Source: a virus
Taxonomy: Duplodnaviria; Heunggongvirae; Uroviricota; Caudoviricetes
Strand: one strand, 5' to 3'
Length of the DNA stretch: 37,812 bases
IMG/VR virus record: IMGVR_UViG_2778261419_000004
Coordinates: 1 to 37,812 of that record
Every line of letters begins with the position of its first letter. The stretch's first letter is position 1. Of this stretch, positions 1 through 37,812 are shown one piece after another. The position numbers were made by a program, and so were the translations under genes. The notes under the pieces are model-generated. The model did no database searches and was not told the origin of the DNA. It saw only the letters and a program-made list of their open reading frames with translations.

Positions 1-201
1 TTACCCATTGGCGCGGCTTAAGAGCTTATTTTTGAATTCACAATGGTCACGATATAACCATCTTGCTCGCCCGTGGATAACTTTGGCTTTTGGAAGGTCT
101 CCGGACTTAATCCGATCATAGATGAAGGTTTTACCGAAGCCAGTATCGGCCATGATGAATTTCAAATCAACCAGGGAATCAGGCTGTAGTTCGTGTTGCA
201 T
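1..201 (-). CDS. xis: Excisionase-like DNA-binding protein (AlpA/Xis-type)
   Basis: 66-aa ORF at the left edge; segment LKFIMADTGFGKTFIYDRIKSGDLPKAKVIHGRARWLYRDH resembles AlpA/Xis-type excisionases; position matches xis in P22/lambda order. Integrase would lie outside the window. Confidence 0.6.
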   Translation of the reverse strand: MQHELQPDSLVDLKFIMADTGFGKTFIYDRIKSGDLPKAKVIHGRARWLYRDHCEFKNKLLSRANG

Positions 202-246
202 GAGTGCTATCTCCGAATAGGTAATCGAACCTGCAAATCAGGCAAT

Positions 247-268
247 AAAAAAGCCGCATTGATGCGGC
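247..268 (-). terminator. Rho-independent terminator candidate (leftward)
   Basis: On the minus strand, GCCGCA-loop-TGCGGC hairpin followed by a T-run; lies between the 166-aa ORF and xis. Confidence 0.5.
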
Positions 269-406
269 GATGGTAGGTCTGGATATCTTGAGAAATGAAC
301 AGGCCTCATCGAGTGTGAGGCGGGTTAGTCCTTGCGTAGCTCGCTAATTCTTCTGTAAGTCTCTGGTGCTTTGCTATCTCACGCAGTGCCTGATAGTCAA
401 ACTTGT

Positions 407-907
407 TCACTGCTTGCCTCCTTTGCGAAGCTGGTCGGCGAACAAACGTACACTAGATGCTTCACTGCGTAGAAACTTAACGGCATAATCAAAACCACCT
501 CGTTCTGCGTCGTCTGCTCCGTTGTCGAGGTTATCTGCGTACATCTCTACCCCCTGCGCCCGTACTTCAGCCAGGAAAGCATCGGTGGCTGGGGTTTCAG
601 TAACATCATCTTCCCATTCGCTAAACTCCTCACGACAAAAGTCATTAAATTCCTTCTCAGATTGCTTAAGCGAGGTATTTTCAGCAGCCATCTTCGCGCA
701 TTTAGCCTCAAGGTTATCAATCGTGATTCCAGCAGAACGACACTCCCGCAACGCCGTTTCCAGTTTTGATTCAAGTTCACCGAACTTACGGACAAGATAT
801 TCAGCGTTTGTTTCGTTAACCTTTAAATCTCGTGGGATGCATTTACCTTTCAGAAATCCATCCATCTCAATTAGTGTCATTTGTTTCATTTCTTCCCACT
901 CCGCCAC
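407..907 (-). CDS. Hypothetical early-left protein, acidic/coiled-coil
   Basis: 166-aa ORF from the track; the listed start is GTG, and an in-frame ATG ([11 protein letters not shown]...) six codons downstream is more likely. No recognisable domain. Confidence 0.55.
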
Positions 908-1050
908 ATAGCATTCAGATATTTGTTTTGATTTACTGATGGAAAAGAATTTCTCTTAAGCAATTCCTCTCTCGATGGCATTGGCTTTACGCGTTGGCGA
1001 ATAATCATTTCTGCCGGAAGAATGCCGGGATTGTATGCAAGTCCTCTCAT
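886..1050 (-). CDS. Small hypothetical protein (54 aa)
   Basis: Hand-translated [54 protein letters not shown]; AGAGGA motif 8 nt upstream of the ATG; stop overlaps the next gene start. Not in the track (<60 aa). Confidence 0.25.
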
Positions 1051-1066
1051 GGTAAATTCCTCTTTG

Positions 1067-1381
1067 TTAATTTATTCGTATGCCTGCTCTTTCTTCATCG
1101 AGTTTTTTTAGCTTGTATCGCATAGCTCTTACTGAATAAATTGAGCGGCAGGTTGCAATTGCTATTTCTTCTGCGGAGAACTTACCGAAAAGTGATACTT
1201 CGGCTCTTGTCCAGCGTCTTCCACGAAGTCGGCTAACAATGTCAGCTCCAATCCTTGTTGCTTTCGCCATTACTGCTTTTTCAGTCCTTTCCAGTTTTTC
1301 AGCGATAACTTCAACTGGCATTGTTGTCGCTACTTCGCGCAAGAAATCGACTTCCCATTTCTCCCATGGAGTCTTTTTCAT
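1067..1381 (-). CDS. Hypothetical protein, possible tandem helix-turn-helix
   Basis: 104-aa ORF; two internal repeats of a W-x3-E...L pattern suggest duplicated small DNA-binding units. Function unknown. Confidence 0.5.
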
Positions 1382-1392
1382 AGGCGATACCG

Positions 1393-1881
1393 TTATTTGA
1401 TAAGAAGTGAAGGTTTCCCAACTTTGAGTTGAGCGCCGGGGATATTTATTCCTGCTTTTAGTTGGTGTTTGATTGCCAGTTTGTCGGCTTTTATTGTTGT
1501 TTCAAACTCAACGTATTCTGGAGGAAGGGCGCTTGAGTCGATGATTTCTACAATTTCTGACGGTTTGCGGATTGTTACCTGGTGAATACCTGCTCGAATA
1601 TTTTTCTTGCCAACCATTTCAAGCGATGACGCTATATATGATTTGATGCTGTCAATCTTATTTTGAATTACTGCAGCTCGCTCATTCAGTGACTTTGCCT
1701 CTTCCTTGAGGCGTTCGGCATAACCAGATTCATTTTTAATGACGGAAAGAAGTTGCTCTATTTTATCGGTAAATTCTCCTTCCATGCCTTCTATTGTGTC
1801 AGCAATCATCTCTGGTTCTAAATCTGAATCCATCAATTTTGCGTATTCATTGGCAATTTCATACAGTTTGCTCACTGGCAA
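1393..1881 (-). CDS. Coiled-coil protein next to recT (Siphovirus Gp157-like, recalled)
   Basis: 162-aa ORF directly downstream of recT in the same operon; charged coiled-coil composition; family assignment is from memory only. Confidence 0.5.
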   Translation of the reverse strand: MPVSKLYEIANEYAKLMDSDLEPEMIADTIEGMEGEFTDKIEQLLSVIKNESGYAERLKEEAKSLNERAAVIQNKIDSIKSYIASSLEMVGKKNIRAGIHQVTIRKPSEIVEIIDSSALPPEYVEFETTIKADKLAIKHQLKAGINIPGAQLKVGKPSLLIK

Positions 1882-2761
1882 CCTCCAGTTTCGCTTTGCA
1901 TTCTATGTAAATGGCTTGTACGTTCTGCTGCAATTTCATTCCAGATGTCAGGCGATATGCTTCTGCAAAATATCGCTTCAAATCATCCATGTTTTCTGCC
2001 TGAGCCATTTCATCACAAAGAAGTTGTGCTTTATCCATTATTTCCTGCTGGCGTTTCCGTTCATCTTCGCGGATATCTTCCTCTGATTTGTGCGGCATAA
2101 CAGGTTCCTGATGCATACCTTCATCTTCGTTAAGCAGGTGAATGGCATTATCCAGTCGCTGGGCTTTAGGCCAGTATTTGCTGGCGCGTTTAACTATTGT
2201 TTTACGCGCCATCTCTTCCCAGAATGTTTTCCACGGTCCATTCTTTGCCTTGCTCGTTGCTTCCACAGCTTTAATTTCTGCCAGACTCATTTCTTCAGTC
2301 AGGTAGTCACCATCTGCTGTTTTAACCGTGCAATAACCACCAACAATAGAGCCTCGCTCACCAAATGCGTTGTATTTGTGGGTTGGTGCTGAATCAAGGC
2401 CATTTGATTCATAGGTGTCGTTTGAGTACACCAGTTTGCATTGCCCCCACTTAATTGATCCTGTCGACTGTGCAAGGTGAAGTAATCCCATATAGCTGAT
2501 ATCAAGGCACACCATGCCGTCGCGCGGAACCAGATAAGCCAGTTTGCTGGCCGGGTTCAAGGTGATTCCGATCGCCGCAACATTGATGATGGCGTTCTGT
2601 GCGCTGGTTGGATTTGCCAGTGCCGTTTTAGCCAGGTAATCGTTTTTCTGGAAATACTGAATTGCAAACTGGCTTTCCTTAGCCCATGTCACCGTCTGTT
2701 CAGTCAATGCTCCGCAGAATAACTGCTCCTGCTGTTTAACGAATTCAACGATATTGCTCAT
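1859..2761 (-). CDS. recT: RecT-family single-strand annealing recombinase
   Basis: 300-aa ORF; C-terminal segment KNGPWKTFWEEMARKTIVKRASKYWPK matches the conserved RecT region (Rac RecT NGPWVTHWEEMAKKTAIRRLFKYLP). Confidence 0.85.
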   Translation of the reverse strand: MSNIVEFVKQQEQLFCGALTEQTVTWAKESQFAIQYFQKNDYLAKTALANPTSAQNAIINVAAIGITLNPASKLAYLVPRDGMVCLDISYMGLLHLAQSTGSIKWGQCKLVYSNDTYESNGLDSAPTHKYNAFGERGSIVGGYCTVKTADGDYLTEEMSLAEIKAVEATSKAKNGPWKTFWEEMARKTIVKRASKYWPKAQRLDNAIHLLNEDEGMHQEPVMPHKSEEDIREDERKRQQEIMDKAQLLCDEMAQAENMDDLKRYFAEAYRLTSGMKLQQNVQAIYIECKAKLEVASEQTV

Positions 2762-3069
2762 GCTGCTTCTCCATAAATGTGTCTGCGTTTGAATATTGCG
2801 AAGGCATATTCAGCCTTAACTCTTTCGGTTATTGCATCCCAGAACCATTCAGCGGCTTTTTCCTGATAGTCACAGTCATCATCTTCCAGCCAGTCGATAG
2901 CGTCCTTAGTGTGTTCATCTGGCTTATATGAGCGAAGCATTTCGCTTATTGGGTCGCAACGTTTGCAGAGGCGATCAACTTCACTGTTGATTCGTTCGTA
3001 ATCTTCATCAGTAAAACTTGCGATTATTTGCGATATTTCACGCTTATCATTCAGAGTCAGAATCATCAT
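2758..3069 (-). CDS. Hypothetical early-left protein
   Basis: 103-aa ORF whose stop overlaps the recT start (coupled); acidic; no recognised domain. Confidence 0.55.
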   Translation of the reverse strand: MMILTLNDKREISQIIASFTDEDYERINSEVDRLCKRCDPISEMLRSYKPDEHTKDAIDWLEDDDCDYQEKAAEWFWDAITERVKAEYAFAIFKRRHIYGEAA

Positions 3070-3150
3070 CTTTCTCCTGTTCTTTGTGCTGATTGAGCAT
3101 TTTGTTCATCTGACGAATGAATTCTTCGTCTGACCAGTTATCTGTAAAAC

Positions 3151-3321
3151 TCATGGACGGCCTTGTTGTTTCAAAATATCCCAAAGCTTTTCGAGCAAAC
3201 TTTTCATTCTTGGTTGTTTAAAGTCTGCTCCGGTTAAAATATTTTTTCGTGAATGCTGTACCGATAAAATCGGGTTGAAAGGGCGAACCGATGCCGCCCC
3301 TGCAATAGCGAACTGTTGCAT
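3151..3321 (-). CDS. Small hypothetical protein (56 aa)
   Basis: Hand-translated MQQFAIAGAASVRPFNPILSVQHSRKNILTGADFKQPRMKSLLEKLWDILKQQGRP; fills an otherwise non-coding gap in the leftward operon. Not in the track. Confidence 0.3.
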   Translation of the reverse strand: MQQFAIAGAASVRPFNPILSVQHSRKNILTGADFKQPRMKSLLEKLWDILKQQGRP

Positions 3322-3404
3322 AGGATGCTCCTTCTGTTTGATTGCATAACGAAAACGCCTCGAGTGAAGCGTTATTGGTATGCGGTAAAGCCGCGCTTGG
3401 CGGC

Positions 3405-3824
3405 TTATTTGAAGATTTCTATGAAATCAAGAACTGATGATATTTCGTGGTTGAACGATTTTCTTTTGTATCTTTCTATCGCAGAATCCACCTGGTGTTT
3501 ATAGTCATCGTCGTTTGAGTATTTAACGAAGCATTCTATTGTCTCAGGCGTTACAGCTATGAGGCTCCACCAACCTTCATCAGATTGATATTCAAACCCC
3601 ATGCTTTCAAGCCATCCAGCATATTTCCCTCCAGCATCTTGCCAGTGTGTTTTTTCTGCAAGGAAGCTGTTAACCGTCATATGTGCATCAAGGCATTTAT
3701 CCAACTGTTTACCATTAAGTAGCCATGCGCTGACAGTTGCACATCCCAAATCAACTGATTGAGTAGAGATATTGAATTGGTCGTAATTATCTGTATTAAC
3801 CAGAATATCTGTAATTTCCATCAT
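3405..3824 (-). CDS. Hypothetical early-left protein (139 aa, Trp-rich)
   Basis: Track ORF extends to 3875, but GGAGG precedes the in-frame ATG pair at 3824/3821 and a terminator hairpin overlaps the 5' extension, so the shorter start is preferred. Confidence 0.55.
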   Translation of the reverse strand: MMEITDILVNTDNYDQFNISTQSVDLGCATVSAWLLNGKQLDKCLDAHMTVNSFLAEKTHWQDAGGKYAGWLESMGFEYQSDEGWWSLIAVTPETIECFVKYSNDDDYKHQVDSAIERYKRKSFNHEISSVLDFIEIFK

Positions 3825-3831
3825 TCCTCCA

Positions 3832-3860
3832 TCAAAAAAATTGCCCTCACACTGGAGGGC
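3832..3860 (-). terminator. Rho-independent terminator candidate inside the leftward operon (tL-like)
   Basis: Minus strand reads GCCCTC-CAGTGT-GAGGGC (6-bp stem) followed by AATTTTTTT, immediately upstream of the 3824 start. Confidence 0.55.
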
Positions 3861-3955
3861 AAAGAAGATTTCCAATAATCAGAACAAGTCGGCTCCTGTT
3901 TAGTTACGAGCGACATTGCTCCGTGTATTCACTCGTTGGAATGAATACACAGTGC

Positions 3956-4168
3956 TTATTCGCGAGCTTTGAGCATGGCATCAGCAATAAAGTAGGCATC
4001 ATCTGCTAATTCTTTGTACTGTGGTGAATTCTGTCCACCACCAAAGGAATGTCCGTCCCATCTGCGCACTATTGCTGCCATAGCCTTAGCAGCGAAGTAA
4101 TCACGTAATGTCGCATCACTTGCCATTTCTGGGCGTTTGATATCTGCTTCATAAAACTCGCACATCAT
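3956..4168 (-). CDS. Hypothetical protein (70 aa)
   Basis: Track ORF; stop overlaps the next gene start in the leftward operon. Confidence 0.5.
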   Translation of the reverse strand: MMCEFYEADIKRPEMASDATLRDYFAAKAMAAIVRRWDGHSFGGGQNSPQYKELADDAYFIADAMLKARE

Positions 4169-4461
4169 TCACCTCCAAGAGCCTTGATGATTGCTGCAAG
4201 ACCTTTATTAACAGCTCCATACCATTCTGGATATGTTGTCGTTGTTCTATTTTTGGATTGCTTAAGTAATAACTGAAGTGCTTCGAGAAGGTCAGGTGCT
4301 GCCGCTATTAAATTGGCATCTTCAATACATTGAACTTCCTCACAGATTGCAATATACGAACGCCAGCCTGCGCCATTTTCAAGTGAGTCCGCCTGGATGA
4401 TTTTAATCTCATCGCCATCCATCATTATTTCCCACTTACCTTCAGTACCTTTAAATTCCAT
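4165..4461 (-). CDS. Hypothetical protein (98 aa)
   Basis: Track ORF in the leftward operon with compact spacing; no recognised domain. Confidence 0.5.
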   Translation of the reverse strand: MEFKGTEGKWEIMMDGDEIKIIQADSLENGAGWRSYIAICEEVQCIEDANLIAAAPDLLEALQLLLKQSKNRTTTTYPEWYGAVNKGLAAIIKALGGE

Positions 4462-4500
4462 GTTAGCCTCTGTTATTTATGACAAAAATAAAGGCTACCA

Positions 4501-4701
4501 TCAGGAAGCCTTGTTGTTCTGTTTACCAATTTCTCTGGCAATCATTGCCGTAGTTCGTATTGCCCATTTATCGACATATTTCCCATCCTCCATTACAGGA
4601 AACATTTCTTCAGGCTTAACCATGCATTCCGATTGCAGCTTGCATCCATTGCATCGTTTGAATTGTCCACACCATTGATTTTTATCAATAGTCGTAGTCA
4701 T
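4501..4701 (-). CDS. Small Cys-rich protein (possible zinc ribbon)
   Basis: 66-aa ORF containing C-x5-C-x2-C-x5-C (CGQFKRCNGCKLQSEC). Confidence 0.45.
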   Translation of the reverse strand: MTTTIDKNQWCGQFKRCNGCKLQSECMVKPEEMFPVMEDGKYVDKWAIRTTAMIAREIGKQNNKAS

Positions 4702-4825
4702 ACGGATAGTCCTGGTATTGTTCCATCACATCCTGAGGATGCTCTTCGAACTCTTCAAATTCTTCTTCCATATATCACCTCAAATAAGTTGTTTGCTGCG
4801 AAAGTAAATACGCTTAAGTTACCTG

Positions 4826-4963
4826 TTATTTATCCCACCAAGTTCCGTATCTATCTATCCAGTTACACCAATCATCGACACTCCATTTTGTTGTGTCGCA
4901 TTTTGGCAACTGGCATGAATATCTACCTTCTTTGTAAAGTCGGCGTTTGACTTTCTTGAGCAT
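4826..4963 (-). CDS. Small Cys/Trp-rich hypothetical protein (45 aa)
   Basis: Hand-translated MLKKVKRRLYKEGRYSCQLPKCDTTKWSVDDWCNWIDRYGTWWDK; GAGGTGAG motif upstream; begins 9 nt after the N stop. Not in the track. Confidence 0.3.
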   Translation of the reverse strand: MLKKVKRRLYKEGRYSCQLPKCDTTKWSVDDWCNWIDRYGTWWDK

Positions 4964-4971
4964 GGCTCACC

Positions 4972-5277
4972 TCAATCGTAATAAGCTGGAATTGATTTTC
5001 CGCGTTGCTTCTGGCGGCCTGAACAAGTCACACCCATTTCACTGCGTGGCTTGCGGTAGTAAATACGGTTCTGTTTACGCTCGATTTCTTCTGCCTTCTT
5101 GCAGCGAAGGCTTCCGAGTGATGCTGCTTTATCTGCTCTGACGCAACCAGAGAGCTTTAGCGCAATCTTTCGCGCCAGTCGCTGCTCTTGCATTGCCTGT
5201 TCACGTTGAGCCCGTCTGCGTGCTCTGCGGCGATTTCTGGCGTTATCGTCAGCCAGATATGTAATGACTACTGCCAT
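4972..5277 (-). CDS. N: N-like transcription antitermination protein
   Basis: 101 aa; N-terminal arginine-rich motif NARNRRRARRRAQREQ; C-terminus YYRKPRSEMGVTCSGRQKQRGKSIPAYY resembles lambda N (WYSKPGERGITCSGRQKIKGKSIPLI, recalled); first gene after pL and nutL. Confidence 0.85.
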   Translation of the reverse strand: MAVVITYLADDNARNRRRARRRAQREQAMQEQRLARKIALKLSGCVRADKAASLGSLRCKKAEEIERKQNRIYYRKPRSEMGVTCSGRQKQRGKSIPAYYD

Positions 5278-5384
5278 GTTGACCTCCGATGATTGACTTT
5301 GGCGGTGACGCGCCGGGTGCTTATCTTCCGGTTGCTGTCGTGCAGCTGCACTTCACGTCACCCCAAAGCCAACTACTCTTTGGT

Positions 5385-5425
5385 TCCCGCATTTCGGCGG
5401 GACAATCCCATCAATGTTAAAGAGC
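5385..5425 (-). promoter_or_regulatory. nutL (boxA plus boxB hairpin)
   Basis: Minus strand reads GCTCTTTAACA (boxA), 12-nt spacer, then TCCCGC-CGAAAT-GCGGGA hairpin; same boxB sequence as the nutR site at 7080-7099. Confidence 0.7.
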
Positions 5426-5471
5426 CTGCCAATCTGTTCCGTTTGGCTTCCAGCGTCCTGCTGATGGCTAA

Positions 5472-5500
5472 AGAATACTGTAGGTATTTTATTGTGTAAA
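5472..5500 (-). promoter_or_regulatory. pL candidate (-35 TTTACA, 17-nt spacer, -10 TATTCT)
   Basis: Read on the minus strand; both hexamers overlap the operator sites; directs transcription toward nutL and N. Confidence 0.55.
5474..5488. promoter_or_regulatory. OL operator site 1
   Basis: Palindrome AATAC-TGTAG-GTATT. Confidence 0.65.
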
Positions 5501-5513
5501 TACCCAAGGTATT
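5499..5513. promoter_or_regulatory. OL operator site 2
   Basis: Palindrome AATAC-CCAAG-GTATT, 25 bp centre-to-centre from site 1. Confidence 0.65.
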
Positions 5514-5543
5514 TATTTTTGGTGAAATAATGATAAGCAAATG

Positions 5544-5558
5544 AATACAAAGGATATT
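5544..5558. promoter_or_regulatory. OL operator site 3 (weaker, unusual spacing)
   Basis: AATAC-AAAGG-ATATT, one mismatch; 45 bp centre-to-centre from site 2. Confidence 0.4.
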
Positions 5559-5644
5559 TATTTTTTCGGTGTCTGCTTGTTCAGTGCTTTTTATGCGGGA
5601 TATGTGAAGTGGATCCCGATAGCTATTGCTGCCGGGATTATGGG

Positions 5645-6013
5645 TTAGTCAGCGAAGGTTAAGACGAGAATTAACTTAATGATGTCTGCTACAACAGACA
5701 CGGCCATAGATAAACCAAAGACAATCCAAGCCATAGAGATGTCTTCACTACCATCGTATAGAGTTCCGTAATCACTGGTGTAAGGCGTAAATGTCGCGCC
5801 TTGATACAATAGGTATAAGCTTGATCCATAGAGGATAAATGCAGATATCCCTTGTATTGCTATGATCACCAGAATCATGAAACGAGCTGATCTATGCGCC
5901 CAAGCCTGGCTTATTTTTTCTGATAGAGATTTCGCAATAAAAGCATGCGCTAAGCCGTAAATTGTCGAGATTGCCAACATCCCAAAAAAGCTTGCTATAG
6001 CGGTTCCAACCAT
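5645..6013 (-). CDS. Small multi-pass membrane protein coupled to cI (candidate exclusion protein)
   Basis: Track ORF 5645..6034 begins with TTG one nt after the cI stop; a more likely ATG at 6013 follows AAGGGG. Three or four hydrophobic helices; same transcript as cI. Confidence 0.65.
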   Translation of the reverse strand: MVGTAIASFFGMLAISTIYGLAHAFIAKSLSEKISQAWAHRSARFMILVIIAIQGISAFILYGSSLYLLYQGATFTPYTSDYGTLYDGSEDISMAWIVFGLSMAVSVVADIIKLILVLTFAD

Positions 6014-6030
6014 AAGCGCCCCTTGCGTGA

Positions 6031-6747
6031 TCAAACCAGCCTTAGTTTTGTCTCAATTGCAACGCCTATAATCTTGCAGTTTCCATTGATTGGCACGAGA
6101 GGCCATGCAGGGTTAAGTCCCTTGAGGTATTTATTTCCGCCGTCGATTATCAGCTTCTTGAATGTTGCTTCGTTAGAGTCAGAAAGTTTTGCTATAACCA
6201 AGCTGCCGTTGATCGCCTCCCTTCCGGTATCGAAAAGAACGAATGTTCCCTCTGGAATGCTTAACCCAACCGGTGCCGTCATTGAATCACCTTCCACTTT
6301 AAGCCAAAACGCATTACCTTGAATATGCGCGTCAGACTCAAGCCAAACATCTACGTCTTTAATGGTGTATGGTTCGCATGCTTCACACCACGAGCCAGCC
6401 TGGATACTGCTTAACACCGGATACCTCTTTCCTGCTCTGTATTCCCCTGCATACCTTACGTTGGCATCGCTCTTAAGGCTTTCTGCCTGTTCTGCAACCT
6501 TGGCAGCAATTGACTGGCTAAAATCAGCAATTGAGACTTGCAACAATCGTGCAAAACCAGATGCAACCTCAACGTTTAGCGCGTTTCTGCCATTAAGATA
6601 ATGCCCTACCGCTCCTTGGGTGATACCCAGTTCATCAGCGATTGAGTATTGGGTTATTCCCAATTCTTTCTTTTTTGACTCATACAAAGCCTTAAGCCGC
6701 TTAGCGTCTTCGAGCTGTTCTGTCGTCAGTGATTTTTTATTTTCCAT
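6031..6747 (-). CDS. cI: CI repressor (HTH plus LexA-like S24 autopeptidase domain)
   Basis: 238 aa; LTTEQLEDAKRLKALYESKKKELGITQ resembles lambda cI; C-terminal FWLKVEGDSMTAP...ATFKKL carries the Ser/Lys autocleavage motifs; leaderless start next to OR3. Confidence 0.9.
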   Translation of the reverse strand: MENKKSLTTEQLEDAKRLKALYESKKKELGITQYSIADELGITQGAVGHYLNGRNALNVEVASGFARLLQVSIADFSQSIAAKVAEQAESLKSDANVRYAGEYRAGKRYPVLSSIQAGSWCEACEPYTIKDVDVWLESDAHIQGNAFWLKVEGDSMTAPVGLSIPEGTFVLFDTGREAINGSLVIAKLSDSNEATFKKLIIDGGNKYLKGLNPAWPLVPINGNCKIIGVAIETKLRLV

Positions 6748-6753
6748 AGCTTA

Positions 6754-6782
6754 ATTCTAATAGCTAAGGTACTTAAACTAAA
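6754..6782 (-). promoter_or_regulatory. pRM candidate (-10 TAGAAT on minus strand, weak -35)
   Basis: TAGAAT ends about 6 nt before the cI ATG, consistent with a leaderless transcript; overlaps OR3. Confidence 0.4.
6759..6773. promoter_or_regulatory. OR3 operator site
   Basis: AATAG-CTAAG-GTACT, two mismatches from the palindrome; 24 bp from OR2 centre. Confidence 0.5.
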
Positions 6783-6797
6783 AATACCCTGAGTATT
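6783..6797. promoter_or_regulatory. OR2 operator site
   Basis: Palindrome AATAC-CCTGA-GTATT. Confidence 0.65.
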
Positions 6798-6824
6798 GAT
6801 TGCTTTGAATACCTGTAGTATTCT
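6796..6824 (+). promoter_or_regulatory. pR candidate (-35 TTGATT, 17-nt spacer, -10 TATTCT)
   Basis: Hexamers overlap OR2 and OR1; same -10 hexamer as the pL candidate; GGAGAG lies 7 nt before the cro ATG. Confidence 0.55.
6807..6823. promoter_or_regulatory. OR1 operator site
   Basis: 17-bp palindrome GAATAC-CTGTA-GTATTC, 25 bp from OR2 centre; overlaps the pR -10. Confidence 0.7.
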
Positions 6825-6853
6825 TTGTTCATGGTTAATAACGGAGAGTGCAT

Positions 6854-7048
6854 ATGATTCGAATGACACTTGCCGATTACGCCAAAATCCATGGACAGGC
6901 TAAAGCAGCCAGTGACTTTGGTGTAATCCAGTGCGCTATCAGCAAGGCCATTCTGGCAGGCCGTAACATCATGGTTACGGTAAAGCCTGATGGCAGTGTG
7001 ATTGGAGAGGAAGTTCGTCCTTTCCCAAGCAACAAGAAAAACAAATAG
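6854..7048 (+). CDS. cro: Cro repressor
   Basis: [62 protein letters not shown] resembles lambda Cro (recalled); track start 6848 is GTG, ATG at 6854 preferred. Confidence 0.9.
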
Positions 7049-7054
7049 TAACAC

Positions 7055-7099
7055 CGCTCTTTAACAGTCATGGTCCTCATTCCCGCCGAAATGCGGGAA
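7055..7099 (+). promoter_or_regulatory. nutR (boxA CGCTCTTTAACA plus boxB hairpin)
   Basis: boxA 7055-7066; boxB 7080-7099 is TTCCCGC-CGAAAT-GCGGGAA (7-bp stem, hexaloop) 13 nt downstream. Confidence 0.7.
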
Positions 7100-7105
7100 T
7101 ACAAC

Positions 7106-7123
7106 GCGCATAAGTTGATGCGC
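7106..7123 (+). terminator. tR1-like hairpin candidate
   Basis: GCGCAT-AAGTTG-ATGCGC hairpin followed by T-rich ATAACTTCTTATTTGTT, between nutR and cII. Confidence 0.4.
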
Positions 7124-7156
7124 ATAACTTCTTATTTGTTAAGGAAATACTTACAT

Positions 7157-7435
7157 ATGCAACTTACAAGTACTCGCAAGAAAGCGAATGCAATTACAAG
7201 CAACATCCTGAATCGAATTGCTGTACGTGGTCAGCGAAAGGTTGCCGACGCGTTAGGGATTAATGAATCGCAAATTTCGCGATGGAAAGACAGCTTCATC
7301 CCAAAAATGGGAATGCTTCTGGCTGTTCTTGAATGGGGTGTTGAAGACGAGGAGTTGGCGGAACTGGCTAAGAAAGTAGCCAGAATGCTGACAAAAGAAA
7401 AAGCCCCGAAGAACGGCGAATTCTTCGAGGCCTGA
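7157..7435 (+). CDS. cII: CII-like transcriptional activator
   Basis: [42 protein letters not shown] resembles lambda CII; AAGGAAA before the ATG at 7157. The track extension from 7070 runs over nutR and is not used. Confidence 0.85.
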
Positions 7436-7469
7436 TGCAGAAAGACTGGATCAATCCACAGGAGTAATT

Positions 7470-7616
7470 ATGACAAAACAACTCAGTCCTTACCAGGACA
7501 AAATTCACAAACACATACTACGTGATCGCTTCCTGTCCAGCTTCAAGCAGCCTGGTCGATTCCGGGCTGAGTTGGAAAAAGTGAAGCTGATGCAGAAGGA
7601 GAAAGGTCATGAGTAA
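7470..7616 (+). CDS. Small hypothetical protein (48 aa)
   Basis: Hand-translated [48 protein letters not shown]; AGGAG upstream; stop overlaps the O start. Confidence 0.3.
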
Positions 7617-8469
7617 TCTTGCAACCGTAACACATTTAAGGCCTTCACAACGGCCTGTGGAGCGTCGTGTGGCAGAAGTTGAAGATGGTTATACCCGTCT
7701 TGCAAATGCCCTGTATGAAGAGCTTATCGGCGCAGATTTAACGAAAAATCAGAGCAAGGTTGCCCACGCCATATGCCGTAAAACATACGGCTACGGTAAA
7801 AAGATGGATCGCATCTCTGATAGTCAGTTAGCTCAAATTACTAGGCTGCCAAGACAGAAGGTAAACAAGGCCAAGAATGAGCTTATCGCGATGAAGGTTA
7901 TCCTTCGCGAAGGCCAGCAAATCGGGCCTAACAAGAACATCGAGGAATGGCAAATAGAAGGGTGTCACTACTCTGGTGATAATGTCACTGCATTGGTGAC
8001 AAAAAGTGTCACCAAAACGGTGACAGCGCTGTCACCAAAACAGGGACACACAAAAGAAACTATTACAAAAGAAAAAAGAAATAATAAAAACACTATGTCC
8101 GAAAGTGTTCGGACGGAGTGTGAAAAATCACATGACCGTCACGAAGAAACCGACAAGGCATTCGAGGAAATATTCTGGTGTGCAGGCATGCGGAAAGCCG
8201 GGAAGAAAAACGCAGCTTCGGCATTCAGAACACAGTTCAGGGAATGGCGTAAAACTACCAGGGGTACGGCAAGCGAGTTTGCCACGATGCTGGCAGAAGA
8301 CATCGCATGCAGGAATGGTAAGCAGTTCGGATTCGACAGGTTGTTACCATCGAGCTACCTGAACGGTCAACGCTGGAACGACGAGAAGCCAGAAACTATT
8401 CAACCACAATCCAAACCATCATCCGCAATCACCGTATCGAAAACTGGCTACGTGTTTTTCGACAGGTGA
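7609..8469 (+). CDS. O: Replication initiator (lambda O-like N-terminal domain)
   Basis: [56 protein letters not shown] resembles the lambda O N-terminus (recalled); contains internal iterons. Confidence 0.8.
7961..8095. repeat. Origin-like iterons plus AT-rich tract inside the O gene
   Basis: Inverted repeats TGGTGACA-AAAAG-TGTCACCA and GGTGACAG-CG-CTGTCACC with further GTCAC/GTGAC copies, followed by an A-rich run (8045-8095); architecture resembles ori-lambda. Confidence 0.6.
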
Positions 8470-8472
8470 ACC

Positions 8473-8580
8473 ATGAAATCAAAAATCAAATCGCTACTGG
8501 TTGCTGGTTATAACCACGGCTGGTTAAGTATTTCGTTTGTCGATTTCTGGTTTAAAAATCTCAATCTGAGGGAATCATGA
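8473..8580 (+). CDS. Possible small ORF (35 aa) coupled to the primase-helicase gene
   Basis: Hand-translated MKSKIKSLLVAGYNHGWLSISFVDFWFKNLNLRES; its stop overlaps the ATG at 8577 (ATGA). Could be spurious. Confidence 0.2.
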   Translation: MKSKIKSLLVAGYNHGWLSISFVDFWFKNLNLRES

Positions 8581-10457
8581 CGCCAAGTGAACTTAGCGAC
8601 CTGCTTTGGGCGCAGGTTGACAGGGTGGCTCCGCACCTGTTGCCAAACGGCAAGAAAGAGGGGCATGAGTGGGTTGCCGGTAACGTCAATGGTGACAAGG
8701 GAAACAGCCTTAAGGTCAACCTTAGCGGCAAGAAAAAATGGGCTGATTTCGCTGAGGGAGACGGCGGTGACATGCTTGATTTGTGGATGGCATGTCGTGG
8801 AATTAACCTGCATCAGGCTATGCAGGAAGCGAAAGCATTTCTCGGTATCAAGGATGACGATCACCATTTCGATGCCAAACGTGAGAAAAAATTCTCCAGA
8901 CCTGATCGCAAGAAAATCGCCCGCTACGTTACCAGAACAGAATCCCATCTTGAGTACCTGCAATCGCGTGGCATATCGCCAGAAGTCGTAAAGCGCTACG
9001 AGGTTGTCAGCGGCAAGGTGTGGAATGGAGAACGAGAACTTGATGCACTGGTGCTTCCGTACAAACGCGATGGTGAGTTGTTGCAGGTCAAGCGAATCAG
9101 CACTGAGCGCCCGGACGGGAAGAAAGTCATTATGGCAGAAGGTGATTGCGAACCTTGTCTGTTCGGATGGCAGGCTCTGGACGCTGGCGTGAGGGCGGTT
9201 GTACTTTGCGAAGGCGAAATTGATTGTATGAGCTATGCGCAATACGGCATCTCGGCGTTATCCGTGCCGTTTGGTGGAGGGAAAGGCGCTAAGCAACAGT
9301 GGATTGAGTTTGAGTACCACAACCTCGACAGGTTTGAGGAAATATTCATCTCGATGGACGTTGATGATGTTGGTCGTGAAGCCGCAAGGGAAATCGCAAG
9401 CCGACTCGGTGAACATCGTTGCCGTCTTGTTACTCTGCCGTACAAAGACATCAACGAATGCCTGATGAACGGTGTTACCGAGGATGAAATCTGGCAGTAC
9501 ATCGGCACGGCATCCTACTTTGATCCTGAAGAACTCTACAGCGCGCGAGAGTTTTACCAGGACACTATCAACGCTTTCTACGGCAAGCAGCAGTATCTGT
9601 TTAATCCACCGTGGGAATCTCTGGCAGATAAATTCCAGTTTCGTGAGGCCGAGTTGACGCTGGTCAATGGTGTGAACGGTCACGGAAAAACGGAGGTTGT
9701 CGGGCATATGGCACTTGAGGCAATGCGTCAGGGTGTGAAGACGTGCATCGCGTCACTTGAGCTGAAGCCTGGTATTCTCCTTAAGCGCCTTACCCGTCAG
9801 GCGACGTGCTGCAAGATGCCGCCAGTGCTGGAAATTGACTCTGCATTTAAATTTTATGACGAAAGACTTTGGGTGTTTGGCCTGACTGGAACGGCGAAAG
9901 CCGACAGGCTGATCGAAATATTCGACTACGCTCGCCGCCGATACGGCATCCAGTTATTCATCATCGACAGCCTGATGAAATGCGGCATAGGTGACGATGA
10001 CTATAACGGGCAGAAAGCATTTGTTGACTCGATTTGTGACTTCAAAAACAAAACAAACTCCCACGTCATTCTCGTTACTCACTCCAGAAAAGGAGACAGC
10101 GAAGAAAAACCAACCGGGAAAATGGACGTAAAAGGCTCTGGAGCGATAACAGACCTGACAGACAACCTTTTCATCATCTGGCGTAACAAGGCTCGCGAGA
10201 GAGCGTTACAGAGAGTTCAGAGTGGTGAAAAAATGTCAGAGAAGGACGAACAGCTACTGGCATCTCCGGCATCTGTTTTGATGCTTGAAAAACAACGTAA
10301 CGGCGAAGGTTGGGAAGGTGGTGTCCCGTTGTTCCTTGACGAGCAATCGCACCAGTTCCTGCAACTTGAATCAGGATCGCCTTATAGCTACATCGCCAAT
10401 ATGCCGAAATCGGAATATGACGAGGCGTGGCGACAGGAAAACGTGACGGAGTATTAA
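8577..10457 (+). CDS. Bifunctional DNA primase-helicase (TOPRIM plus DnaB-like ATPase)
   Basis: 626 aa; TOPRIM-like VLCEGEIDCMSYAQYG and SMDVDDVGREAAREIA; Walker A GVNGHGKTEV and Walker B LFIIDSL in the C-terminal half. Confidence 0.85.
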   Translation: MTPSELSDLLWAQVDRVAPHLLPNGKKEGHEWVAGNVNGDKGNSLKVNLSGKKKWADFAEGDGGDMLDLWMACRGINLHQAMQEAKAFLGIKDDDHHFDAKREKKFSRPDRKKIARYVTRTESHLEYLQSRGISPEVVKRYEVVSGKVWNGERELDALVLPYKRDGELLQVKRISTERPDGKKVIMAEGDCEPCLFGWQALDAGVRAVVLCEGEIDCMSYAQYGISALSVPFGGGKGAKQQWIEFEYHNLDRFEEIFISMDVDDVGREAAREIASRLGEHRCRLVTLPYKDINECLMNGVTEDEIWQYIGTASYFDPEELYSAREFYQDTINAFYGKQQYLFNPPWESLADKFQFREAELTLVNGVNGHGKTEVVGHMALEAMRQGVKTCIASLELKPGILLKRLTRQATCCKMPPVLEIDSAFKFYDERLWVFGLTGTAKADRLIEIFDYARRRYGIQLFIIDSLMKCGIGDDDYNGQKAFVDSICDFKNKTNSHVILVTHSRKGDSEEKPTGKMDVKGSGAITDLTDNLFIIWRNKARERALQRVQSGEKMSEKDEQLLASPASVLMLEKQRNGEGWEGGVPLFLDEQSHQFLQLESGSPYSYIANMPKSEYDEAWRQENVTEY

Positions 10458-10486
10458 ATGACCATCTACATCACTGAGCTTGTAAC

Positions 10487-10515
10487 AGGCCTGCTGGTAA
10501 TCGCAGGCCTTTTTA
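10487..10515 (+). terminator. Rho-independent terminator (tR2-like, before the nin region)
   Basis: AGGCCTGC-TGGTAATC-GCAGGCCT (8-bp stem) followed by TTTTATTT. Confidence 0.7.
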
Positions 10516-10534
10516 TTTGGGGGAGAGGGAAGTC

Positions 10535-11122
10535 ATGAAAAAACTAACCTTTGAAATTCGATCTCCAGCACATCAGCAAAACGCTATTCACGCAGTACAG
10601 CAAATCCTTCCAGACCCAACCAAACCAATCAATCAAATAACTCAGCAGAGACTTAAAGAAGTCCTTCTCTACGATGAGTTAACAGGGAAATTCACATGGA
10701 AAGTAAAGAAATGCCAGAGAATGAATGCTGGGGATATCGCAGGGCATAAGAGTAGCGAAGGCTACTGGGTAATAAAAGTCGATGGAAAACTTTATAAGGC
10801 ACACAGGCTGGCGTGGCTCTATATGAATGGCAGTCTACCAAAAAGTGATATCGACCACATAAATCTCGTTAGGGATGACAATCGTATAGCAAATCTTAGA
10901 TTGGCAACTCGATCTCAAAACATCCAAAACGTAAACAAAAAGGCAAATAACAAATCAGGATATAAAGGCGTTTCATGGGATAAGAAATCAAGAAAATGGA
11001 GGGCGCAAATCGTAATCAACAAGAGGAAAGTTAATCTTGGGTTTTACGATGACCCAAAGGAAGCTCATAAAGTATATGCAAATAAAGCGGATGAATGTTT
11101 CGGCGAATTTGCGAGGTATTAA
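10535..11122 (+). CDS. HNH homing endonuclease with AP2 domain, N-terminally fused to a NinB-like segment
   Basis: First 32 aa MKKLTFEIRSPAHQQNAIHAVQQILPDPTKPI match the lambda NinB N-terminus as recalled; then HNH motif DHINLVRDDNRIANLRLATRSQN and AP2-like YKGVSWDKKSRKWRAQI...GFYDDPKEAHKVY. Track start 10517 is TTG. Confidence 0.8.
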   Translation: MKKLTFEIRSPAHQQNAIHAVQQILPDPTKPINQITQQRLKEVLLYDELTGKFTWKVKKCQRMNAGDIAGHKSSEGYWVIKVDGKLYKAHRLAWLYMNGSLPKSDIDHINLVRDDNRIANLRLATRSQNIQNVNKKANNKSGYKGVSWDKKSRKWRAQIVINKRKVNLGFYDDPKEAHKVYANKADECFGEFARY

Positions 11123-11123
11123 A

Positions 11124-11552
11124 ATGAAATGTGTCAAATATCACCTTACTAATGAATCTATAAGATATAACGCCATTCAGTATCTTAGGACATGCGATTT
11201 AGACATCATTGTCGAGTTTAAGCAGCGCAACCGCAGCTTAGACCAGAATCGAAAGCTTTGGGCTTGCCTTGGTGACGTCTCTCGTCAGGTTGAATGGCAT
11301 GGTCGCTGGCTGGATGCAGAAAGCTGGAAGTGTGTGTTTACCGCAGCATTAAAGCAGCAGGATGTTGTTCCTAACCTTGCCGGGAATGGCTTTGTGGTAA
11401 TAGGCCAGTCAACCAGCAGGATGCGTGTAAGCGAATTTGCGGAGCTATTAGAGCTTATACAGGCATTCGGTACAGAGCGTGGCGTTAAGTGGTCAGACGA
11501 AGCGCGACTGGCTCTGGAGTGGAAAGCGCGATGGGGAGACCGGGCAGCATGA
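11124..11552 (+). CDS. ninB: NinB (Orf-family recombination mediator)
   Basis: 142 aa from the ATG at 11124 (AGGTAT motif upstream); [37 protein letters not shown]...[11 protein letters not shown] matches lambda NinB as recalled. Confidence 0.85.
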
Positions 11553-11722
11553 TGCGATGTTATCGGTGCGGTGAATGCAAAGAAGATAACCGCTTCCGAC
11601 CAAATCAACCTTACTGGAATCGATGGTGTCTCCGGTGTGAAAGAACACCAACAGGGGTGTTACCACTACCGCAGGAAAAGGAGGACGTGTGGCGAGACAG
11701 CGACGAAGTATCACCGACATAA
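11549..11722 (+). CDS. ninD: NinD-like small zinc-finger protein
   Basis: 57 aa [32 protein letters not shown]... with CxxC...CxxC; start overlaps the ninB stop. Confidence 0.55.
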
Positions 11723-11865
11723 TCTGTGAAAACTGCAAATACCTTCCAACGAAACGCTCCAGAAATAAACGCAAGCCAATCCCAAAAGAATCTGACGTAA
11801 AAACCTTCAATTACACGGCTCACCTGTGGGATATCCGGTGGCTAAGACATCGTGCGAGGAAATGA
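11689..11865 (+). CDS. ninE: NinE-like protein
   Basis: Hand-translated from a GTG start after AAGGAGGA: [57 protein letters not shown]. Not in the track. Confidence 0.5.
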
Positions 11866-12227
11866 CAATGGATTATTCACAGTTAAGTGATTTTGAAATT
11901 AACGTGGCGGTATTCGAAGCCATTCATAACGGATCACCGGATTACAAAGAAGGTGAGAATGGCGATATGGTGTTTGTCTCATTTGAGGGAGACATTGTAA
12001 ACGGAGACGCAGTTGAAGTAGAAGTTGAGCGCGGATCCTTTAACCCATGCGCAAACCCAGCAGACGCATGGCCGATTATTGAAAAATACAGGATTAGCAT
12101 TATCAATCTCGATGAAGACGAGTGGGGTGCACGCGGTGTGGCCTACTGTAAATCTAAGCGAGCTATACATGAAAATCCCCTCCGCGCCGCCATGATTGTC
12201 TTTCTCATGATGCAGAGAATCCAATAA
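11862..12227 (+). CDS. Hypothetical nin-region protein
   Basis: Track ORF from a GTG at 11826; the ATG at 11862 overlaps the ninE stop (ATGA). Acidic; function unknown. Confidence 0.5.
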
Positions 12228-12406
12228 TGCTTAGCCCATCCCAATCCCTTCAATACCAGAAAGAAAGCGTCGAGCGGGCTTTAACGTGCGCTAACTGCGG
12301 TCAGAAGCTGCATGTGCTGGAAGTTCATGTGTGTGAGCACTGCTGTGCAGAACTGATGAGCGATCCGAATAGCTCAATGTACGAGGAAGAAGACGATGGT
12401 GATTAG
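12227..12406 (+). CDS. ninF: NinF-like small Cys-rich protein
   Basis: Hand-translated 59 aa [59 protein letters not shown]; TAATG overlap with the previous gene. Not in the track. Confidence 0.55.
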   Translation: MLSPSQSLQYQKESVERALTCANCGQKLHVLEVHVCEHCCAELMSDPNSSMYEEEDDGD

Positions 12407-12788
12407 CCGATACGGAAAAATAACGTTTAAACATTTTCAAGACAATCCAACATGGGCTGCTGCGGCTGGATATGACTTTAATTATTTTGATTGTCTGTCA
12501 GTCGCATGTATTGCAACTACCAATGTTGCTAACAACATAATCGATGAATTCTTGGATTTTCCAGACTATCAGGTCAGAGAGTTGCCTGCATTTTTTGTGA
12601 AAGTATCTGTTGCTACAGCTCTGTTATTTATTTTGTTATTCGCATATCCATTGCTTGCCGTATTTGTTTATGTGAGATGCAAGCACTCACAAAATGAATA
12701 CAGCGGAGAGCATACCGATATTACCAGCCAAAATATGCGAGTGTGGTTGAGGAGATGCCAAGAGAAATGGGGGAGAAGTCATGGCTAA
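12396..12788 (+). CDS. Hypothetical protein with one predicted transmembrane helix (AT-rich insert)
   Basis: 130-aa track ORF; hydrophobic VSVATALLFILLFAYPLLAVFVYV; noticeably AT-rich relative to neighbours; start overlaps the ninF end. Confidence 0.45.
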   Translation: MVISRYGKITFKHFQDNPTWAAAAGYDFNYFDCLSVACIATTNVANNIIDEFLDFPDYQVRELPAFFVKVSVATALLFILLFAYPLLAVFVYVRCKHSQNEYSGEHTDITSQNMRVWLRRCQEKWGRSHG

Positions 12789-13071
12789 CCTACGCAAAGA
12801 AGCGCGCGGAAGAGAATGCCAGGTACGTATTTACGGCATATGCAATGGAAATCCTGAAACTACAGTTCTGGCACATTACCGGATGGCTGGAATTTGCGGA
12901 ACGGGAATGAAACCTGACGACCTGATCGGCGCATGGGCTTGTAGTGACTGCCACGCGGAGATCGACCGACGCACAAGGATTCTCGACAACAAAGACGCCA
13001 GACTTTACCACCTCGAAGGCGTGATCAGGACGCAGGCGATACTGCTGAAGGAGGGGAAGATTAAGTCATGA
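12781..13071 (+). CDS. ybcO: YbcO-like protein (DUF1364, putative nuclease)
   Basis: 96 aa MANLRKEARGRECQVRIYGICNGNPETTVLAHYR...CSDCHAEIDRR resembles E. coli DLP12 YbcO (recalled); sits upstream of rusA as in DLP12. Confidence 0.75.
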   Translation: MANLRKEARGRECQVRIYGICNGNPETTVLAHYRMAGICGTGMKPDDLIGAWACSDCHAEIDRRTRILDNKDARLYHLEGVIRTQAILLKEGKIKS

Positions 13072-13430
13072 ACGAATATCAGTTTGTGCTTCCATACCCG
13101 CCGTCGGTGAACACCTACTGGCGAAGACGGGGAAGCCAATACTACATCAGCGATAAAGGCCAGAAATACCGAAAAGACGTTCAGCAAATCATCCGCCAAC
13201 TTAAGTTAGACATTTTCACCAAATCACGACTCCGCATCAAAGTCATCGCAGACGTTCCAGACTCCCGCCGCCGCGACCTCGACAACATCCTGAAAGGTTT
13301 ACTCGACTCCCTTATCCACGCCGGATTTGCGGAAGACGACGAGCAATTCGATGACATTCGCGTAATTCGTGGTGTGAAAGTACCAGGCGGACGGCTTGGA
13401 ATAAAAATCACCGAACTGGAGAACGCATGA
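13068..13430 (+). CDS. rusA: RusA Holliday-junction resolvase
   Basis: 120 aa; LPYPPSVNTYWRRRG and DVPDSRRRDLDNILKGLLDSLIHAGF...GGRLGIKITEL match the RusA family. Confidence 0.9.
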   Translation: MNEYQFVLPYPPSVNTYWRRRGSQYYISDKGQKYRKDVQQIIRQLKLDIFTKSRLRIKVIADVPDSRRRDLDNILKGLLDSLIHAGFAEDDEQFDDIRVIRGVKVPGGRLGIKITELENA

Positions 13431-13615
13431 ACGCCACAATTCAAACGATACCAGAGCTTCTTATCCAGACACGAGGCAATCAGACCGAAGTGGCGAGGAT
13501 GCTTTCCTGCGCAAGAGGAACAGTGCTCAAGTACAACCGAGACAGCAAAGGCGAGCGTCACGTAATAGTTAACGGCGTCCTGATGGTCAAACAAGGCAAG
13601 AGGGGAAGACGATGA
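13427..13615 (+). CDS. ninH: NinH-like DNA-binding protein
   Basis: 62 aa; TIPELLIQTRGNQTEVARMLSCARGTVLKYNRDSKGERHVIVNGVLMV resembles lambda NinH (recalled). Confidence 0.7.
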   Translation: MNATIQTIPELLIQTRGNQTEVARMLSCARGTVLKYNRDSKGERHVIVNGVLMVKQGKRGRR

Positions 13616-14130
13616 GCATAAGAGAACTAAACCTCACCAAAGAGCAGCACGAGTGGCTGAATGGCTGGCTTGAACTGTGGGGCGCATGGGTTTATTCAGG
13701 TCGTCTGGAAAAGCGCATGAGCAGCGTAATAGCGAAGTTCATGGAGAGCGTAGAGCCGGGAAGAATTATGACAAGGCCAATGTGTAATGATGATGATGGA
13801 ATGTTGATTTCTCAGGTCGTTGATTCCGTCATGTACATTGACAAGAAAGCCTTTGGCATCCTCCTCAGCTACTACGCTCATGGTTCATCTAAGCGAGCAA
13901 TTGCATCCTACTATCACGCGACTGCAAAGCCACGCAAGATGTGTGGACGTGGTGGCGAGGGATGGAGAAAACCTTCACTGGCAACCTGTAGAAACGAAAT
14001 TGACGACATCCTGAAAGCGTCATTATTTGTTTTATACCAGCCAATGCAAAATGCTTTCAAAATGCGTAAACGTGTTGAGAAAGTTAAGCATGTTGCTGTT
14101 AAAAACCTTGACATGCAATTATCCATTTAG
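13612..14130 (+). CDS. Q: Late-gene antiterminator Q (phage 82/QuuD-like type, not lambda-Q type)
   Basis: 172 aa; last gene before pR' and the lysis genes; LELWGAWVYSG resembles the LERWGAW motif recalled from QuuD-type Q proteins. Confidence 0.7.
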   Translation: MSIRELNLTKEQHEWLNGWLELWGAWVYSGRLEKRMSSVIAKFMESVEPGRIMTRPMCNDDDGMLISQVVDSVMYIDKKAFGILLSYYAHGSSKRAIASYYHATAKPRKMCGRGGEGWRKPSLATCRNEIDDILKASLFVLYQPMQNAFKMRKRVEKVKHVAVKNLDMQLSI

Positions 14131-14137
14131 CCATAAT
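14108..14137 (+). promoter_or_regulatory. pR' late promoter candidate (-35 TTGACA, 18-nt spacer, -10 CATAAT)
   Basis: Located at the 3' end of Q, where the late promoter and qut site are expected. Confidence 0.45.
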
Positions 14138-14147
14138 TAGAAGGTAA

Positions 14148-14188
14148 GCTGCCGTTAGTGACTCTTAAGTTGCAACGGTGGCTTTTTT
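14148..14188 (+). terminator. Hairpin plus T-run close to pR' (candidate early late-terminator)
   Basis: Imperfect stem GCTGCCGTT / AACGGTGGC followed by TTTTTT. Confidence 0.35.
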
Positions 14189-14571
14189 GTTTGCACAACA
14201 GGTAAGAGCATTGAACCCGCAGACCTCGCGGAATTGGTGAAAGGTGCCGCGCAGTACTCTTATCGTTGTGGTGAATACGCAGGCTGATGCGTTAATCAGG
14301 TGAACGAGACACCCGCCGGTCCGTGATATGGCACACCGTGCCGGTCATATCTGCCGCGGTTAGGTTTACGAGGATTTCGTAAAGCTGGTCTAGGGTGAAG
14401 CCGTGAAAGCGGAGGAAGTAAAACGAGGCGTCGGTACACGCCTATCGTCATTAAGTCGGAGTTCAGCACCGACCGCCACAACCCAACCTGAGCCGTAGCC
14501 ACTGGCTATCCTGAATTCATCAGTGATAGTTATGCTGCGGCCTTCTACACATGACCTTCGTGAAAGCGGGC

Positions 14572-14606
14572 GGCATGAGGTTGCGCTAACAACCTCATGC
14601 CGTTTT
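14572..14606 (+). terminator. Strong hairpin in the Q-S leader (candidate tR')
   Basis: Perfect 11-bp stem GGCATGAGGTT / AACCTCATGCC with an 8-nt loop, followed by GTTTTG. Confidence 0.5.
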
Positions 14607-14726
14607 GCCCGTGCATATCGGTCACGAACAAATCTGATTACTAAACACAGTAGCCTGGATTTGTTCTATCAGTAATCGACCTTATTCCTAATTAAATAGA
14701 GCAAATCCCCTTATTGGGGGTAAGAC

Positions 14727-15050
14727 ATGAAGATGCCAGAAAAACATGACCTGTTAGCCGCCATTCTCGCGGCAAAGGAACAAGGCATCGGGGCAATCCT
14801 TGCGTTTGCAATGGCGTACCTTCGCGGCAGATATAATGGCGGTGCGTTTACAAAAACAGTAATCGACGCAACGATGTGCGCCATTATCGCCTGGTTCATT
14901 CGTGATCTTCTCGACCTCGCCGGACTAAGTAGCAATCTCGCTTATATAACGAGCGTGTTCATCGGCTACATCGGTACTGACTCGATTGGTTCGCTTATCA
15001 AACGCTTCGCTGCTAAAAAAGCCGGAGTAGAAGATGGTGGAAATCAATAA
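14727..15050 (+). CDS. S: Holin S (class I, dual-start MKM)
   Basis: 107 aa [44 protein letters not shown]... near-identical to lambda S as recalled. Confidence 0.95.
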
Positions 15051-15510
15051 TCAACGTAAGGCGTTCCTCGATATGCTGGCGTGGTCAGAGGGAACAGATA
15101 ACGGACGTCAGAAAACCAGAAATCATGGTTATGACGTCATTGTAGGTGGTGAGCTATTCACTGATTACTCCGATCACCCTCGCAAACTTGTCACGCTAAA
15201 CCCCAAACTCAAATCAACAGCAGCCGGACGTTACCAGCTTCTTTCACGTTGGTGGGATGCATACCGTAAGCAGCTTGGCCTGAAAGACTTCTCTCCGAAA
15301 AGCCAGGACGCTGTGGCATTGCAACAGATTAAAGAGCGTGGCGCTTTGCCGATGATTGATCGCGGTGATATTCGTCAGGCAATCGACCGTTGCAGCAATA
15401 TCTGGGCTTCACTGCCGGGCGCTGGTTATGGTCAGTTCGAGCATAAGGCTGACAGCCTGATTGCAAAATTCAAAGAAGCTGGCGGAACGGTCAGAGAGAT
15501 TGAGGTATGA
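15034..15510 (+). CDS. R: Endolysin R (lytic transglycosylase)
   Basis: 158 aa [45 protein letters not shown]... near-identical to lambda R as recalled. Confidence 0.95.
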
Positions 15511-15974
15511 GCAGAGTAACCGCGATTATCTCCGCTCTGGTTATCTGCATCATCGTCTGCCTGTCATGGGCTGTTAATCATTACCGTGATAACGCCATCG
15601 CCTACAAAGAACAGCGTGATAAAAAAGTCAGTGAGCTGAAGCAGGCGACCGCCACCATTACTGACATGCAGCAGCGCCAGCGTTCTGCTGATGCACTCGA
15701 TGCTAAATACACGAAGGAGTTAGCTGATGCGAAAGCTGAAAATGATGCTCTTCGGCGCAAGCTTGATAATGGCGGCAGGGTGCTCGTCAAAGGAAAATGC
15801 CCTGTGCCATCCTCAGCCGAAACCTCCGGCGCCTCCGGCATGGGCAATGATGCCACCGTCGAACTCTCTCCAGTTGCTGGACGAAACGTTCTCAGTATCA
15901 GATCTGGAATCATCAGCGACCAAACATCACTGAGAACGCTTCAGGAATACATCAACACGCAGTGCCTGAAATGA
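15507..15974 (+). CDS. Rz: Rz i-spanin
   Basis: 155 aa; N-terminal [31 protein letters not shown] matches lambda Rz; C-terminal half diverges. Confidence 0.9.
15727..15933 (+). CDS. Rz1: Rz1 o-spanin lipoprotein (embedded in Rz, +1 frame)
   Basis: 68 aa [21 protein letters not shown]... with lipobox AAGC and a Pro-rich segment, nested in Rz as in lambda. Confidence 0.75.
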
Positions 15975-16024
15975 ACAATCATAGCCTCGTAATAGCGAGG
16001 CTTTTTACTAACCGAGGGTAAATA

Positions 16025-16213
16025 ATGTCATCTCCAATCATGAAGTATTTCGCTTATCAACACCTCCCTGCGCATCTGCAGGAAGTAAGTAAGCCAATCG
16101 GTGAACTTGCGACACTGATGGATGAATCACTGCCGGACAGTGCTGAAAAGTCAGCAGGTCTCCGCAAGCTGCTCGAAGCTAAAGATGCGCTGGTGCGAGC
16201 AAAGCTGGGGTAA
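16025..16213 (+). CDS. Hypothetical protein downstream of Rz
   Basis: 62-aa track ORF; GAGGGT upstream; function unknown. Confidence 0.45.
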   Translation: MSSPIMKYFAYQHLPAHLQEVSKPIGELATLMDESLPDSAEKSAGLRKLLEAKDALVRAKLG

Positions 16214-16361
16214 GTCATTACAAAGCCTATCTACGGGTGGGCTTGATAATGAAACCGGAATTTATTCTGGGTAACCAGTTACGGCAGTACCGCGAAACAA
16301 CCCAAGCCAGTAAGTGGGGAAATAACACTGGCAGCCACTGAAAGATGAACCTCCTGCCTTA

Positions 16362-16799
<438 letters not shown>

Positions 16800-16835
16800 G
16801 ACGAACCGATTGATGCATTGAAAATTTTGCGTGTG

Positions 16836-16856
16836 AATTGATGTGTCTCATCAATT
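16836..16856. promoter_or_regulatory. 21-bp perfect palindrome upstream of the protease gene (operator-like)
   Basis: AATTGATG-TGTCT-CATCAATT about 55 bp before the ATG at 16912; a second ATTGATG copy lies at 16809-16815. Confidence 0.4.
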
Positions 16857-16911
16857 ATTCTGGTGGATGAACTCATTATGATTTTTCACTCACCGGTATC
16901 GGAGCAAATCG

Positions 16912-17646
16912 ATGCATCAAACTTTAGCCAACGCAACCTTTCAAGTCATCGCAGGGCAGTCTCTCGGCAGTGGCTTTAGCTTCCTGAGAGATGATTTAGT
17001 TATAACAAATTGGCATGTAATAAAATCATTGGTTGACATAACAACTAGCAGCACTCGCGGTCCAGTAACTTTGCTCACTGAATCTCATCAGAGTTTACAA
17101 GCTCAGATTCAACGCGTTGACATCGCAAACGACATTGCGGTGATGCAACTTTCAGAAGCACTGCCAGCGGGAAGGGTTGTTTTGCAGCCTTCACCTAACT
17201 TCACCCCAACAAGGGGAAAGCGTTTGATTTTTGCAGGCTATCCGCATGGTTTTTCTGATTTGTTAACAAGTGAAGCCATAATTTCAGCCCCAATGGAGGA
17301 CGGCAAGTTTGCTATCGATGGAATGGTAAACGGTGGCAATTCCGGAGGGCCCATTATTGAATTGGAGTCAGGGGATGTTGTTGGTATCGTAACCGAAAGA
17401 AGATACCCAGGAAAAGTTGAGGCTGATGCTATTGCTGAAAGATCCAAAAGACTTTTGGTAGAAATTGGGAACATGGGAGTGAATGTAAGCTTCGGTGGTG
17501 TGGATTTCGCGAGGGTTAACTCACTTTATGCAGAGTCACTGGCTACAATAGTCAAAATTCTGGAGTCTAATGCAAATCCTGGCATAGGTATCGGTTTCCC
17601 TATAAAGCCTATTATTGATGCAATCGCTACGCTCAAAGCTGAATAA
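16912..17646 (+). CDS. Cytoplasmic trypsin-like (chymotrypsin-fold) serine protease
   Basis: 244 aa; catalytic triad context TNWHV (His), NDIAVMQL (Asp), GNSGGPI (Ser); no signal peptide; GGAG 6 nt upstream; AT-rich; own terminator. Confidence 0.8.
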   Translation: MHQTLANATFQVIAGQSLGSGFSFLRDDLVITNWHVIKSLVDITTSSTRGPVTLLTESHQSLQAQIQRVDIANDIAVMQLSEALPAGRVVLQPSPNFTPTRGKRLIFAGYPHGFSDLLTSEAIISAPMEDGKFAIDGMVNGGNSGGPIIELESGDVVGIVTERRYPGKVEADAIAERSKRLLVEIGNMGVNVSFGGVDFARVNSLYAESLATIVKILESNANPGIGIGFPIKPIIDAIATLKAE

Positions 17647-17678
17647 TATTATCTTTATCATAGTCATCATTTAAAAAG

Positions 17679-17701
17679 GTCTCGCATTGCGGGGCTTTTT
17701 A
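17679..17701 (+). terminator. Rho-independent terminator candidate after the protease gene
   Basis: GTCTCGC-ATT-GCGGGGC stem (two G-U pairs) followed by TTTTTA. Confidence 0.45.
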
Positions 17702-17807
17702 TTGCCATCACAAAAGCCATTCCCTACAGAGTGGCTTTGATAATGGCTTATACCCTGCACGGGATAACTTAACTGATATCCCTTTTAACGGATAAACGGA
17801 GCCAACA

Positions 17808-18050
17808 ATGGCAGAGATTATTCCCATGACTGAAGAACAGAAATTCCAGTTAGAGATTTACAAAATGGTCATGAACCAGAACGCACCCGCAGAGGAAGCA
17901 TTTCAGTTCATTGGTACTGACGAGCTGAAGCTTGAGCTATTCAAAATTCACTTCCAGTCAGGCGGCGCTAATTCAGATATCACGACCCGCACTATCGAAG
18001 CGGTGCGTAAATCGAAGGAAGCGTTAGACCTGTTCACTACCGGAGCATGA
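17808..18050 (+). CDS. Hypothetical protein upstream of terS (80 aa)
   Basis: Track ORF with GGAG upstream; size matches small ORFs recalled upstream of gene 3 in P22-like phages. Confidence 0.5.
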   Translation: MAEIIPMTEEQKFQLEIYKMVMNQNAPAEEAFQFIGTDELKLELFKIHFQSGGANSDITTRTIEAVRKSKEALDLFTTGA

Positions 18051-18051
18051 T

Positions 18052-18231
18052 GTGAGCCGCGTAATCAATTTGGGTAAGGAGAAGAAATTCCCAATTACTC
18101 AAGAGCTATACGAGCGGCTGGAAAGCGTCATTCATGATTACGATGGTGAAATCAGTTTATGCGAGGCGATTGGCACACTTGAATTGCTGAAGCAGTCACT
18201 GATTGAAAGCGCGAAAGAGTCCTTAACCTGA
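18052..18231 (+). CDS. Hypothetical small protein (59 aa, GTG start)
   Basis: Hand-translated SRVINLGKEKKFPITQELYERLESVIHDYDGEISLCEAIGTLELLKQSLIESAKESLT; starts 2 nt after the previous stop. Not in the track. Confidence 0.3.
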   Translation: MSRVINLGKEKKFPITQELYERLESVIHDYDGEISLCEAIGTLELLKQSLIESAKESLT

Positions 18232-18254
18232 AATAACAACTAAGTGAGATGAAT

Positions 18255-18743
18255 ATGGCAGCACCAAAGGGCAACCGATTTTGGGAGGCCCGCAGTAGTC
18301 ATGGGCGAAATCCTAAATTCGAATCGCCTGAGGCGCTGTGGGCTGCTTGTTGTGAATACTTCGAGTGGGTAGAAGCTAACCCGCTATGGGAGATGAAGGC
18401 GTTCTCGTATCAGGGTGAAGTGATACAAGAGCCTATCGCCAAGATGCGAGCGATGACCATTACCGGCCTCACTCTGTTCATTGATGTGACGCTTGAAACA
18501 TGGCGCACATATCGCCTGCGAGAAGATTTATCTGAAGTCGTTACGCGAGCAGAACAGGTCATCTACGACCAGAAATTCTCTGGCGCAGCCGCTGACCTTC
18601 TCAACGCTAACATCATCGCCCGTGATTTGGGCCTCAAAGAGCAGTCGCAAGTTGAAGACGTGACACCTGATAAGGGAGATCGCGATAAGCGGCGCTCTCG
18701 TATCAAGGAGCTATTCAACCGTGGAACTGGACGCGATTCTTGA
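18255..18743 (+). CDS. terS: Terminase small subunit (P22 gp3-like)
   Basis: 162 aa from the second [25 protein letters not shown]...; matches P22 gp3 in size and recalled N-terminus. Confidence 0.75.
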
Positions 18744-20220
18744 TAACTTGAGCGACGAAGAGCAAATCGAATTGCTCGAGCTACTCGAAGAAGAAGAGAA
18801 CTACCGTAACACACACCTGCTATATGAATTTACGCCATACAGCAAACAGCGTGAGTTCATCGACGCCGGACATGACTATCCAGAGCGATGTTTTATGGCT
18901 GGTAACCAGCTTGGTAAGTCATTTACTGGTGCTGCTGAAGTCGCGTTTCACCTTACCGGGCGTTATCCGGGCACAAAAGGCTATCCTGTTGATGGTAAAT
19001 ATGGCGGTGAGTGGAAAGGTAAGCGTTTCTATGAGCCTGTTGTCTTCTGGATTGGCGGCGAGACAAACGAGACTGTAACCAAAACGACTCAACGCATCCT
19101 GTGCGGTCGTATCGAAGAGAATGATGAGCCTGGCTACGGTTCCATACCGAAAGAAGACATCATTAGCTGGAAGAAGTCTCCTTTCTTTCCGAACCTTGTT
19201 GATCACCTTCTGGTTAAGCATCACACGGCTGATGGCGTTGAAGATGGCATTTCAATCTGCTACTTCAAACCATACTCGCAAGGCCGTGCTCGCTGGCAGG
19301 GTGACACAATCCACGGCGTGTGGTTTGACGAAGAGCCACCATACAGCATTTATGGCGAAGGTCTTACCCGTACCAACAAATACGGGCAATTCTCAATTCT
19401 GACGTTTACCCCTCTGATGGGGATGTCTGACGTTGTTACCAAGTTCCTGAAGAATCCCAGCAAGTCGCAGAAAGTGGTCAACATGACCATCTACGACGCT
19501 GAGCACTACACCGACGAGCAGAAAGAGCAAATCATCGCATCCTATCCCGAGCATGAGAGAGAGGCGCGTGCTCGCGGTATTCCTACGATGGGTAGTGGTC
19601 GAATCTTCCAGATACCGGAAGAGACGATTAAGTGTCAGCCGTTCGAGTGTCCTGATCACTTCTACGTAATTGGCGGGATGGATTTCGGATGGGATCACCC
19701 ACAGGCGCAGGTTCAGCTTTGGTGGGATAAGGACGCAGACACAATCTACGTTTCACGCGTGTGGAAGGCGAAAGAAAAAACAGCTGTTCAGGCATGGGGA
19801 GCTGTTAAATCATGGGCGCATAAAGTGCCAACCGCATGGCCTCATGACGGAAACCAGCATGAGAAGGGCGGCGGTGAGCAGCTCAAAGGGCAGTACGCAG
19901 ACGCTGGATTTATGATGTTGCAGGAGCATGCGACATGGCCTGATGGAGGTAATGCTGTTGAGCCTGGAATCACTGAATTGCGAGACATGATGCTCGACGG
20001 TCGCTTCAAAGTGTTCAACACCTGTGAGCCATTCTTTGAGGAGTTCCGCCTCTATCACCGCGATGAAAACGGGAAAATCGTCAAGCTTAACGACGACGTG
20101 CTATCCGCCGTTCGCTATGCATACATGATGCGCCGCTTCGCAAAAATGATGCGCGACATCAAAAAACCCAAAGAGAAAAAGATACCAGCCCCAATCAGGC
20201 CCATCGCACGGAGAACTTAA
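18721..20220 (+). CDS. terL: Terminase large subunit (P22 gp2-like)
   Basis: 499 aa, same as P22 gp2; GTG start [25 protein letters not shown] overlaps the terS end. Confidence 0.9.
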
Positions 20221-22386
20221 ATGGCCGACGAAAACAGACTCAATTCCATTCTGTGTAAGTTTGACGCGGACTGGATGGCGAGCGATGAAGCCAGAACCGA
20301 GGCGACAAATGACCTGTATTTTAGCCGAGTGTCGCAATGGGATGACTGGCTATCAAACTACACCACCCTGCAATATCGCGGACAATTCGATGTTGTTCGC
20401 CCGGTGGTCAGGAAACTGGTCGCAGAGATGCGGCGGAACCCTATCGACGTTCTATTCAGACCAAAAGACGGCGCTAATCCTGATGCTGCCGATGTGTTGA
20501 TGGGAATGTATCGTACCGATATGCGCCATAACACGGCAAAAATTGCCGTTAACGTTGGCGTTCGTGAGCAGATAGAGTCCGGCGTTGGTGCATGGCGTCT
20601 GGTCACGCAGTACGAAGACAACGATCCAACAAGCAACAATCAGGTAATCCGACGCCTTCCAATCCATGAAGCCTGCTCACACGTCATATGGGACGCCAAT
20701 AGCAAGCAGATGGATAAGAGCGACGCTAAGCACTGCACGGTGATTAACGCCTTGTCGCGCAATGGCTGGAAAGAGTTCGCAGAGGATTACGGTATTGATC
20801 CTGACACCCTGCCATCTTTCCAGAATCCGAACGATACATGGCTGTTTCCGTGGGTATCGAATGATGTCGTCTACGTCGCTGAGTATTACGAGGTCGAAGA
20901 GAAGAAGGAGAAAGTCTTCATCTACCGCGACCCGCTGACAGGTGAGCCGGTCAGCTATTACCAGCAGGATATCAAAGACGTCATCGACGACCTGGCTAAT
21001 CGTGGATTCATTAAGGTAGCAGAGCGTAAGGTGAAGCGTCGTCGTGTGTATAAGTCGATCATCACCTGCACGCAGATACTGAAAGACCGAGAAAAGATAG
21101 CCGGAGAGCATATCCCAATCGTTCCAGTGTATGGAGAATGGTCATTCGCTGGTGACAAGGAGTGCTACGAGGGAGTGGTAAGGCTGACGAAAGACGGTCA
21201 ACGCCTTCGTAACATGATCATGTCGTTCAACGCCGATATTGTTGCTCGTTCACCGAAGAAGAAACCTACCTTCTTCCCTGAGCAAATCGAAGGCTACGAA
21301 TACATGTACGGTGGAAATGATGACTATCCGTACTATCTGCAGAACAGGACCGATGAAAACGGTAACGACCTTCCGATTGGTCCAATCTCCTACATGGAAA
21401 ACCCTGAAGTGCCGCAAGCCAACGCTTACATGCTTGAGGCTGCCACCAACGCAGTGAAAGAGGTGGCTAGTCTTGGTGTGGATGCGCAGGCAGCAAACTC
21501 TCAGGTCGCTTTTGATACCGTCAATCAACTGAACATGCGGGCAGACCTTGAGACATACGTGTTTCAGGATAACCTGGCTACCGCAATGCGACGTGATGGC
21601 GAGATTTATGCCTCAATGGTCAACGATATTTATGACGTTCCTCGTCATGTAACGCTGACACTTGAAGATGGTAGCGAGAAAGACGTTCAACTATACGCGC
21701 AAGTTGTAGATTACCAGTCCGGTAATGTGGTCACACTCAACGACATTCGCGGTCGCTATGAGTGCTATACAGACGTTGGACCATCCTTCCAGAGTATGAA
21801 GGAACAGAACCGCGCAGAGATTCAGGAGTTGCTCACCAAGGTTCCGCAAGGTACTCCAGAGTTCCAGATGCTGATGCTGCAATACTTCACGCTGCTTGAC
21901 GGTAAAGGCGTCGAGATGATGCGAGAGTACGCGAACAAGCAACTGGTGATGATGGGGCTGAAGAAACCAGAAACACCTGAAGAGATGGAGATGGTACAGC
22001 AGGCTCAACAGCAGCCGCAGCAGCCATCAGCAGAGCAAATTCAGGCGCAGGGTATCCTTCTGCAAGGTCAGGCTGAATTGCTCAAGGCAGAGAACCAACA
22101 GGCGCAGATTCAGGTTGAAGCCGCCAAGGTTGAAGCCCAAAACCAACTCAACGCCGCGAAGATTGCGGAAATCTTCAACAATATGGACCTCGACAAGCAG
22201 GCAGAACTGCGTGAGTACCTCAAGCTCGTAGGTCAATTCCAGCAACAGCGCAGCAAAGATGCTCGCGCTAACGCTGAGCTGCTTCTTAAAGATGCAGACC
22301 AGACTCATTCACAACGCATGGATTTCGCGAATCTTATGCGTCAAGTTCAAATCCCCTCCGGCGGAGTAGCCGAGACACCTCAATAA
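20221..22386 (+). CDS. Portal protein (P22 gp1-like)
   Basis: 721 aa; long stretches match P22 portal as recalled ([46 protein letters not shown]). Confidence 0.9.
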
Positions 22387-22399
22387 GAGAGAGTTAATC

Positions 22400-23311
22400 A
22401 TGGACCAAACCACCGACATTCAGGCTTCTGAAGAATTAACCATGTCCGGCAATCATGCAGCGGCATCTGCTGATGGCTTAGTTGTCGATAATGCCAACGA
22501 TAACACAGGTCAGGAAGAAGGCTTCGAGATTGTCCTGAAAGACGATGAGAAACCAAAACAAGACCCGGCAACTAATGCTGAATTTGCCCGTCGCCGCATC
22601 GAACGCAAACGCCAGCGTGAGCTTGAGCAGCAGATGGAAGCGGTTAAGCGTGGAGAATTGCCGGAGCACCTGCGGGTGAACCCTGAGTTACCGAAACAAC
22701 CAGACCCTAACGATTATCTTTCCGAAGATGCACTGGCTAAGTACGACTATGACCAGAGCCGCGCACTGGCTGCCTTCCAGCAGGCAAACAGTGAATGGCA
22801 GATCAAGGCTATGGACGCACGAAGCCAGGCTGTCGCCGAGCAGGGTCGCAAAACTCAGGAGTTCACCCAGCAATCAGCGCAATACGTCGAGGCAGCCCGT
22901 AAGCACTACGACGCAGCGGAAAAGCTCAATATCCCTGACTATCAGGAGAAAGAGGATGCATTCATGCAACTGGTGCCGCCAGCAGTCGGTGCCGACATCA
23001 TGCGCCTCTTCCCGGAGAAATCCGCTGCTCTCATGTATCACCTTGGTGCTAATCCTGAGAAAACACGCCAGTTGCTGGCGATGGACGGGCAATCCGCGCT
23101 GATTGAACTCACTCGACTGTCAGAACGTTTAACTCTCAAGCCTCGAGCCAAGCCTGTTTCAGAAGCCCCGTTACCTGATGAACCCATTCAGGGGCACGCT
23201 GTTGCTGCAAATATCTCTGCGATTGAAAAGCAGATGGAAGCGGCAGCAAACAAAGGGGATGTAGAGACGTACCGCAAGCTCAAGGCTCAACTCAATAAAG
23301 GAATTCGATAA
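22400..23311 (+). CDS. Scaffolding protein (P22 gp8-like)
   Basis: 303 aa as in P22 gp8; acidic helical composition; C-terminal [27 protein letters not shown]. Confidence 0.85.
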
Positions 23312-24606
23312 TGGCATTAAATGAAGGTCAACTGGTCACGTATGCTCTGGATGAAATCATCGAAACCGTCCAGAACCTGACGCCAATGGCGTCCAAAGTG
23401 ACAAAATACACCCCTCCGGCAGAATCCATGCAACGTTCAAGCAACACCGTGTGGATGCCTGTTGAGCAGGAAGCGCCAACTCAGACTGGCTGGGATTTAA
23501 CGGGCAACGCAACCGGGATTCTGGAACTCTCCGTGAAATGCAACATGGGCGATCCGGATAACGATTTCTTCGAGCTTCGTGCAGATGACCTGCGTGATGA
23601 GCGTTCTTACCGTCGCCGCATCCAGGCATCCGCCAAAAAACTGGCGAATAACATTGAGTCAGCGATTGCCAAACAGGCAACTGAAATGGGCTCGCTTGTT
23701 GTTCACGATACCCGCGCAATTGGTCCATCTACTGGCCTGTCTGGCTGGGATTTTGTGTCTGATGCAGAGCGCCTGATGTTCTCCCGTGAGCTAAACCGCG
23801 ATATGGGCATCAGTTACTTCCTGAACCCTGACGATTACCGCAAAGCAGGCCGAAACCTGGTAGATGGCGACATCTTCGGGCGAGTTCCTGAAGAAGCGTA
23901 TCGCAACGGTACTATTCAGCGTCAGATTGCTGGCTTTGATGAAATTCTTCGCTCACCGAAACTTCCGGCAGTTACCAAGTCAACCGCTACTGGTGTAACT
24001 GTTTCTGGTGCGCAGAAGTTTAAGCCGCAGGCATACACTCTTGATACCGATGGTAACAAAGAGAACGTCGACAACCGTGTTGCAACGGTGACCGTATCCT
24101 CCACCACCGGATTTAAGCGCGGCGACAAAATCAGCTTCACTGGTGTGAAATTCCTGTCTCAGATGGCGAAGAACGTGCTGACTGATGATGCTACTTTCTC
24201 AATCACCCGTGTGATCGATGGTACTCACATCGAAATCACGCCGAAGCCGATTGCGCTTGATGACGCGTCACTGACAAAAGAAGAGAAGGCTTACGCTAAC
24301 GTAAACACCTCTCTTGCTGATACCACTCCGGTAAACGTTCTGAACGTGGCAACAACCACCGCTAATGTGTTCTGGGCTGATGACTCAATCCGTCTGCTGT
24401 CTCAGCCGATCCCGGTAACCCATGAACTGTTTGCTGGCATGAAAACGTCTTCCTTCAGCATTCCTGGTATTGGTGTTAACGGCATCTTCGCAACGCAGGG
24501 TGATATCAACACTCTGTCTGGTAAGTGCCGTATTGCTGTGTGGTATTCAGCATGTGCTGTACGACCAGAGGCAATTGGTGTTGGTCTGTCTAACCAGACC
24601 GCGTGA
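23311..24606 (+). CDS. Major coat protein (P22 gp5-like)
   Basis: 431 aa; [20 protein letters not shown]... and C-terminal [30 protein letters not shown] match the P22 coat as recalled. Confidence 0.9.
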
Positions 24607-24614
24607 TAACCAGA

Positions 24615-24637
24615 GGGAGCTTCGGCTCCCTTTTTTA
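24615..24637 (+). terminator. Rho-independent terminator after the coat gene
   Basis: GGGAGC-TTCG-GCTCCC hairpin followed by TTTTTT. Confidence 0.8.
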
Positions 24638-24650
24638 TCTGGAGACAAGC

Positions 24651-24887
24651 ATGACACACATGATCTTTCGTCATGGCGACATGAAGAAGTGGAAAGGCGT
24701 TGGCTATGACTTTGAAATCGTGAAAGCCGAAGAGCTTCAGGAATATCTGGATGCTGGTTGGTTTTCACATCCTGATGACCTTTTGAAGGATGTCGCAGAT
24801 CCAGAGCCAGAGCCAGAAGAAAAACAGCGTAAAAAGCCTGGTCGAAAACCTAAGGCGGCAGCAGATGAACCTGACAACGAAGGGTGA
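24651..24887 (+). CDS. Hypothetical small protein between coat and gp4 genes
   Basis: 78 aa from the ATG at 24651 (GGAGA upstream); Pro/Glu-rich C-terminus; overlaps the gp4 start. Confidence 0.4.
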
Positions 24888-25365
24888 TTTAGTCCTTGCG
24901 GCATTACGTAAGCTCGGTGTGGCATCAAATGCCACGTTAACCGATGTCGAACCGCAGTCTATGGAAGACGGCGTCAACGACCTTGAAATGATGATGGCTG
25001 AATGGCTTGGAGGTGATGCGTCACCTGGTATCAACGTTGGCTACATTTTCGCTGATGCAGATGTCGCTCCGGATCCTGGCGATGAGCACGGTTTGTCAAA
25101 TAACGCTATCAATGCCGTCATTTTCAACCTTGCCTGCCGCATTGCTCCAGATTATGCGCTGGAAGCGTCTGCAAAACTTATAACCACTGCCAGATACGGG
25201 AAAGAGCGACTCGTCAAACTGTCTGCAATGGACAGAGCAAAAGCCGCTAAATGTAAGTCCGGTTATCCAAACCGTATGCCTGTTGGTAGCGGTAACCAGT
25301 TGGCGAAGTGGAACGGTTGGAATTACTTCCACCGGAAGGAACCTTGCGATAACGGGAGCGAATAA
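24865..25365 (+). CDS. Tail adaptor / head completion protein (P22 gp4-like)
   Basis: 166 aa as in P22 gp4; [43 protein letters not shown] matches the recalled gp4 N-terminus. Confidence 0.85.
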
Positions 25366-26784
25366 ATGCCGATTCAGCAACTTCCGCTTATGAAAGGTGT
25401 CGGCAAAGACTTTCGAAACGCCGACTATATCGACTATCTGCCAGTGAATATGCTGGCTACACCCAAAGAAATCCTGAACAGCAGCGGATATCTTCGCTCA
25501 TTCCCTGGCATTGCCAAACGCTCTGATGTAAACGGTTTATCGCGCGGAGTCGAGTACAACATGGCGCAGAATGCTGTTTATCGTGTGTGTGGTGGCAAGC
25601 TGTACAAAGGAGAAAGCGAAGTCGGTGACGTCGCCGGAAGTGGTCGCGTATCAATGGCACATGGTCGGACATCTCAGGCTGTAGGCGTTAATGGTCAACT
25701 GGTCGAGTATCGCTATAATGGCACGGTTAAAACCGTCTCAAACTGGCCTACAGACAGCGGATTCACTCAGTATGAGTTAGGCTCAGTCCGTGACATTACG
25801 CGCTTACGTGGGCGTTATGCGTGGTCAAAAGACGGCACTGATTCATGGTTTATCACTGACCTTGAAGACGAATCGCATCCTGACCGTTACAGCGCACAAT
25901 ATCGCGCAGAATCGCAGCCGGACGGCATCATCGGTATCGGCACATGGCGAGACTTCATAGTCTGCTTTGGTTCGTCGACGATTGAATATTTCTCCCTGAC
26001 GGGGTCAACCACCGTTGGTGCCGCTTTGTATGTCGCACAGCCATCATTGATGGTGCAGAAAGGTATTGCCGGGACTTACTGCAAAACGCCGTTTGCTGAT
26101 TCGTATGCGTTCATCAGCAATCCGGCAACTGGTGCGCCGTCTGTATACATCATTGGCTCCGGTCAGGTGTCACCAATCGCCAGCGCGAGCATTGAGAAAA
26201 TTCTCCGCTCCTACACTGCTGATGAACTGGCTGATGGTGTGATGGAATCGCTGCGATTTGATGCGCATGAACTACTGATTATCCATCTTACGCGTCACGT
26301 CCTCGTGTACGACGCATCTTCAAGCGCCAATGGTCCGCAATGGTGTGTGCTGAAAACGGGCCTGTATGACGATGTGTACCGCGCTATCGACTTCATTTAC
26401 GAAGGCAATCAGATAACGTGCGGCGATAAGATGGAGTCCGTGACCGGGAAATTGCAATTCGATGTATCTTCACAATACGAAAAACAACAAGAGCATATTT
26501 TATATTCCCCTCTAATAAAGGCTGATAACGTTTTAATAAATGACCTTGAATTAGAAACATCTGGCGGCGTGTGTGATAGAATAGATAGAATATTTATATC
26601 AGCCACTACAGATGGAATTAATTACGGTCATGAGCAAATGATTGTATTACAAAAACCATTTGTATATGACAATCGCGTTTTATGGCGAAAGGTTGGTCGA
26701 GTTAGACGCCTCATTGGATTTAAATTCAGAGTTATTGCAAAAGGTCCTGTTACATTATCAGGCCTTTCTATTCGTGTAACATAA
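25366..26784 (+). CDS. Tail hub protein (P22 gp10-like) with AT-rich divergent 3' end
   Basis: 472 aa as in P22 gp10, in the expected position; the final ~320 nt are strongly AT-rich compared with the rest of the gene. Confidence 0.8.
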   Translation: MPIQQLPLMKGVGKDFRNADYIDYLPVNMLATPKEILNSSGYLRSFPGIAKRSDVNGLSRGVEYNMAQNAVYRVCGGKLYKGESEVGDVAGSGRVSMAHGRTSQAVGVNGQLVEYRYNGTVKTVSNWPTDSGFTQYELGSVRDITRLRGRYAWSKDGTDSWFITDLEDESHPDRYSAQYRAESQPDGIIGIGTWRDFIVCFGSSTIEYFSLTGSTTVGAALYVAQPSLMVQKGIAGTYCKTPFADSYAFISNPATGAPSVYIIGSGQVSPIASASIEKILRSYTADELADGVMESLRFDAHELLIIHLTRHVLVYDASSSANGPQWCVLKTGLYDDVYRAIDFIYEGNQITCGDKMESVTGKLQFDVSSQYEKQQEHILYSPLIKADNVLINDLELETSGGVCDRIDRIFISATTDGINYGHEQMIVLQKPFVYDNRVLWRKVGRVRRLIGFKFRVIAKGPVTLSGLSIRVT

Positions 26785-26805
26785 ATCGAAACTAAAGGAG
26801 TAGAT

Positions 26806-27351
26806 ATGTTGAGTGAAAACGCAAAAGATATTCCTGGATATGAAGGTTTATATGCCGTAACAGAGGATGGTCGAGTATATTCTCACTCACGTGTTGTTAA
26901 GGCTGCGCATGGCAGCACGCAACTCAGAAAGGGGCGGTGGCTAAAACAACACGAGAATAATAAAGGTTATCTATATTTGCCACTTAGTGTTGATGGAGTT
27001 AAAGTAAAATGGCTTGTGCATAGGCTTGTCGCTCTTGCTTTCGTCCCCAATCCAGAAGGCAAGCCGTTCATAAATCACATAGATAACAACCGAAAAAATA
27101 ATAATGCTTCTAATTTAGAGTGGTGTACTCAAAAGGAAAATATGAAGCATTGCTCATCTCAAGGCAGGGTGAAGTTTCCGGCTTTAAAAGGAGAAAATAA
27201 TCCAATTTCAAAGCTCTCATATGAGCAAGTAATAGAAATAAAGAAATCAAAGGGAGTTAATCAAAGAGAGCTTGCTAAAAAATACTGTGTCAGTCAGACG
27301 GTGATTCACAATATCCAGTCTGGTAAATCGTGGAGGCATGTTAATGGCTGA
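26806..27351 (+). CDS. HNH homing endonuclease (NUMOD4 plus HNH plus C-terminal HTH)
   Basis: 181 aa; NUMOD4-like [19 protein letters not shown]; [27 protein letters not shown]; C-terminal HTH-like [25 protein letters not shown]; AT-rich. Confidence 0.8.
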
Positions 27352-28192
27352 TTCGAATCTCAATGTGCCGGTAATCATCCAGGCTACGCGGCTAGACACA
27401 TCAGTCCTTCCACGCAATATCTTCTCGCAGTCATATCTGCTGTACGTTATCGCACAGGGTACTGATGTTGGTAACGTGGCGAACAAGGCCAACGAAGCAG
27501 GGCAGGGCGCTTATGACGCACAAGTCAGGAACGATGAGCAGGATGTGATTCTTGTCGATCACGAAATTCGACTGGCATCAGCTGAAGCTAAGATTCAGGA
27601 CCACGAAACAAGGATCACTAACGCAGAATCGGCGATAGTCGGCCTTGATTCACGATTAACGACAGCAGAAAACGATATTGATTATCTGACGGATGAAGTT
27701 GTCGCCATTCAAAACACGCTTTCAGACCATGAAACGCGCATCGATGCTCTGGAGTATGCCACTACTCGCAAGAAGTCAGAAGTTGTTTACTCTGGCGTAT
27801 CTGTAACCATCCCGACAGCGCCGACCAACCTTGTTAGCCTGCTGAAAACGCTCACGCCGTCATCCGGCACGTTGGCACCATTCTTCGACACCGTTAACAA
27901 CAAGATGGTTGTGTTCAACGAGAACAAAACCTTGTTCTTCAAGCTGTCGATCGTCGGGACGTGGCCCAGCGGAACCGCCAACAGGTCAATGCAGCTAACC
28001 TTTTCCGGCTCTGTTCCTGACACACTGGTAAGCAGTCGCAACTCGGCGACAACAACCGATAACATCTTGTTAGCTACGTTCTTCAGCGTGGATAAAGACG
28101 GCTTTCTTGCCACAAATGGCAGTACGTTAACCATTCAGTCAAATGGTGCGGCGTTTACTGCCACAACCATCAAAATCATTGCGGAGCAGTGA
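27344..28192 (+). CDS. Tail needle (P22 gp26-like N-terminus, extended C-terminal domain)
   Basis: N-terminal [43 protein letters not shown] matches gp26 as recalled; 282 aa versus about 233 in P22, with a novel Ser/Thr-rich C-terminal ~120 aa. Confidence 0.8.
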
Positions 28193-28671
28193 TGGAAATA
28201 AAGCTCATCGATAACCCGGTGAAGCTTGCAGAATTCCTCAACAACCCGGCAAACACGGGAAATATCGTAGACATTGGAGATAAATACTACATCAAGCCTG
28301 ATGCGGTATACCTCGGCATCTACGAAGGATTAGTGCTGGCTGGCGTTCATGAAGTGCGTAACTTCTGGCATAGCGTTGTTGAATGCCATGCGGTGTATGA
28401 CCCCGGATTCCGTGGAGAATATGCACTGCAAGGGCATCGATTATTCTGCAAATGGCTTCTCGAAAACTCACCATTCCTTAACAGCATCACCATGGTTCCT
28501 GACACCACCAAATACGGACGGGCAATTATCCGTTTGCTTGGCGCTACCCGTGTTGGTCACCTTGATGATGCTTATACCAGCAATGGAAAGCCTGTAGGCA
28601 TCACGATTTATCAGTTACCGCGCTCAAAATACGAGGAGCTAAAGAATGTTAATTTTCCAGATTGCCAATAA
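28192..28671 (+). CDS. Virion assembly protein (P22 gp14-like by position and size)
   Basis: 159 aa, between the tail needle and ejection protein genes; ATG overlaps the previous stop (TGATG). Confidence 0.6.
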   Translation: MEIKLIDNPVKLAEFLNNPANTGNIVDIGDKYYIKPDAVYLGIYEGLVLAGVHEVRNFWHSVVECHAVYDPGFRGEYALQGHRLFCKWLLENSPFLNSITMVPDTTKYGRAIIRLLGATRVGHLDDAYTSNGKPVGITIYQLPRSKYEELKNVNFPDCQ

Positions 28672-29299
28672 GCACCTCAGCAAAGCTGTGTACTGCAAAG
28701 GCGGCAGTGATAGCGGAGCAAAAGAGCAGGCCCGCGCAACTGAAAAGGGCATCGAACTGCAGCGTGAAATGTGGCAGACGAACATGCAAAACCTTGCACC
28801 GTTCACGCCACTCGCTCAGCAGTACGTATCACAGCTGCAGAATCTTTCCTCTCTTCAGGGGCAAGGTCAGGCGCTTAACCAGTATTACAACTCTCAGCAG
28901 TATAAAGACCTTGCAGGGCAGGCGCGTTACCAGAGTCTGGCAGCAGCAGAGGCAACGGGTGGATTAGGCTCTACAGCAACAGGAAACCAGTTAGCAGCAA
29001 TCGCACCTACACTCGGTCAAAACTGGCTGTCAGGTCAGATGAACAACTACAACAATCTGGCAAATATCGGCCTTGGTGCTCTTACAGGTCAGGCAAACGC
29101 CGGGCAGAACTATGCCAACAACGTCAGCCAATTGTATCAACAGCAGGCGGCAGCATCTGCGGCTAATGCGAATAAACCATCAGGATTTCAGAGCGCCTTG
29201 GGTGGAGCTGCGGCAGGTGCAGCTGCAGGTACTGCAATCATGCCTGGTTGGGGTACAGCAATTGGTGCTGGCGTCGGCCTTCTTGGTTCACTGTTTTAA
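28646..29299 (+). CDS. Ejection (pilot) protein (P22 gp7-like)
   Basis: 217 aa; Q/N/A/G-rich low-complexity with a Gly/Ala-rich C-terminus; GAGGAG 8 nt upstream; position matches gp7. Confidence 0.7.
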   Translation: MLIFQIANKHLSKAVYCKGGSDSGAKEQARATEKGIELQREMWQTNMQNLAPFTPLAQQYVSQLQNLSSLQGQGQALNQYYNSQQYKDLAGQARYQSLAAAEATGGLGSTATGNQLAAIAPTLGQNWLSGQMNNYNNLANIGLGALTGQANAGQNYANNVSQLYQQQAAASAANANKPSGFQSALGGAAAGAAAGTAIMPGWGTAIGAGVGLLGSLF

Positions 29300-29311
29300 T
29301 GGAGGTGTCTC

Positions 29312-30724
29312 TTGGCTACATGGCAACAGGCTGGTAATTCAGGCGCGCTTCTTGCCGGGTTAGGCGGCATGAACTCCAACGCTCCAAGAGCAAGTGATGC
29401 AGACGCCACGCTTGCATACATTCGACAGAATAACGAGATGGAGCGTTCAGGACGTAATAACGTTGGCTTGCAGGCTTTGCAGGGCATTTCATCTGTCATG
29501 GATATGTATAAGCAGATGGATCAGCAGAAGCGACAGCAAGAGTTTCAGCAGGCTTATGCTGATGCATATACATCTGGTGACCGCGATGCAATGCGAAAAC
29601 TGGCATCACAGTATCCTGAGCAGTTTGACGCTGTAAGAAACGGCATGAAATTTGTCGATGAAGACCAGCGTTCCACTGTCGGCACACTGGCAGCAAGTGC
29701 CAGACTGGCAGCTTCATCTCCAGAAGCCATGATGTCATGGTTGCAGAACAACTCATCTGAGCTTACTCGTGCCGGAGTAGACCCTCTGGATGTGGCGAAA
29801 ATGTATCAGCAAAATCCACAAGGTTTCACAGAGTTTGTTGATCACCTTGGAATGGCTGCTCTTGGTCCGATTGATTACTTCAATGTTCAGGACAAGATGG
29901 CTGGTCGTGAAATTGACCGAGGCAGGCTGGCAGAGACAATCCGCAGCAATCAGGCTGGTGAAGCACTTCAGGCGAGAGGGCAAAACCTTTCCTATCAGTC
30001 AGCAATGACTGGGCACAATATCGCAGCACAACGCTTGGCTCTGGATCAGCAAGAGTTCGGGTTTAAGATGCAGCAAGCGCAGGAAAAGGCTCAGCAGTTG
30101 ATTAGTGAAGCACCTAAGCTGTCAGTAAACATGGAAAAAGGCATCGAGACGGCTGTAAACAATGCCACAGCATCATCAAACTCAGCCAATTCTATGAGTG
30201 CGCTTGCTCAACAGTTCAGAGCAGAAAAACCAACGACAGGTTTGTTCGGTAACGCACAGAACATGTTCGCAAAACTTACCGGAAGCGATACAACATTGCG
30301 TGATTTGCGCATTCGCCAAAATGCCCTTGTTAACAGTCAGGTCCTTAAATTCCTACCTCCCGGCCCAGCAACGGATAAAGACGTTGAGATCGTTCGGCAG
30401 GGTGCGCCAACTGACATGGATAACCCTGAGACGGTCGCAAGATGGCTTGATGCAATGGCAAACCTTGAGCGACGAAACGCGCAGTTTAATGAGTTTAAAG
30501 CTGAGTGGATGAGCGCGAATGGCAACCCTGGACAATCGCGTAATGGCGGTCAGATATTGGGGTTGGATGTTAAAAAAGGTGAATCATTGGGGAGTGCCGT
30601 TAAGCGGTATATGTCAATGAATACTGACGCAGCGCCAGCACAAGATTCGACACCTTCAGGAGAACCACGGAATCAGGTTGGATCATATACCTCAAAATCA
30701 GGCATTCAATTTACGGTGGAATGA
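29312..30724 (+). CDS. Ejection protein (P22 gp20-like)
   Basis: 470 aa (P22 gp20 about 471); TTG start after GGAGGTG; assigned by position and size. Confidence 0.7.
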
Positions 30725-32562
30725 TGAAAGTAACTGCAAACGGTAAGACATTTACCTTTCCTGATGGTACGAGCACCGAAGATATTGGCACCGCCATTGA
30801 CGAGTATTTTGCTGGTCAGGCTGTTCAGCAACAAACAGTTAATCAGGCCAATAATGCACCAACACGGGAAGAACCATCATTGATGCAACAAGCTGGCGAT
30901 TGGCTCACTGGTGGTCAAAGTGCAGGGCAAATTGCAGAACAGGCTGGTCGTGGTCTGGTAAACATACCATTTGACGTATTGCAGGGCGGCGCAAGTCTGA
31001 TTAATGCAATCAGCCAGGGGCTTGGTGGACCCAAGGTTATGGATGATGTTTATCGTCCAGTAGACAGACCGACAGACCCCTACGCGCAAGCCGGTGAAAC
31101 AATTGGTGGGTATTTAGTTCCAGGAGTTGGAACGGCAGGAAGCATGGCTATTGGATCACTGGCAGAGGCCGCAAATCAGAAAGGCGATTTCGCACAAAAT
31201 GCAGCTAAAAATGCCGGAGTTAACCTTGCCGCTCAGGGTGTTCTTTCCGCAGCAGCAAAGGGAATAGGGCGTGGAATAACGGCTATAAAAGGTGATATTG
31301 CGCCAGAAGTGGCGAAGAAAATTGCCACATCAGAATCGATGGGCGTGACACCAATGACATCTGATGTTATCCCGCCGAAAAATGCTTTCACTCGCGGCCT
31401 TACTCAGGATGCCGAGGGGGCTTTGCTCGGGACGGGCTCAAAGCGAGCAGAGCAATATGCAACGCGTAGTAAGCTGGTAAGCAATTATTTTGACCGTTTT
31501 GGTGAGTATAACCCTGATGATGTGGTGAAATCTCTGACCACCACGTTAAGGGGGCGGAAGGATGCTGCTGGCGCTGTTATCAATGACGTCACCAATAAAA
31601 TGGGTAATGCCGCAGTTGATACTACAAATACCATGAATGCTCTGAATACAGCGATCGCAAGACAGGAACGGCTTGGGACTTCAGCCAATCAAAGCCTGCT
31701 TACATCCTTGCGTAACCTGCGTGAAGAATTAGCAAACCCTGCAACTGATTTGGATGTTACGTTTGATCTCTTGCGTCAGCACAGAACAGCATTTAGATCT
31801 AATGTTCAGGGAGATGCTATGGTCTTCCCCAACCAGGCAAAAGCAGCTACCAATATGGTAGAGAATGCAATGTCAAAAGACCTTCGTAACGCAGTTGCTA
31901 AAAACCTCGGTGCATCAGACGCAGCAAAATACCTTAAAGCAAATTCCGATTATGCAAATGTTTATAATAAGGTGCTTAATAAAAACATTGCCAACAAGCT
32001 CAACAAGGCAAGCAGTGAAGCCAGTCCTGAACTTATAAATACCGTTGTATTAAGCAGAAAACCATCTGACGTGAAACGAATCTGGAGCGCACTGGATGAT
32101 AAAGGGAAAGATGCTATGCGTGCAGCTTACGTCAGCAAAATAGCGGAAAAGGCCGGTGACTCTCCAGCCAAGTTCATCACTGAAGTTAATAAGCTGAAAT
32201 CTCAGTCAGGCGGTGAAATTTACAACACTATTTTTTCTGGAAAGCACATGAAAGAACTTGATGCTCTTCATGAAGTTCTACAGCAAACAGCAAGGTCAGA
32301 CACCGCAAATGTAGTAACTCAGACGGGGCAATCACAAGCCAACAGGATAAGGACGATTGGAGCAACTGCGACTCTTGGTGTATCAATGGGGCTTGAGGCT
32401 GGCTTTGGTGCAATGATGCGTTTGTATGAGTCCAAAGCAGCAAGGAATGCTCTCTTACGTCTGGCAAACACTAAGGCTGGAACGCCAGCCTATGAAAGAG
32501 CGTTGAGTAACGCCGCAAATGCCATCAGGCCGCTGCTTGCTACTGAGGCAACACAGCAGTAA
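30721..32562 (+). CDS. Ejection protein (P22 gp16-like)
   Basis: 613 aa (P22 gp16 about 609); last gene of the rightward late operon before the immI region. Confidence 0.75.
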
Positions 32563-32586
32563 CGTATGGGGAATTGGATTCAATCG

Positions 32587-32976
32587 TTAACATTTTCTTT
32601 TTACTTTTCCAACAAAAGCTTTGGTTGAATCCATATTCCCATAACCAGAAATGGTTTTCGACATTAAAACTGTTCCATTAGGATGTATTACCCATGAGTC
32701 GATAACTCGTTGAGTTTCGCCATTCGCGCCGATTCCAATGATGGAGTTTTTAGACAATGCTTTGTAAGCCATGCCGCCCGCATCCGTCCCAGAATATGTG
32801 ATACTGGCATCTTCACCGTTTGTCTTAATGATGAATGTTCCACTAAAACCATCTTCTTCCGGTTGAAAATTATTTCGTTCTGAATAGCTTATTCCGTGCA
32901 TATCCCCAACGACCCAGCACTCTGCTGAGACAGAAAACGAGAAGACAAAGAAAGCCATTGCTATAATCAATTTCAT
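32587..32976 (-). CDS. Secreted protein with signal peptide (unknown function)
   Basis: 129 aa; N-terminal MKLIIAMAFFVFSFSVSA then E; AT-rich; second gene downstream of mnt on the same strand. Confidence 0.65.
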   Translation of the reverse strand: MKLIIAMAFFVFSFSVSAECWVVGDMHGISYSERNNFQPEEDGFSGTFIIKTNGEDASITYSGTDAGGMAYKALSKNSIIGIGANGETQRVIDSWVIHPNGTVLMSKTISGYGNMDSTKAFVGKVKRKC

Positions 32977-32992
32977 TTTTAAGCCCTTATTG

Positions 32993-33328
32993 TTATTGAT
33001 TCTTTTTGCACGGAAATGTTTTTCCTACTGCTAGGGCGGTTAGTATAACTGCATTCTCATTTCTTGATTCTGGGTTTTTGTTTAGATATTTCTCAACGAT
33101 ATCGGTGTATTGATACATGTCAACGCCATCAGGAGGACATAGAGAACCAATTAGTATCAATGAGTCAGTTACTCCGCGCAAATATCCAGTAATGTAAAGC
33201 GATGAAAAATCATCACCCTTTTTACCTTGTTGAATGTTGTAAAGAAGGTCATTACCCGTTTGAAGCTCGCGCAGCTCAGCACTGGAAGAAGAGACAACTG
33301 CTAACAGGAACAGTGATAGAAATCTCAT
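32993..33328 (-). CDS. Secreted protein with signal peptide (unknown function), coupled to mnt
   Basis: 111 aa; N-terminal MRFLSLFLLAVVSSSSA; start overlaps the mnt stop (ATGA); AT-rich. Confidence 0.65.
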   Translation of the reverse strand: MRFLSLFLLAVVSSSSAELRELQTGNDLLYNIQQGKKGDDFSSLYITGYLRGVTDSLILIGSLCPPDGVDMYQYTDIVEKYLNKNPESRNENAVILTALAVGKTFPCKKNQ

Positions 33329-33579
33329 TTCAAATCCTTTTCATAAATCTTTTTAAGTGTCTCAAACACTATAGACTTGAACTGCTCAGCCTGCTGATCA
33401 GCCAAGCGTTCAGCTTCGTCGCGATATCCTGTAATCGGTGATGGTTTTGATAGTGCATCCTGAACGATTTGTAATAACTCAGAGTTCATTGACCTTCCGT
33501 TAGCCTCGGCTCTTAATTTCAATTTTTCTCTTACTTCCAAAGGCATACGGAAGTTAAAGTGCGGATCATCTCTAGCCAT
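33325..33579 (-). CDS. mnt: Mnt repressor (ribbon-helix-helix)
   Basis: 84 aa MARDDPHFNFRMPLEVREKLKLRAEANGRSMNSELLQIVQDALSKPSP... near-identical to P22 Mnt as recalled. Confidence 0.85.
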   Translation of the reverse strand: MARDDPHFNFRMPLEVREKLKLRAEANGRSMNSELLQIVQDALSKPSPITGYRDEAERLADQQAEQFKSIVFETLKKIYEKDLK

Positions 33580-33601
33580 GCCATCACTCCAAGTTAGTGT
33601 A

Positions 33602-33630
33602 TTGACATGATAGAAGCACTCTACTATATT
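33602..33630 (+). promoter_or_regulatory. Pant promoter with Arc operator
   Basis: -35 TTGACA (33602-33607), 17-nt spacer, -10 TATATT; Arc operator-like ATGATAGAAGCACTCTACTAT at 33607-33627. Confidence 0.65.
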
Positions 33631-33636
33631 CTCAAT

Positions 33637-33653
33637 AGGTCCACCGTGGACCT
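33637..33653. promoter_or_regulatory. Mnt operator
   Basis: 17-bp palindrome AGGTCCAC-C-GTGGACCT between mnt and arc. Confidence 0.7.
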
Positions 33654-33669
33654 ATATTGTGAGGTGAAC

Positions 33670-33831
33670 ATGAAAGGAATGAGCAAAATGCCGCAGTTCA
33701 ATTTGCGGTGGCCTAAAGAAGTATTGGATTTGGTACGCAAGGTGGCGGAAGAGAATGGTCGGTCTGTTAACTCTGAGATTTATCAGAGAGTAATGGAAAG
33801 CTTTAAGAAGGAAGGGCGCATTGGCGCGTAA
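33670..33831 (+). CDS. arc: Arc repressor (ribbon-helix-helix)
   Basis: 53 aa [53 protein letters not shown] matches P22 Arc as recalled; GAGGTG upstream. Track ORF starts earlier at 33607. Confidence 0.85.
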
Positions 33832-33899
33832 AGTTGAAGCCCCAACTGCGGGAACAGTCAGGGCTTCGGTTGTCAGTAAATCCGTGGAGAAAAACCAAC

Positions 33900-34802
33900 A
33901 TGAATAGTATAGCAATTTTAGAAGCAGTGAACACCTCTTACGTACCATTCAACGGTCAGCAAATTATCACCGCCATGGCTGCCGGAGTTGCATACGTTGC
34001 GATGAAGCCAATCGTTGAAAACCTTGGAATGAGTTGGGGTACTCAGCAACAAAAACTTATGAAACAACTAGATAAGTTCAACTGTATTCATATGAATATG
34101 GTTGCCGCTGATGGGAAGCTTCGTAAGCTACTCTGCCTTCCTTTGAAGAAGTTAAATGGATGGCTGTTCAGCATCAACCCTGAGAAAGTTCGAGCTGACA
34201 TCCGCGATAAACTGATTCAGTACCAGGAAGAATGCTTTACTGTACTGCATGACTACTGGACAAAGGGAAAGGCAGAAAATGCACGTAAGAAAACATCTGT
34301 TGATGACAGGACTCCGCTTCGTGATGCTGTAAATATGCTAGTCAGCAAAAAGCATCTAATGTACCCAGAAGCTTATGCAATGATTCATCAGCGTTTCAAT
34401 GTGGAAAGTATTGAAGAGCTTGATGCATCTCAGATACCGCAAGCCGTAGAGTACATCCACAGGGTAGTGCTTGAAGGTGAGTTCATCGGCAAACAAGAGA
34501 AGAAAACCAACGAGCTTTCTGCAAAAGAAGCAAACAGCCTTGTATGGCTATGGGATTATGCCAACCGCTCACAGGCATTATTCCGCGAACTGTATCCGGC
34601 GCTGAAACAAATTCAATCGAACTATTCCGGCAGATGTCATGACTGCGGTTATGAGTTCTCCCGTATTATCGATATAGCGAGAGACGTTTTAATCAATCAC
34701 TCACGAGATGTTGATATCAATGAGCCAGACGGACCAACGAATCTTTCCGCATGGATGAGACTTAAGAATAAAGAATTACCTCCTTCAGTACATAACTACT
34801 GA
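33900..34802 (+). CDS. ant: Antirepressor Ant
   Basis: 300 aa from the ATG at 33900 ([26 protein letters not shown]...), matching P22 Ant size and recalled N-terminus; track extension from 33834 is a TTG start. Confidence 0.85.
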
Positions 34803-34821
34803 CAGATAACCAACGCAACGA

Positions 34822-34844
34822 CCCAGCTTCGGCTGGGTTTTTTT
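34822..34844 (+). terminator. Rho-independent terminator after ant
   Basis: CCCAGC-TTCG-GCTGGG hairpin followed by TTTTTTT. Confidence 0.8.
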
Positions 34845-34912
34845 ATGCCCAAAATTCACCGTAGCTACGCTGCGGTGATTCCTTGTATCTGGAGCAAATT
34901 AAATGACAGACA

Positions 34913-35401
34913 TTATCTAAAACAAGCAAACTCGCCATGATATTTTTCCCTGAATGCAATAGACATTAATTCGGCCAGCTCAATATCATCGGTATACCCA
35001 AGGCAAATAGACTTACCTTTTAGTTTGAACATAACTTTATATGTGTTTTTCCCTTTAAGAAGATGAACTCCTTTTATACCTGTATTGGATGATGAAACGC
35101 TGTTGGTTTTATTCTGACCTCTGGTTACTTCTCTTAGGTTTGAAATTCTATTGTCATTTTTAACCCCGTTAATATGGTCAATTAACCCTTTAGGCCAGCA
35201 TCCTTTCATATAAAACCAAGCAAGTCGGTGGCAAAGATACGATTTTCCATTAATCCGTATTGATAAGTAGTCGGCCTGTGAGTTCGTCTTAAATCCAGCA
35301 ACCTTTCCGATACTGGAGCTACCAGAAGCTATCTTCCAAGTGAAGACGCCTGTTTCTGGGTTGTAGTTGAGTGAAGAGGTTAATTCTTTATGAGTAATCA
35401 T
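34913..35401 (-). CDS. HNH homing endonuclease with AP2 domain (paralog of 10535..11122)
   Basis: 162 aa from the second ATG; HNH LIDHINGVKNDNRISNLREVTRGQN; AP2-like GIKGVHLLKGKNTYKVMFKLKGKSICLGYTDD; opposite strand to flanking genes; AT-rich. Confidence 0.75.
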   Translation of the reverse strand: MITHKELTSSLNYNPETGVFTWKIASGSSSIGKVAGFKTNSQADYLSIRINGKSYLCHRLAWFYMKGCWPKGLIDHINGVKNDNRISNLREVTRGQNKTNSVSSSNTGIKGVHLLKGKNTYKVMFKLKGKSICLGYTDDIELAELMSIAFREKYHGEFACFR

Positions 35402-35427
35402 ATTCATTCCTTAAATAGAGATTCACT

Positions 35428-37812
35428 ATGTCAAATATTGTGCCAAATGTTATAATTTCAATGCCAAGTCAACTATTTACGTTAGCCAGAAAATTCCAGG
35501 CCGCAAGCAATGGCAAGATATTCATTGGTAAGATAGATTCCGATCCTACGCTCCCACAGAATCAAGTGCAGGTTTATGTGGAGAACGAAGACGGATCTCA
35601 CGTTCCTGTTTCGCAACCAATCATTATTAACGCTGCTGGATATCCGGTATATAACGGACAGATTGCCAAATTCGTTACCGTGCAAGGCCATTCTATGGCT
35701 GTTTATGATGCGTATGGTTCTCAGCAGTTCTATTTTCCGAATGTGCTGAAGTATGATCCATCATCAAAGTTTCCCTACCTTGATATAAACTTATTAAATC
35801 TTTGGGATAAATACAGTAAACTTCCTGGATATAATTTAATTGGATATTTCAAACCAGGAGTAACAATAAATAACCCATGCGATGTTGTATTGCATCTTGG
35901 TAGCGCAACCGTTTATAGATATACGGCAACCATACCGCACACCATAACCAGCGATGAAGAGCCATCAGGATTTTGGCTGCCAGTAAAAGAAGGCATTGAA
36001 GCAGCATCTTCTGCTGATATGACGAGGCTGATATCAGATGGGCATTACATCATTGAGAAAAATGCTGATTTCCTAATTCCAGGGCTAATACCTGGTTCAT
36101 ATAACAGATCTGATAGAAGTTTTTCTGATGGTTATGAGTTCCGATATGGAGGAATAAAGCATCAAAAACAACCATTTGGTGTTTTTGAAAATGCATGTGT
36201 TTTAACGGCTGTGGCTGCGACTCGTGATGCTGAGCATTTTACCGGCATTCTAGGCGCCGAAACCGGTCAATCGCTGGCCCAATACGGCAGTACAGATACT
36301 GCTGCTACATATTTTGAAAATACTGCATTACCGCCATTGTACACGCTAACTGGAGCTATTTTTAGCACAACAGGAGCATCTAGTATTACCATTGATCCGG
36401 CTAAGGTCAGGATAAATATGACCGCGGTGGTTATAGGATCTTCGAAAACATGGTTTGGTCTTATTAGGGGGTTTAATTCGTCAAGCATCACCGTTGATGG
36501 ATGGTATGAAAAAACGTCAGGAACTCAGAGCACTCCATCAGGAACACTTTATATCTCTCCTGTATATCGTGTATGGGGGAATAATACTGTTGTAACAGTT
36601 CCTGAAGATGCAGCTGCAACGTCTGCAGTTGGTATGGAGGTGATGCTTAACCTATATAAAGACGGAACAGGTTCTGATAGTCAGGTTTATAAAGCTATCA
36701 ACAACAATGCATTTAATCCTGATGAGATAGTTGATAGCGCATACCAGGCTGTAGGTAAGTTTGGCAAAGCACATGATGTTTGGCCTGGTTCAACATATTC
36801 ATATCGCTCATGGGGTGCTACATCATATGGGTTCTTCTCAGACCACGATCAGTCCGGTATCAAAATTCTAACCCCCAACGCTGCGGCATTTGTGCTGGCG
36901 TCACAGGTTGATGGTGTTGGAGAGGAAACCAACGTACTTATCATTGACCCTGCCGGTAGCATCACACAAACAAACCGAAAGGGGGTGAACGAAATCGCCG
37001 CACAGTTTGGTCCCAATGGAGCAGCTGGGGTCGTCATACGGCAACAAGCCTCAGGAGGTGCGAACGCATCAGACGCTGTTATGTTCGTAGGAAAGTCATC
37101 AGCAACGGACAGGAGCATAAACTGCGCTGGCACAGTTAATTCTTCCGGAGCTGATTACGCTGAATATTTCTACAAATCAGAAGGCTGTGGAGACATTAAG
37201 CCAGGCGATATATGCGGAATTGACGCGGACGGGAATATCACTGACAGATATGACAGTGCAGTTAGCTTCATGGTAAAAAGTACCAACCCATGTCTTGTTG
37301 GCGGTGACACATGGCTACAAAGCGAGCGCCCAGAATACCCATCGCAAGAATGGGCAGAATGGGAAAAGAAACTCAGAAAACAAAAACCCGTGAAACCTGA
37401 ATATTCTATGGTCTCGGCTATGATTCGGTCAGGGATGTCACAGGAAGAGGCAGAGTCAGTTTATGCTGAATACTTCCGAAGCTATGAAGCCGAACTTGTA
37501 TCGTGGAATTCAGAGCAGGAGTGGGCCAGAAATAATGAGCCAGACATGGAGAGTGCTGAATACAAACAATGGATAGCATCCTCAGAAGAGGAGAGGAAGA
37601 AAGTTGACCGCTTAGCCTTTTGTGGTCGCGTTCCTGTTAATGTCATCGGCGGAAATCCAGGCGAGTATCTTATACCACAGAGAGATTCTAATGGTGGCAT
37701 AAGCGGGGTGTACATATCAGAACCATCATTTATAGATTATCGTAAAGCCGTAGGGAGGGTAGTATCAGTAAATGAATCAAAGGAAGTAACCATCACTGTA
37801 CTTGTACATTAA
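35428..37812 (+). CDS. Tailspike (P22 gp9-like head-binding N-terminus, divergent receptor-binding body, C-terminal chaperone-like domain)
   Basis: 794 aa ending at the window edge with TAA. N-terminal ~110 aa (GKIDSDPTLPQNQVQVYVENEDGSHV...VTVQGHSMAVYDAYGSQ) resembles the P22 tailspike head-binding domain; the rest is unrelated to the P22 body as recalled. Confidence 0.8.
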   Translation: MSNIVPNVIISMPSQLFTLARKFQAASNGKIFIGKIDSDPTLPQNQVQVYVENEDGSHVPVSQPIIINAAGYPVYNGQIAKFVTVQGHSMAVYDAYGSQQFYFPNVLKYDPSSKFPYLDINLLNLWDKYSKLPGYNLIGYFKPGVTINNPCDVVLHLGSATVYRYTATIPHTITSDEEPSGFWLPVKEGIEAASSADMTRLISDGHYIIEKNADFLIPGLIPGSYNRSDRSFSDGYEFRYGGIKHQKQPFGVFENACVLTAVAATRDAEHFTGILGAETGQSLAQYGSTDTAATYFENTALPPLYTLTGAIFSTTGASSITIDPAKVRINMTAVVIGSSKTWFGLIRGFNSSSITVDGWYEKTSGTQSTPSGTLYISPVYRVWGNNTVVTVPEDAAATSAVGMEVMLNLYKDGTGSDSQVYKAINNNAFNPDEIVDSAYQAVGKFGKAHDVWPGSTYSYRSWGATSYGFFSDHDQSGIKILTPNAAAFVLASQVDGVGEETNVLIIDPAGSITQTNRKGVNEIAAQFGPNGAAGVVIRQQASGGANASDAVMFVGKSSATDRSINCAGTVNSSGADYAEYFYKSEGCGDIKPGDICGIDADGNITDRYDSAVSFMVKSTNPCLVGGDTWLQSERPEYPSQEWAEWEKKLRKQKPVKPEYSMVSAMIRSGMSQEEAESVYAEYFRSYEAELVSWNSEQEWARNNEPDMESAEYKQWIASSEEERKKVDRLAFCGRVPVNVIGGNPGEYLIPQRDSNGGISGVYISEPSFIDYRKAVGRVVSVNESKEVTITVLVH

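Follow-up and report, generated by a model that had tools for sequence, protein, structure and literature searches.

[quoted passage not shown] Given the gene position and the membrane location of its product, an anti-phage role of HkaS is plausible, and the reading preferred here, to which a little less than an even chance is given, is that hkaS is an accessory gene in the repressor operon that would guard the lysogen against superinfecting phages at the inner membrane. The gene is not a new sighting, since it is already annotated in the record of phage HK620 (AF335538; 2001 genome paper), where it carries the name hkaS and its product is given as "unknown" (protein AAK28867). In the literature on hkaS and on gene function in HK620 and mEpX2, no paper addressing hkaS was found.

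The hkaS gene in the presumed cI-hkaS operon

An earlier note on this DNA had described a membrane-protein gene of 122-129 amino acids on the cI strand, directly after cI and before OL/pL; ORF calls and operator positions agree with this placement, and regarding the length the 122-residue form holds while the 129-residue form does not. When counted from its TTG codon the mechanical ORF (5645-6034, minus strand) encodes 129 amino acids, and 2 nt of this TTG lie within the stop codon of cI (6031-6033), whereas the ATG at 6013-6011 gives 122 amino acids and a gap of 17 nt to the cI stop. The 122-residue form is taken to be the real gene because of the spacing of the ATG from a Shine-Dalgarno sequence (Table 1), because all homologues in the alignment are 122 amino acids long and begin with the same Met (MVG, MIG or MMG), and because a purine block resembling a Shine-Dalgarno sequence is conserved 5-8 nt 5' of the start in eight diverged variants or loci. 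It is also the form annotated in the HK620 and mEpX2 records. The TTG start at 6034 was dropped in favour of the ATG on the strength of the homologue alignment and the upstream purine block, and the seven-codon extension that the TTG would add is probably not translated.

Table 1. Features of the repressor operon and its surroundings in the window, with the hkaS homologues of the second genomic context (positions refer to the window unless a retrieved locus, L, is named)
Feature	Position	Strand	Basis or remark
Gene for an N-like antiterminator at the head of the pL operon	4972-5277	-	PHROG 271, E 1e-35; weak Pfam N_peptide match
pL (5465-5500) with OL1 (5473-5489) and OL2 (5498-5514)	5465-5514	-	exact match to HK620 sites; promoter scan 5500-5472
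Operator-like site GAATACAAAGGATATTT	5543-5559	.	within HK620-annotated tIMM (5533-5563); matches OL1/OL2/OR1/OR2 half-sites
GC-rich hairpin with a C-rich tract before it, without U-tract	5613-5638	-	9 nt past the hkaS stop; MFE -13.7 kcal/mol, z -2.9
hkaS CDS, 122 aa plus stop	5645-6013	-	ORF, homologue alignment, Shine-Dalgarno sequence, PHROG 6534, AlphaFold2, purifying selection
Seven in-frame codons added to the mechanical ORF by the TTG start	6014-6034	-	absent from all homologues
Shine-Dalgarno sequence AAGGGG	6019-6024	-	5-nt spacing to the hkaS ATG; read from the sequence
cI repressor (HTH_3 + Peptidase_S24), leading gene of the putative cI-hkaS operon	6031-6747	-	Pfam; 99% identical to HK620/mEpX2 cI
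OR3-OR2-OR1 region, presumed site of pRM	6758-6823	.	exact matches to HK620 annotated operators
hkaS of the second context	L104: 4224-4592; also L103, L105, L106 and L007: 51-419		

Past hkaS the hairpin, the left operators with pL, nutL and the N-like antiterminator follow in this order on the same strand. A consensus promoter scan found no internal promoter for hkaS between the two genes or inside cI, and pRM was not picked up by such a scan in the OR region. In the proposed scheme cI and hkaS would be transcribed jointly, from pRM in lysogens and from pRE while lysogeny is being established. Since cI, hkaS, pL and N share one direction, a terminator would be needed after hkaS in the lysogen, and the hairpin is a candidate for the element that terminates the cI-hkaS transcript or otherwise forms its 3' end. 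An analogous, non-homologous hairpin follows the hkaS stop in all six variants that were folded, and the C-rich tract is found in every lineage; because every diverged lineage has a hairpin of unrelated sequence at this place, hairpin and C-rich tract together (5613-5647) suggest a selected 3'-end element, possibly Rho-dependent. Since the U-tract is missing from the window hairpin, any termination there may be either intrinsic or Rho-dependent.

Two elements of this interval were set aside. The tIMM element of HK620 was rejected as a terminator because it looks like an operator (Table 1); the operator-like site within it is conserved in all diverged loci and is probably the true third left operator. 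The site that the HK620 record annotates as OL3 (5520-5536) is a poor match to the operator half-sites. A hydrophobic ORF of 35 amino acids on the plus strand (5541-5648), which converges with hkaS and which some phage records seem to annotate, is conserved solely where the underlying hairpin DNA is homologous; since it is absent from lineages without shared hairpin DNA, it is probably spurious.

Regarding linkage to the repressor, in 92 of 94 loci hkaS is preceded, at a distance of 17-20 nt, by the end of a cI-type S24 repressor gene, and all of the phage records with this cI (16/16) carry hkaS, which is found in no other phage record. The pair occurs across virion types, in the podovirus HK620, in the siphoviruses mEpX2, HK140 and HK630 and in Stx2c phages. 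Elsewhere, next to related repressors (62-77% identical), the slot is empty or holds an unrelated gene. A Buttiauxella locus (L018: 3330-3977 and 3064-3249) has a different cro and a repressor with an unrelated N-terminal DNA-binding HTH domain, while the C-terminal S24 domain of this repressor is as in the window cI and hkaS is retained. The comparison indicates a recombination joint inside the Buttiauxella cI, with hkaS staying with the C-terminal half; this chimera therefore ties hkaS to the slot, through the 3' half of cI, and not to the specificity for the operators.

Family, second context and selection

An 801-bp region containing hkaS in the window, which overall is a mosaic P22-like genome, is 98-99% identical to the corresponding regions of HK620, mEpX2, HK140, HK630, HF4s, HZ41, phi296/phi367 and 611R6 and of two Stx2c-converting phages. 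The window protein is 97-98% identical to the hkaS product of HK620 and to the mEpX2 CDS, and it aligns over its full length with PHROG 6534, a family that has no assigned function (E 1.3e-78, profile positions 1-122 of 122). A word-indexed search among 5.8 billion proteins returned 14 HkaS clusters at 90% identity, all of them close relatives, and when 1.84 billion representatives were searched exhaustively with an HMM profile, one full-length cluster at 50% identity and a 44-amino-acid fragment were all that was found. The hosts are E. coli, Salmonella, Hafnia and Buttiauxella. Among 5426 complete E. coli genomes, 146 (2.7%) carry hkaS, in every case on the chromosome.

Homologues that are 80-86% identical to a cI-linked allele lie in a second context (Table 1), the interval between Q and the lysis genes, which in Stx phages is the place of the Stx toxin genes. 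The order there is the Q antiterminator, a KAP-family NTPase on the opposite strand, tRNA-Met/Phe/Thr, a gap of 20 nt and hkaS, followed by two terminator-like hairpins and genes for a phage-21-type holin, lysozyme and spanin; no S24 repressor was seen in the retrieved part of the second-context phage. Common to both contexts are the ORF, about 15 nt with the ribosome-binding site and, past the stop, a short C-rich stretch, and nothing else, so that, judged from these loci, hkaS behaves as a mobile accessory gene (moron). Inserted antisense between Q and the tRNAs, the KAP-family P-loop NTPase gene (L104: 5759-7081, plus strand) is possibly a further moron of the defence type.

That hkaS is a real gene under purifying selection is seen at several depths of divergence. 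Every one of the 83 near-identical copies found in the retrieved loci is intact. Among E. coli alleles dN/dS is 0.19 for hkaS versus 0.018 for the adjacent cI, and in comparison with the Hafnia-type allele it is 0.14 for hkaS and 0.03 for cI; dS in the latter comparison is nearly equal in the two genes (0.72 and 0.74, respectively), which indicates that cI and hkaS diverged together. At greater divergence both genes have reached saturation at synonymous sites, with dN of 0.32-0.48 in hkaS versus 0.08 in cI, while length and register are kept in homologues down to 52% identity. Though constrained, the HkaS protein evolves 5-10 times faster than the cI repressor.

The membrane protein and its proposed function

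Kyte-Doolittle hydropathy and AlphaFold2 both give three long hydrophobic helices (approximately residues 2-27, 45-72 and 92-120), so that of the three or four helices proposed in the earlier note three are retained and the fourth is not. The AlphaFold2 model, which was built from a 10-sequence alignment (pLDDT 92.1, pTM 0.79), places the helices at residues 2-28, continuing to 37, 40-72 and 88-120, with a short beta-hairpin at about 73-87, and both methods show almost no soluble domain. The loop at residues 28-44 is basic (K28, K33, R41, R44), and the loop at residues 73-91, which contains the beta-hairpin, is acidic and aromatic (D81, D87, E90, D91); on account of these charges the positive-inside rule predicts an inner-membrane topology with the N-terminus outside and the C-terminus inside. 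Among ten lineage representatives the predicted periplasmic loop is the most variable region of the protein (11% invariant versus 30-36% elsewhere). Invariant or nearly so are the motif Q-x-W-x-H-x-x-A-R-F at the predicted cytoplasmic end of helix 2, YLLY at its predicted periplasmic end and VLTFAD at the C-terminus, where the window protein ends in LVLTFAD; conserved polar residues within helices or at their ends are Q53, D109 and K112.

HkaS gave no match to Pfam (none at E<=1), NCBIfam or PDB sequences, and no family among the PADLOC-DB 2.0 defence-system models at E<=10; the fold search returned generic helical bundles alone, with no significant match among viral structures. The Pfam search recognised its positive controls, namely lambda RexB (8.5e-92), P22 SieB (4.3e-29), P22 GtrA (3.2e-15) and the P22 holin gp13. 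The statement of the earlier note that the protein does not resemble RexB is borne out, as the Pfam RexB model (PF15968) finds lambda RexB and not HkaS and hhalign gives a probability of 0.5%; similarly, hhalign probabilities were 0.3% for SieA (the P22 type, one of three SieA sequence types) and 0.2% for the P22 holin. There was no Pfam match to holins, to SieB (PF14163) or to the GtrA flippase (PF04138), and no gtrB or gtrC neighbours are present in the window. Thus no sequence or fold likeness to known exclusion or abortive-infection proteins was found in these searches, and homology to a characterised protein of another function, the outcome that would have spoken against the earlier proposal, was found in none of Pfam, PADLOC, NCBIfam, PDB and the viral structures.

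Regarding function, a part in defence of either kind, whether by blocking entry or by abortive infection, is given an even chance or marginally better. HkaS would insert into the inner membrane in the predicted orientation, with the variable loop 73-91 toward the periplasm and the conserved Q-x-W-x-H-x-x-A-R-F loop and VLTFAD C-terminus toward the cytoplasm, and acting at the inner membrane it would shield the lysogen from superinfecting heteroimmune phages. Interference with genome entry, in the manner of P22 SieA, T4 Imm and HK97 gp15, would be the likeliest mechanism and killing of the infected cell a less likely one, since no partner or sensor gene lies between cI and OL, since HkaS has almost no soluble domain, since the predicted periplasmic loop evolves fastest, and since the homologues of the second context lie upstream of the phage's own lysis genes, where a self-triggered suicide effector would be costly. 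As a specific claim, that HkaS blocks the entry of superinfecting genomes is nevertheless tentative and less likely than not. Counting against it are the characterised occupants of the slot, as RexAB, BstA and the 933W protein Stk, which is likewise encoded downstream of the repressor, act by abortive infection, and also the linkage of hkaS to the immunity module, unlike P22 sieA or HK97 gene 15 (virion module); in addition, the faster evolution of the loop may reflect mere low constraint.

Abortive infection proper would make HkaS a dormant effector, set off via its conserved cytoplasmic face by a product of the superinfecting phage, that depolarises or permeabilises the inner membrane, in the way of RexB but without a RexA-type sensor. 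The shared slot with rexAB and bstA, the conserved Q53, D109 and K112 together with the conserved cytoplasmic loop, and small-xxx-small packing motifs in the sequence that are compatible with an oligomeric pore would all suit such an effector, but it is judged unlikely, given that there is no sensor partner gene, no RexB homology and no self-immunity element identified, that the helices number three and not four, and that homologues lie past Q beside the lysis cassette, where a phage-triggered suicide protein would hurt its carrier.

The same homologues, one lineage of which lies directly upstream of holin-endolysin-spanin genes, bear on the distinctly improbable alternative that HkaS is not an anti-phage protein and instead modulates a host inner-membrane protein or the timing of phage lysis or induction (holin- or antiholin-like), thereby making the lysogen fitter or the burst better timed. 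HkaS has the size, the three helices and, as predicted, the N-out/C-in topology of a class I holin, and the slot can hold non-defence morons (in phage Huey, PagP is one of the features listed where the repressor matches). Against a lysis function, two terminator-like hairpins separate hkaS from the holin gene in cassettes that are already complete, there is no charged C-terminal tail and no holin Pfam match, even though the P22 holin control was recognised, and a holin-like protein made constitutively with cI would be hazardous.

It is very improbable that HkaS is a repressor-stability factor in the role of 434 Hex, which would modulate the RecA-dependent cleavage of its cognate cI and so set the stability of the lysogen. 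The Buttiauxella chimera, in which hkaS follows the cI C-terminal S24 cleavage domain and not the operator specificity, and the same position of 434 Hex would be in keeping with such a factor; being adjacent, however, is enough to link hkaS with the 3' part of cI, hkaS is missing beside repressors whose C-terminal domain (or whole protein) is 71-77% identical, hkaS homologues exist without a nearby cI, a nearly all-membrane protein is an unlikely ligand of RecA or the repressor, and HkaS has no likeness to Hex. Finally, that hkaS is a passenger without selected function or a mis-called ORF, as its very narrow family and fast protein evolution relative to cI might suggest, is scarcely credible in view of the intact copies, the dN/dS of 0.14-0.19, the length and register kept to 52% identity despite saturated synonymous sites, the conserved Shine-Dalgarno sequence and the confident AlphaFold2 model.

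Returning to the preferred reading of a guard at the inner membrane, a more far-reaching version of it is possible but doubtful, in which HkaS, its fold unrelated to those of known exclusion or abortive-infection proteins, is a new anti-phage membrane protein that needs no second gene and is carried on a minimal cassette that has moved between two lambdoid moron slots. If this were true, the ORF, its ribosome-binding site of about 15 nt and a short C-rich tail would travel together between the repressor operon (lysogen-expressed) and the Q-tRNA-lysis interval (late-expressed), so that HkaS would protect the membrane in lytic growth as well as in lysogens. The region that follows the repressor gene of a prophage, transcribed throughout lysogeny, has already given RexAB, BstA, Hex and Stk, and a membrane-defence candidate such as HkaS would not surprise a phage biologist. 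As a defence factor HkaS would represent a new single-protein membrane mechanism and would affect predictions of phage-host range for lysogens of this immunity type; if it is not one, hkaS is one more orphan moron. The gene is present in tractable model phages, namely HK620 and the K-12 phages mEpX2, HK140 and HK630, and also in Stx2c-converting phages.

Comparison with known systems in or near the slot

The earlier note had likened the position of the gene to those of rexA-rexB in lambda and sieB in P22. The lambda analogy is sound, as rexA and rexB sit between cI and OL, with rexA between cI and rexB; the P22 analogy fails, as sieB has a promoter of its own on the opposite strand, past gene 24 (N), and nothing lies between c2 and OL (L102: 29758-30336 and 30893-31013). 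HkaS resembles lambda RexB in the slot between cI and OL, in strand, in presumed co-transcription with cI and in being a small polytopic inner-membrane protein, and differs from it in the absence of any sequence or profile likeness and in having three helices, RexB having four. No rexA-type partner is found beside hkaS, which begins 17 nt past cI, and no other ORF fits. The further claim that the slot is a site of lysogen-expressed exclusion genes agrees with the recognition of the cI-to-N interval as a mosaic hotspot of lysogen-expressed defence genes, e.g., bstA and rexAB (PMC8585504).

BstA of BTP1 and Hex of phage 434 resemble HkaS in being encoded directly after the repressor gene (for Hex, PMC3564112); these two systems are expressed in lysogens, as is presumed for HkaS, and have exclusion phenotypes. 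BstA works where phage DNA is being replicated (PMC8585504), and PADLOC, which is assumed to include BstA models, gave HkaS no match. The annotated Hex has no relation to HkaS and combines a signal peptide with a non-membrane body. At the start of the 434 gene after cI (L017: 2409-2813), which is annotated as "repressor protection protein" (Hex), a typical signal peptide is encoded, which fits poorly with the reported cytoplasmic action on RecA-mediated repressor cleavage.

T4 Imm and HK97 gp15 are inner-membrane blockers of phage DNA entry. With these and with P22 SieA, also an inner-membrane blocker of phage DNA entry (PMC10883804), HkaS would share its proposed mode of action, and all are stand-alone small inner-membrane proteins made from a prophage or an infecting phage. 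SieA differs in that it has no homology to HkaS and in that sieA adjoins the ejection-protein genes with its own promoter, outside the repressor operon.

Class I holins (lambda S, P22 gp13) are similar in size (about 105-120 amino acids) and in having three helices, and their N-out/C-in topology would fit the one predicted for HkaS from its charges; in one lineage hkaS comes shortly before a lysis cassette. HkaS differs from them in having neither a holin family match nor a charged C-terminal tail, and its gene is in the repressor (lysogenic) operon. With HkaS of HK620 there is no substantive difference: the gene, the cI, the position and the operators are the same as those of the window copy, the window being a different mosaic P22-like genome.

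Follow-up and report, generated by a model that had tools for sequence, protein, structure and literature searches.

Three types of replication module in P22-like phages have been distinguished by the Casjens group, and the arrangement described here is one of them (PMC10307801). In the annotation deposited for phage ES18 (Casjens et al. 2005), this type comprises a gpO-like protein with a lambda-like ori, gp60 and a 'putative primase/helicase similar to T7 gene 4'. The combination of an O-type initiator, a 35-aa protein and a primase-helicase has been on record since 2005, and it is common: beside ES18, it is present in epsilon34, SEN22, mEp043 and Sf101, and it was found in 298 of 5426 complete E. 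coli genomes (~5%). For cataloguing, another example carries little weight, given that the module is already annotated in ES18, epsilon34, mEp043 and SEN22 and that its genes are deposited in Sf101. No biochemical or genetic experiments on the module were found in the searchable literature. Three questions could be addressed in this simple natural system: the passing of an opened origin from an iteron-binding initiator to a self-loading helicase of the gp4/Twinkle type, the ability of a DnaG-type primase to prime without zinc, and the role of the conserved 35-residue protein. Furthermore, an intein-bearing version of the helicase drives the 'Eru5' Stx phages, in which replication may affect toxin output; according to PMC8951638, nothing is known about the replication of Eru-type Stx phages. 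To the existing annotation, the present analysis adds the pattern of natural swaps, the covariation of the iterons with the initiator N-terminal domain, the selection acting on the 35-aa ORF, the loss of the zinc ligands and the conserved initiator tail.

The DNA analyzed here is a viral stretch of 37,812 nt (hereafter the window) which, judging from its sequence, carries the replication module of a P22-like temperate phage of the ES18/Sf101 type. The three products encoded at 7609–10457 (the O-like protein, the 35-aa protein and the 626-aa protein) are 100% identical to those of Sf101, a viable phage. The module and its flanks have the following features.

7470–7616, + strand: small gene, DUF2740/P22 orf48-like (Pfam DUF2740, E = 8.9e-29)
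7609–8469, + strand: O-family replication initiator, 286 aa (Phage_rep_O match; 100% identity to Sf101)
7963–8048: four 19-bp palindromic iterons, consensus TGTCACN6GGTGACA, predicted O-binding array
8049–8095: A-rich tract (68% A, 81% A+T), predicted DNA-unwinding element and joint of recombination between the N- and C-terminal halves of O
8090–8121: palindrome with 14-nt arms (86% complementary) and a 4-nt loop, flanking the A-rich tract
8428–8466, + strand: conserved initiator tail, ITVSKxGYVF, candidate docking motif for the primase-helicase
8473–8580, + strand: conserved 35-aa protein, homologue of ES18 gp60 (phrog_21848, E = 4.4e-26)
8577–10457, + strand: primase-helicase of the T7 gp4/Twinkle type, 626 aa (Pfam, PDB, PHROG, motif and fold matches)
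10487–10510, + strand: intrinsic-terminator-like hairpin with a T-run, inside ninA and just 3' of the replication genes

The original prediction, made from the sequence before any database search, paired a lambda-O-like initiator with a primase-helicase in place of a P-type helicase loader, and the sequence, profile and fold evidence agree on this pairing. The conserved N-terminal domain that it ascribed to the O-like gene was detected by both Pfam Phage_rep_O (PF04492; residues 20–114, E = 1.1e-37, 128.8 bits against a cut-off of 28.7) and TIGR01610 phage_O_Nterm (1.6e-30, 105.4 bits against a cut-off of 45.5). Residues ~1–157 are predicted to form an N-terminal winged-helix origin-binding domain. 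By sequence comparison, residues ~160–286 constitute a C-terminal partner module that is unrelated to the C-terminal domain of lambda O: identity to lambda O is 52% in the N-terminal part but only 19% in the C-terminal part, a level at which homology to the P-binding domain of lambda O is not discernible, and the C-terminal part is 96% identical to ES18 gp59. No Pfam family was found in the C-terminal half even at E ≤ 1, and no NCBIfam family. Protein searches with this half returned mostly partial, near-identical fragments together with fusions to PF04492 or PF13730 N-termini. A poor AF2 model of it (window 8056–8469, 13 sequences, pLDDT 54) includes three helices and a disordered linker, with some indication of a hairpin at the end.

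The four iterons within the O gene start at 7963 (TGTCACTACTCTGGTGATA), 7983 (TGTCACTGCATTGGTGACA), 8007 (TGTCACCAAAACGGTGACA) and 8030 (TGTCACCAAAACAGGGACA). Allowing up to two mismatches, TGTCACN6GGTGACA has 11 strand-matches in the window, where 0.54 would be expected; eight of the 11 fall at the four iterons, and none of 100 shuffles reached 11. The start-to-start spacing of 20, 24 and 23 nt equals that of the annotated lambda iterons (39034, 39054, 39078 and 39101). The adjoining A-rich tract is near-identical to that of lambda over about 33 nt (ACAAAAGAnACTATTACAAAAGAAAAAAGAAA), and by eye the lambda DNA also has an inverted repeat at the place equivalent to the palindrome at 8090–8121. 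The locus agrees with ori-lambda in iteron number, spacing, tract and palindrome, the likeness of the iterons and the A-rich tract having been proposed before, and possesses the internal iterons and A/T-rich tract of a lambda-O-family origin, to which O is predicted to bind. The iteron sequence itself, TGTCACC/GGTGACA, is unlike ATCCCTCAAAACGAGGGA of lambda; this difference had also been anticipated. At related prophage loci, the iteron sequence covaries with the N-terminal domain of O, as far as can be judged by sequence: loci whose N-terminal domain is 73–91% identical to the present one retain the same iterons, while those with 35–47% identity have other palindromes at similar spacing.

The two halves of O have different histories. 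In phage PhiR12_1, an N-terminal half 100% identical to that of the present O is joined to a C-terminal half 100% identical to that of lambda, and this chimeric O is followed by a Pfam Phage_lambda_P protein (PF06992, 1.9e-61) and Ren. ES18 O has the opposite composition, with a lambda-type N-terminal half (86%) and a C-terminal half of the present type (96%), and is followed by the primase-helicase. The initiator of Stx2a_F403 combines an unrelated HTH_36 N-terminus with a present-type C-terminal half (95%), again upstream of the primase-helicase. These swaps indicate that the C-terminal half tracks the partner gene, be it P or the primase-helicase. Sequence comparison shows that the N-terminal half does not travel with the partner gene and places the crossover inside the A-rich tract: PhiR12 phages cease to be similar at window position ~8081, and Stx, epsilon34 and Klebsiella phages become similar at ~8036–8085. 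From this linkage we infer a putative contact between O and the helicase.

The 626-aa protein matched Pfam Toprim_2 (3e-12, 47.1 bits against a cut-off of 22.1), AAA_25 (2e-6) and, below the gathering threshold of 27 bits, DnaB_C (3e-5, 23.8 bits). It also matched phrog_239 'DNA primase/helicase' (1.9e-171) and, among PDB sequences, T7 gp4 (E = 2.7e-23, residues 192–539) and Twinkle (6.5e-14). An AF2 model of moderate quality (pLDDT 70, pTM 0.45) retrieved Twinkle (7t8c, 3.6e-23, 622 columns), T7 gp4 (5ikn, 1.1e-21) and Aquifex DnaG (2au3, 1.3e-12) from the PDB with Foldseek. On the basis of sequence and model, the protein is predicted to consist of a zinc-less ZBD-like domain (~1–90), a TOPRIM RNA-polymerase domain (~110–310), a linker and an SF4 helicase domain (~350–590). 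The TOPRIM-like and Walker A/B motifs noticed in the original reading were recovered: in the alignment to T7 gp4, the helicase motifs are Walker A GHGKT (K371), Walker B FIIDS, H3 THSR and H4 DVKGSG, and the TOPRIM segments CEGEID, DVDD and KDINE align to T7 E157, D207/D209 and D237. The acidic residues E212, E214, D216, D261, D263 and D291 are invariant in 23 homologues (69–95% identity). So is KQRNG, a motif of the DnaB type that is likely the arginine finger; it is not in register with T7 R522 in the alignment to T7 gp4.

For the N-terminal domain of the protein, a beta-rich ZBD-like fold is predicted (pLDDT 80–91), TIGR01391 dnaG matches residues 26–143 (9e-10), and about 20 positions within residues 31–70 are invariant. 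The zinc ligands of T7 gp4 (C17, C20, C36 and C39), however, are replaced by Ala, Val, Asp/Ala and Glu in the 626-aa protein as well as in every homologue examined, and the 626-aa protein has neither Cys nor His at any of the four positions of the Cys4 site. Metazoan Twinkle, which has likewise lost the zinc ligands, has no primase activity. Because the zinc-ligand loss is shared with this primase-less enzyme, priming by the 626-aa protein is uncertain, and from its sequence the label 'primase' is less secure than the label 'helicase'.

What follows O is a 35-aa ORF and then the TOPRIM/SF4 gene. A lambda-P-like loader is absent from this position, in line with the original prediction: tblastn searches of the whole window with lambda P and P22 gp12 gave no homologue (best E 0.022 over 17 aa), and the window contains no P, DnaC-like or DnaB-like gene. 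As a positive control, the P protein of PhiR12_1 was recognized by PF06992. With the full set of SF4 motifs and neither a loader nor a DnaB homologue, it is reasonable to suppose that host DnaB need not be recruited.

The 35-aa ORF had been suspected to be coupled to the start of the primase-helicase gene, and this now seems well founded. Its stop codon overlaps the start of the 626-aa gene (ATGA), and its Shine-Dalgarno sequence (AGGTGA) sits in the last codons of O. It is intact in 21 divergent sequences, in all of which it abuts the helicase start; its reading frame contains no stops, as opposed to 79 and 51 in the other frames, and pN/pS is 0.33 in frame versus 1.03 and 1.62 out of frame. 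By these sequence signatures, the ORF is a real gene that is translationally coupled to the primase-helicase and under purifying selection. It is retained beside the helicase at three loci where the C-domain type of the initiator has changed (L022, L025 and L027) and is missing from 5 of 26 related loci (L017, L019, L021, L023 and L028), where the helicase gene comes after a short ORF-less gap (200 nt in L019). Searches with the protein found no Pfam or NCBIfam family and no homologue of known function. An exhaustive phmmer search against 1.84 billion representatives, in which informative fusions were sought, gave five matches. Two of them are long repeat proteins that share the motif 'GWxD(I/V)SKVDFW' by chance, and a 131-aa fusion of an initiator C-domain fragment with the peptide resembles the Arsenophonus locus L026 and is likely a frameshift product of a decaying prophage; both leads were dismissed.

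The end of the initiator is also conserved. The tail ITVSKxGYVF is kept across 16 initiators of the present C-domain type, while the preceding linker (~12–16 residues, rich in Pro, Ser, Thr and Gln) varies. A recognizable tail is also present at the end of initiators that have the same helicase downstream but C-domains of two unrelated types (L013, L022, L027 and L008); those of L021, L023 and L025 have only a similar hydrophobic or aromatic ending, and the tail is absent from P22 gp18. Since it is encoded adjacent to the helicase operon, its co-inheritance could partly reflect physical linkage. A restriction of the tail to initiators paired with a helicase was examined too; lambda O has a loosely similar end (...TNTDWIYGVDL), so that such specificity is not established.

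The DUF2740 gene lies directly upstream of O and overlaps its start, and P22, ES18 and Sf101 carry a DUF2740-like gene at the equivalent position; given this location between cII and O, 'tail protein', the name used in PHROGs/RefSeq, is probably a misnomer. The hairpin in ninA occupies a tR2-like position, and in P22 a terminator is annotated at the corresponding point of ninA. An Rfam scan of 6000–12500 (E ≤ 1) detected neither introns nor known RNAs in the module, its sole match being a sub-threshold Mu-gpT-DE hit inside the O gene (20 bits versus 49). A promoter scan found fewer sigma-70-like sites than in shuffled sequences and lent no support to an internal promoter.

We consider it likely that these genes form a lambdoid replication module of the ES18/Sf101 type in which the initiator works with the phage's own helicase. 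Winged-helix dimers of the O N-terminal domain would bind the four TGTCAC...GGTGACA iterons within the O gene, and the resulting O-some would destabilize the adjoining lambda-like A-rich tract. The C-terminal module of O, with its small helical domain, flexible linker and conserved ITVSKxGYVF tail, would then recruit the hexameric T7-gp4/Twinkle-type helicase of the phage instead of a P-DnaB complex, and this helicase would be self-loading, needing neither a P- nor a DnaC-type loader at the opened DNA. The TOPRIM domain probably makes primers, and replication would be independent of host DnaB and DnaG. Because a DNA polymerase gene is missing from P22-like and ES18-like phages (PMC10307801), the primers would presumably be extended by host DNA polymerase III. 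The 35-aa protein would be made in step with the helicase and serve as a dispensable accessory.

An alternative concerns priming. If the 626-aa protein only unwound DNA and its primase half were catalytically or functionally dead, as in metazoan Twinkle, host DnaG would prime, a reading suggested by the loss of all four ZBD zinc ligands in every homologue, by a weak alignment to Aquifex DnaG that places Asp and Glu at the two C-terminal Cys ligand sites and by the fact that human Twinkle is the best fold match; moreover, T7 gp4B, in which the ZBD is missing, cannot carry out template-directed priming. We nevertheless regard it as unlikely, because the TOPRIM acidic residues are present and invariant in the 23 homologues, unlike in human Twinkle, and the ZBD-like domain itself is highly conserved. 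In addition, DnaG is recruited through the DnaB N-terminal domain, which Pfam finds in P22 gp12 but not in the 626-aa protein.

That host DnaB stays the fork helicase, with the 626-aa protein acting mainly as a primase, an origin remodeler or a loader-like ATPase, seems very improbable: the sub-threshold DnaB_C score can be cited for it, but H1, H2, H3, H4 and the KQRNG motif are all present, homology to replicative helicases in both sequence and fold spans the whole C-terminal half of the protein, there is no P-, DnaC- or DnaT-like loader to capture DnaB, and a lambdoid phage with a helicase of its own has a precedent in P22 gp12. The strong conservation of the 35-aa protein, the purifying selection on it, its constant translational coupling to the helicase and its persistence next to the helicase when the initiator C-domain type changes would all fit a key role as adaptor or loader, in which the protein would link O to the helicase and stand in functionally for P. 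This role is quite unlikely, given that the ORF is entirely missing from the five loci mentioned above, that no homologue of known function was found and that helicases of the T7 gp4 type load themselves.

Within the preferred reading of an initiator that works with the phage's own helicase, a more specific version may be entertained tentatively. A portable recruitment element of ~12 residues, (I/V)TVSKxG(Y/L)VF on a disordered linker, may dock the helicase to initiators with either Phage_rep_O or HTH_36 N-termini and pass the opened origin to the self-loading gp4/Twinkle-type enzyme, with the 35-aa protein tuning the hand-off and the zinc-less TOPRIM module priming. If true, this would be a natural case of a DnaG-type enzyme that primes in a template-directed manner although it lacks a zinc finger.

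Among the known systems, ES18 is the closest, with the same gene order, overlaps and annotation (gp61 94.2%, gp60 94.3% and the C-terminal half of gp59 96% identical). In ES18 and epsilon34, the N-terminal domain of O is of the lambda type and the iterons are those of lambda (ATCCCTCAAAA..GAGGGA), whereas the present O and those of Sf101, mEp043 and SEN22 have another N-terminal domain (49% identity) and TGTCAC..GGTGACA iterons. The 'Eru5' Stx phages (Stx2a_F403, phi24B and Min27; Fagerlund et al. 2022, PMC8951638) share the C-terminal half of the initiator (95%), the 35-aa ORF (71%) and the primase-helicase exteins (99.5%) with the present module, but their initiator N-terminus is HTH_36 rather than Phage_rep_O, and their helicase gene is interrupted after Walker A by a 342-aa Hint+LAGLIDADG intein that the present allele lacks. 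With lambda, the module has in common the O N-terminal domain family, the origin within O, the four 19-bp iterons spaced 20/24/23, the A-rich tract and the palindrome; it differs in iteron sequence and in the unrelated C-terminal half of O, and has the primase-helicase and the 35-aa gene instead of P and Ren. Presumably, neither capture of DnaB by P nor chaperone-mediated release of P is needed, unlike in lambda. P22 is organized likewise: its gene 18 codes for an O-family initiator and contains the origin, and its gene 12, further downstream, supplies the phage's own replicative helicase in place of a loader; however, gp18 is 36% identical overall to the present O, no 35-aa gene lies between initiator and helicase, and gp12 has DnaB N- and C-terminal domains and no primase domain, whereas TOPRIM replaces the DnaB N-terminal domain in the 626-aa protein. 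T7 gp4 and Twinkle have the same domain order and the conserved catalytic motifs at an identity of only ~28%, and ahead of the arginine-finger motif the 626-aa protein carries an insertion of ~20 residues relative to T7 gp4. It has lost the Cys4 zinc site, as has metazoan Twinkle, and retains an intact TOPRIM domain, unlike human Twinkle; and unlike T7 gp4 and Twinkle, it is accompanied by an iteron origin and a dedicated initiator.

The O gene and the gene for the 626-aa protein lie in a typical lambdoid early-right operon, in which the repressor gene is followed by cro, cII (Pfam Phage_CII), a DUF2740/orf48 gene, O, a 35-aa ORF, the 626-aa gene, ninA and ninB. The flanking and origin features are as follows.

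6031–6747, minus strand: CI-like repressor gene
7433–7401, minus strand: strong terminator-like hairpin at the cII 3' end, where lambda and P22 have their oop RNA terminator
7963, 7983, 8007 and 8030 (starts), within the O gene: iterons, four 19-bp inverted repeats
8049–8095: A-rich tract, 47 bp directly after the iterons, 68% A
8090–8121: palindrome 3' of the A-rich tract
10487–10510, plus strand: terminator-like hairpin within ninA, in a tR2-like position

Across 7400–10600, DNA identity is 99.7% with Shigella flexneri phage Sf101, 99.3% with coliphage mEp043 and 91.7% with Salmonella phage SEN22, and large parts of this stretch are matched in ES18, epsilon34 and many Stx phages. O, the 35-aa protein and the 626-aa protein are each 100% identical to their Sf101 counterparts. 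The DUF2740/P22 orf48-like gene at 7470–7616, between cII and O, is labeled 'tail protein' in PHROGs (phrog_1913) and RefSeq; this label is doubtful because the gene keeps its position in the replication operon.

The O gene (7609–8469) matched Phage_rep_O (E = 1.1e-37) and TIGR01610 (1.6e-30), both far over the cut-offs, and the conserved N-terminal domain ascribed to a lambda-O-like initiator was thereby recovered. When TGTCACN6GGTGACA was searched with up to two mismatches on both strands of the 37.8-kb window, 11 strand-matches were observed vs 0.54 expected, a number reached by none of 100 shuffles; eight of the 11 are the four O-gene palindromes, each read on both strands. The four annotated lambda iterons have exactly the same spacing (20/24/23 bp) as those of the window but a different sequence (ATCCCTCAAAACGAGGGA). 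The A-rich tract matches the lambda tract almost base for base over ~33 nt, beyond which the phages diverge. Both the non-lambda palindromic iterons and the ori-lambda-like tract of the original prediction are therefore present. An Rfam match to the Mu-gpT-DE sRNA in the O coding region (7815–7869) was sub-threshold (E = 0.4; 20.3 bits, where the gathering score is 49) and is most likely due to chance.

Natural recombinants of O are the equivalent of a domain-swap experiment, as listed below.

Initiator halves and partner genes
Window/Sf101: N-terminal half window type; C-terminal half window type; partner primase-helicase
PhiR12_1: N-terminal half 100% window; C-terminal half 100% lambda; partner bona fide P (PF06992, 1.9e-61) plus Ren
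ES18: N-terminal half lambda type (86%) with lambda iterons; C-terminal half window type (96%); partner primase-helicase
Stx2a_F403: N-terminal half an unrelated HTH_36; C-terminal half window type (95%); partner primase-helicase

In these combinations, the partner gene is tracked by the C-terminal half of O and the iterons by its N-terminal half. The latter pairing was examined in 32 prophage loci retrieved through the helicase: TGTCAC..GGTGACA iterons are kept where the N-terminal domain is 73–91% identical to that of the window, and loci at 35–47% identity carry other palindromes with similar spacing (TTAGCG..CGCTAA, TGTAGCT..AGCTACA, TTACCCGAATCAGGTAA). The crossover point lies in the conserved A-rich tract, with which the protein joint of the halves coincides and in which DNA similarity breaks at ~8081–8085.

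In 16 initiators with window-type C-terminal halves, the folded part stops at ...YLNGxRWxDEKP and is followed by a variable Pro/Ser/Thr/Gln-rich linker of ~12–16 residues and a conserved (I/V)TVSKxG(Y/L)VF tail. A recognizable form of this tail also occurs on two other, unrelated C-terminal domain types (loci L013, L022, L027 and L008), upstream of the same helicase; in L021, L023 and L025 merely a similar hydrophobic or aromatic ending is left. P22 gp18, whose partner is a DnaB-type helicase, is without the tail. The lambda O end (...TNTDWIYGVDL) is loosely similar, so the tail may not be specific to helicase-paired initiators, and physical linkage could contribute to its co-inheritance because the tail coding sequence adjoins the helicase operon; the tail is a candidate docking motif for the helicase and nothing more.

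A domain search of the 626-aa protein returned Toprim_2, AAA_25 and, below threshold, DnaB_C, and the protein was assigned to phrog_239 'DNA primase/helicase' (1.9e-171). By sequence, it matched the structures of T7 gp4 (E = 2.7e-23, residues 192–539) and Twinkle (6.5e-14); the fold of its AF2 model (pLDDT 70) matched human Twinkle (3.6e-23, 622 columns), T7 gp4 (1.1e-21) and Aquifex DnaG (1.3e-12), in that order. Alignment with T7 gp4A and seven homologues at 66–79% identity placed CEGEID, DVDD and KDINE opposite the T7 TOPRIM acidic residues E157, D207/D209 and D237, and the helicase motifs are Walker A GHGKT, Walker B FIIDS, H3 THSR and H4 DVKGSG. A DnaB-type KQRNG motif, invariant in 23 homologues and out of register with T7 R522 in the T7 gp4A alignment, is likely the arginine finger. 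With no homologue of lambda P or P22 gp12 found anywhere in the window, the view that TOPRIM-like and Walker motifs stand in place of a lambda-P-like loader is borne out.

In Stx-phage (Eru5) alleles, whose exteins are 99.5% identical to the 626-aa protein, Walker A is split right after its lysine (GHGK|T) by a 342-aa Hint + LAGLIDADG intein, which in the alignment runs from Ala-Cys to His-Asn and is followed by Thr. The intein is carried by L005 (the Stx2a_F403 locus, 2496–5402), L029, L030 and P0012, and older annotations split this gene or name it 'P'. Downstream, ninB (10535–11552) differs from that of Sf101 by a 595-bp replacement (insertion 10631–11225). Here the first 32 codons of Sf101-type ninB continue in frame into an HNH + AP2-domain endonuclease ORF (Pfam HNH_3 1e-16, AP2 1e-6), and from ~11124 there is a complete ninB whose N-terminal allele is different. 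The replacement resembles the insertion of a free-standing homing endonuclease with a co-converted flank, and Rfam found no intron there.

The 35-aa ORF (8473–8580) is a real gene. Its Shine-Dalgarno sequence lies within the last O codons, and its stop overlaps the next start (ATGA), so that the suspected coupling to the primase-helicase start holds. Its pN/pS is 0.33 in its own frame vs 1.03 and 1.62 in the two alternative frames (0 stops vs 79 and 51). It corresponds to ES18 gp60 and epsilon34 gene 51, where it is annotated, and defines phrog_21848; the annotations of RefSeq Sf101 (NC_027398) and PGAP-annotated E. coli genomes miss it. No homologue with known function was found in Pfam, NCBIfam or a 1.84-billion-protein library. 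The 131-aa P0172, which resembles the Arsenophonus locus L026 and fuses an initiator C-domain fragment to the 35-aa peptide, was rejected as a meaningful fusion: the junction replaces the ...TFTVSNGLVFF tail, which suggests that a frameshift arose in a prophage undergoing decay.

In the most likely mode of action, by analogy with lambda, where this is established (also PMC7466680), O dimers would bind the iterons, open the A-rich tract and, through the O C-terminal module, recruit the phage's own hexameric helicase. Like T7 gp4, this helicase should need no loader to enter single-stranded DNA; the TOPRIM domain would probably prime, and host Pol III would extend the primers. P22-like and ES18-like phages have no DNA polymerase gene of their own (PMC10307801). 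The demonstrated part of this model comprises sequence anatomy, homology, co-inheritance and selection; we infer all other steps.

That the 35-aa protein is the true adaptor between O and the helicase would fit an ORF that is intact in 21 divergent sequences (consensus MK..IK..L..GYNHG.LS..FV..WF....LR), abutting or overlapping the helicase start every time. We consider this improbable: the ORF is missing from five of 26 enterobacterial loci (Xenorhabdus, Providencia), where the helicase closely follows the initiator in four loci and a gap of 200 nt without such an ORF is seen in the fifth (L019), and the protein is therefore accessory, not an obligatory loader. A continued requirement for host DnaB, despite the well-supported helicase assignment of the 626-aa protein, is hardly credible. 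A helicase-only protein with host DnaG priming is unlikely, less so than either of these. The confidently predicted N-terminal domain of the 626-aa protein is a relative of the DnaG zinc-binding region (TIGR01391, 9e-10), but the four zinc ligands (C17, C20, C36 and C39 in T7) are replaced with Ala, Val, Asp/Ala and Glu, a loss common to all 23 aligned homologues. Metazoan Twinkle shows the same loss and has lost primase activity, whereas the 626-aa protein keeps intact TOPRIM catalytic residues; a primase function is thus likely but uncertain. The conserved acidic/aromatic C-terminus (10404–10454, ...SEYDEAWRQENVTEY) is reminiscent of the acidic, Phe-terminated C-tail through which T7 gp4 contacts T7 DNA polymerase; that it may contact a host replisome component is pure speculation.

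Taken together, the observations behind the original prediction were confirmed in every part and their interpretation is sound, and the module type is already known and common. In the ES18 entry as deposited (Casjens et al. 2005), the features are given as gp59 'similar to phage lambda gpO', a rep_origin 'similar to lambda ori', gp60 'function unknown' and gp61 'putative primase/helicase; similar to phage T7 gene 4'. The same module, with a lambda-like initiator N-terminal domain, was noted in epsilon34 (PMC2629481), and Sf101 and mEp043 share >90% identity in their replication modules (PMC4159516). Our literature search found no experimental work on the module, and nothing is known on the replication mode of Eru phages according to PMC8951638, where the same helicase defines the 'Eru5' type of Stx phages. 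The helicase family is large, at >2311 proteins (5632 member sequences in the 99%-identity cluster), and of 5426 complete E. coli genomes 298 carry the module. Three replication-module types are distinguished in P22-like phages (PMC10307801, on Anderson typing phages); in the present type, the points of remaining interest are the tail motif, the 35-aa protein and the zinc-less primase.

Follow-up and report, generated by a model that had tools for sequence, protein, structure and literature searches.

Why a viral genome should carry two beginnings of the recombination-mediator gene ninB (orf), one on either side of an endonuclease, is the question raised by the locus described here, which lies in a window of 37,812 nucleotides (the whole stretch of phage DNA that was analysed). 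The upstream beginning runs in frame into an HNH nuclease, the downstream one opens what looks like a ninB gene of full length, and the arrangement could be read as a duplication, an intron, a fusion protein or the trace of a mobile element. The answer proposed is that positions 10631-11225 are quite probably a free-standing HNH-AP2 homing-endonuclease cassette sitting within a lambdoid ninB gene.

The nuclease ORF and its start

The original prediction was that the 195-aa ORF opens with 32 codons of ninB and then switches to an HNH motif and an AP2 domain, and both parts hold. Over residues 1-32 the identity to the same residues of lambda NinB is 100% (PDB 1PC6; phmmer E 5e-15). The HNH_3 match at residues 87-129 has a Pfam E-value of 9e-17 and 60.8 bits against a cut-off of 24.8, with the catalytic D-H, N and N residues of the motif conserved and with D107, H108, N116, N120 and N132 invariant among 53 homologues. 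The AP2 domain scores 29.4 bits at residues 141-181, under the Pfam gathering score of 33.3, and its fold is confirmed on an AlphaFold model by Foldseek matches to the AP2 domains of plant TEM1 and AtERF1 (probability 1.0, rmsd 1.3-1.5 Å). In this model the nuclease core, AP2 domain included, has a pLDDT above 90 and finds its best Foldseek match in I-HmuI (1u3e, probability 1.0), with residues 1-35 left as an unpacked extension of low confidence (pLDDT 56-74). Nickases occur among the HNH relatives (I-HmuI is one), and the enzyme need not therefore make a double-strand break.

The free-standing homologues of this nuclease, which are 160-168 aa long, start at a position equal to residue 34, where the codon is CAA in the window and GAA in a related Cronobacter version, and between codon 2 and Met63 of the fusion ORF in-frame ATG, GTG and TTG codons are all absent. 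The nuclease core has no start codon of its own, and would be read from the ribosome-binding site and ATG of ninB through the 32 stranded codons, such that the nuclease probably now takes its translation start, and an N-terminal tag, from the resident ninB 5' end. HNH homologues of about 260 aa were considered as further fusions to a target gene and were rejected, being tandem duplications of the HNH module. The features of the locus are collected in Table 1; the ninA context upstream is common to cassette-free phages too. RefSeq annotates the locus as a pseudogene fragment followed by an HNH gene that starts at ATA, and public annotation therefore hides the architecture.

Table 1. Features of the ninB locus (positions are those of the window)
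Feature	Positions	Strand	Basis
ninA small ORF	10458..10538	+	Homology to the Sf101-annotated 81-nt NinA; sequence
Terminator-like hairpin and T run, within the ninA ORF	10487-10510 (hairpin)		Terminator-like site; sequence
Resident ninB 5' end, ATG and codons 1-32	10535..10630	+	Identity to lambda NinB
Putative mobile cassette, 595 nt, 38% G+C	10631..11225	+	Junction mapping, G+C, cross-locus identity
Fusion ORF, 195 aa: NinB(1-32), Asn-Gln (NQ) linker, HNH-AP2 core	10535..11122	+	
HNH_3 nuclease motif, residues 87-129: HRLAWLY...DIDHIN...DNR..NLR...SQN	10793..10921	+	Pfam, homologues, Foldseek
AP2-type DNA-binding domain (predicted), residues 141-181	10955..11077	+	Pfam (sub-threshold), model, Foldseek
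GAGG Shine-Dalgarno site of the downstream ninB	11113..11116	+	7 nt 5' of the ATG
Substitute ninB 5' module, ATG and 34 codons, cassette-borne	11124..11225	+	
Resident ninB body, lambda codons 39-146 and stop	11226..11552	+	In frame with the substitute module
Hybrid ninB, 142 aa	11124..11552	+	Pfam NinB

The downstream ninB and its N-terminus

The fusion ORF ends in TAA at 11120-11122 and the ATG of the second ORF stands at 11124, two nucleotides past the stop, as had been predicted. The Shine-Dalgarno site that serves this ATG overlaps the Ala-Arg codons at the C-terminus of the nuclease. The 142-aa product is NinB over the full length of the family, N-terminal beta-alpha-beta unit included, with a Pfam NinB match of E 2e-46 (residues 5-124 against model positions 4-131) and a match to 1PC6 of E 1.7e-73. 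Its residues 35-142 are those of lambda NinB 39-146 save for one difference, and it is in the 34 residues before this that the interest lies.

It had been claimed that these first residues align position for position with the upstream segment and that the locus therefore carries a duplicated, diverged 5' end. The homology is real: matched to a profile built from the N-terminal 38 columns of 103 natural NinB proteins, the 34-aa segment reaches 18.8 bits, with 9.4 the best of 1000 shuffles; the direct alignment, however, is weak on its own (6 of the first 27 positions identical) and the segment is four residues shorter than the N-terminus of lambda NinB. A second NinB N-terminus does exist, but it is not a diverged copy of the resident one. 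In a codon alignment it is 40-49% identical in nucleotides to the resident alleles and 72% identical to the equivalent segment of the Cronobacter cassette, and for this reason it is taken to be a xenologous NinB module, homologous to NinB N-termini generally and not derived from the upstream copy, which appears to travel along with the nuclease gene. Its G+C content is 33%, compared with 38% for the cassette and 54% for the ninB body, it encodes IIVEFKQ with different codons, and it resembles a minority of natural NinB N-termini that have an IVEVKE motif and a loop four residues shorter.

The module has its own Shine-Dalgarno site and ATG and is under purifying selection in two lineages, which suggests that its codons are translated; between this version and the Cronobacter one dN/dS is 0.08-0.10 for the substitute N-terminus and 0.08 for the nuclease core. 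Judged from these data, it would supply the beta-alpha-beta unit of NinB, and joined in frame to the resident body it would give a full-length hybrid protein. Public assemblies contain the exact 142-aa protein in 595 indexed blocks, and an HNH gene ends 1 nt 5' of its gene in 10 of the 10 places inspected; the substitute N-terminus always comes with the HNH gene, in all 8 E. coli genomes that carry it and in these 10 further places. None was found among 50,697 phage records, in which a tblastn search with a 38-aa N-terminal segment gave one marginal match, in Citrobacter phage Omnitron (E 0.07); a protein search with a 55-aa query gave short fragments only, its candidates apparently being limited in length. 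An ancestral arrangement, that is an HNH gene 5' of a natural ninB with an N-terminus of the substitute type, was looked for and not found, and the two natural NinBs with the closest motif (P0173 and P0224; YIVEVKE) have no HNH gene upstream.

The insertion site, the spread of the cassette and rival readings

Comparison with lambda ninB and insert-free phages, by which the junctions were to be mapped, places them between 10630 and 10631 and between 11225 and 11226. Nucleotide identity to mEpX2 and Sf101, both cassette-free, holds without a break to 10630 and is back from 11226, where the cassette-free gene reads ...AAACCAATC, then GTAGTAACCATTCAGGAA, then CGCAACC..., so that the difference is a clean swap of the 595-nt cassette for the 18 nt GTAGTAACCATTCAGGAA, which encode VVTIQE. 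It is thus apparent that an endonuclease gene has been inserted near the 5' end of ninB and fused to it in frame, much as the original prediction had it. Presence and absence are polymorphic at this one precise site in otherwise homologous DNA, with cassette-free alleles in mEpX2, Sf101, lambda, P27 and a Cronobacter-type contig (L119) and with cassette-bearing alleles in E. coli, Salmonella and Cronobacter. The replaced codons encode a conserved beta-strand of NinB, with [TIV][IV]QE at this position in 94 of 103 NinB cluster representatives, and they are the most conserved codons of the region, as would be expected of a homing site; the presumed target stretch of the cassette-free gene spans CCAACCAAACCAATCGTAGTAACCATTCAGGAACGCAACCGC. 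A microhomology at the original left junction, between TQER of the HNH protein and IQER of NinB, was also considered, but the present sequences match at an unconvincing 9 of 21 nt and the idea is speculation only.

The cassette is rare, being found in 8 of 5426 complete E. coli genomes (at least 99.2% identical) when 2085 genomes match a query region spanning ninB and its flanks, and none of the sequenced phage isolates carries it. With the ninB-region query, two of the eight cassette-bearing genomes gave two matches each. The cassette is at least 99.16% identical in 18 other loci and is joined to at least 10 left-flank and at least 13 right-flank haplotypes, with backgrounds that include two ninB 5' alleles, a Salmonella prophage (L138) whose ninB body differs from that of the window, and a very divergent P27-type ninB body. 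The cassette has a nucleotide diversity of 0.005-0.007, which is 10-20 times below that of its flanks (0.115 for the 96 nt on the left, 0.056 for the 325 nt on the right), and the 195-aa ORF is intact in all 29 other copies. Cronobacter prophages have a cassette that is 70% identical and has the same architecture, down to the resident ninB 5' end fused in frame and the GCGAGG-N-stop-ATG layout, with a substitute N-terminus that begins MKTIRYHLIDES...; this version is under strong purifying selection. Its co-converted tract is longer, from after codon 27 on the left to about codon 46 on the right, and the ends of the tract vary between lineages. It took a chimeric protein query to reach the Cronobacter locus in full, and scans of genome contigs and metagenomes with P0002 gave no further Cronobacter-type cassettes with downstream sequence. 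What the scans did yield was the cassette-free Cronobacter-type allele L119; L022 is truncated. A related second HNH-AP2 gene is found at the neighbouring ninA site (L137), with an analogous gene-end replacement in mirror image.

These comparative data, namely low diversity, many backgrounds, intact ORFs and a conserved Cronobacter version, point to homing, and the same cassette in many ninB alleles and backgrounds lends support to the earlier suggestion that flanking sequence was co-converted. An intronless-homing element aimed at the conserved VTIQE codons is the best reading and a fairly likely one, the cut site being placed from the position of the replacement only. During lytic growth or induction, transcription of the ninB region would give both the nuclease and the hybrid NinB. 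The nuclease would then nick or cut the cassette-free ninB of co-resident lambdoid genomes at or near GTAACCATTCAGGAA (VTIQE), and repair from the cassette-bearing allele, with the ninB 5' end and the ninB body as its left and right homology arms, would copy the cassette in and co-convert variable lengths of flank. Immunity of the cassette-bearing allele itself would follow from the loss of the 18-nt core and from the different codons that the substitute module uses for IIVEFKQ. The P27-type copy is more likely to have come from other recombination, as its right homology arm with a lambda-type donor would be just 12 nt.

That same copy is a point in favour of a passive mosaic module, a single illegitimate acquisition which is now shuffled by general homologous recombination and whose nuclease is inactive or has some other role such as competition or defence, since with just 12 nt shared on the right a simple conversion driven by homology does not account for it. 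The nin regions of lambdoid phages are highly mosaic, with flanks that change within 100-325 nt in almost every locus, the cassette is rare, and ordinary mosaic recombination of a recently acquired module could also give low diversity. Against this, the diversity of the cassette is far below that of the adjacent ninB, all 30 ORFs are intact, and a dN/dS of 0.08 across the deep split argues for an active protein; the replacement also fell on the codons where a homing site would be, and the ninA neighbour repeats the pattern. A passive module is for these reasons unlikely. Very improbable is a functional NinB-HNH fusion, in which the retained residues 1-32 of NinB would bring the nuclease into the Orf recombination pathway, for example by a tether to NinB dimers or to DNA, a role of the sort put forward for the NinB-HNH fusions of phages that infect Gram-positive bacteria. 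The in-frame fusion is indeed kept in the Cronobacter lineage, but just beta1-alpha1 of the beta-alpha-beta unit is retained, an incomplete NinB module (PMC2034487), which is the unpacked part of the model; its sequence tracks whichever resident ninB allele hosts the cassette, and the arrangement is absent from most lambdoid phages.

A tandem duplication of the ninB 5' end in place, with later divergence of the downstream copy, would account for two NinB-type N-termini 590 nt apart in the same orientation and for their gapless alignment over 27 residues. It is nonetheless hard to credit, because one locus cannot diverge so unevenly: the upstream copy is entirely lambda in sequence and the downstream copy is near-random relative to it (14/30, 13/30 and 9/21 per block), resembling instead the Cronobacter copy and minority natural NinBs and sharing the AT-richness of the nuclease gene. 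Least probable of all is that the endonuclease ORF belongs to an intron (group I or other) or an intein whose splicing restores ninB. Phage HNH endonucleases are often intron-encoded and the ORF is in frame with its upstream 'exon', yet the search for intron cores that had been proposed, an Rfam scan of 10300-11700 with E up to 10, gave sub-threshold noise only and no intron family. Excision of 10631-11225 would moreover lose the six codons VVTIQE and not restore ninB, and the 34 substitute codons bear the marks of a translated sequence; an intein was rejected on the grounds that a stop followed by a new ATG leaves no uninterrupted frame.

If the homing reading is correct, the cassette recycles the start signals of its target and brings a substitute, predicted to be resistant to cutting, for the part that it displaces, and a selfish nuclease gene would have entered an expressed phage gene without harming it. 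It is possible, and we put it forward tentatively, that this amounts to an undescribed phage strategy, a self-repairing gene-end replacement cassette in which a startless nuclease uses the ribosome-binding site, ATG and 32 codons of its target and carries a cleavage-immune xenologous beta-alpha-beta module. It offers a concrete candidate homing site in the well-studied lambda nin region and could explain how some sharp mosaic junctions within lambdoid genes came about. Were it general, the mirror-image insertion at ninA included, HNH-AP2 elements would routinely remodel the ends of lambdoid genes and seed mosaic junctions such as the RNRS/IRQN break of P27-type ninB, and some reported 'NinB-HNH fusion proteins' could be footprints of insertion and not functional fusions.

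Comparison with known systems

The nearest relatives by domain are the HNH(HNN)-AP2 endonucleases of Xanthomonas phages Xp10, OP1 and Xop411 (PMC2248197) and IPA-HNH of ICP1 (PMC10448857), which have the same HRLAWL, DH, DNR and NLR boxes followed by AP2, are free-standing, and are regarded as homing endonucleases at recombination boundaries. They are however independent ORFs of about 160-170 aa, each with a start of its own, for which neither a fusion to the 5' end of a target nor a substitute gene end is reported (PMC2248197, PMC10448857). In lambdoid phages of Gram-positive bacteria NinB orthologues are fused to a nuclease of HNH fold in one polypeptide, which has been read as functional collaboration (PMC2034487); compared by description, the ninB cassette differs in that the fused part is only 32 NinB residues long and a complete ninB stands separately after it.

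The intronless homing of the T4 seg and mob genes likewise involves free-standing phage endonuclease genes, with donors protected through differences in target sequence, and proceeds by a break in the genome that lacks the endonuclease, repair from the donor and co-conversion of flanks (PMC2988022), as would be expected of the ninB cassette. The seg and mob genes are intergenic, have their own starts and cut distantly in a neighbouring gene (PMC2988022), whereas the ninB cassette is found within the gene that it presumably targets, forms a translational fusion with it and brings along a replacement gene segment. HNH genes within a conserved coding region whose function is kept are also known, in mobE of Aeh1 in nrdA and mobA of T4 in a topoisomerase gene, but these leave two polypeptides that need reassembly (PMC2988022). 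Unlike those targets ninB is not split, as the downstream ORF is re-completed and the upstream fragment is reused as the leader of the nuclease.

The endonucleases of fungal mitochondrial elements are of the LAGLIDADG or GIY-YIG types, and it is an organelle that they inhabit, whereas the nuclease here is HNH-AP2 and the host genome that of a bacteriophage. It is nevertheless the gene hybrids made by mobile ORFs in these mitochondria, atp6 in Allomyces macrogynus and atp6, atp9, cox2 and nad3 in Glomus, that are closest in layout, with a free-standing endonuclease ORF, sometimes in phase with the host gene, that moves with a foreign copy of one end of that gene (PMC3630166). In the expressed gene the foreign end supplants the native one, which stays behind as a stranded piece alongside, the native copy matching close relatives and the inserted copy being far more divergent (PMC3630166). 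The ninB locus likewise carries a divergent gene end with the native end kept beside it, as at Allomyces atp6, with the orientation reversed. The fungal foreign piece is a C-terminus, whereas in the ninB cassette it is the 5' end and has to come with a Shine-Dalgarno site and an ATG; the native piece left stranded is likewise a 5' end, used as the translation start of the nuclease. The ninB cassette therefore appears to be the 5' mirror image of a layout that is otherwise known only from the fungal hybrids of an endonuclease with a foreign C-terminus. In this way the pairing of an endonuclease with a foreign gene end, a principle of fungal mitochondria, would be extended to bacteriophages and to a gene's 5' end.

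The locus and its two reading frames

The locus lies in a P22-like/lambdoid E. coli phage or prophage segment, in which a NinB start joined to an HNH/AP2 ORF and followed by a complete ninB had been predicted, and this layout is present in full in the ORFs, Pfam matches and 1PC6 matches. The first 32 residues of the fusion ORF are identical to residues 1-32 of lambda NinB (PDB 1PC6, E 5e-15), with a Pfam HNH_3 match at residues 87-129 (E 9e-17) and a weaker AP2 match at residues 141-181 (29.4 bits, cut-off 33.3). The ORF that follows matches Pfam NinB (E 2e-46), its residues 35-142 corresponding to lambda NinB 39-146 with one difference.

Features of the ninB locus (window coordinates)
Feature	Coordinates	Direction	Remarks
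Toprim primase-helicase	8577-10457	rightward	
ninA	10458-10538	rightward	tiny ORF with terminator-like hairpin; precedes the fusion ORF
Fusion ORF	10535-11122	rightward	195 aa
Cassette	10631-11225		nuclease core and substitute NinB N-terminus
GAGG, Shine-Dalgarno site for hybrid ninB	11113-11116		followed by the stop, then the ATG
Hybrid ninB	11124-11552	rightward	142 aa; ATG at 11124, one base past the TAA stop of the fusion ORF

The insertion could be given exact ends by aligning the window with the cassette-free ninB of phages mEpX2 and Sf101, with unbroken identity ending at 10630 (...AAACCAATC) and restarting at 11226 (CGCAACCGC...). Cassette-free ninB has 18 nt, GTAGTAACCATTCAGGAA (VVTIQE), where the window has 595 nt. 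The G+C content of the cassette is 38%, and 33% in its last 102 nt, against 54% in the ninB body.

Free-standing homologues of the nuclease are 160-168 aa long and start M-[IL]-[TS]-Q-x-[RK]-L-K-E-L-L, which aligns with residues 34-44 of the fusion protein, QITQQRLKEVL, the ancestral Met position being a CAA codon in the window. There is no in-frame ATG, GTG or TTG between codon 2 and Met63, which itself sits within the conserved fold; as read from its codons, the nuclease core is without a start of its own. In an AlphaFold model (53 homologues) residues 37-195 have pLDDT >90, whilst residues 1-35 are modelled with low confidence, as an appendage containing a single lone helix. Foldseek matches the N-terminal half of the nuclease to the HNH homing endonuclease I-HmuI (1u3e) and the C-terminal half to plant AP2 domains (rmsd 1.3-1.5 Å), an N-terminal HNH with a C-terminal AP2 being a recognised homing-endonuclease family (PMC10448857). 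The HRLAWL, DH, DNR and NLR motifs are shared with the free-standing 'HNN-AP2' endonucleases of Xanthomonas phages (PMC2248197). Many relatives of the nuclease reach ~260 aa (P0003, P0005, P0006, P0013, P0025, P0034, P0050, P0064, P0067) by having two tandem HNH-type modules, the first with a degenerate catalytic motif, e.g. 'KHRNG' for 'DHING'.

Annotation of the nuclease varies, with the ORF unbroken in every copy. At two E. coli loci (L003 1578-2165, L004 1617-2204) RefSeq/PGAP breaks the intact 195-aa ORF in two, an 'HNH endonuclease' pseudogene of 117 nt and an HNH gene for a 161-aa protein (WP_223202053.1) with a non-canonical ATA start, equivalent to window 10637; other annotations give 164- or 172-aa versions.

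The substitute N-terminus and its second lineage

The Shine-Dalgarno site of the hybrid ninB doubles as Ala-Arg codons in the conserved C-terminus of the nuclease, and the 3' part of the cassette supplies 34 codons of a substitute NinB N-terminus. Scored with a profile covering columns 1-38 of 103 natural NinBs, which include no protein of the substitute type, this segment reaches 18.8 bits; the maximum among 1000 shuffles is 9.4. In NinB the N-terminal part folds as a beta-alpha-beta unit, and two of these units from a dimer together form the DNA-binding RAGNYA fold (Balaji and Aravind, PMC2034487); therefore the cassette exchanges a whole structural module, with the junction falling between this module and the helical C-terminal domain.

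The substitute segment had been taken for a duplicated, diverged ninB 5' end, which does not hold: it has 40-49% nucleotide identity with the resident-type allele (codon alignment) and is essentially unrelated to it, while the stranded upstream copy is 100% identical to lambda. On this comparison the substitute N-terminus is foreign. Its loop is four residues shorter and it has IVE[FV]KQ where VTIQE is usual, a combination seen in a minority of natural NinBs such as P0173 and P0224 (YIVEVKE); neither of these two ninBs has an HNH gene upstream, and the donor arrangement was not found.

The same architecture occurs in Cronobacter, in what is, by sequence, an old second lineage. P0002 (192 aa), in which a NinB N-terminus of Cronobacter type runs in frame into the same nuclease, is 66% identical to the window fusion protein across its full length; in Cronobacter malonaticus (L132) a gene of this type is directly followed by a 142-aa ninB starting MKTIRYHLIDESVRYNAIQFIRTCNLDLIVEVKQ. 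Between the two lineages the cassettes share 70% and the substitute N-termini 72% nucleotide identity, with dN/dS of 0.08 for the nuclease core (dS saturated) and 0.08-0.10 for the substitute N-terminus. Both nuclease and module have therefore long been kept functional, and they move together. Compared with L119, a cassette-free Cronobacter-type allele, the Cronobacter foreign tract is longer than the E. coli one, starting after codon 27 and ending at about codon 46, the sequence there, RTRSLDQNRRLW, being like the E. coli type and unlike the local KTRSVEQNKRLW. Such differing ends are as predicted by break repair, which gives conversion tracts with variable ends (PMC2988022).

Spread of the cassette and other insertions near ninB

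The E. coli-type cassette was found at 18 other loci (identity at least 99.16%), in 8 of 5426 complete E. coli genomes, each with one chromosomal copy, and in a Salmonella prophage, and in none of 50,697 sequenced phage records. An index of public assemblies has the identical hybrid NinB protein in 595 blocks, and all 10 inspected places encoding it carried the cassette. Upstream of the cassette-bearing ninB are variously a toprim helicase, a DnaB helicase, IstB-like loaders, hypothetical genes or an IS element, and downstream dam, ninD, ninC or ninE. The cassette is joined to at least two ninB 5' alleles and to a recombinant of these; in contig L021 it lies beside a very divergent P27-type ninB body. 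Among 16 copies nucleotide diversity is 0.115 in the left 96 nt (10 haplotypes), 0.005-0.007 in the cassette (5 haplotypes) and 0.056 in the right 325 nt (13 haplotypes), and the 195-aa ORF is intact in 29 of 29 other copies. Going by these alignments, a varied background with low cassette diversity is the signature of horizontal spread.

Endonuclease hot spots appear to flank ninB. In E. coli Z1323CEC0006 (L137 640-1400, NZ_CP148466.1; equivalent to window 10458-10538) a second HNH-AP2 gene, encoding 203 aa and 40% identical to the window nuclease, lies inside the tiny ninA, with an intact lambda-type ninB just downstream. Shared ninA codons are followed there by a divergent in-phase ninA 3' end, the nuclease, and the native ninA 3' end with its terminator hairpin. 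The P27-type ninB (L136 775-1786, Stx phage P27; L021 3590-4100) is a natural mosaic, lambda-like for 42 codons (...KPIVVTIQERNRS) and only ~28% identical thereafter, its break 12 nt right of the cassette's right junction and another endonuclease gene, of NUMOD4/HNH type, overlapping its stop codon. Further HNH_3 genes (L008 6221-6727, L140 4801-5325, L141 3792-4358, L135 4262-4798) adjoin ninF, ninG, ybcO and rusA in several prophages with or without the cassette, which suggests that the lambdoid nin region holds several independent endonuclease insertions. In E. coli TUM1880 (L141 506-1714, CP135706.1) an IS element with a minus-strand DDE_Tnp_1 transposase separates the toprim helicase gene from ninA and lies directly 5' of the cassette-bearing ninB.

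Candidate target, rival readings and known systems

The 18 nt displaced by the cassette code for the best-conserved part of the N-terminal module: 94 of 103 NinB cluster representatives have [TIV][IV]QE there. Cassette-free E. coli-type and Cronobacter-type alleles share GTAACCATTCAGGAA exactly, with only ~60% identity elsewhere; it is absent from the cassette-bearing allele, where the substitute module codes the equivalent strand by different codons (ATCATTGTCGAGTTTAAGCAG). A putative homing site and an immune donor would be expected to show such a pattern. The fusion protein would be made from ninB's own start upon transcription of the nin region, and, where another lambdoid genome with cassette-free ninB is co-resident, would nick or cut that allele. 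With the ninB 5' end and body as homology arms, repair templated by the cassette-bearing allele would then copy the cassette across, probably at little cost to the phage because the cassette rebuilds a complete ninB.

An intron, which the original prediction had allowed for, or an intein is excluded as far as sequence can tell, as no Rfam intron family was found at the locus, a stop codon intervenes and the substitute segment is translated and under selection. Duplication of the ninB 5' end in place is contradicted by the extreme asymmetry of divergence between the copies and by the Cronobacter comparison. A functional NinB-HNH fusion, as proposed for Gram-positive phages (PMC2034487), is unlikely because only beta1-alpha1 of NinB is kept, is unpacked in the AlphaFold model and simply tracks the local ninB allele. 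The serious rival to homing is a passive mosaic module, spread by ordinary lambdoid recombination and with a nuclease of non-homing role; against it stand the contrast in diversity between cassette and flanks, the intact ORFs and the choice of insertion site.

Both intronless homing of free-standing endonucleases and endonuclease insertions that split genes are established in phages (PMC2988022), and a full-text literature search for ninB with 'homing endonuclease' returned no description of such an arrangement. Some of the NinB-HNH fusions of PMC2034487 could likewise be endonuclease genes fused to target ends. The ninB cassette is rated as of interest to phage and mobile-element specialists, yet not categorically new. 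In fungal mitochondria an endonuclease ORF imports a foreign version of one end of a gene, and the native end is stranded, as in Allomyces atp6 and Glomus atp6, atp9, cox2 and nad3 (PMC3630166). The piece carried in these hybrids is a C-terminus, whereas the ninB cassette carries an N-terminus together with a Shine-Dalgarno site and ATG for it; it is their mirror image, with the stranded native 5' end reused as the start of the nuclease. The ninA insertion of L137 has the Allomyces-type orientation and so mirrors the ninB cassette.

Follow-up and report, generated by a model that had tools for sequence, protein, structure and literature searches.

A candidate conflict or defence cassette pairing a cytoplasmic HtrA-like serine protease with an orphan small protein in a P22-like prophage

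Our comparison of the window (the whole stretch of 37,812 nucleotides analysed) with related phages and prophages indicates that a P22-like prophage carries, in its variable lysis-packaging slot, a horizontally acquired, foreign cassette of the 'moron' type. Its two genes encode a 59-residue protein and a trypsin-like serine protease (Table 1). We consider the chances evenly balanced that this is an accessory conflict or defence cassette in which the protease would be the effector and the small protein its modulator. A preliminary description had treated the protease as a self-contained, free-standing unit beginning at position 16800. That boundary does not hold, since the unit begins about 400 nt further left and includes a partner gene that had been missed, conserved next to the protease in the enterobacterial clade. 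The placement between Rz/Rz1 and terS is correct only loosely, as four other small ORFs share that interval.

Table 1. Positions of the cassette features and of neighbouring small ORFs, numbered along the window.
Feature	Position	Strand	Remarks
Other small ORF between Rz/Rz1 and terS	16025-16213		
IS100kyp (IS21-family) right-end stub	16421-16499	+	last istB codons and terminal repeat
Foreign Rz-like o-spanin 3' stump	16499-16588	+	29 codons and stop; truncated by the IS100 stub
Small partner gene	16620-16799	+	59 aa, acidic; orphan family, Enterobacterales only
Conserved 112-nt spacer	16800-16911	+	holds half-site, palindrome, CATTAT and GGAG
ATTGATG half-site (second copy)	16809-16815	+	
21-bp palindrome	16836-16856		AATTGATG-TGTCT-CATCAATT; within spacer
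Near-invariant CATTAT	16874-16879	+	-10-like, poor -35
Serine protease gene	16912-17646	+	244-aa ORF; cytoplasmic, PDZ-less S1C (HtrA-like)
Triad codon His35	17014-17016	+	
Triad codon Asp74	17131-17133	+	
Triad codon Ser144	17341-17343	+	
Family-specific insertion, protease residues 165-223	17404-17580	+	predicted: two helices joined by a short hairpin
Intrinsic-terminator-like hairpin	17674-17705	+	flanked by A-tract and T-run
Other small ORF between Rz/Rz1 and terS	17808-18050		
Other small ORF between Rz/Rz1 and terS	18052-18231		

The foreign origin of the cassette is supported by its boundaries and its composition. Phage Kapi1 is contiguous across window positions 16420/17729, and measured against it the insert covers 16421-17728 and comprises an IS100 right-end stub, a foreign o-spanin stump, the small gene, the protease gene and the terminator, with a GC content of 0.42 versus 0.50 for its neighbours. 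The IS100 stub, absent from Kapi1, holds the istB stop codon (16433-16435; position relative to istB checked in L148) and is about 96% identical to thousands of IS100 copies, with matches that stop at query position 79-86. Its 3' end is a perfect TTGACA (16494-16499) facing the cassette, and the right terminal repeats of IS21 elements are known to carry an outward -35 box (PMC10122671). The similarity of the window to the related locus L001 starts at 16499, where the stump begins; the stump is 65% identical (BLASTP, E=2e-11) to the C-terminus of a 77-aa ORF of that locus, itself a match to phrog_1275 'Rz-like spanin' (E=1.9e-27). This stump is the best-conserved DNA of the cassette, with a mean pairwise identity of 0.94-0.97 across alleles, and it largely explains the conserved 120 nt 5' of the small gene, which we therefore do not regard as a regulatory element.

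At the other end, the hairpin and T-run that had been noted after the protease are present and strongly folded (dG -13.9 kcal/mol, z -4.95; 0 of 200 shuffles fold as well). The segment 17681-17797 is shared with mEp460, HK544, Sf6 and others, and also with Ayreon, whose annotation calls it 'terminator'; by its sequence, the terminator is mostly junction DNA common to many lambdoid phages. The AT-richness ascribed to the protease gene is real and mild: the lysis and packaging genes have a GC content of 0.50, the protease gene one of 0.442 and the small ORF one of 0.356.

The distribution of the protease agrees with that of an accessory gene. It is present in 29 of 5,426 complete E. coli genomes (0.5%), in none of 50,697 phage records searched at the DNA and protein level, and on no enterobacterial plasmid; one homologue lies on an archaeal plasmid. 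The near-identical backbones of Kapi1, HK620 and APC_JM3.2 lack it, and the prophages that carry it have three unrelated packaging and head types: P22-like, lambda-like (nohD) and PBSX-TerL/DUF1073. In every phage context the gene sits at the lysis-terminase junction, after the lysis genes and on the strand of the late genes. Judging from these genomes, the protease is dispensable for building virions and independent of virion type, which bears out the earlier suggestion of an accessory gene without a role in morphogenesis or lysis. Lambdoid morons such as the Rha or KilA-N genes of HK620 and Sf6 and bor of lambda occupy the same variable slot, and the cassette has in common with them presence or absence among near-identical phages, low GC and a terminator; it differs in that the protease pair is in no deposited phage genome. 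The wider family comprises 58 clusters among 1.84 billion proteins, and its members are almost always free-standing, almost all of 235-255 aa and matched by the protease profile only. A literature search found no publications on this family or on PDC-M35.

The protease itself is probably an active enzyme under purifying selection, as its invariant triad, its dN/dS of 0.16 and its confidently predicted fold suggest. All of the motifs read earlier from the ORF (TNWHV, NDIAVMQL, GNSGGP) are present, and Pfam Trypsin_2 matches it over its full length and above the gathering score (E=1.7e-17). His35, Asp74 and Ser144 are invariant across 46 homologues with identities down to 34%, which disposes of the possibility, raised at the outset, that the triad might not be conserved. 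The His-Asp-Ser order and the double beta-barrel (Trypsin_2, AF2, Foldseek) identify a PA-clan S1 serine peptidase. The structure prediction and Foldseek search that had been proposed as a check returned a confident HtrA-type fold (AF2 pLDDT 87), with MucD, DegS-deltaPDZ, DegP and HtrA1 as the top PDB matches at E values of about 1e-11 to 1e-12. Translation would begin from a GGAG ribosome binding site (16901-16904) 7 nt 5' of the ATG. Because an in-frame TGA lies 30 nt upstream of that ATG with no start codon between them, an N-terminal extension is impossible; and since the first strand of the modelled fold already occupies residues 9-14 (pLDDT 97), a signal peptide is excluded, as had been supposed.

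The relationship to the HtrA, DegP, DegS and MucD proteases (MEROPS S1C) is one of shared core and divergent periphery. The chymotrypsin double barrel, the His-Asp-Ser order, the oxyanion/serine motif GNSGGP and the terminal GIGF strand are common to both. HtrA proper is exported and carries one or two C-terminal PDZ domains, whereas the present protein has neither a signal peptide nor a PDZ domain detectable by Pfam, and its model ends with the C-terminal helix of the protease fold. Identity to HtrA proteins is only 17-26%, and scores fall far under the NCBIfam equivalog cut-offs (TIGR02037, 52.7 bits against 416; DegS, 23.8 against 423); neither the protease nor its 59-aa partner belongs to a specific PHROG or NCBIfam family. 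HtrA proteases serve periplasmic quality control, whereas this one is cytoplasmic and phage-borne. In place of the short HtrA loop L2, the model has a 59-residue helical insertion, with helices at residues 168-187 and 199-220 (pLDDT about 64-74), in the loop that leads from the strands of the catalytic serine to the final GIGF strand; going by the model, this would be the L2 position. The insertion is kept end to end throughout the family, and it is among the fastest-evolving segments of the protein (dN/dS 0.25, versus 0.11 for the core), with the lowest nucleotide conservation in the cassette.

The partner is harder to place. Its 61 homologues, none of them named, are 62-100% identical, and a dN/dS of about 0.17 indicates purifying selection. 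The AF2 model (pLDDT 70) has one short helix and a long beta-hairpin, with only three residues left C-terminal to the last strand. Searches of the partner against Pfam, PHROG, NCBIfam, PADLOC and PDB sequences gave no match, Pfam on 29 family members gave nothing even at E<=10, and Foldseek on the model gave no PDB match below E=2. Among the protease loci of enterobacterial prophages, the partner precedes the protease in about 29 of 36, always at a gap of 116-117 nt. It is absent beside several close prophage homologues (L101, L119, L115, L014, L120 and L121) and beside all distant ones, and across these genomes it is not obligatory for the protease. Divergence of the two proteins correlates weakly (Spearman 0.24). 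This dispensability and the weak correlation favour the protease as effector and the partner as modulator, and we think the small protein more probably a regulator of some kind (sensor, adaptor or inhibitor) than the only effector of death.

The case for a role in defence or abortive infection is purely one of association, made by the neighbourhoods of distant family members. In one of them (L020) a complete type I restriction-modification operon contains the protease gene, which overlaps hsdM as well as hsdS and has hsdR downstream; in another (L015) it lies 59 nt downstream of the gene for a ThsB-like TIR_2 protein; a third (L013) has a TIR neighbour, and a fourth (L016) adjoins a Gp49/HigB and HTH pair (HigBA) and an HNH gene. 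These homologues are full-length and chromosomal, with no phage around them. Such settings account for about 4 of 12 distant loci, the others having uninformative or housekeeping neighbours, and similar free-standing proteases of a sister tier are coupled to dnaK-dnaJ, which suggests proteostasis roles for relatives.

The defence libraries give a comparable picture. The PADLOC search suggested in the preliminary description yielded matches to protease domains and no whole system: the best is the retron type XI RT-protease (E=2e-13; relatives down to 5e-18), the others being PDC-M35A (weak, at E=2.4e-7 and 28.8 bits), Avs1b and LmuA. Matching at the level of the domain, and with nothing for the partner or the other neighbours, the protease is not a member of a known PADLOC system, and no neighbouring ORF matches any PDC-M35 model that could stand for PDC-M35B. 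In retron type XI the protease is the presumed effector domain (PMC7736814). The match covers the protease core (residues 15-164; profile positions 346-487 of 506) and leaves out the insertion, and the retron protein has an N-terminal reverse transcriptase, for which the present ORF has no room. The early suggestion of a defence function thus gains the association with R-M, TIR and HigBA neighbours, and the library matches add likeness at the domain level only.

Gene order provides a further parallel. Defence modules gated by proteolysis recurrently have a small gene just 5' of the gene for a trypsin-like protease (PMC12642450, PMC12799240). Protease-effector modules of this kind (Pepco/Trypco, EACC1, MBL nuclease, alpha/beta-hydrolase; found with Avs, Hachiman, Lamassu and DRT) have in common with the cassette this order and a mobile or defence association, and the protease is weakly similar to the protease domains of Avs1b and LmuA. 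Unlike them, it has no fused sensor (STAND, HamA, LmuA, RT or FGE). Pepco is about 117 aa long, and its C-terminal tail, which follows a conserved Ile, is charged and proline-rich (PMC12642450); the partner here is half that length, lacks such a tail and is dispensable across the protease family. Sequence, fold, length and tail together rule out a Pepco/Trypco or EACC1 identity for it.

Under the explanation we put forward, the protease would be an effector of inter-phage conflict, most likely one that protects the lysogen by abortive infection or against superinfection. It would be expressed in the lysogen and may be held latent by its own two-helix, L2-equivalent insertion, by the 59-aa partner, or by both. 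A signal from an invading phage would then release it to cleave host or phage proteins. The foreign boundaries and portability of the cassette, the triad and the selection on it, the defence neighbours, the matches to PADLOC protease effectors and the layout of a small gene followed by a protease all support this explanation. It is weakened by the anecdotal number of defence neighbourhoods, by the domain-level nature of the PADLOC matches, by the sister proteases coupled to dnaK-dnaJ and by the placing of a key function on a medium-confidence part of the model, the insertion. Transcription weakens it too: a sigma-70 scan of the + strand from 15900 to 18300 passed no site, the weak candidates being the TTGACA of the IS100 end followed after 17 nt by TCGCAT, TTGAAG (16568-16573) followed after 17 nt by CATAAA, and the CATTAT of the spacer with its poor -35. 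A defence role requires expression in the lysogen, which, with no convincing promoter, we can only infer. It is tempting to go further and speculate that the cassette is a minimal, sensor-less immune system, in which a free-standing S1C protease senses infection via its fast-evolving L2 insertion, or via a 59-aa partner that would define a novel kind of protease regulator or substrate, and then brings about cell death or arrest by cleaving proteins; in different phyla this enzyme would have been reused as an add-on to type I R-M operons and next to TIR proteins. We regard this extension as possible and on the doubtful side.

The alternative that deserves most attention, unlikely as we judge it to be, is that the two genes are simply the next genes of the Q-dependent late operon and that during lytic growth the protease degrades host immune proteins, proteins of satellites or competitor phages, or host factors. 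At L001 only 43 nt separate the o-spanin stop from the start of the small gene, which has the orientation of the late operon, so the cassette may be expressed late in the lytic cycle and not in the lysogen. The late-gene strand and position in every phage context and the outcome of the promoter scan fit this view, as does the spanin 3' end with which the cassette has travelled, which implies a long-standing linkage to lysis cassettes. Q-modified polymerase would also read through flanking terminators. Against late expression stand the distant homologues in phage-free chromosomal defence contexts, and the strong terminator and conserved spacer with its CATTAT, which suggest some autonomous transcription; in this lineage the IS100 end also supplies an outward -35 box. 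Moreover, late timing would be poor for neutralising most defences. Structural service to the phage, as a virion-assembly or lysis protease, we hardly credit at all. It has in its favour the position beside lysis and packaging genes and nothing else, and the absence of the gene from viable relatives (Sf6 as well as Kapi1, HK620 and APC_JM3.2) together with its occurrence in three unrelated head systems effectively refutes it. One of the carriers (L003) has a separate S49 prohead-type peptidase, no deposited phage genome matches at the DNA or protein level, and to our knowledge P22-like heads need no prohead protease.

Two further alternatives reassign the toxic activity or its purpose. The pair might be a protease-gated pro-toxin module like those of Pepco and EACC1, in which an activated protease clips a latent, membrane-active or otherwise toxic 59-aa effector. 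The shared gene order, the fixed spacing, the purifying selection on the partner and its predicted architecture, an amphipathic-looking helix and a long beta-hairpin that could oligomerise, are compatible with this idea. We nevertheless find it improbable, given that the partner resembles neither Trypco/Pepco nor EACC1 nor anything else in sequence or structure, is short beside Pepco and tail-less, is missing from many family members, including close ones in the same prophage slot, and reassorts with a protease that carries no fused sensor. More improbable still is an addiction pair resembling toxin-antitoxin systems, with the protease as toxin and the small protein as a labile inhibitor that stabilises the prophage, phage defence being secondary. 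A small gene followed by a larger enzyme on a mobile element, with a dyad in the locus, recalls such systems, and protease toxins such as ietS are known. Yet the hallmarks of type II systems are missing: the genes are uncoupled and 112 nt apart, the dyad lies between them rather than 5' of the first, the acidic partner has no recognisable DNA-binding domain, and co-evolution is weak (rho 0.24). Proteases without the partner also persist in the same slot, where an unopposed toxin should not. The accessory conflict or defence cassette remains the explanation we prefer.

Bacterial immunity is increasingly seen to make common use of trypsin-like proteases as effectors or licensing modules; in each characterised case the protease is part of a fusion with a large sensor or comes with a recognisable pro-effector. 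The family described here does without a sensor at a length of about 245 residues and is accompanied by a 59-aa orphan; it is portable between phage types and occurs in R-M and TIR settings across phyla. If it is defensive, sensing and regulation would be built into the protease domain, and the cassette would be a compact two-gene addition to the prophage arsenal; if it acts late and on the phage's behalf, it would provide a rare case of a phage-encoded protease directed against host or competitor proteins. At about 1.2-1.3 kb, the cassette is small and directly testable.

The spacer between the two genes contains the palindrome and second ATTGATG copy reported in the preliminary description. 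Shuffling the 112-nt spacer yields a perfect inverted repeat with 8-bp arms 1% of the time, and the whole 37.8-kb window has 14 such repeats; this dyad is the sole copy of its sequence in the window. As a hairpin the palindrome reaches -7.1 kcal/mol, and the fold of the entire spacer is not significant (z -1.3). An Rfam search of the cassette gave no family match in the spacer and one sub-threshold miRNA match. The partner is unlikely to be a regulator that binds the palindrome, being acidic and having no DNA-binding domain that we could find. Canonical FNR boxes have half-sites spaced by N4. The TTGAT/ATCAA half-sites of the palindrome would fit such a box, but their spacing is N7 and the right arm is not in all alleles, so we reject this assignment. 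The palindrome is thus present as described and not uniformly conserved: three alleles (L100, L102 and L108) have a degraded right arm, CACTGATT, and two more (L097 and L111) an altered one. Across the 21 distinct variants of the spacer alignment, the left half-site, CATTAT and GGAG are nearly invariant.

The phage backbone is P22-like, of the HK620/Sf6/Kapi1 type, and matches to Kapi1 at window positions 16213-16420 and 17729-18259 are separated in that phage by just 9 bp, so the intervening DNA is an insertion. The insert is a composite of several parts, bounded on the left by a stub of about 80 bp from an IS21-family element. This stub terminates in a perfect TTGACA facing the cassette; an outward -35 box has been documented for IS21 right ends (PMC10122671), and together with TCGCAT 17 nt downstream the TTGACA could form a candidate hybrid promoter. 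It is possible that the stub was also the vehicle of the cassette's arrival. The adjoining spanin fragment is the C-terminal end of an Rz-like gene, and its full version, an intact 77-aa ORF in the unrelated prophage L001, matches phrog_1275 'Rz-like spanin'. The presence of this foreign stump beside the phage's own intact Rz/Rz1 indicates that the cassette was brought from another lysis-cassette type. The stump also accounts for the fact that no other DNA of the cassette is as well conserved as the 120 nt preceding the small gene. The protease gene (GC 0.44) is AT-rich relative to the lysis and packaging genes (0.50), as first described, and so is the small gene (0.36).

Features of the accessory region and its flanks (window coordinates)
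Feature	Position	Remarks
Rz with embedded Rz1	15507-15974	left flank
Bidirectional terminator-like hairpin	15983-16002	immediately 3' of Rz
62-aa ORF	16025-16213	
Insert (cassette)	16421-17728	
IS100kyp (IS21 family) right end	16421-16499	istB last codons and terminal repeat; ~96% identity to thousands of copies
Foreign o-spanin gene stump	16499-16588	29 codons; 65% identical, E=2e-11
Core common to cassette and L001	16499-17700	94% identity
Small gene	16620-16799	59 aa; third part of insert
112-nt spacer with dyad		between small gene and protease gene
Additional ATTGATG	16809-16815	
21-bp palindrome (dyad)	16836-16856	
Four-codon mini-ORF	16867-16881	
Protease gene	16912-17646	244 aa; after spacer
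Terminator hairpin and T-run	17674-17705	last part of insert; dG -13.9 kcal/mol, z -4.95
gp3-type terS	18249-18743	right flank; PF16677 at 3.6e-33

The preliminary description placed the protease between Rz/Rz1 and terS; these are the flanks, but the genes are not adjacent, as four further small ORFs lie within the interval. One of them, the 62-aa ORF, matches phrog_1761 only over positions 78-138 of 148 (E=3e-33) and appears to be all that remains, at the C-terminal end, of a longer gene occupying the same slot in relatives; Rha or KilA-N-type genes fill that slot in Kapi1 and HK620. The hairpin after Rz places the accessory region between two terminators within the late operon.

The protease ORF opens with an ATG preceded by GGAG 7 nt upstream, contains the reported TNWHV, NDIAVMQL and GNSGGP motifs, and gives a Pfam Trypsin_2 hit that covers the entire model (E=1.7e-17). 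There is no space for a signal peptide, in agreement with the original reading, because an in-frame TGA lies 30 nt 5' of the ATG with no intervening start codon and residues 9-14 already form the first core strand (pLDDT 97). The AF2 model is a chymotrypsin-type double barrel (pLDDT 87) whose nearest solved folds by Foldseek are MucD, DegS-deltaPDZ, DegP, HtrA1 and Deg5, at 17-26% identity; the protease has no PDZ domain, and all its scores to NCBIfam HtrA-type models fall far under the cut-offs. A two-helix insertion (residues 165-223, pLDDT ~70) separates the serine strands from the final GIGF strand, and alignment to DegP suggests that it occupies the L2 loop position. The catalytic triad (H35, D74, S144) proved invariant across 46 sequences with identity down to 34%, as did PHG 111-113, R164 and N220/N222/G224. 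The core is under strong purifying selection (dN/dS 0.11, compared with 0.46 for residues 41-60 and 0.25 for the insertion). When 1.84 billion representatives were searched with the profile, only 58 clusters came up at E<=1e-30, with nearly all members 235-255 aa long and spanning the whole profile, which makes the free-standing, sensor-less architecture a family trait. The only recurrent fusion seen is a C-terminal SEC-C zinc-binding motif (PF02810) in a few marine members (L012 6001-6825, from Agarivorans; P0074, P0086 and P0087).

The protease gene is free-standing as proposed, but the unit is not one gene alone. Every E. coli match to the protease is accompanied by the small gene, and a survey of 53 full-length protease loci places it upstream, at a constant distance of 116-117 nt, in ~29 of the 36 enterobacterial prophage copies. 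One locus (L103) has a diverged 76-aa version; the small gene is absent from L101, L119, L115, L014, L120, L121 and all homologues below 50% identity. In two of these, the Pantoea-type prophages L014 (5679-5903) and L115 (5689-5913), an unrelated 74-aa protein, phrog_6978, is encoded directly upstream of the protease. With a dN/dS of ~0.17 the small gene is a genuine gene, restricted to Enterobacterales. Searches of Pfam, PHROGs, NCBIfam, PADLOC and PDB sequences gave no match to its product; the AF2 model, a short helix and a long beta-hairpin (pLDDT 70), retrieves nothing below E=2 in Foldseek. Partner and protease reassort: in L007 the partner is identical and the protease only 54% identical, and overall their divergences correlate weakly (Spearman rho 0.24).

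The palindrome and the second ATTGATG are present as described. The dyad occurs once in the window, and only 1% of spacer shuffles yield an inverted repeat of its quality. Comparison of 21 spacer variants shows almost no change in three elements: the left half-site AATTGATG, a CATTAT ~33 nt 5' of the start codon, and the GGAG. Several alleles have a degraded right arm of the dyad, so the perfect palindrome is not universal. CATTAT lies within a conserved mini-ORF (ATG AAC TCA TTA TGA, or ATGA...CATTATGA across alleles) in the protease frame, whose stop is 30 nt before the protease start; the element may be a leader peptide or a -10 box. If CATTAT is a -10 box, the dyad would be centred near -40, a typical position for class II activators. 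No site passes a sigma-70 promoter scan of the + strand, and the cassette matches no Rfam family. The downstream hairpin and T-run, also noted originally, are a strong terminator-like structure, mostly junction sequence common to many lambdoid phages.

The protease gene is rare and chromosomal, found in 29 of 5,426 complete E. coli genomes; it is absent from enterobacterial plasmids and was not found in deposited phage genomes by DNA or tblastn searches. Within prophages and IMG/VR contigs its location is constant, behind the lysis genes and ahead of the terminase; P22-like, lambda-like (nohD) and PBSX-TerL/DUF1073 phages all show it, as does Pantoea. In E. coli PSS-11 (NZ_AP027694.1, ~1400216-1402336; H47, H104) the cassette halves are ~1.3 kb more separated than expected, and the protease gene appears interrupted, possibly by an IS. 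A second accessory protease, annotated 'SDH family Clp fold serine proteinase', is encoded on the minus strand (2236-3231) of the lambda-like prophage L003, which also carries a protease cassette; its gene lies between Q and that for the holin.

The cassette came from elsewhere, can be dispensed with, can pass between phage types and is kept by purifying selection; it is therefore accessory cargo, as first suggested, and a morphogenetic role is ruled out. The best reading, to which we give an even chance, is a function in inter-phage conflict, favored by the defense-type neighborhoods of distant relatives and by similarity to defense protease domains. The strongest resemblances found in PADLOC are to protease domains with an effector role (retron XI RT-protease, 2e-13, then PDC-M35A, Avs1b and LmuA); the likeness holds at the domain level, and no whole system was matched by the cassette. 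Among distant but full-length homologues, a 34%-identical protease in a deltaproteobacterial MAG (L020, 649-1398) is encoded inside a complete type I R-M operon, where its gene overlaps both hsdM and hsdS and is translationally coupled to them; such a placement is typical of abortive-infection add-ons. ThsB-like TIR proteins are neighbors of the protease at two loci: in a Pirellulales MAG (L015, 4959-6735) the protease gene is 59 nt downstream of one, a TIR_2 protein, and in L013 (3970-6729) one is encoded two genes away. These may be TIR-protease pairs. Other homologues adjoin a Gp49/HigB and HTH pair and an HNH gene (L016), lie near integrase or ParA genes (L018, L019), or sit among phage baseplate genes (L124).

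For such a conflict function, the protease would act as effector and the 59-aa partner as modulator, since the partner is dispensable and reassorting. The main rival, a late-expressed protease serving the phage, seems to us rather unlikely; late-operon co-transcription is plausible, as the small gene begins 43 nt past the spanin stop in L001. In known protease-effector modules the effector gene immediately precedes one for a sensor-fused, trypsin-like protease (PMC12642450, PMC12799240). The cassette shares this gene order but has neither a sensor fusion nor a recognizable effector, and a pro-toxin model in which the small protein resembles Pepco, several tested features of which failed, is improbable. 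A TA-like arrangement, for which several tested features also failed, is more doubtful still. We found no paper on this protease family, and the cassette is a compact, directly testable candidate.

More distantly related is a sister tier of free-standing ~260-aa proteases (E ~1e-28 against the profile) whose genes are coupled to dnaK-dnaJ; in L149 (2853-4807) the gene for one of them overlaps the last part of dnaJ within such an operon. These relatives may thus have a role in proteostasis.

Follow-up and report, generated by a model that had tools for sequence, protein, structure and literature searches.

A block of about 880 bp (26466–27341), composed of a foreign 3′ end of the tail-hub gene gp10, a spacer with a Shine–Dalgarno sequence, and an HNH endonuclease gene, is the unit of inheritance in the phage DNA analyzed here (the window, 37,812 nt), not the endonuclease gene alone. 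The block is likely a homing-endonuclease cassette of the free-standing type, set in the late operon of a P22-like (Lederbergvirus) prophage, with the foreign gp10 end hitch-hiking. The block would then represent a known phenomenon, homing-endonuclease hitch-hiking, and not a new kind of system, a placement that is well supported. The features of the region are as follows:

25366–26784, + strand: chimeric gp10 (tail hub, "packaged DNA stabilization protein"), 472 aa; open reading frame with a full-length PF11134 match
25366–26463, + strand: backbone-type part of gp10; GC 0.51, GC3 0.53; 93–95% identity to Sf6, HK620, and HZ41
26464–26466, + strand: left junction class I, used in the window and common to most carriers; placed by a diagnostic-site map, alignment, sequence, and the GC change-point at 26449
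26493–26497, + strand: alternative left junction class II, split between GAGCAT and ATTTTA; in the window it falls within the foreign segment
26466–26784, + strand: foreign AT-rich colinear 3′ end of gp10, ~106 codons (319 nt); GC 0.34, GC3 0.20
26785–26805, + strand: spacer ATCGAAACTAAAGGAGTAGAT, 21 nt, with the Shine–Dalgarno sequence AAGGAG at 26795–26800
26806–27351, + strand: free-standing, I-HmuI-like HNH gene of allele family hnh1, 181 aa; assigned from Pfam, the 1U3E match, and an AlphaFold2 model
27342–27351, + strand: right junction, with TAATG at 27342–27346, the HNH stop TGA at 27349–27351, and an 8-nt overlap with gp26
27344–28192, + strand: gp26 tail needle with an Sf6-type knob, backbone-type and outside the block; real ATG at 27344

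The sequence-only reading placed a 181-aa NUMOD4/HNH/HTH endonuclease gene between gp10 and gp26, and the open reading frames agree. Pfam detects NUMOD4 (PF07463, 44.1 bits, cut-off 23.4) and HNH_3 (PF13392, 40.8 bits, cut-off 24.8), while the HTH assignment comes from the structural model, with HTH_3 at 17.3 bits falling below its cut-off of 23. The NUMOD4/N-terminal beta domain spans residues 7–60, the HNH domain 70–113, and a three-helix C-terminal HTH 139–171. Given that the HNH gene has its own Shine–Dalgarno sequence and ATG and that gp10 is complete, it is not embedded in an intron or intein. An Rfam search detected no intron or other RNA, its sole match being a chance-level snoRNA, and a promoter and terminator scan returned nothing above chance, leaving the HNH gene without a promoter or terminator of its own. 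gp10 matches positions 1–468 of 469 in PF11134 (E 2e-281), replaced C-terminus included, and at 472 aa its length is like that of its closest solved structures, Sf6 gp8 (7SG7) and P22 gp10 (8TVR, 8EAP). On the right, the block ends exactly where homology to Sf6 and HK620 picks up again, at TAATG, the original overlap of the gp10 stop and gp26 start.

The left edge lies inside gp10, where an abrupt AT-rich shift running into the endonuclease gene had been noted and is borne out by sliding windows. In 200-nt windows, GC falls from 0.48–0.54 to 0.35–0.37 at 26400–26500 and recovers at ~27300; the low-GC 600-nt bin here is the lowest in the entire 37.8-kb window. Within gp10, GC drops from 0.51 to 0.34 and GC3 from 0.53 to 0.20 at about 26450–26466. 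By a two-segment likelihood test, composition changes at gene nt 1083 (window 26449); 2dLL is 30.7, compared with 0.7–3.4 when the same test is applied to endonuclease-free gp10 genes. Alignment with Sf6 and HK620, the comparison by which the breakpoint was to be sought, is gap-free and locates the break, at which nucleotide identity falls from ~95% to 57% and amino acid identity from ~99% to 65%. The first diagnostic foreign bases are 26464/26466. A real replacement is thus confirmed, but its extent is ~106 codons (319 nt) from this position, not the 110 codons from 26440 originally proposed. Against the standard type, the foreign end has a saturated pS of 0.985 and a pN of 0.27; among carriers, its dN/dS of 0.06–0.13 indicates strong purifying selection.

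Only two left junctions are used, and change-points at gene nt 1083–1087 or 1123–1129 recur in all carriers. HZ41 has the class II junction, as do many further carriers, among them L144 and L146 with their distant backbones; L144 tracks an endonuclease-free relative (L056) to ~26480 and is of the foreign type from the class II junction onward. The junction falls in one of the two most conserved nucleotide stretches of gp10 (codons 370–381, identity 0.83). To its left, no hyper-conserved patch and no co-conversion tract from a donor backbone was found, distant carriers included, nor were any carrier-specific SNPs. The missing left-side tract in distant carriers is unusual for ordinary double-strand-break repair and counts against a homing model.

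The foreign gp10 end and the HNH gene are completely linked. An AT-type gp10 end is directly followed by the start of the HNH gene in 52 of 52 E. coli genomes (5,426 searched) and, among the matches listed, every genome with a full-length HNH allele falls within those 52. All AT-type ends in IMG/VR (27/27 loci) and in metagenome contigs (9/9 loci) are likewise accompanied by HNH, the AT-type end accompanies hnh1 at each of its 14 IMG/VR loci, and the same linkage holds in phage HZ41 and one Salmonella contig. In roughly 860 other E. coli genomes the region is matched but the block is missing, such that carriers account for 52 of ~912 (~6%). Sf6, HK620, and P22 also lack HNH, with gp26 directly after gp10 in all three. 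The block is therefore polymorphic among relatives, present or absent, and always at one fixed site.

Endonuclease-free relatives sharing the AT-type C-terminus or composition would speak against joint arrival. None was found in 50,697 phage records, 5,426 E. coli genomes, IMG/VR, GTDB representatives, or metagenome contigs, apart from L037, an endonuclease-free rare recombinant that keeps ~60 nt of the foreign type. Identity to the window C-terminus is bimodal in the phage, IMG/VR, and metagenome scans, at ≥87% or ≤70%, and the distant carriers L144 and L146 fall between the two modes at 82%, with the Providencia prophage also set apart as an intermediate at 68%. An IS element lies inside the HNH gene in three of the 52 E. 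coli copies and in L019; since such insertions interrupt some copies, the HNH gene is dispensable.

The HNH protein is I-HmuI-like; its cleavage, target site, and homing are inferred. It shares with I-HmuI of Bacillus phage SPO1 (PDB 1U3E) an N-terminal beta domain (the NUMOD4 region), an HNH ββα-metal motif, and a C-terminal helix-turn-helix; the two proteins are of 181 and 174 aa and ~27% identical, and 1U3E is both the best PDB sequence match (E 2e-12) and the only strong fold match. The AlphaFold2 model (pLDDT 91, strands at residues 6–70) was matched to 1U3E by Foldseek with E 5e-9, probability 1.00, 182 aligned columns, and a TM of 0.52 for this elongated multi-domain protein. Its C-terminal helices (139–171) also match Xre/SinR HTH domains. 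The columns of N90, H91, N103, N112, and H115 are invariant in 49 homologues, and dN/dS values of 0.073 (window–L031), 0.040 (L033–L035), and 0.056 (L005–L012) point to strong purifying selection that keeps the reading frame. Unlike I-HmuI, which is encoded in a group I intron, the window HNH is free-standing between two open reading frames.

Several alleles occupy the site. At least three intact families (hnh1, hnh2, and hnh3) are present in the block; hnh2 and hnh3 are 50–57% identical to hnh1 at the amino acid level, and further types are at 75%, 68%, and 61%. All of these lie between the same spacer and the same terminal WRHVNG and stop, and all belong to one NUMOD4–HNH family in which the first ~60 nt and last ~25 nt are common. 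The identical 181-aa protein is found in 12 loci, the gp10 N-terminal parts of which are 90–95% identical.

A mirror image of the gp10/gp26 arrangement is found at the 5′ end of gp10 in relatives. In 28 loci, a related HNH gene (UPF_BP1-type) lies between gp4 and gp10, and all 28 have a divergent first ~120 nt of gp10 together with a 92-nt remnant of the resident 5′ end. The spacer, conserved in 34 of 34 carriers examined, is also found upstream of the UPF_BP1-type HNH, which shares 87% identity over 163 nt of 5′ sequence with the window HNH. In three loci (L017, L020, and L026), two HNH genes bracket gp10.

Phylogeny and divergence place the origin of the gp10 end apart from that of its backbone, as had been suspected. 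In the tree of the last 95 aa, carriers make up one clade (bootstrap 0.91, within-clade identity 0.90) that lies with a Providencia prophage; a split with 100% support divides both from every Escherichia, Salmonella, and Citrobacter-type gp10. By comparison, the N-terminal 360 aa interleave with endonuclease-free relatives, making the C- and N-terminal trees incongruent. The Providencia prophage, found via an HNH search, has HNH at the same site and no compositional break; it is about 68–70% identical and less AT-rich, and is the nearest "native-looking" relative. These trees trace the gp10 end to a lineage that lies beyond the P22-like radiation of Escherichia/Salmonella and nearer to the Providencia prophage. 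Together with the identity break and complete linkage, they support the proposal that the endonuclease arrived with the foreign 3′ segment of gp10.

The gp10 backbones carrying the block are 65–95% identical. Synonymous divergence (dS) of block versus flank is 0.165 vs 0.89 for window–L012, 0.146/0.172 vs 0.93 for L005–L012, and 0.62/0.49 vs 1.80 for window–L031. In these three pairs the block lies 3–6 times below the flank, whereas in window–L033 the relation is reversed (0.65 vs 0.26). By these values, the block is usually much younger than the surrounding backbone. The event is old and widespread and not particular to the window genome, with several HNH alleles on the same foreign flank. 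Searches for a donor phage with an AT-type gp10 throughout returned none by tblastn against phages (best non-carrier P22, 68.5%), only four matches, all carriers or fragments, in a word search of 5.8 billion proteins, one locus of standard type in GTDB representatives, and only chimeric carriers or standard types in IMG/VR and metagenome contigs.

Under the homing model, when infections mix or a prophage is induced, the HNH protein would nick or cut the gp10–gp26 region of endonuclease-free relatives. With the carrier genome as repair template, the entire block would then be copied, and the foreign gp10 end would hitch-hike with HNH. Given just 57% identity between this end and its resident counterpart, no crossover could uncouple it from the HNH gene. 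The foreign end probably also deprives the enzyme of a target in the carrier. I-HmuI nicks DNA, and it cuts intron-plus and intron-minus molecules alike; self-immunity via the foreign flank is therefore not guaranteed. Free-standing phage endonucleases, including those of T4-type phages, can cleave at sites hundreds of bp away from the gene that encodes them, with co-conversion and marker exclusion as consequences (PMC2988022), and homing endonuclease genes (HEGs) cluster at essential genes and boundaries of exchange (PMC10448857).

A more specific reading, possible but doubtful, is that the block is a natural "cleave-and-rescue" (home-and-rescue) drive, in which HNH would target the standard 3′ part of gp10 and the foreign end would serve as the cut-resistant rescue copy. 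Synthetic drives of this kind use engineered Cas9 in animals, and in them the nuclease gene sits immediately behind an essential gene whose 3′ end has been recoded. By analogy only, the nuclease gene here also follows an altered essential-gene end that is functional and presumably cut-resistant. The target might lie at the recurrent junction (~26465–26497) in the highly conserved stretch of gp10, and were it within the replaced segment, the block would parallel, in nature, the rescue-type gene drives that have been engineered. Endonuclease-free hybrids like L037, as resistant alleles, were not found among the E. coli genomes, where the best full-length match is 87%. The same reading could extend to the gp10 5′ end with its UPF_BP1-type HNH, in which case both termini of gp10 would be contested by drives. 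In the Sf6 structure, both termini of the gp10-type hub together form the apical domain, to which the C-terminal extension contributes (PMC9728967).

Ordinary mosaicism offers an alternative that we consider unlikely, namely that general or illegitimate recombination exchanged the gp10 end and HNH together, with HNH passive or in another role and not the driver. P22-like genomes are strongly mosaic, and in the same loci gp26 and gp4 types vary independently of gp10. This mosaicism arises without nuclease help, an observation that counts against the homing model. The junction also lies where homeologous crossovers would be easiest (codons 370–381), and the replaced segment may be a structural unit, given that the C-terminal extension helps form the apical domain (PMC9728967). 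A passive gene, however, does not fit an HNH that is intact under strong purifying selection in at least three allele families and is a full-length relative of a proven homing endonuclease. Perfect linkage in ~90 independent records, the recurrence of the architecture around another HNH gene on the opposite side of gp10, and a block younger than its flanks in most comparisons argue further against it.

HNH might instead be a weapon of competition that mainly damages co-infecting or resident P22-like relatives, the foreign end conferring resistance on the carrier and the spread of the gene being secondary. We give this account little weight, though it predicts the same architecture as the homing model and sequence data do not separate the two. 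In Bacillus phages, enzymes of the I-HmuI type are known to cause marker exclusion (PMC2988022). With its own Shine–Dalgarno sequence and no promoter or terminator of its own, the gene would be expressed with the late operon, and the enzyme would be expected to act in lytic growth with competitors present. The presence of the block in only ~6% of E. coli genomes having the region argues against a large advantage.

That the gp10 3′ end is not foreign at all, and arose in situ by rapid AT-biased divergence or escape selection, is very improbable. Such an origin would suit a segment that is colinear with the standard version, of the same length, and similar in composition to the adjacent HNH gene. 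Yet the segment combines 35% amino acid differences, saturated pS, and a pN of 0.27 with high conservation among carriers (0.90), and it groups with the Providencia prophage against all standard types (split bootstrap 1.0). The same segment is moreover found in backbones only 65–75% identical to each other, and in the phage, IMG/VR, and metagenome scans the C-terminus identities are bimodal rather than graded.

A morphogenetic or packaging HNH needed by the phage, like the terminase-associated HNH of HK97-like phages, can be dismissed almost entirely: the gene lies within the virion-assembly operon and is translationally coupled to gp26, but it is absent from ~94% of related E. coli prophages and from Sf6, HK620, and P22, is IS-disrupted in some carriers, and has the NUMOD4 plus HTH architecture of I-HmuI. 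Identity with the terminase-associated HNH itself was rejected, as the gene sits between gp10 and gp26 and not beside terminase genes, and its product is of the I-HmuI-like three-domain type.

The homing cassette preferred here has close parallels in T4-type phages. As with SegF, SegG, and MobE, known for intronless homing, marker exclusion, and co-conversion, an endonuclease gene lies by essential genes, shows presence/absence polymorphism, and is co-inherited with its flank. The co-inherited flank of the T4-type systems is a variable tract of near-identical sequence, whereas here it is a deeply divergent homeologous gene piece (57% nucleotide identity), fixed in every carrier, with two junction positions. 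The host is also different, a temperate P22-like phage, and the homing is putative. In T4-related phages, the loci of mobC and mobE can instead hold SegH and Hef (cited in PMC2988022), likewise a case of alternative, unrelated or distantly related endonuclease genes at one fixed site; the alleles described here are of one NUMOD4–HNH family with common ends. The HEG islands described by Barth, Dunham & Seed (2023, PMC10448857) similarly place HEGs beside essential structural genes, as do the two that bracket gp10 in some relatives, and involve domain and allele shuffling between related HNH genes. Those islands exceed 10 kb, compared with a block of 0.9 kb that has one boundary inside a gene, and P22-like phages are unmentioned in that study.

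A literature search returned no paper on an HNH gene between gp10 and gp26 of P22-like phages, and Casjens & Thuman-Commike (2011) may mention such genes. The block offers a natural example, clean and well sampled, of a homing endonuclease joined into one inseparable unit with a divergent piece of its essential neighbor, and it explains a sharp mosaic boundary within the otherwise conserved tail-hub gene of P22-like phages. Part of the mosaicism of temperate enterobacterial phages is thereby tied to nuclease genes, and not only that of T4 or ICP1. In gp10 trees and in typing of P22-like prophages, the last ~106 codons should be treated separately, as should the first ~40 codons in some relatives.

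The region belongs to a P22-like virion-assembly operon, in which three plus-strand genes lie in a row: gp10 (tail hub), an I-HmuI-like HNH endonuclease gene (HNH), and gp26 (tail needle).

25366-26784, plus strand: gp10, 472 aa, Pfam Phage_stabilise match over its full length
26785-26805, plus strand: spacer, 21 nt, with AAGGAG seven bases 5′ of the HNH start
26806-27351, plus strand: HNH ORF, 181 aa, NUMOD4 and HNH_3 above threshold, HTH_3 below threshold
27344 (start), plus strand: gp26 tail needle, Sf6-type knob

These domain matches bear out the 181-aa endonuclease gene proposed between gp10 and gp26 by the sequence-only reading, and the AT-rich shift that it described near the gp10 3′ end is real and significant. 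In 200-nt windows, GC falls from ~0.50 to 0.35 between 26400 and 26500 and rises again at ~27300, making this stretch the GC minimum of the entire 37.8-kb window. GC at third codon positions (GC3) is 0.20 in the last 327 nt of gp10 versus 0.53 in the first 1092 nt. In a two-segment likelihood test, the change-point falls at nt 1083 of the gene with 2dLL = 30.7, compared with only 0.7-3.4 for endonuclease-free gp10 genes. The alignment with the Sf6 and HK620 genes, also 472 codons long, is free of gaps, and identity at the break drops from ~95% to 57% (nucleotide) and from ~99% to 65% (amino acid). The earliest foreign-type bases occur at 26464/26466, and on the right the match to endonuclease-free phages restarts precisely at TAATG, where gp10 stop and gp26 start overlap in those phages. 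Relative to Sf6 and HK620, the differing block thus spans 26466-27341, with 319 nt of gp10 replaced and ~557 nt added.

The HNH stop codon (TGA, 27349-27351) overlaps gp26 as read from 27344. That start (MADSNLN), within the retained TAATG (window 27342-27346), is homologous to those of Sf6 and HK620; the longest-ORF start at 27338 (MLMADS) is probably not where translation begins. Scanning around the HNH gene for a promoter, terminator, or RNA family yielded none that stands out, and the gene has its own spacer with AAGGAG, indicating that it is read within the late operon and uses its own ribosome-binding site for translation.

The AT-type gp10 end and the endonuclease are tightly linked. 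Of 50,697 phage records searched, Escherichia phage HZ41 alone shares the block. The surrounding region is matched in 912 of 5,426 complete E. coli genomes, 52 of which have the AT-type end; in all 52 the match extends into the HNH start, and full-length copies of the two E. coli HNH alleles are confined to this set. Approximately 16 other E. coli genomes contain only an 80-nt 5′ match, derived from a related HNH sited elsewhere. In IMG/VR, an HNH-sized insert precedes gp26 at 27/27 AT-type loci and is absent from standard-type loci (those with gp10 ends of the Sf6/HK620 kind), and the HNH allele of the window accompanies an AT-type end at 14/14 loci. Nine more metagenome loci, a Salmonella contig, and a noisy metagenome contig display the same linkage. 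Identity to the window over the C-terminal 109 aa is bimodal in the phage, IMG/VR, and metagenome scans (≥87% or ≤70%); two distant carriers, L144 and L146, found via an HNH search, are 82% identical. With linkage complete across the phage, E. coli, IMG/VR, and metagenome scans, no endonuclease-free relative shares both the C-terminus and its composition. The one exception to the pattern, L037, is endonuclease-free with gp26 directly after gp10, and carries a foreign-type patch of ~60 nt (3012-3070, equivalent to window 26466-~26523) followed by standard sequence. It is best read as a recombinant that probably lost the rest of the block, including the endonuclease; no such hybrid was found in the 5,426 E. 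coli genomes.

The block is both old and mobile. The site is held by at least three families of HNH alleles, namely hnh1 (181 aa, that of the window), hnh2 (177 aa), and hnh3 (181 aa), which are 50-57% identical to one another and share the start MLSE, the end WRHVNG*, and the spacer in front. More distant versions occur in L144, L146, and a Providencia rettgeri prophage. An identical 181-aa protein is present at twelve loci despite 5-10% difference in the gp10 N-terminal parts, and backbones just 65-75% identical to the window (L035, L144, L146) also hold the block, with the compositional break in the same place. Block dS lies far below that of the adjoining gp10 backbone in three pairs of loci and above it in one.

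Synonymous divergence (dS) of the block and the gp10 backbone
window-L012: block 0.165; backbone 0.89
L005-L012: block 0.146 / 0.172; backbone 0.93
window-L031: block 0.62 / 0.49; backbone 1.80
window-L033: block 0.65; backbone 0.26

Strong purifying selection acts on both the HNH genes (dN/dS 0.04-0.07) and the foreign gp10 end (dN/dS 0.06-0.13). Some HNH copies are interrupted by insertion sequences: IS1A in E. coli M160133 (NZ_CP022164), ~1.3 kb in ETEC6333/6334 (NZ_CP122600, NZ_CP122604), and 776 nt in L019 (3350-4190). The prophage can therefore do without the endonuclease, which at times decays.

Only two left junctions were found, class I at 26464-26466 (window) and class II at 26493-26497 (HZ41). 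Neither class is confined to a single HNH allele family, and each recurs in unrelated backbones. L144 tracks its endonuclease-free relative L056 at 87-97% identity as far as ~26480; the foreign type takes over at the class II point, and no segment of any other backbone intervenes. This point falls within the sequence encoding QQEH, which is among the gene's two best-conserved nucleotide stretches. The junctions may reflect an endonuclease cut site there, a lack of other usable microhomology, or selection for chimeras that work.

The gp10 end has an outside origin. In a tree of the last 95 aa, carriers form a single clade (bootstrap 0.91) and, together with the Providencia prophage, lie across a 100%-supported split from every standard-type gp10, the distant Citrobacter-type included. 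In a tree of the first 360 aa, carriers interleave with endonuclease-free relatives and Providencia is the outlier. Along with linkage and mobility, these trees support, with refinements, the proposal that a foreign gp10 3′ segment arrived with the endonuclease. In the Providencia prophage, an HNH occupies the equivalent site together with a related spacer, and GC is uniform at ~0.44 with no change-point, as is expected where gp10 end and endonuclease are both native. It is ruled out as the donor itself by ~71% amino acid identity and a GC3 of ~0.45 versus 0.20. No phage with a wholly AT-type gp10 was found in phage records, a protein word search, GTDB representatives, IMG/VR, or metagenome contigs. 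The Providencia gp10 (L142 2180-3973, CP109846) is called as 597 aa, owing to an insertion of ~125 aa in its beta-propeller part that the 472-aa enterobacterial proteins lack.

A related HNH lies on the other side of gp10 in Salmonella phage UPF_BP1 and 27 IMG/VR loci; this site is empty in the window.

L003 2520-3300 (UPF_BP1), L066, L076-L102: second HNH site, NUMOD4-HNH between gp4 and gp10

The two genes have the same 21-nt spacer and share their 5′ ends (87% nucleotide identity over 163 nt, comprising the spacer and first ~140 nt of the ORF), with 54% amino acid identity overall. The arrangement mirrors the gp10-gp26 block: in 28/28 cases the HNH is preceded by a 92-nt leftover of the standard gp10 5′ end, and the functional gp10 downstream opens with ~120 nt of divergent type. 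Three loci (L017, L020, L026; same contigs as L096, L066, L080) have both endonucleases, a small "HEG island" around one essential gene. In the Sf6 tail structure, the apical domain, through which the hub docks onto the adaptor, is built jointly from the N- and C-terminal extensions of the protein (PMC9728967), so the two endonuclease-linked replacements each affect one half of a single domain. RefSeq places the start of UPF_BP1 gp10 at L003 3282, which looks too far downstream, as homology and an ATG extend from L003 3174 (MAIQQLPLMKG...), overlapping the HNH ORF end.

The top PDB sequence match of the HNH protein is I-HmuI (1U3E, E 2e-12), an intron-encoded, site-specific nicking enzyme of a Bacillus phage; the gene in the window, in contrast, is free-standing. 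An AlphaFold2 model (49 homologues, pLDDT 91) matches 1U3E across its whole length (E 5e-9), and its last three predicted helices also resemble Xre/SinR-type HTH domains. Free-standing phage endonucleases are known for cutting at a distance, co-conversion, and marker exclusion (PMC2988022; PMC10448857). By analogy, in mixed lytic growth the HNH would damage the gp10-gp26 region of endonuclease-free relatives, and the block would be copied from the carrier during repair. The 57%-identical gp10 end, presumably unable to recombine away from the HNH, would hitch-hike; it might also give immunity if the target lies inside the replaced segment. Our results support a free-standing HNH homing endonuclease whose flanking sequence is inherited with it, a well-documented case of a kind already known. 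In the literature that was accessible, where coverage of P22-like comparative work is incomplete, no publication describing this cassette came up.

Neighboring genes vary independently. The gp4 adaptor gene (window 24790-25365), 97-100% identical to L017 and L018, is of another type than Sf6 gp7 (L002 1010-1492; only ~40-70% nucleotide identity when aligned), indicating independent mosaicism directly upstream of gp10. Soon past the conserved gp26 N-terminus, identity between the window (27357-27500) and HZ41 (L001 3490-3700) drops from 82% to 58%; as the two share the block, the needle gene has been exchanged independently of it.

Follow-up and report, generated by a model that had tools for sequence, protein, structure and literature searches.

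Immunity proteins of the Rap1a family ('Tai4a') are periplasmic five-helix dimers that sterically block the endopeptidase Ssp1; folding of Rap1a needs a disulfide, Cys78–Cys122, that links the alpha2–alpha3 loop to the C-terminus, and immunity within the family is highly effector-specific (PMC3852654). Immunity genes without a toxin have also been described on mobile elements, where they are presumed to act against non-self T6SS effectors (PMC12247911, PMC10539506, PMC7400221), and prophages of Ralstonia carry complete vgrG–toxin–immunity clusters, not lone immunity genes (PMC11481896). A different kind of lysogen-expressed protein is Hex ('heterologous exclusion') of phage 434, which shares its PRM transcript with the 434 repressor and without which imm434 lysogens of Salmonella fail to exclude P22; in vitro, a Hex fragment inhibits the RecA-stimulated cleavage of both the 434 and the P22 repressors, and it also reduces spontaneous induction. 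The paper that reported this, the single biochemical study of Hex, proposes a cytoplasmic role and nowhere mentions a signal peptide, the periplasm or export (PMC3564112). In P22 itself the genes run in the order gene 16, sieA, orf59a, mnt, so that the slot downstream of mnt does hold sieA, as the original prediction for the present locus had it; P22 sieA has its own promoter.

The stretch of DNA analysed here in full (37,812 nucleotides; hereafter the window) holds most of a P22-like prophage, from the early, replication, lysis, morphogenesis and ejection genes to the immI region and tailspike. The segment under study is the immI region of an Escherichia coli P22-like (Lederbergvirus-type) prophage (Table 1), whose mnt/arc share 87% DNA identity with P22. 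Two open reading frames of 111 and 129 codons had been predicted downstream of mnt on the same strand, and their coordinates were confirmed; we refer to them as ORF-A and ORF-B. Both are real genes, since Pfam and PHROG matches together with a pN far below pS rule out chance reading frames. The predicted overlap of the ORF-A start with the mnt stop was verified as a 4-nt ATGA, and a Shine–Dalgarno motif (AAGGA) lies 7 nt upstream of the ORF-A ATG; ORF-B starts 16 nt beyond the ORF-A stop and has AAGGG 8 nt upstream of its ATG. The description of the two genes as markedly AT-rich goes too far: their GC contents (39.0% for ORF-A, 39.7% for ORF-B) are lower than the 46.6% of the window, but mnt itself is at 40.4%, and the dip is a moderate one that is common to the whole immI segment.

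Table 1 Features of the immI segment and its borders (window coordinates).
Feature	Coordinates	Strand	Basis or remark
Gene 16-type DNA-ejection protein, 613 aa	30721..32562	+	Pfam Phage_P22_gp16 in syntenic loci; convergent, bounds the cargo slot
Terminator-like hairpin	32474..32491	-	about 100 nt past the ORF-B stop, inside the 3' end of convergent gene 16
ORF-B, 129 aa, Hex-family (phage 434 Hex / Sf6 gp38) predicted secreted beta-barrel	32587..32976	-	phrog_2651, hhalign, AF2
ORF-B signal peptide (predicted), residues 1-18, MKLIIAMAFFVFSFSVSA↓ECW	32923..32976	-	sequence features
Homology breakpoint with Emek-type prophages, within the ORF-B signal peptide	about 32927	-	sequence comparison
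ORF-A, 111 aa, orphan Rap1a/Tai4a-family predicted periplasmic protein	32993..33328	-	Pfam, PHROG, RefSeq name
Promoter-like site within ORF-A, TTGACA-16-TATCGT, about 120 nt upstream of ORF-B	33096..33123	-	consensus scan only
ORF-A signal peptide (predicted), residues 1-17, MRFLSLFLLAVVSSSSA↓E	33278..33328	-	sequence features; variable among homologues
mnt, Arc/MetJ-type maintenance-of-lysogeny repressor, 84 aa, first gene of the operon	33325..33579	-	Pfam Arc 4e-28, Repressor_Mnt 1.1e-11
Pmnt promoter, TTGAGA-17-TATCAT	33607..33635	-	consensus scan and P22 mapping
Arc operator, overlapped by Pmnt	33607-33627		mapped from P22 annotation
Mnt operator	33631-33653		mapped from P22 annotation
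arc	33670-33831	+	transcribed from Pant, divergent from mnt
ant	33900-34802	+	transcribed from Pant; with arc completes the immI region

The Pant/Pmnt control region is identical to that of P22 at 157 of 160 positions, and the annotated P22 elements (Pmnt, Pant, O-arc and O-mnt) map onto the window at an offset of +30852, where the experimentally defined P22 Pmnt coincides with the promoter-like site predicted by our scan. Between mnt, ORF-A and ORF-B there are no terminator-like sites; reading along this strand from Pmnt, one first meets such a site in the hairpin inside gene 16. Co-expression of ORF-A with mnt in lysogens is likely because the two are translationally coupled, and that of ORF-B is plausible; the earlier expectation of joint expression with the repressor thus stands as a prediction that draws on the P22-like Pmnt, the ATGA junction and the uninterrupted run of genes. 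The promoter-like site within ORF-A could serve as an independent promoter for ORF-B, which needs one of its own in some prophages because plus-strand genes separate it there from mnt.

Both proteins carry predicted cleavable Sec signal peptides, in line with the original prediction, whose quoted N-termini are exact. Each begins with a basic residue at position 2 and a hydrophobic core (Kyte–Doolittle 9-residue maximum of 3.0–3.1) and offers a small-x-small cleavage site (SSA↓E in ORF-A, VSA↓E in ORF-B). In the homologue alignments of both, the first ~18 residues are variable and the mature parts are conserved.

ORF-A matches Pfam PF18602 over the entire profile (positions 1–90 of 90; 55.3 bits, GA 27.7; E 9.8e-15) and phrog_3870 at 4.6e-44, and the RefSeq pipeline already labels it 'Rap1a/Tai family immunity protein'; NCBIfam and PADLOC models match neither ORF-A nor ORF-B. 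Identity to the structurally solved Rap1a/Tai4a members is about 22–25%, the match to Agrobacterium Tai4 is marginal (phmmer E about 0.1), phmmer finds no match to Serratia marcescens Rap1a, and a PDB profile search seeded with six close ORF-A homologues brought no gain over the single sequence. The AF2 model is all-helical and of moderate confidence (pLDDT 74.7). When it was compared by Foldseek with 350,000 PDB chains, Rap1a (3zfi_B) and At-Tai4 (6ijf) ranked top with TM values of 0.49–0.58, at E values of about 0.5–1 that are not statistically significant. Two cysteines, Cys64 following the predicted helix at 40–58 and Cys107 near the C-terminus, are invariant across all homologues aligned and are spaced 43 residues apart, as against 44 in Rap1a; they match the positions of the family's structural disulfide cysteines, and a bond between them is predicted. 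The only neighbours of ORF-A are mnt, ORF-B and gene 16, with no effector gene or T6SS cluster adjacent, and an adjacent effector is equally absent from the 26 E. coli genomes, 15 viral contigs and the Serratia prophages that carry ORF-A or its homologues. Because it has no adjacent effector gene, we regard ORF-A as an orphan member of the family, outside the canonical effector–immunity pair.

ORF-B matches phrog_2651 at 2.3e-60, to be compared with 1.4e-58 for 434 Hex against the same PHROG. An hhalign comparison of ORF-B with Hex gives 99.9% probability (E 2.1e-31), and pairwise blastp aligns the two over their full length (133 columns) at 29% identity and 3e-14. Searching translated phage genomes with ORF-B retrieves, at 29% identity along the full length, the gene directly 3' of cI in 434, HK446, HK633, Sf101 and Sf6, which is hex in 434 and gp38 in Sf6. 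No Pfam model matches ORF-B. Clustering at 50% identity divides the family as a whole into about 140 clusters. Almost all are 125–135 residues long, and they share the signal peptide, an invariant cysteine two residues past the cleavage site (C20 in ORF-B) and an invariant tryptophan; the C-terminal cysteine (C129) is nearly invariant. The AF2 model of ORF-B is a closed beta-barrel (pLDDT 85) that resembles only generic eight-stranded barrels in a fold search, and a PDB sequence search returned only chance matches (BMPR2, CdiA; E > 0.3). We considered and rejected a lysozyme inhibitor of the MliC/PliC type, for which the PliC/MliC models gave no match and PhiA ranked below many generic barrels. 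Among the neighbours of distant ORF-B relatives we found no recognisable effector; one is DUF4238-like, just under threshold, and the others fall in no family. A related-locus search with a narrow ORF-B alignment yielded a single genome locus, in Symbiopectobacterium. We assign ORF-A to the Rap1a/Tai4a family and ORF-B to the Hex family with very high confidence, and the earlier view of both as proteins of unknown function is not supported: the first is already named in RefSeq and the second is homologous to the genetically defined 434 Hex.

Re-examination of the published Hex work produced an observation in its own right. The reading frame used there was 158 aa long, with a start 24 codons upstream, inside cI, and the stable active fragment 'sHex' starts at Glu43, which corresponds to Glu19 of the 134-aa Hex and is the first residue past the predicted signal-peptidase site of Hex (TSANS↓ECW). 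Because sHex starts at this predicted cleavage site, the cytoplasmic anti-RecA mechanism of Hex deserves a re-test; the product of this classical exclusion gene is apparently secreted, at odds with the sole published mechanism.

A survey of 5,426 complete E. coli genomes found ORF-A in 26 (0.5%), every copy lying beside mnt and being at least 98.8% identical, and even sensitive blastn recovered no further copies from complete E. coli genomes; ORF-B is present in 147, about 120 of which lack ORF-A, and the full module occurs in 25. In P22-like prophages of E. coli and Serratia, more diverged ORF-A homologues (65–81% identity) come immediately after mnt, and what lies downstream of them is a diverged ORF-B, a second Rap1a paralogue or nothing; in the S. 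fonticola prophage, two Rap1a paralogues stand in tandem, the second in the position of ORF-B. All 15 IMG/VR contigs with ORF-A have the order mnt, ORF-A, ORF-B, convergent gene 16, and they carry two co-varying ORF-A/ORF-B allele pairs. Phages Emek and ST-35, like many E. coli prophages, have ORF-B beside gene 16 but no ORF-A; what separates ORF-B from mnt in them is a Panacea-domain gene, a ClpP-like gene that is coupled to mnt, or other ORFs. Because its occupants vary independently, the gene 16–mnt interval is a cargo hotspot in which ORF-A and ORF-B are separable cassettes. The earlier treatment of the two as one pair is not supported: ORF-B often occurs without ORF-A (E. coli, Emek, ST-35), and Serratia has prophages in which a homologue of ORF-A is present and ORF-B is missing. 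We also rejected the idea that ORF-A and ORF-B form an effector–immunity pair, since ORF-B combines a Sec signal peptide with a barrel that has no catalytic motif, and the genes are independent. Beyond this hotspot, lone Rap1a/Tai genes are found on conjugative plasmids, in keeping with the orphan immunity described for mobile elements, and a Tai4-like gene lies in the early region of the unrelated phage DSL-LC04.

Both ORF-A and ORF-B are under purifying selection: pN is far below pS among their orthologues, and dN/dS is 0.14–0.29 where measurable. Relative to the L005 prophage, ORF-A (pN 0.19) is better conserved than mnt (pN 0.43). In the decayed prophage of strain LR-21-1, the morphogenesis genes have been lost at an IS1 and the module has been retained.

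We propose, with a probability of roughly 0.6, that the locus encodes a lysogen-expressed envelope defence in which ORF-A is directed against T6SS endopeptidases and ORF-B against other phages. A three-gene operon would be expressed in the lysogen from Pmnt through mnt, ORF-A and ORF-B. Mnt would hold the antirepressor off, while ORF-A, its translation coupled to that of mnt, would be exported by the Sec pathway and take up, in the periplasm, a helical fold of the Rap1a/Tai4a type stabilised by a disulfide. With no cognate effector gene nearby, ORF-A most likely serves as an orphan immunity protein that would bind peptidoglycan DL-endopeptidases of the Ssp1/Tae4 type, injected into the periplasm by T6SS-armed competitors, and obstruct them sterically, so that the prophage would shield its host, and itself as well, from contact-dependent killing. 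ORF-B, an independent cassette, would be a secreted 12-kDa eight-stranded beta-barrel closed by an N-to-C disulfide that, by analogy with Hex, would act from the periplasm and most likely excludes heterologous phages at the envelope or DNA-entry stage. Together, the two proteins probably protect the cell envelope of the lysogen. Several points weigh against this reading: immunity in the Rap1a family is highly effector-specific and our searches matched no Ssp1/Tae4-like effector to ORF-A, the similarity of ORF-A to the solved structures is low and its model moderate in confidence, ORF-B shares only 29% identity with Hex, for which a cytoplasmic role has been proposed, and the barrel fold of ORF-B offers no hint of function. 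The original suggestion that the slot of sieA holds a cargo for exclusion or lysogenic conversion is supported as a general idea. The analysis itself establishes gene structure, family membership, predicted export, synteny, the separability of the genes and purifying selection, while the co-transcription of the two genes and the protective function of each are what we infer here.

The allocation of ORF-B to phage exclusion may be questioned on several grounds. The second Rap1a paralogue that takes its position in S. fonticola, the co-variation of ORF-A and ORF-B alleles in E. coli prophages, the many family members that are chromosomal and outside phages, and a distant relative in Arsukibacterium only 1.5 kb from a Tse2/Tsi2 T6SS toxin–immunity pair would all suit a second orphan immunity protein or inhibitor, acting on a periplasm-acting toxin or hydrolase, which would make the whole cargo an array against bacterial weapons. 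We nevertheless consider this unlikely: 434 Hex, the only member with a phenotype, is a phage-exclusion determinant (PMC3564112), no family member that we examined directly adjoins a recognisable effector, and neither the PliC/MliC models nor the PhiA comparison described above lends ORF-B an inhibitor identity.

Phage T4 provides a precedent for reading ORF-A, conversely, as a superinfection-exclusion factor, since its Sp protein inhibits tail lysozyme; the Rap1a fold would then have been repurposed against a virion peptidoglycan endopeptidase of incoming phages. Such a role would agree with the position of ORF-A in the P22 sieA slot, with its adjacency to a Hex-family exclusion gene and to DNA-ejection genes, with the restriction of its close homologues to phages and prophages, and with the Tai4-like gene of DSL-LC04. 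Against it, we know of no NlpC/P60-type virion hydrolase in P22-like phages superinfecting the host, and lone family members reside on conjugative plasmids, where phage exclusion fits less naturally. All characterised members, moreover, neutralise T6SS effectors of the Tae4/Ssp1 type (PMC3852654, PMC3533786), and we rate the exclusion role of ORF-A as quite improbable. The same low odds apply to a joint version in which the Rap1a-fold protein and the Hex-like barrel would form a periplasmic superinfection-exclusion pair blocking the wall-cutting and channel-forming steps of phage DNA delivery. If that version were true, the immunity folds of T6SSs and the exclusion factors of phages would be interchangeable as inhibitors of injected peptidoglycan hydrolases, and 434 Hex would be a secreted entry blocker, not a cytoplasmic repressor stabiliser.

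ORF-B might instead act as published for Hex, from the cytoplasm, stabilising lysogeny by blocking RecA-stimulated repressor autocleavage, a model that has in its favour the in vitro inhibition of cleavage and the lower spontaneous induction obtained with the Hex fragment (PMC3564112). We hold it to be very doubtful, given that ORF-B, Hex and the family at large carry a classical signal peptide and a pair of terminal cysteines, that the sHex fragment starts at the predicted signal-peptidase site, and that relatives in non-phage settings have no LexA-type repressor nearby. That ORF-A and ORF-B are neutral, hitch-hiking cargo, currently functionless, as the hypervariable, mosaic slot and the rarity of ORF-A in complete E. 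coli genomes could suggest, is hardly credible in view of the purifying selection on both genes, the better conservation of ORF-A than of adjacent mnt, the retention of the module in the LR-21-1 prophage, and the intact reading frames, Shine–Dalgarno sites and conserved cysteines found across E. coli and Serratia.

If ORF-A works as proposed in our preferred reading, a temperate phage would make its E. coli host resistant to T6SS killing on contact, a lysogenic conversion that serves interbacterial warfare and is carried on the transcript that keeps the prophage silent, and 'acquired interbacterial defence' would reach from islands and ICEs to the tailed phages of Enterobacteriaceae. As a single gene of 111 codons facing a known family of toxins, ORF-A would be a compact and directly testable case. 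That orphan T6SS immunity genes reside on mobile elements is already known, as is the automatic annotation of ORF-A in RefSeq; our literature searches brought up no account of a solitary Rap1a/Tai4a gene tied to Mnt in P22-like phages, nor of its pairing with a Hex homologue.

Among described systems, ORF-A is most like Rap1a (SMA2260) of S. marcescens Db10 and Tai4 of Agrobacterium tumefaciens, with which it shares the full-length PF18602 match, the predicted signal peptide, a mature length of about 95 residues, the all-helical model and the cysteine pair. Unlike them, it is found away from any Ssp1/Tae4 effector or T6SS cluster and is coupled to a phage repressor. It is likewise toxin-less in the manner of the orphan immunity systems, namely AID of Bacteroidales, the orphan genes of Serratia and Vibrio and the immunity islet of S. 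Typhi, but whereas those arrays sit in islands or ICEs, ORF-A is a single gene on the mnt transcript of a temperate tailed phage. ORF-B resembles 434 Hex in length, signal peptide, the 'ECW.V' N-terminus of the mature protein and the 'FVG.V..C' C-terminus, and both genes lie downstream of a lysogeny repressor on the same strand. They differ in that hex follows cI (LexA-type) in immC, whereas ORF-B follows mnt and ORF-A in immI and adjoins gene 16, and the two proteins are only 29% identical.

With sieA and orf59a of P22, ORF-A and ORF-B share the slot between gene 16 and mnt and the strand, and a role in protecting the lysogen may be common to the occupants of this slot by analogy with SieA. 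We rejected a relationship by descent with SieA or orf59a, to which there is no sequence similarity (SieA blastp gave nothing better than E 25). SieA, a polytopic protein of the inner membrane, contains three long hydrophobic stretches; in ORF-A and ORF-B the signal peptide is the only one, and both are predicted to be soluble and secreted. Across prophages, the gene 16–mnt hotspot accommodates SieA, Hex-like, Rap1a, Panacea-domain and ClpP-like genes.

The position directly behind mnt accepts very different cargo, as seen when the interval between gene 16 and mnt that holds ORF-A (a Rap1a/Tai4a-family, T6SS-immunity-type protein) and ORF-B (a Hex-family protein with a signal peptide) is followed through other prophages. 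In a Serratia fonticola prophage (S. fonticola; L002 8001-8715), mnt is followed by two tandem Rap1a-family paralogues of 112 and 119 aa, 30% identical to each other, so that the slot of ORF-A/ORF-B holds a mini-array of genes of the immunity type. In E. coli SCU-123 (L018 4759-6473), the gene coupled to the mnt stop in this slot encodes a ClpP-like protease, and a Panacea-domain gene separates it from a Hex-like gene. The prophage of E. coli LR-21-1, whose morphogenesis genes have been replaced by IS1, retains ORF-B, ORF-A, mnt, arc, ant and the tailspike gene together with part of gene 16, and additionally carries a 434-type hex adjoining cI; its ORF-B is annotated in RefSeq from an internal Met (104 aa), with loss of the signal peptide from the annotation.

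Homology to phages Emek and ST-35 and to about 120 E. coli prophages ends at window position ~32927, inside the signal-peptide codons of ORF-B. A mosaic junction therefore lies within this coding region, and ORF-B bears alternative N-termini in different prophages. The 434 Hex protein is predicted from its sequence to begin with a classical signal peptide, MIRIAALLSILLTTSANS, cleaved before ECW, exactly at the start of the published stable fragment sHex (Glu43 of the 158-aa frame). A cytoplasmic anti-RecA role has been proposed for Hex, and export is nowhere considered in that study (PMC3564112).

Relatives of both proteins also occur outside P22-like prophages. No effector gene adjoins the Rap1a/Tai-family genes of the two plasmids; the Pseudomonas syringae gene neighbours HicAB and an IS3. 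The Tai4-like gene of DSL-LC04, an unrelated 61-kb aquatic phage, is surrounded by small early genes. In Arsukibacterium, a distance of 1.5 kb separates the ORF-B relative from a pair of genes for a Tse2-like ADP-ribosyltransferase toxin and a Tsi2-like immunity protein.

Coordinates of features in the window and in the comparison loci
Feature	Locus	Position	Strand	Remark
Decayed prophage, E. coli LR-21-1	L016	19588-24383 and 14217-14621		at argW
Lone Rap1a/Tai-family gene	L034 (P. syringae plasmid pPma4326A)	3869-4231		conjugative plasmid
Lone Rap1a/Tai-family gene	L035 (R. etli plasmid)	4938-5315		conjugative plasmid
Tai4-like gene	L015 (phage DSL-LC04)	2932-3258		30% identity to ORF-A
Region with distant ORF-B relative	L009 (Arsukibacterium indicum)	8001-10536		cluster of small unknown genes
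434 hex	L013 (phage 434)	2501-2905		counterpart of ORF-B (window 32587-32976)
HNH_3 endonuclease, 164 aa	window	34913-35407	-	Pfam 4.3e-15
129-aa ORF, TTG start	window	5645-6034	-	overlaps stop of cI gene
LexA-type cI repressor gene	window	6031-6747

Elsewhere in the window, GC is low (36-39%) around the HNH_3 gene, which separates ant from the tailspike gene and looks like a homing-endonuclease insertion. The product of the 129-aa ORF has no match in Pfam; it is strongly hydrophobic and probably crosses the membrane several times. This ORF occupies the position of rex in lambda and of hex in 434, which makes it a candidate gene for membrane exclusion or abortive infection in the cI operon.

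What the first reader, a model, noticed from the sequence alone, without database searches (positions are those of the whole stretch)
34845..35900. Second AP2-HNH endonuclease, antisense between ant and the tailspike, next to an AT-rich tailspike 5' region
A paralog of the 10535 endonuclease (same HNH and AP2 motif order) is encoded on the opposite strand between the ant terminator and the tailspike start. The adjacent tailspike head-binding region is AT-rich and more diverged from P22 than I would expect for that conserved domain. With three HNH genes in one ~38 kb genome, each next to a composition or sequence breakpoint, homing endonucleases appear to be active agents of mosaicism here.
Basis: partly seen in the sequence, partly recalled or inferred. 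Interest (0 to 1): 0.4.

Follow-up and report, generated by a model that had tools for sequence, protein, structure and literature searches.

The report
Mobile HNH endonuclease cassette in tailspike gene
A small selfish endonuclease gene has inserted 13 bases into the tailspike gene of this P22-like phage and brought its own replacement for the first 47 codons; comparison with related prophages shows the 653-bp unit has recently spread between many different tailspike genes, making it a clear but conventional homing-endonuclease element.

Summary
Window 34913-35401/35407 (-) encodes an intact I-HmuI-like HNH plus AP2 endonuclease. It is 39% identical to the 10535 gene. A third HNH, of NUMOD4 type, lies at 26806-27351.

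The gene is not simply intergenic. The resident tailspike RBS, ATG and first 13 nt survive at 34891-34915. The antisense HNH follows, then a new tailspike start at 35428.

Against an insert-free prophage with the same tailspike (TW10573), tailspike nt 1-141 differ at 59 sites (42%) and nt 142-2385 at 5 sites (0.2%). The unit is therefore 34916-35568: HNH plus a spare tailspike 5' end.

Only 7 of 5426 complete E. coli genomes carry it. Across 17 carriers, diversity is 0.0055 in the cassette against 0.10 in the adjacent 198 nt, over 14 receptor-binding types.

A diverged copy sits at the same nucleotide in a Proteus-type phage, behind that lineage's own 13-nt relic. A second HNH (Kapi1 type, 42% identical) occupies the same site.

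Best reading: a free-standing homing endonuclease that spreads without an intron and cuts near tailspike nt 13/14. Cleavage is untested. The ninB-adjacent paralog has the same design. This is a new member of a known kind.

The parts
34820..34846 (+). ant terminator (GC-rich stem-loop plus T run). Conserved in insert-free relatives.
   Evidence: Terminator scan. Identical in CUS-3, HK620, Kapi1 and TW10573. Annotated tANT in HK620.
34856..34878 (+). Second conserved stem-loop upstream of the tailspike RBS. It is part of the left homology arm. On the minus strand it is followed by ATTTTG and could terminate the HNH transcript (inferred).
34891..34915 (+). Relic of the resident tailspike translation start: GGAG, an 8-nt spacer, then ATGACAGACATTA (the ATG at 34903 plus the first 13 nt of the ORF). 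It now reads MTDII-stop (34903-34920).
   Evidence: Identical to the true tailspike start of CUS-3, HK620 and TW10573. Kept in all 17 carriers, even where everything upstream differs.
34916..35568 (.). The mobile cassette (653 bp): antisense HNH-AP2 gene, 20-nt spacer and spare tailspike 5' end. It replaces nt 14-141 (128 nt) of an uninterrupted tailspike gene.
   Evidence: Boundaries come from the comparison with insert-free TW10573. It is 99.4-99.7% identical in 7 E. coli genomes. Diversity is 0.0055 against 0.103 in the next 198 nt. GC is 0.37-0.39.
34913..35401 (-). HNH-AP2 endonuclease gene, 162 aa from M3 (164 aa if started at 35407). Its TAA stop (34913-34915) overlaps the ATTA of the tailspike relic.
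   Evidence: Pfam HNH_3 E=4e-15. phrog_99 E=7.5e-60. Profile hits to I-HmuI and AP2 structures. AlphaFold2 model pLDDT 94.3 with Foldseek hits to I-HmuI and AP2. Invariant H58, D75, H76, N88, N100. The ORF is intact in 17 of 18 copies.
35434..35461 (-). Candidate sigma-70 promoter for the HNH gene (TTGAAA, 16 nt, AATATT), lying antisense within spare tailspike codons 3-12. Weak evidence.
   Evidence: Consensus scan, 9 of 12 matches; 5 sites found against 3.4 expected. The Kapi1-type cassette has TTGGTT, 17 nt, TATAAT at the equivalent place. Not tested.
35428..35568 (+). Spare (replacement) tailspike 5' end, codons 1-47: MSNIVPNVIISMPSQLFTLARKFQAASNGKIFIGKIDSDPTLPQNQV. It travels with the HNH.
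   Evidence: 59 of 141 nt differ from TW10573 (21 synonymous and 17 non-synonymous codon changes), against 5 of 2244 afterwards; Fisher p=3e-72. It is invariant among carriers. It is closest to Proteus P22-like phages: 81-85% aa (Brookers and MS2 LVA 85%, BPM-V3 81%) and 69-73% nt identity. It is 84% identical to the copy in L050.
35428..37812 (+). Tailspike gene (794 aa). The head-binding domain is aa 1-112. From nt 142 onward the gene is 99.8% identical to the uninterrupted TW10573 tailspike.
   Evidence: Pfam Head_binding E=8e-64.
10535..11122 (+). Paralogous AP2-HNH cassette in ninB. The original ninB ATG and first 32 codons (10535-10630) are fused in frame to the HNH-AP2 (10631-11119).
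   Evidence: Pfam HNH_3 E=1e-16, AP2 E=1e-6, and NinB positions 2-31 at the N-terminus. Sequence read directly. Compared with the insert-free prophage L014.
11124..11552 (+). ninB restarted from a spare, unrelated-looking 5' end (about the first 34 codons, [34 protein letters not shown]). It is then identical to insert-free ninB.
   Evidence: Insert-free loci are 577 bp shorter.
26806..27351 (+). Third HNH gene (NUMOD4 + HNH_3 + an HTH-like tail) between gp10 and the tail needle gene. It belongs to a different subfamily.
   Evidence: Present in many E. coli prophages. Its flanks were not analysed.

Best explanation
This is a free-standing HNH homing-endonuclease cassette. The enzyme has an I-HmuI-like catalytic core and a C-terminal AP2 DNA-binding domain. 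Its target is the extreme 5' end of the tailspike gene of P22-like phages.

Proposed mechanism:
1. The enzyme nicks or cuts a cassette-free tailspike gene at or near nt 13/14 of the ORF. This happens during co-infection, or when a phage meets a resident prophage.
2. The break is repaired from the cassette-bearing genome.
3. The left arm of homology is the ant-terminator/RBS region up to the 13-nt relic. The right arm starts at the highly conserved stretch from nt 142 (QVYVENEDG).
4. Everything between the arms is copied as one block: the HNH gene plus a diverged 141-nt replacement for the tailspike 5' end.
5. The spare 5' end restores an intact tailspike. Because it is about 42% diverged, it neither recreates the target site nor offers homology that could delete the HNH.

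Shown here: the anatomy, exact boundaries, presence/absence polymorphism, recent spread across unrelated backgrounds, the same insertion point in two tailspike lineages and for two HNH lineages, the domain architecture and conserved catalytic residues.

Inferred: enzymatic activity, position of the cut, the repair route and the HNH promoter.
For: (a) Insertion scar. Insert-free phages start the tailspike at GGAGCAAATTAAATGACAGACATTAC. The window keeps this up to ATTA, followed by the antisense HNH and a new start.

(b) Sharp boundary. 59 of 141 mismatches are followed by 5 of 2244 against TW10573, p=3e-72.

(c) Rarity. The cassette is in 7 of 5426 E. coli genomes, all 99.4-99.7% identical.

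(d) Spread. In 17 independent carriers diversity is 0.0055 in the cassette and 0.103 in the adjacent 198 nt. There are 14 receptor-binding-domain types and 11 upstream contexts, and polymorphism resumes 6 nt past the cassette.

(e) Second tailspike lineage. L050, a Brookers-like Proteus-type phage with GC 0.39, carries a diverged copy: HNH 92% nt, spare 5' end 84%. It sits at the same nucleotide but behind the Proteus-type relic ATGTCAGATATTA, with a Proteus-type tailspike after about nt 150. The left junction therefore tracks the recipient and allows only about 4 nt of microhomology. That is expected if the junction is the break site.

(f) Second HNH lineage. The Kapi1-type HNH (42% aa identity) occupies the same site with its own recoded 5' end, in 15 of 5426 genomes.

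(g) Enzyme. HNH_3, conserved D75/H76/N88/N100, fold match to I-HmuI and AP2, ORF intact in 17 of 18 copies.

(h) Not an intron. The gene is antisense to its host gene and there are no Rfam intron matches.

(i) Paralog. The ninB paralog has the same layout of relic, HNH and spare 5' end.
Against: - No cleavage or homing experiment exists for this enzyme or for any close relative; the nearest relatives outside the cluster are at most 50% identical.
- Spread by ordinary homologous recombination between prophages would produce much of the same population pattern.
- Part of the carrier set was retrieved by identity to the HNH protein, which biases cassette diversity downward. The 7 genomes found by blastn show the same 2-4 SNPs per 653 nt.
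- The promoter call is weak.
- Very short apparent co-conversion tracts are unusual for classical T4 Seg-type homing.
- A crude test for relic plus spare-5'-end architecture around 21 distant family members in IMG/VR found nothing.
Confidence: 0.75

Rival explanations
1. Passive passenger. The HNH gene and its diverged tailspike patch came from one old illegitimate recombination with a distant P22-like phage. They now move only by general homologous recombination in the conserved head-binding region, and the endonuclease plays no part.
For: P22-like tailspike genes recombine often at the head-binding/receptor-binding junction, and the flanks are highly polymorphic (diversity 0.10). Flank polymorphism resumes within 6-30 nt of the cassette, so no long co-conversion tract is visible. 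One copy (1916D6) has a premature stop, so activity is dispensable at least briefly.
Against: - The same insertion nucleotide is used in two tailspike lineages, each with its own resident relic and only about 4 nt of shared junction sequence.
- An unrelated-sequence HNH (42% aa identity) sits at the same nucleotide.
- The ORF is intact with conserved catalytic residues in 17 of 18 copies.
- The cassette is about 19-fold less diverse than adjacent DNA in 14 backgrounds. That requires many recent transfers with crossovers tightly clustered at its edges.
Confidence: 0.14
2. Domesticated weapon. The prophage keeps the endonuclease mainly to damage superinfecting or co-resident P22-like phages that lack the cassette, by cutting their tailspike gene. 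This is exclusion or competition, and spread of the gene is a by-product.
For: The gene lies in the immI/moron-rich region next to mnt, arc and ant, and has its own candidate antisense promoter independent of late transcription. PADLOC contains a 'homing endonuclease' model that it matches weakly, E=7e-7. Marker exclusion is a documented activity of phage HNH homing endonucleases (PMC12724721, abstract).
Against: It has no partner genes and no match to any defined defence system beyond the generic model. Its low frequency (7 of 5426 genomes) and one decayed copy fit a selfish element better than a selected defence. This reading does not exclude homing.
Confidence: 0.08
3. Housekeeping HNH. The protein is a packaging or terminase-associated nuclease (as HK97 gp74 is for cos phages), or a replication or recombination nuclease that the phage needs.
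For: HNH proteins do serve terminases in some phages (general knowledge).
Against: Most related P22-like phages and prophages lack the gene, including one with an identical tailspike. It lies about 15 kb from the gp3-type small terminase and large terminase at 18249-20220. It has the AP2 homing-endonuclease architecture.
Confidence: 0.02

Closest known systems
I-HmuI (Bacillus phage SPO1 intron-encoded HNH nicking homing endonuclease, PDB 1u3e)
   Same: HNH_3-type catalytic core. The family profile hits 1u3e at E=2e-7. It is the top Foldseek match of the model (probability 1.0). The D-H...N...N catalytic residues are conserved.
   Different: The window gene is not intron-encoded: it is antisense to its host gene and has no intron RNA. 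Its C-terminal DNA-binding module is an AP2 domain rather than I-HmuI's own C-terminal modules. Identity is only about 20%.
HNH-AP2 homing endonuclease family of phages, cyanobacteria and protists (Magnani et al. 2004, as cited in PMC10448857; Barth et al. 2023 name a divergent ICP1 branch IPA-HNH)
   Same: N-terminal HNH followed by a C-terminal AP2 domain. Free-standing genes next to or within essential phage genes (PMC10448857).
   Different: This copy has a canonical HNH_3 domain, which the ICP1 IPA-HNH branch lacks. It is in a temperate P22-like phage. Its AP2 domain is too diverged for Pfam. No member with this target has been described in the literature searched.
T4-type free-standing homing endonucleases (SegB, SegF, SegG, MobE): intronless homing and localized marker exclusion
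   Same: A free-standing endonuclease gene is inherited together with a block of flanking donor sequence that replaces the recipient's version. The site shows presence/absence polymorphism, and different endonuclease genes can replace one another at a locus (PMC2988022, PMC2790892 and PMC2330249, listed; details from general knowledge).
   Different: Seg enzymes are GIY-YIG proteins. T4 homing-endonuclease genes usually sit between genes. Here the insertion is inside the ORF, leaves a 13-nt relic with the original ATG, and carries a fixed spare 5' segment. Apparent co-conversion beyond the cassette is only a few nucleotides.
Kapi1_066 HNH endonuclease of Escherichia phage vB_EcoP_Kapi1 (MT813197)
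   Same: Same insertion nucleotide. Same antisense orientation. The TAA stop is formed at the same relic ATTA. It also has a recoded tailspike 5' end.
   Different: Only 42% aa identity. The DNA cannot be aligned. Its recoded tailspike segment is shorter (nt 4-81). It is in 15 of 5426 E. coli genomes.
Phage epsilon34 gene 31 (in-frame fusion of an EaE N-terminus to an HNH homing endonuclease; Villafane et al. 2008, PMC2629481)
   Same: In a P22-like phage, an HNH endonuclease gene is fused in frame to the N-terminal remnant of the gene it interrupted. The ninB paralog here does the same.
   Different: A different locus and a different HNH lineage; the paper reports it as related to Lactobacillus phage enzymes. 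No spare 5' end was described.

Membership tests
HNH_3 / I-HmuI-like HNH endonucleases | HNH_3 domain scoring above the Pfam gathering threshold | tested here: met
   55.5 bits against a cut-off of 24.8, E=4e-15, aa 57-99.
HNH_3 / I-HmuI-like HNH endonucleases | Catalytic residues present: the D-H general-base pair and the Asn metal and structural residues | tested here: met
   H58, D75, H76, N88, R90 and N100 are invariant in a 72-sequence alignment. They align with the VVDH...NLR...N motif of I-HmuI.
HNH_3 / I-HmuI-like HNH endonucleases | Fold similarity to a solved member | tested here: met
   AlphaFold2 model pLDDT 94.3. Top Foldseek PDB hit is 1u3e, I-HmuI, probability 1.0; the E-value of 2e-3 is modest.
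HNH-AP2 homing endonuclease family | C-terminal AP2 DNA-binding domain (three-stranded sheet packed on a helix) | tested here: met
   Pfam AP2 is not detected on this protein alone. The family profile hits AP2/ERF structures at E=1.2e-8. The model has strands 112-115, 120-127 and 130-137 and helix 140-158, and superposes on the TEM1 and AtERF1 AP2 domains at 1.3-1.4 A.
Homing endonuclease gene (functional class) | Presence/absence polymorphism at one defined site among otherwise homologous genomes | tested here: met
   Insert-free alleles in CUS-3, HK620 and TW10573; carriers in 7 of 5426 genomes; identical junction in all.
Homing endonuclease gene (functional class) | History of the element incongruent with that of its host locus (horizontal spread) | tested here: met
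   Diversity 0.0055 against 0.103 in the adjacent DNA. 14 receptor-binding-domain types. A copy in a Proteus-type lineage carries the resident relic.
Homing endonuclease gene (functional class) | The element-bearing allele lacks the recognition site that is present in empty alleles | tested here: inconclusive
   The only sequence that differs between the window and TW10573 is tailspike nt 14-141, so any locus-specific target must overlap it. The site itself is unknown.
Homing endonuclease gene (functional class) | Site-specific cleavage of the empty allele and catalysis-dependent super-Mendelian inheritance | not testable with these tools
   Needs an enzyme assay and phage crosses.
Intron- or intein-encoded endonuclease | Embedded in a self-splicing RNA or an in-frame intein of the host gene | tested here: not met
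   The gene is antisense to the tailspike. There is no Rfam group I or II intron match at E<=1 in 34600-35800 or 10400-11400. The host gene restarts from its own ATG.
Terminase-associated HNH (HK97 gp74 type) | Adjacent to terminase genes, in a cos-packaging phage, and conserved in relatives | tested here: not met
   The gp3-type small terminase is at 18249-18743 and the large terminase at 18721-20220, about 15 kb away. The gene is absent from most relatives.

The most novel reading that the evidence does not exclude
The spare 5' gene segment is not an accidental co-conversion tract. It is an integral, selected part of the element, giving a splicing-free way for HNH-AP2 endonuclease genes to invade the coding sequence of essential genes. 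The element cuts a few codons into the ORF, leaves the old start as a relic, and supplies a diverged, cleavage-immune replacement N-terminus that moves with it between very different lineages (E. coli-type and Proteus-type tailspikes; ninB). If this is general, such cassettes would be a recurrent source of chimeric N-termini in phage proteins, including the tailspike head-binding domain.
Probability: 0.3. Interest if true: 0.6.

Novelty: new member of a known kind. Interest (0 to 1): 0.42.

Why it matters
It gives an unusually clean natural data set for homing in temperate phages. The boundaries are exact and an insert-free twin exists. At least 17 recent transfers into different tailspike genes can be counted. 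Two endonuclease lineages compete for one nucleotide position, and the same element occurs in two host-range groups.

It yields a specific, testable prediction of the cut site, at about nt 13/14 of the tailspike ORF.

It explains an otherwise puzzling chimeric head-binding domain, whose first 47 residues are Proteus-type and whose remainder is E. coli-type.

It warns annotators of three errors: the short 'HNH, partial' or NinB-HNH fusion calls, the relic start codons, and the assumption that the HNH is intergenic.

It does not change the general understanding of homing endonucleases.

Tried and rejected
- **Misleading first alignment.** The first MAFFT alignment of the junction scattered the insert-free tailspike 5' end across the HNH region. 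Translating the genes showed that the resident ATG lies upstream of the HNH.
- **Pfam AP2.** It was negative on this protein even at E<=10. The question was settled with a family profile and a structure model instead.
- **First structure job.** It was rerun without that row.
- **Donor lineage.** GTDB species representatives hold nothing closer than 48%. The protein database shows a gap from 99% to at most 50% identity. Only the IMG/VR contig L050 gave a diverged copy. Proteus phages Brookers, BPM-V3 and MS2 LVA have the nearest tailspike N-termini but no HNH.
- **Donor of the spare ninB 5' end.** tblastn of the phage collection gave one weak hit, so there is no conclusion.
- **Generality of the relic plus spare-5'-end design.** Among 21 distant HNH loci from IMG/VR, I compared the in-frame upstream extension with the N-terminus of the downstream ORF. 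Nothing was significant (best z=2.5). The test is crude and cannot see 13-nt relics.
- **Intron or intein reading.** Rejected.
- **Defence-system reading.** PADLOC gave only a generic 'homing endonuclease' model.
- **Literature.** Six full-text searches found no description of an HNH at the tailspike 5' end of P22-like phages, and nothing on the Kapi1 HNH.
- **Promoter scan.** Only a 9 of 12 match, and the number of sites is not above the shuffled expectation. I keep it as a weak inference.


Full report
**What is at the coordinates.** The window is a P22-like (Lederbergvirus-type) genome. The region around the finding holds these features:
- mnt at 33325-33579 (-) and arc at 33607-33831 (+).
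- ant ending at 34802, with Pfam P22_AR_N and P22_AR_C.
- A 164-aa minus-strand ORF at 34913-35407.
- A 794-aa tailspike at 35428-37812, with Pfam Head_binding on aa 1-112.

The minus-strand ORF matches Pfam HNH_3 at E=4e-15 and phrog_99, 'HNH endonuclease', at E=7.5e-60. Its probable start is the second ATG at 35401, which has AAGGA 6 nt upstream and matches the 162-aa PGAP annotation in related prophages.

The ORF is 39% identical over its whole length to the ORF at 10517/10535-11122 (E=2e-35). A third HNH gene, with NUMOD4 + HNH_3, lies at 26806-27351 between gp10 and the tail needle gene. GC drops to 0.35-0.40 across 34900-35900, against 0.466 for the window.

**Is it an AP2-HNH?** Pfam does not see AP2 in this copy even at E<=10. 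Other evidence settles the question:
- Many relatives carry PF00847 together with PF13392.
- A 73-sequence family profile hits plant AP2/ERF structures (7wq5, E=1.2e-8, profile positions 108-162) and the homing endonuclease I-HmuI (1u3e, E=2e-7, positions 32-116).
- An AlphaFold2 model (pLDDT 94.3) has three strands and a long helix at residues 112-158.
- That model's best Foldseek hit is I-HmuI. Its C-terminus superposes on the TEM1 and AtERF1 AP2 domains at 1.3-1.4 A.
- The residues H58, D75, H76, N88 and N100 (162-aa numbering) are invariant in the family.

In insert-free relatives (CUS-3, HK620, E. coli TW10573) the tailspike starts at the ATG of GGAGCAAATTAAATGACAGACATTAC, giving MTDIT.... 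The window still has that RBS, that ATG (34903) and the next 10 nt. After ...ACATTA the sequence runs into the 3' end of the antisense HNH gene. The HNH's TAA stop is the complement of the TTA in ATTA.

The tailspike then restarts at 35428 with MSNIVPNVIISMPSQLFT.... So the HNH sits inside the original tailspike ORF, 13 nt from its start, and a replacement 5' end follows it.

**Boundaries.** Prophage TW10573 has the same 2385-nt tailspike without the HNH. Between the two genes, nt 1-141 differ at 59 positions (42%; 21 synonymous and 17 non-synonymous codon changes). Nt 142-2385 differ at 5 positions (0.2%). Fisher's test gives p=3e-72. Upstream, the two are essentially identical up to 34915.

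The inserted unit is therefore window 34916-35568 (653 bp). It comprises the HNH, a 20-nt spacer and 47 spare tailspike codons. It replaces 128 nt of an uninterrupted gene.

Over aa 1-47 the window is 51% identical to P22, against 81% for TW10573. Over aa 48-113 both are 71% identical to P22.

**Population evidence for mobility.**
- Flank-like sequence occurs in 1543 of 5426 complete E. coli genomes.
- The cassette occurs in only 7 of them, each with 2-4 differences in 653 nt.
- The exact HNH protein is also on at least 24 NCBI draft contigs and 8 IMG/VR contigs.
- In 17 independent carriers, nucleotide diversity is 0.0055 in the cassette and 0.103 in the next 198 nt of the head-binding region.
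- Those carriers have 14 different receptor-binding domains and 11 different upstream contexts. The upstream contexts include ant variants, a P63C gene and a lytic-transglycosylase gene directly upstream.
- Polymorphism among carriers resumes 6 nt after the cassette.
- All carriers keep the relic GGAGCAAATTAAATGACAGACATTA, even where nothing else upstream is shared.
- The HNH ORF is intact in 17 of 18 copies. Strain 1916D6 has a premature stop at codon 143.

One caveat applies. The draft and IMG/VR carriers were retrieved through HNH identity, which biases cassette diversity downward. The 7 genomes found by blastn give the same picture.

**The same site in another lineage, and another HNH at the same site.** The spare 47 residues are closest to the tailspike N-termini of Proteus P22-like phages. 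Identity is 85% aa to Brookers and MS2 LVA and 81% to BPM-V3 (69-73% nt). E. coli, Salmonella and Shigella types give 64-66% aa and 58% nt. Those Proteus phages have no HNH.

IMG/VR contig UViG_2563367181_000001 (L050, GC 0.39) is a Brookers-like phage that carries a diverged copy of the cassette. Its HNH is 92% identical at the nucleotide level, and its spare 5' end is 84% identical to the window's but only 70% to Brookers. There the relic is the Proteus-type start, GGAGAAAGCAATGTCAGATATTA. The tailspike beyond about nt 150 is Proteus-type.

So the HNH and its 141-nt spare segment travel together. They have entered two tailspike lineages, about 70% identical to each other, at the same nucleotide. 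Each insertion retained the recipient's own first 13 nt. The junction allows only about 4 nt (ATTA) of shared sequence.

Separately, phage Kapi1 and 15 of 5426 E. coli genomes carry a different HNH (42% aa identity, DNA not alignable). It has the same orientation, uses the same ATTA for its stop codon, and has its own recoded tailspike 5' end at nt 4-81. The two recoded segments share derived bases at nt 33, 39-42, 48, 51, 55 and 57 relative to empty alleles.

Prophage GF43 has no HNH but carries the Kapi1-type sequence from about nt 30 to 81 behind a normal start. It could be an HNH-less derivative or an ancestral allele.

**Mechanism proposed.** The simplest account is intronless homing by a free-standing endonuclease.
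1. The enzyme recognises the empty tailspike 5' end and nicks or cuts near nt 13/14.
2. The left end keeps the recipient's sequence up to the break.
3. The right end is resected to the first strongly conserved block, from nt 142 (QVYVENEDG).
4. Repair copies the HNH and its spare 5' end.

The spare segment keeps the tailspike functional. Being about 42% diverged, it neither rebuilds the site nor provides a repeat that could excise the HNH. Since the window and TW10573 differ only in nt 14-141, any locus-specific target must overlap that stretch or the junction. I-HmuI-type enzymes are nickases (general knowledge), so the initiating lesion may be a nick.

A weak sigma-70-like match lies antisense within spare codons 3-12 (TTGAAA, 16 nt, AATATT, 35461-35434). 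A comparable TTGGTT, 17 nt, TATAAT occurs in Kapi1. Together they suggest the spare segment also carries the HNH promoter. This is inference only.

No intron RNA is present. A terminase-associated role is excluded by position and by absence from relatives.

**The paralog.** The 10535 gene has the same design.
- The original ninB ATG and 32 codons (MKKLTFEIRSPAHQQNAIHAVQQILPDPTKPI) are identical to an insert-free prophage. They are fused in frame to the HNH-AP2.
- After the stop at 11120-11122, a new ninB begins at 11124.
- Its first 34 or so codons are almost unrecognisable, and the rest is identical to insert-free ninB.
- Empty sites are 577 bp shorter, and both states occur among E. coli prophages.
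- A similar N-terminal-remnant/HNH fusion was noted in phage epsilon34 gene 31 (PMC2629481).

**Comparison with what is known.**
- HNH-AP2 homing endonucleases are an established family (cited in PMC10448857).
- Homing-endonuclease genes next to or within essential phage genes, and as boundaries of exchanged DNA, have been described for ICP1 and other phages (PMC10448857).
- Intronless homing with replacement of flanking recipient sequence is classical for T4 Seg and Mob enzymes (papers listed).
- Marker exclusion by I-HmuI-like HNH enzymes has been shown in Skunavirus (PMC12724721).

I found no description of a tailspike-5' endonuclease in P22-like phages. I therefore file this as a new member of a known kind. 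It has one noteworthy detail: a fixed spare 5' gene segment accompanies the endonuclease across lineages.

The role as an agent of mosaicism is shown only for the short patches the cassettes themselves carry. Cleavage activity, the target site and the HNH promoter remain untested.

Noticed in passing
window 10535-11552: The other AP2-HNH interrupts ninB after codon 32 and is fused in frame to that remnant. A new ninB start with a completely diverged first 34 or so codons follows at 11124. Empty sites in E. coli prophages are 577 bp shorter. PGAP annotates the ninB remnant as 'HNH endonuclease, partial'.
   Followed up: yes
window 26806-27351: Third HNH (NUMOD4 + HNH_3 + an HTH-like C-terminus) between gp10 and the Sf6-type tail needle gene. 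It overlaps the needle gene's start by 14 nt. It is common in E. coli prophages. I did not check whether it too sits at a sequence breakpoint.
   Followed up: partly
L017 (E. coli GF43) 1481-1640; L016 (MLI104K2): An insert-free tailspike allele with a normal HK620-like start but the Kapi1-type recoded sequence at about nt 30-81. It could be an endonuclease-less, possibly cleavage-resistant allele or the ancestral background. L016 is an IS1-truncated remnant of the same allele.
   Followed up: partly
L008 (E. coli 1916D6), position equivalent to window ~34981: One carrier has a premature stop (E143*) that removes the AP2 helix of the HNH. This looks like a decaying copy, as expected late in a homing cycle.
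   Followed up: yes
window 35420-35430; L050 and L001 equivalents: The 9 nt before and including the new tailspike ATG (TTCACTATG) are identical to nt 49-57 of the resident tailspike (codons F-T-M). L050 has TTTACTATG and Kapi1 has TTTATTATG. This may be chance, or a trace of how the spare start arose. Unexplained.
   Followed up: no
L007 (E. coli APEC E19035) 2601-2780; P22 L032 800-1010: Some empty sites carry an extra 78-bp (E19035) or roughly 110-bp (P22) insert between the ant terminator and the tailspike RBS. The insert has a hairpin and a duplicated AAAATTCACCGTAGC motif, so this spacer is itself polymorphic.
   Followed up: no
window 32993-33328 (-): An ORF with a Rap1a domain (type VI secretion immunity protein; Pfam E=1e-14) lies in the immI/moron region upstream of mnt. 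This is an unusual cargo for a P22-like phage.
   Followed up: no
window 16912-17646 (+): A 244-aa ORF with a trypsin-like serine peptidase domain (Trypsin_2, E=1.7e-17) lies between the lysis region and the small terminase gene.
   Followed up: no
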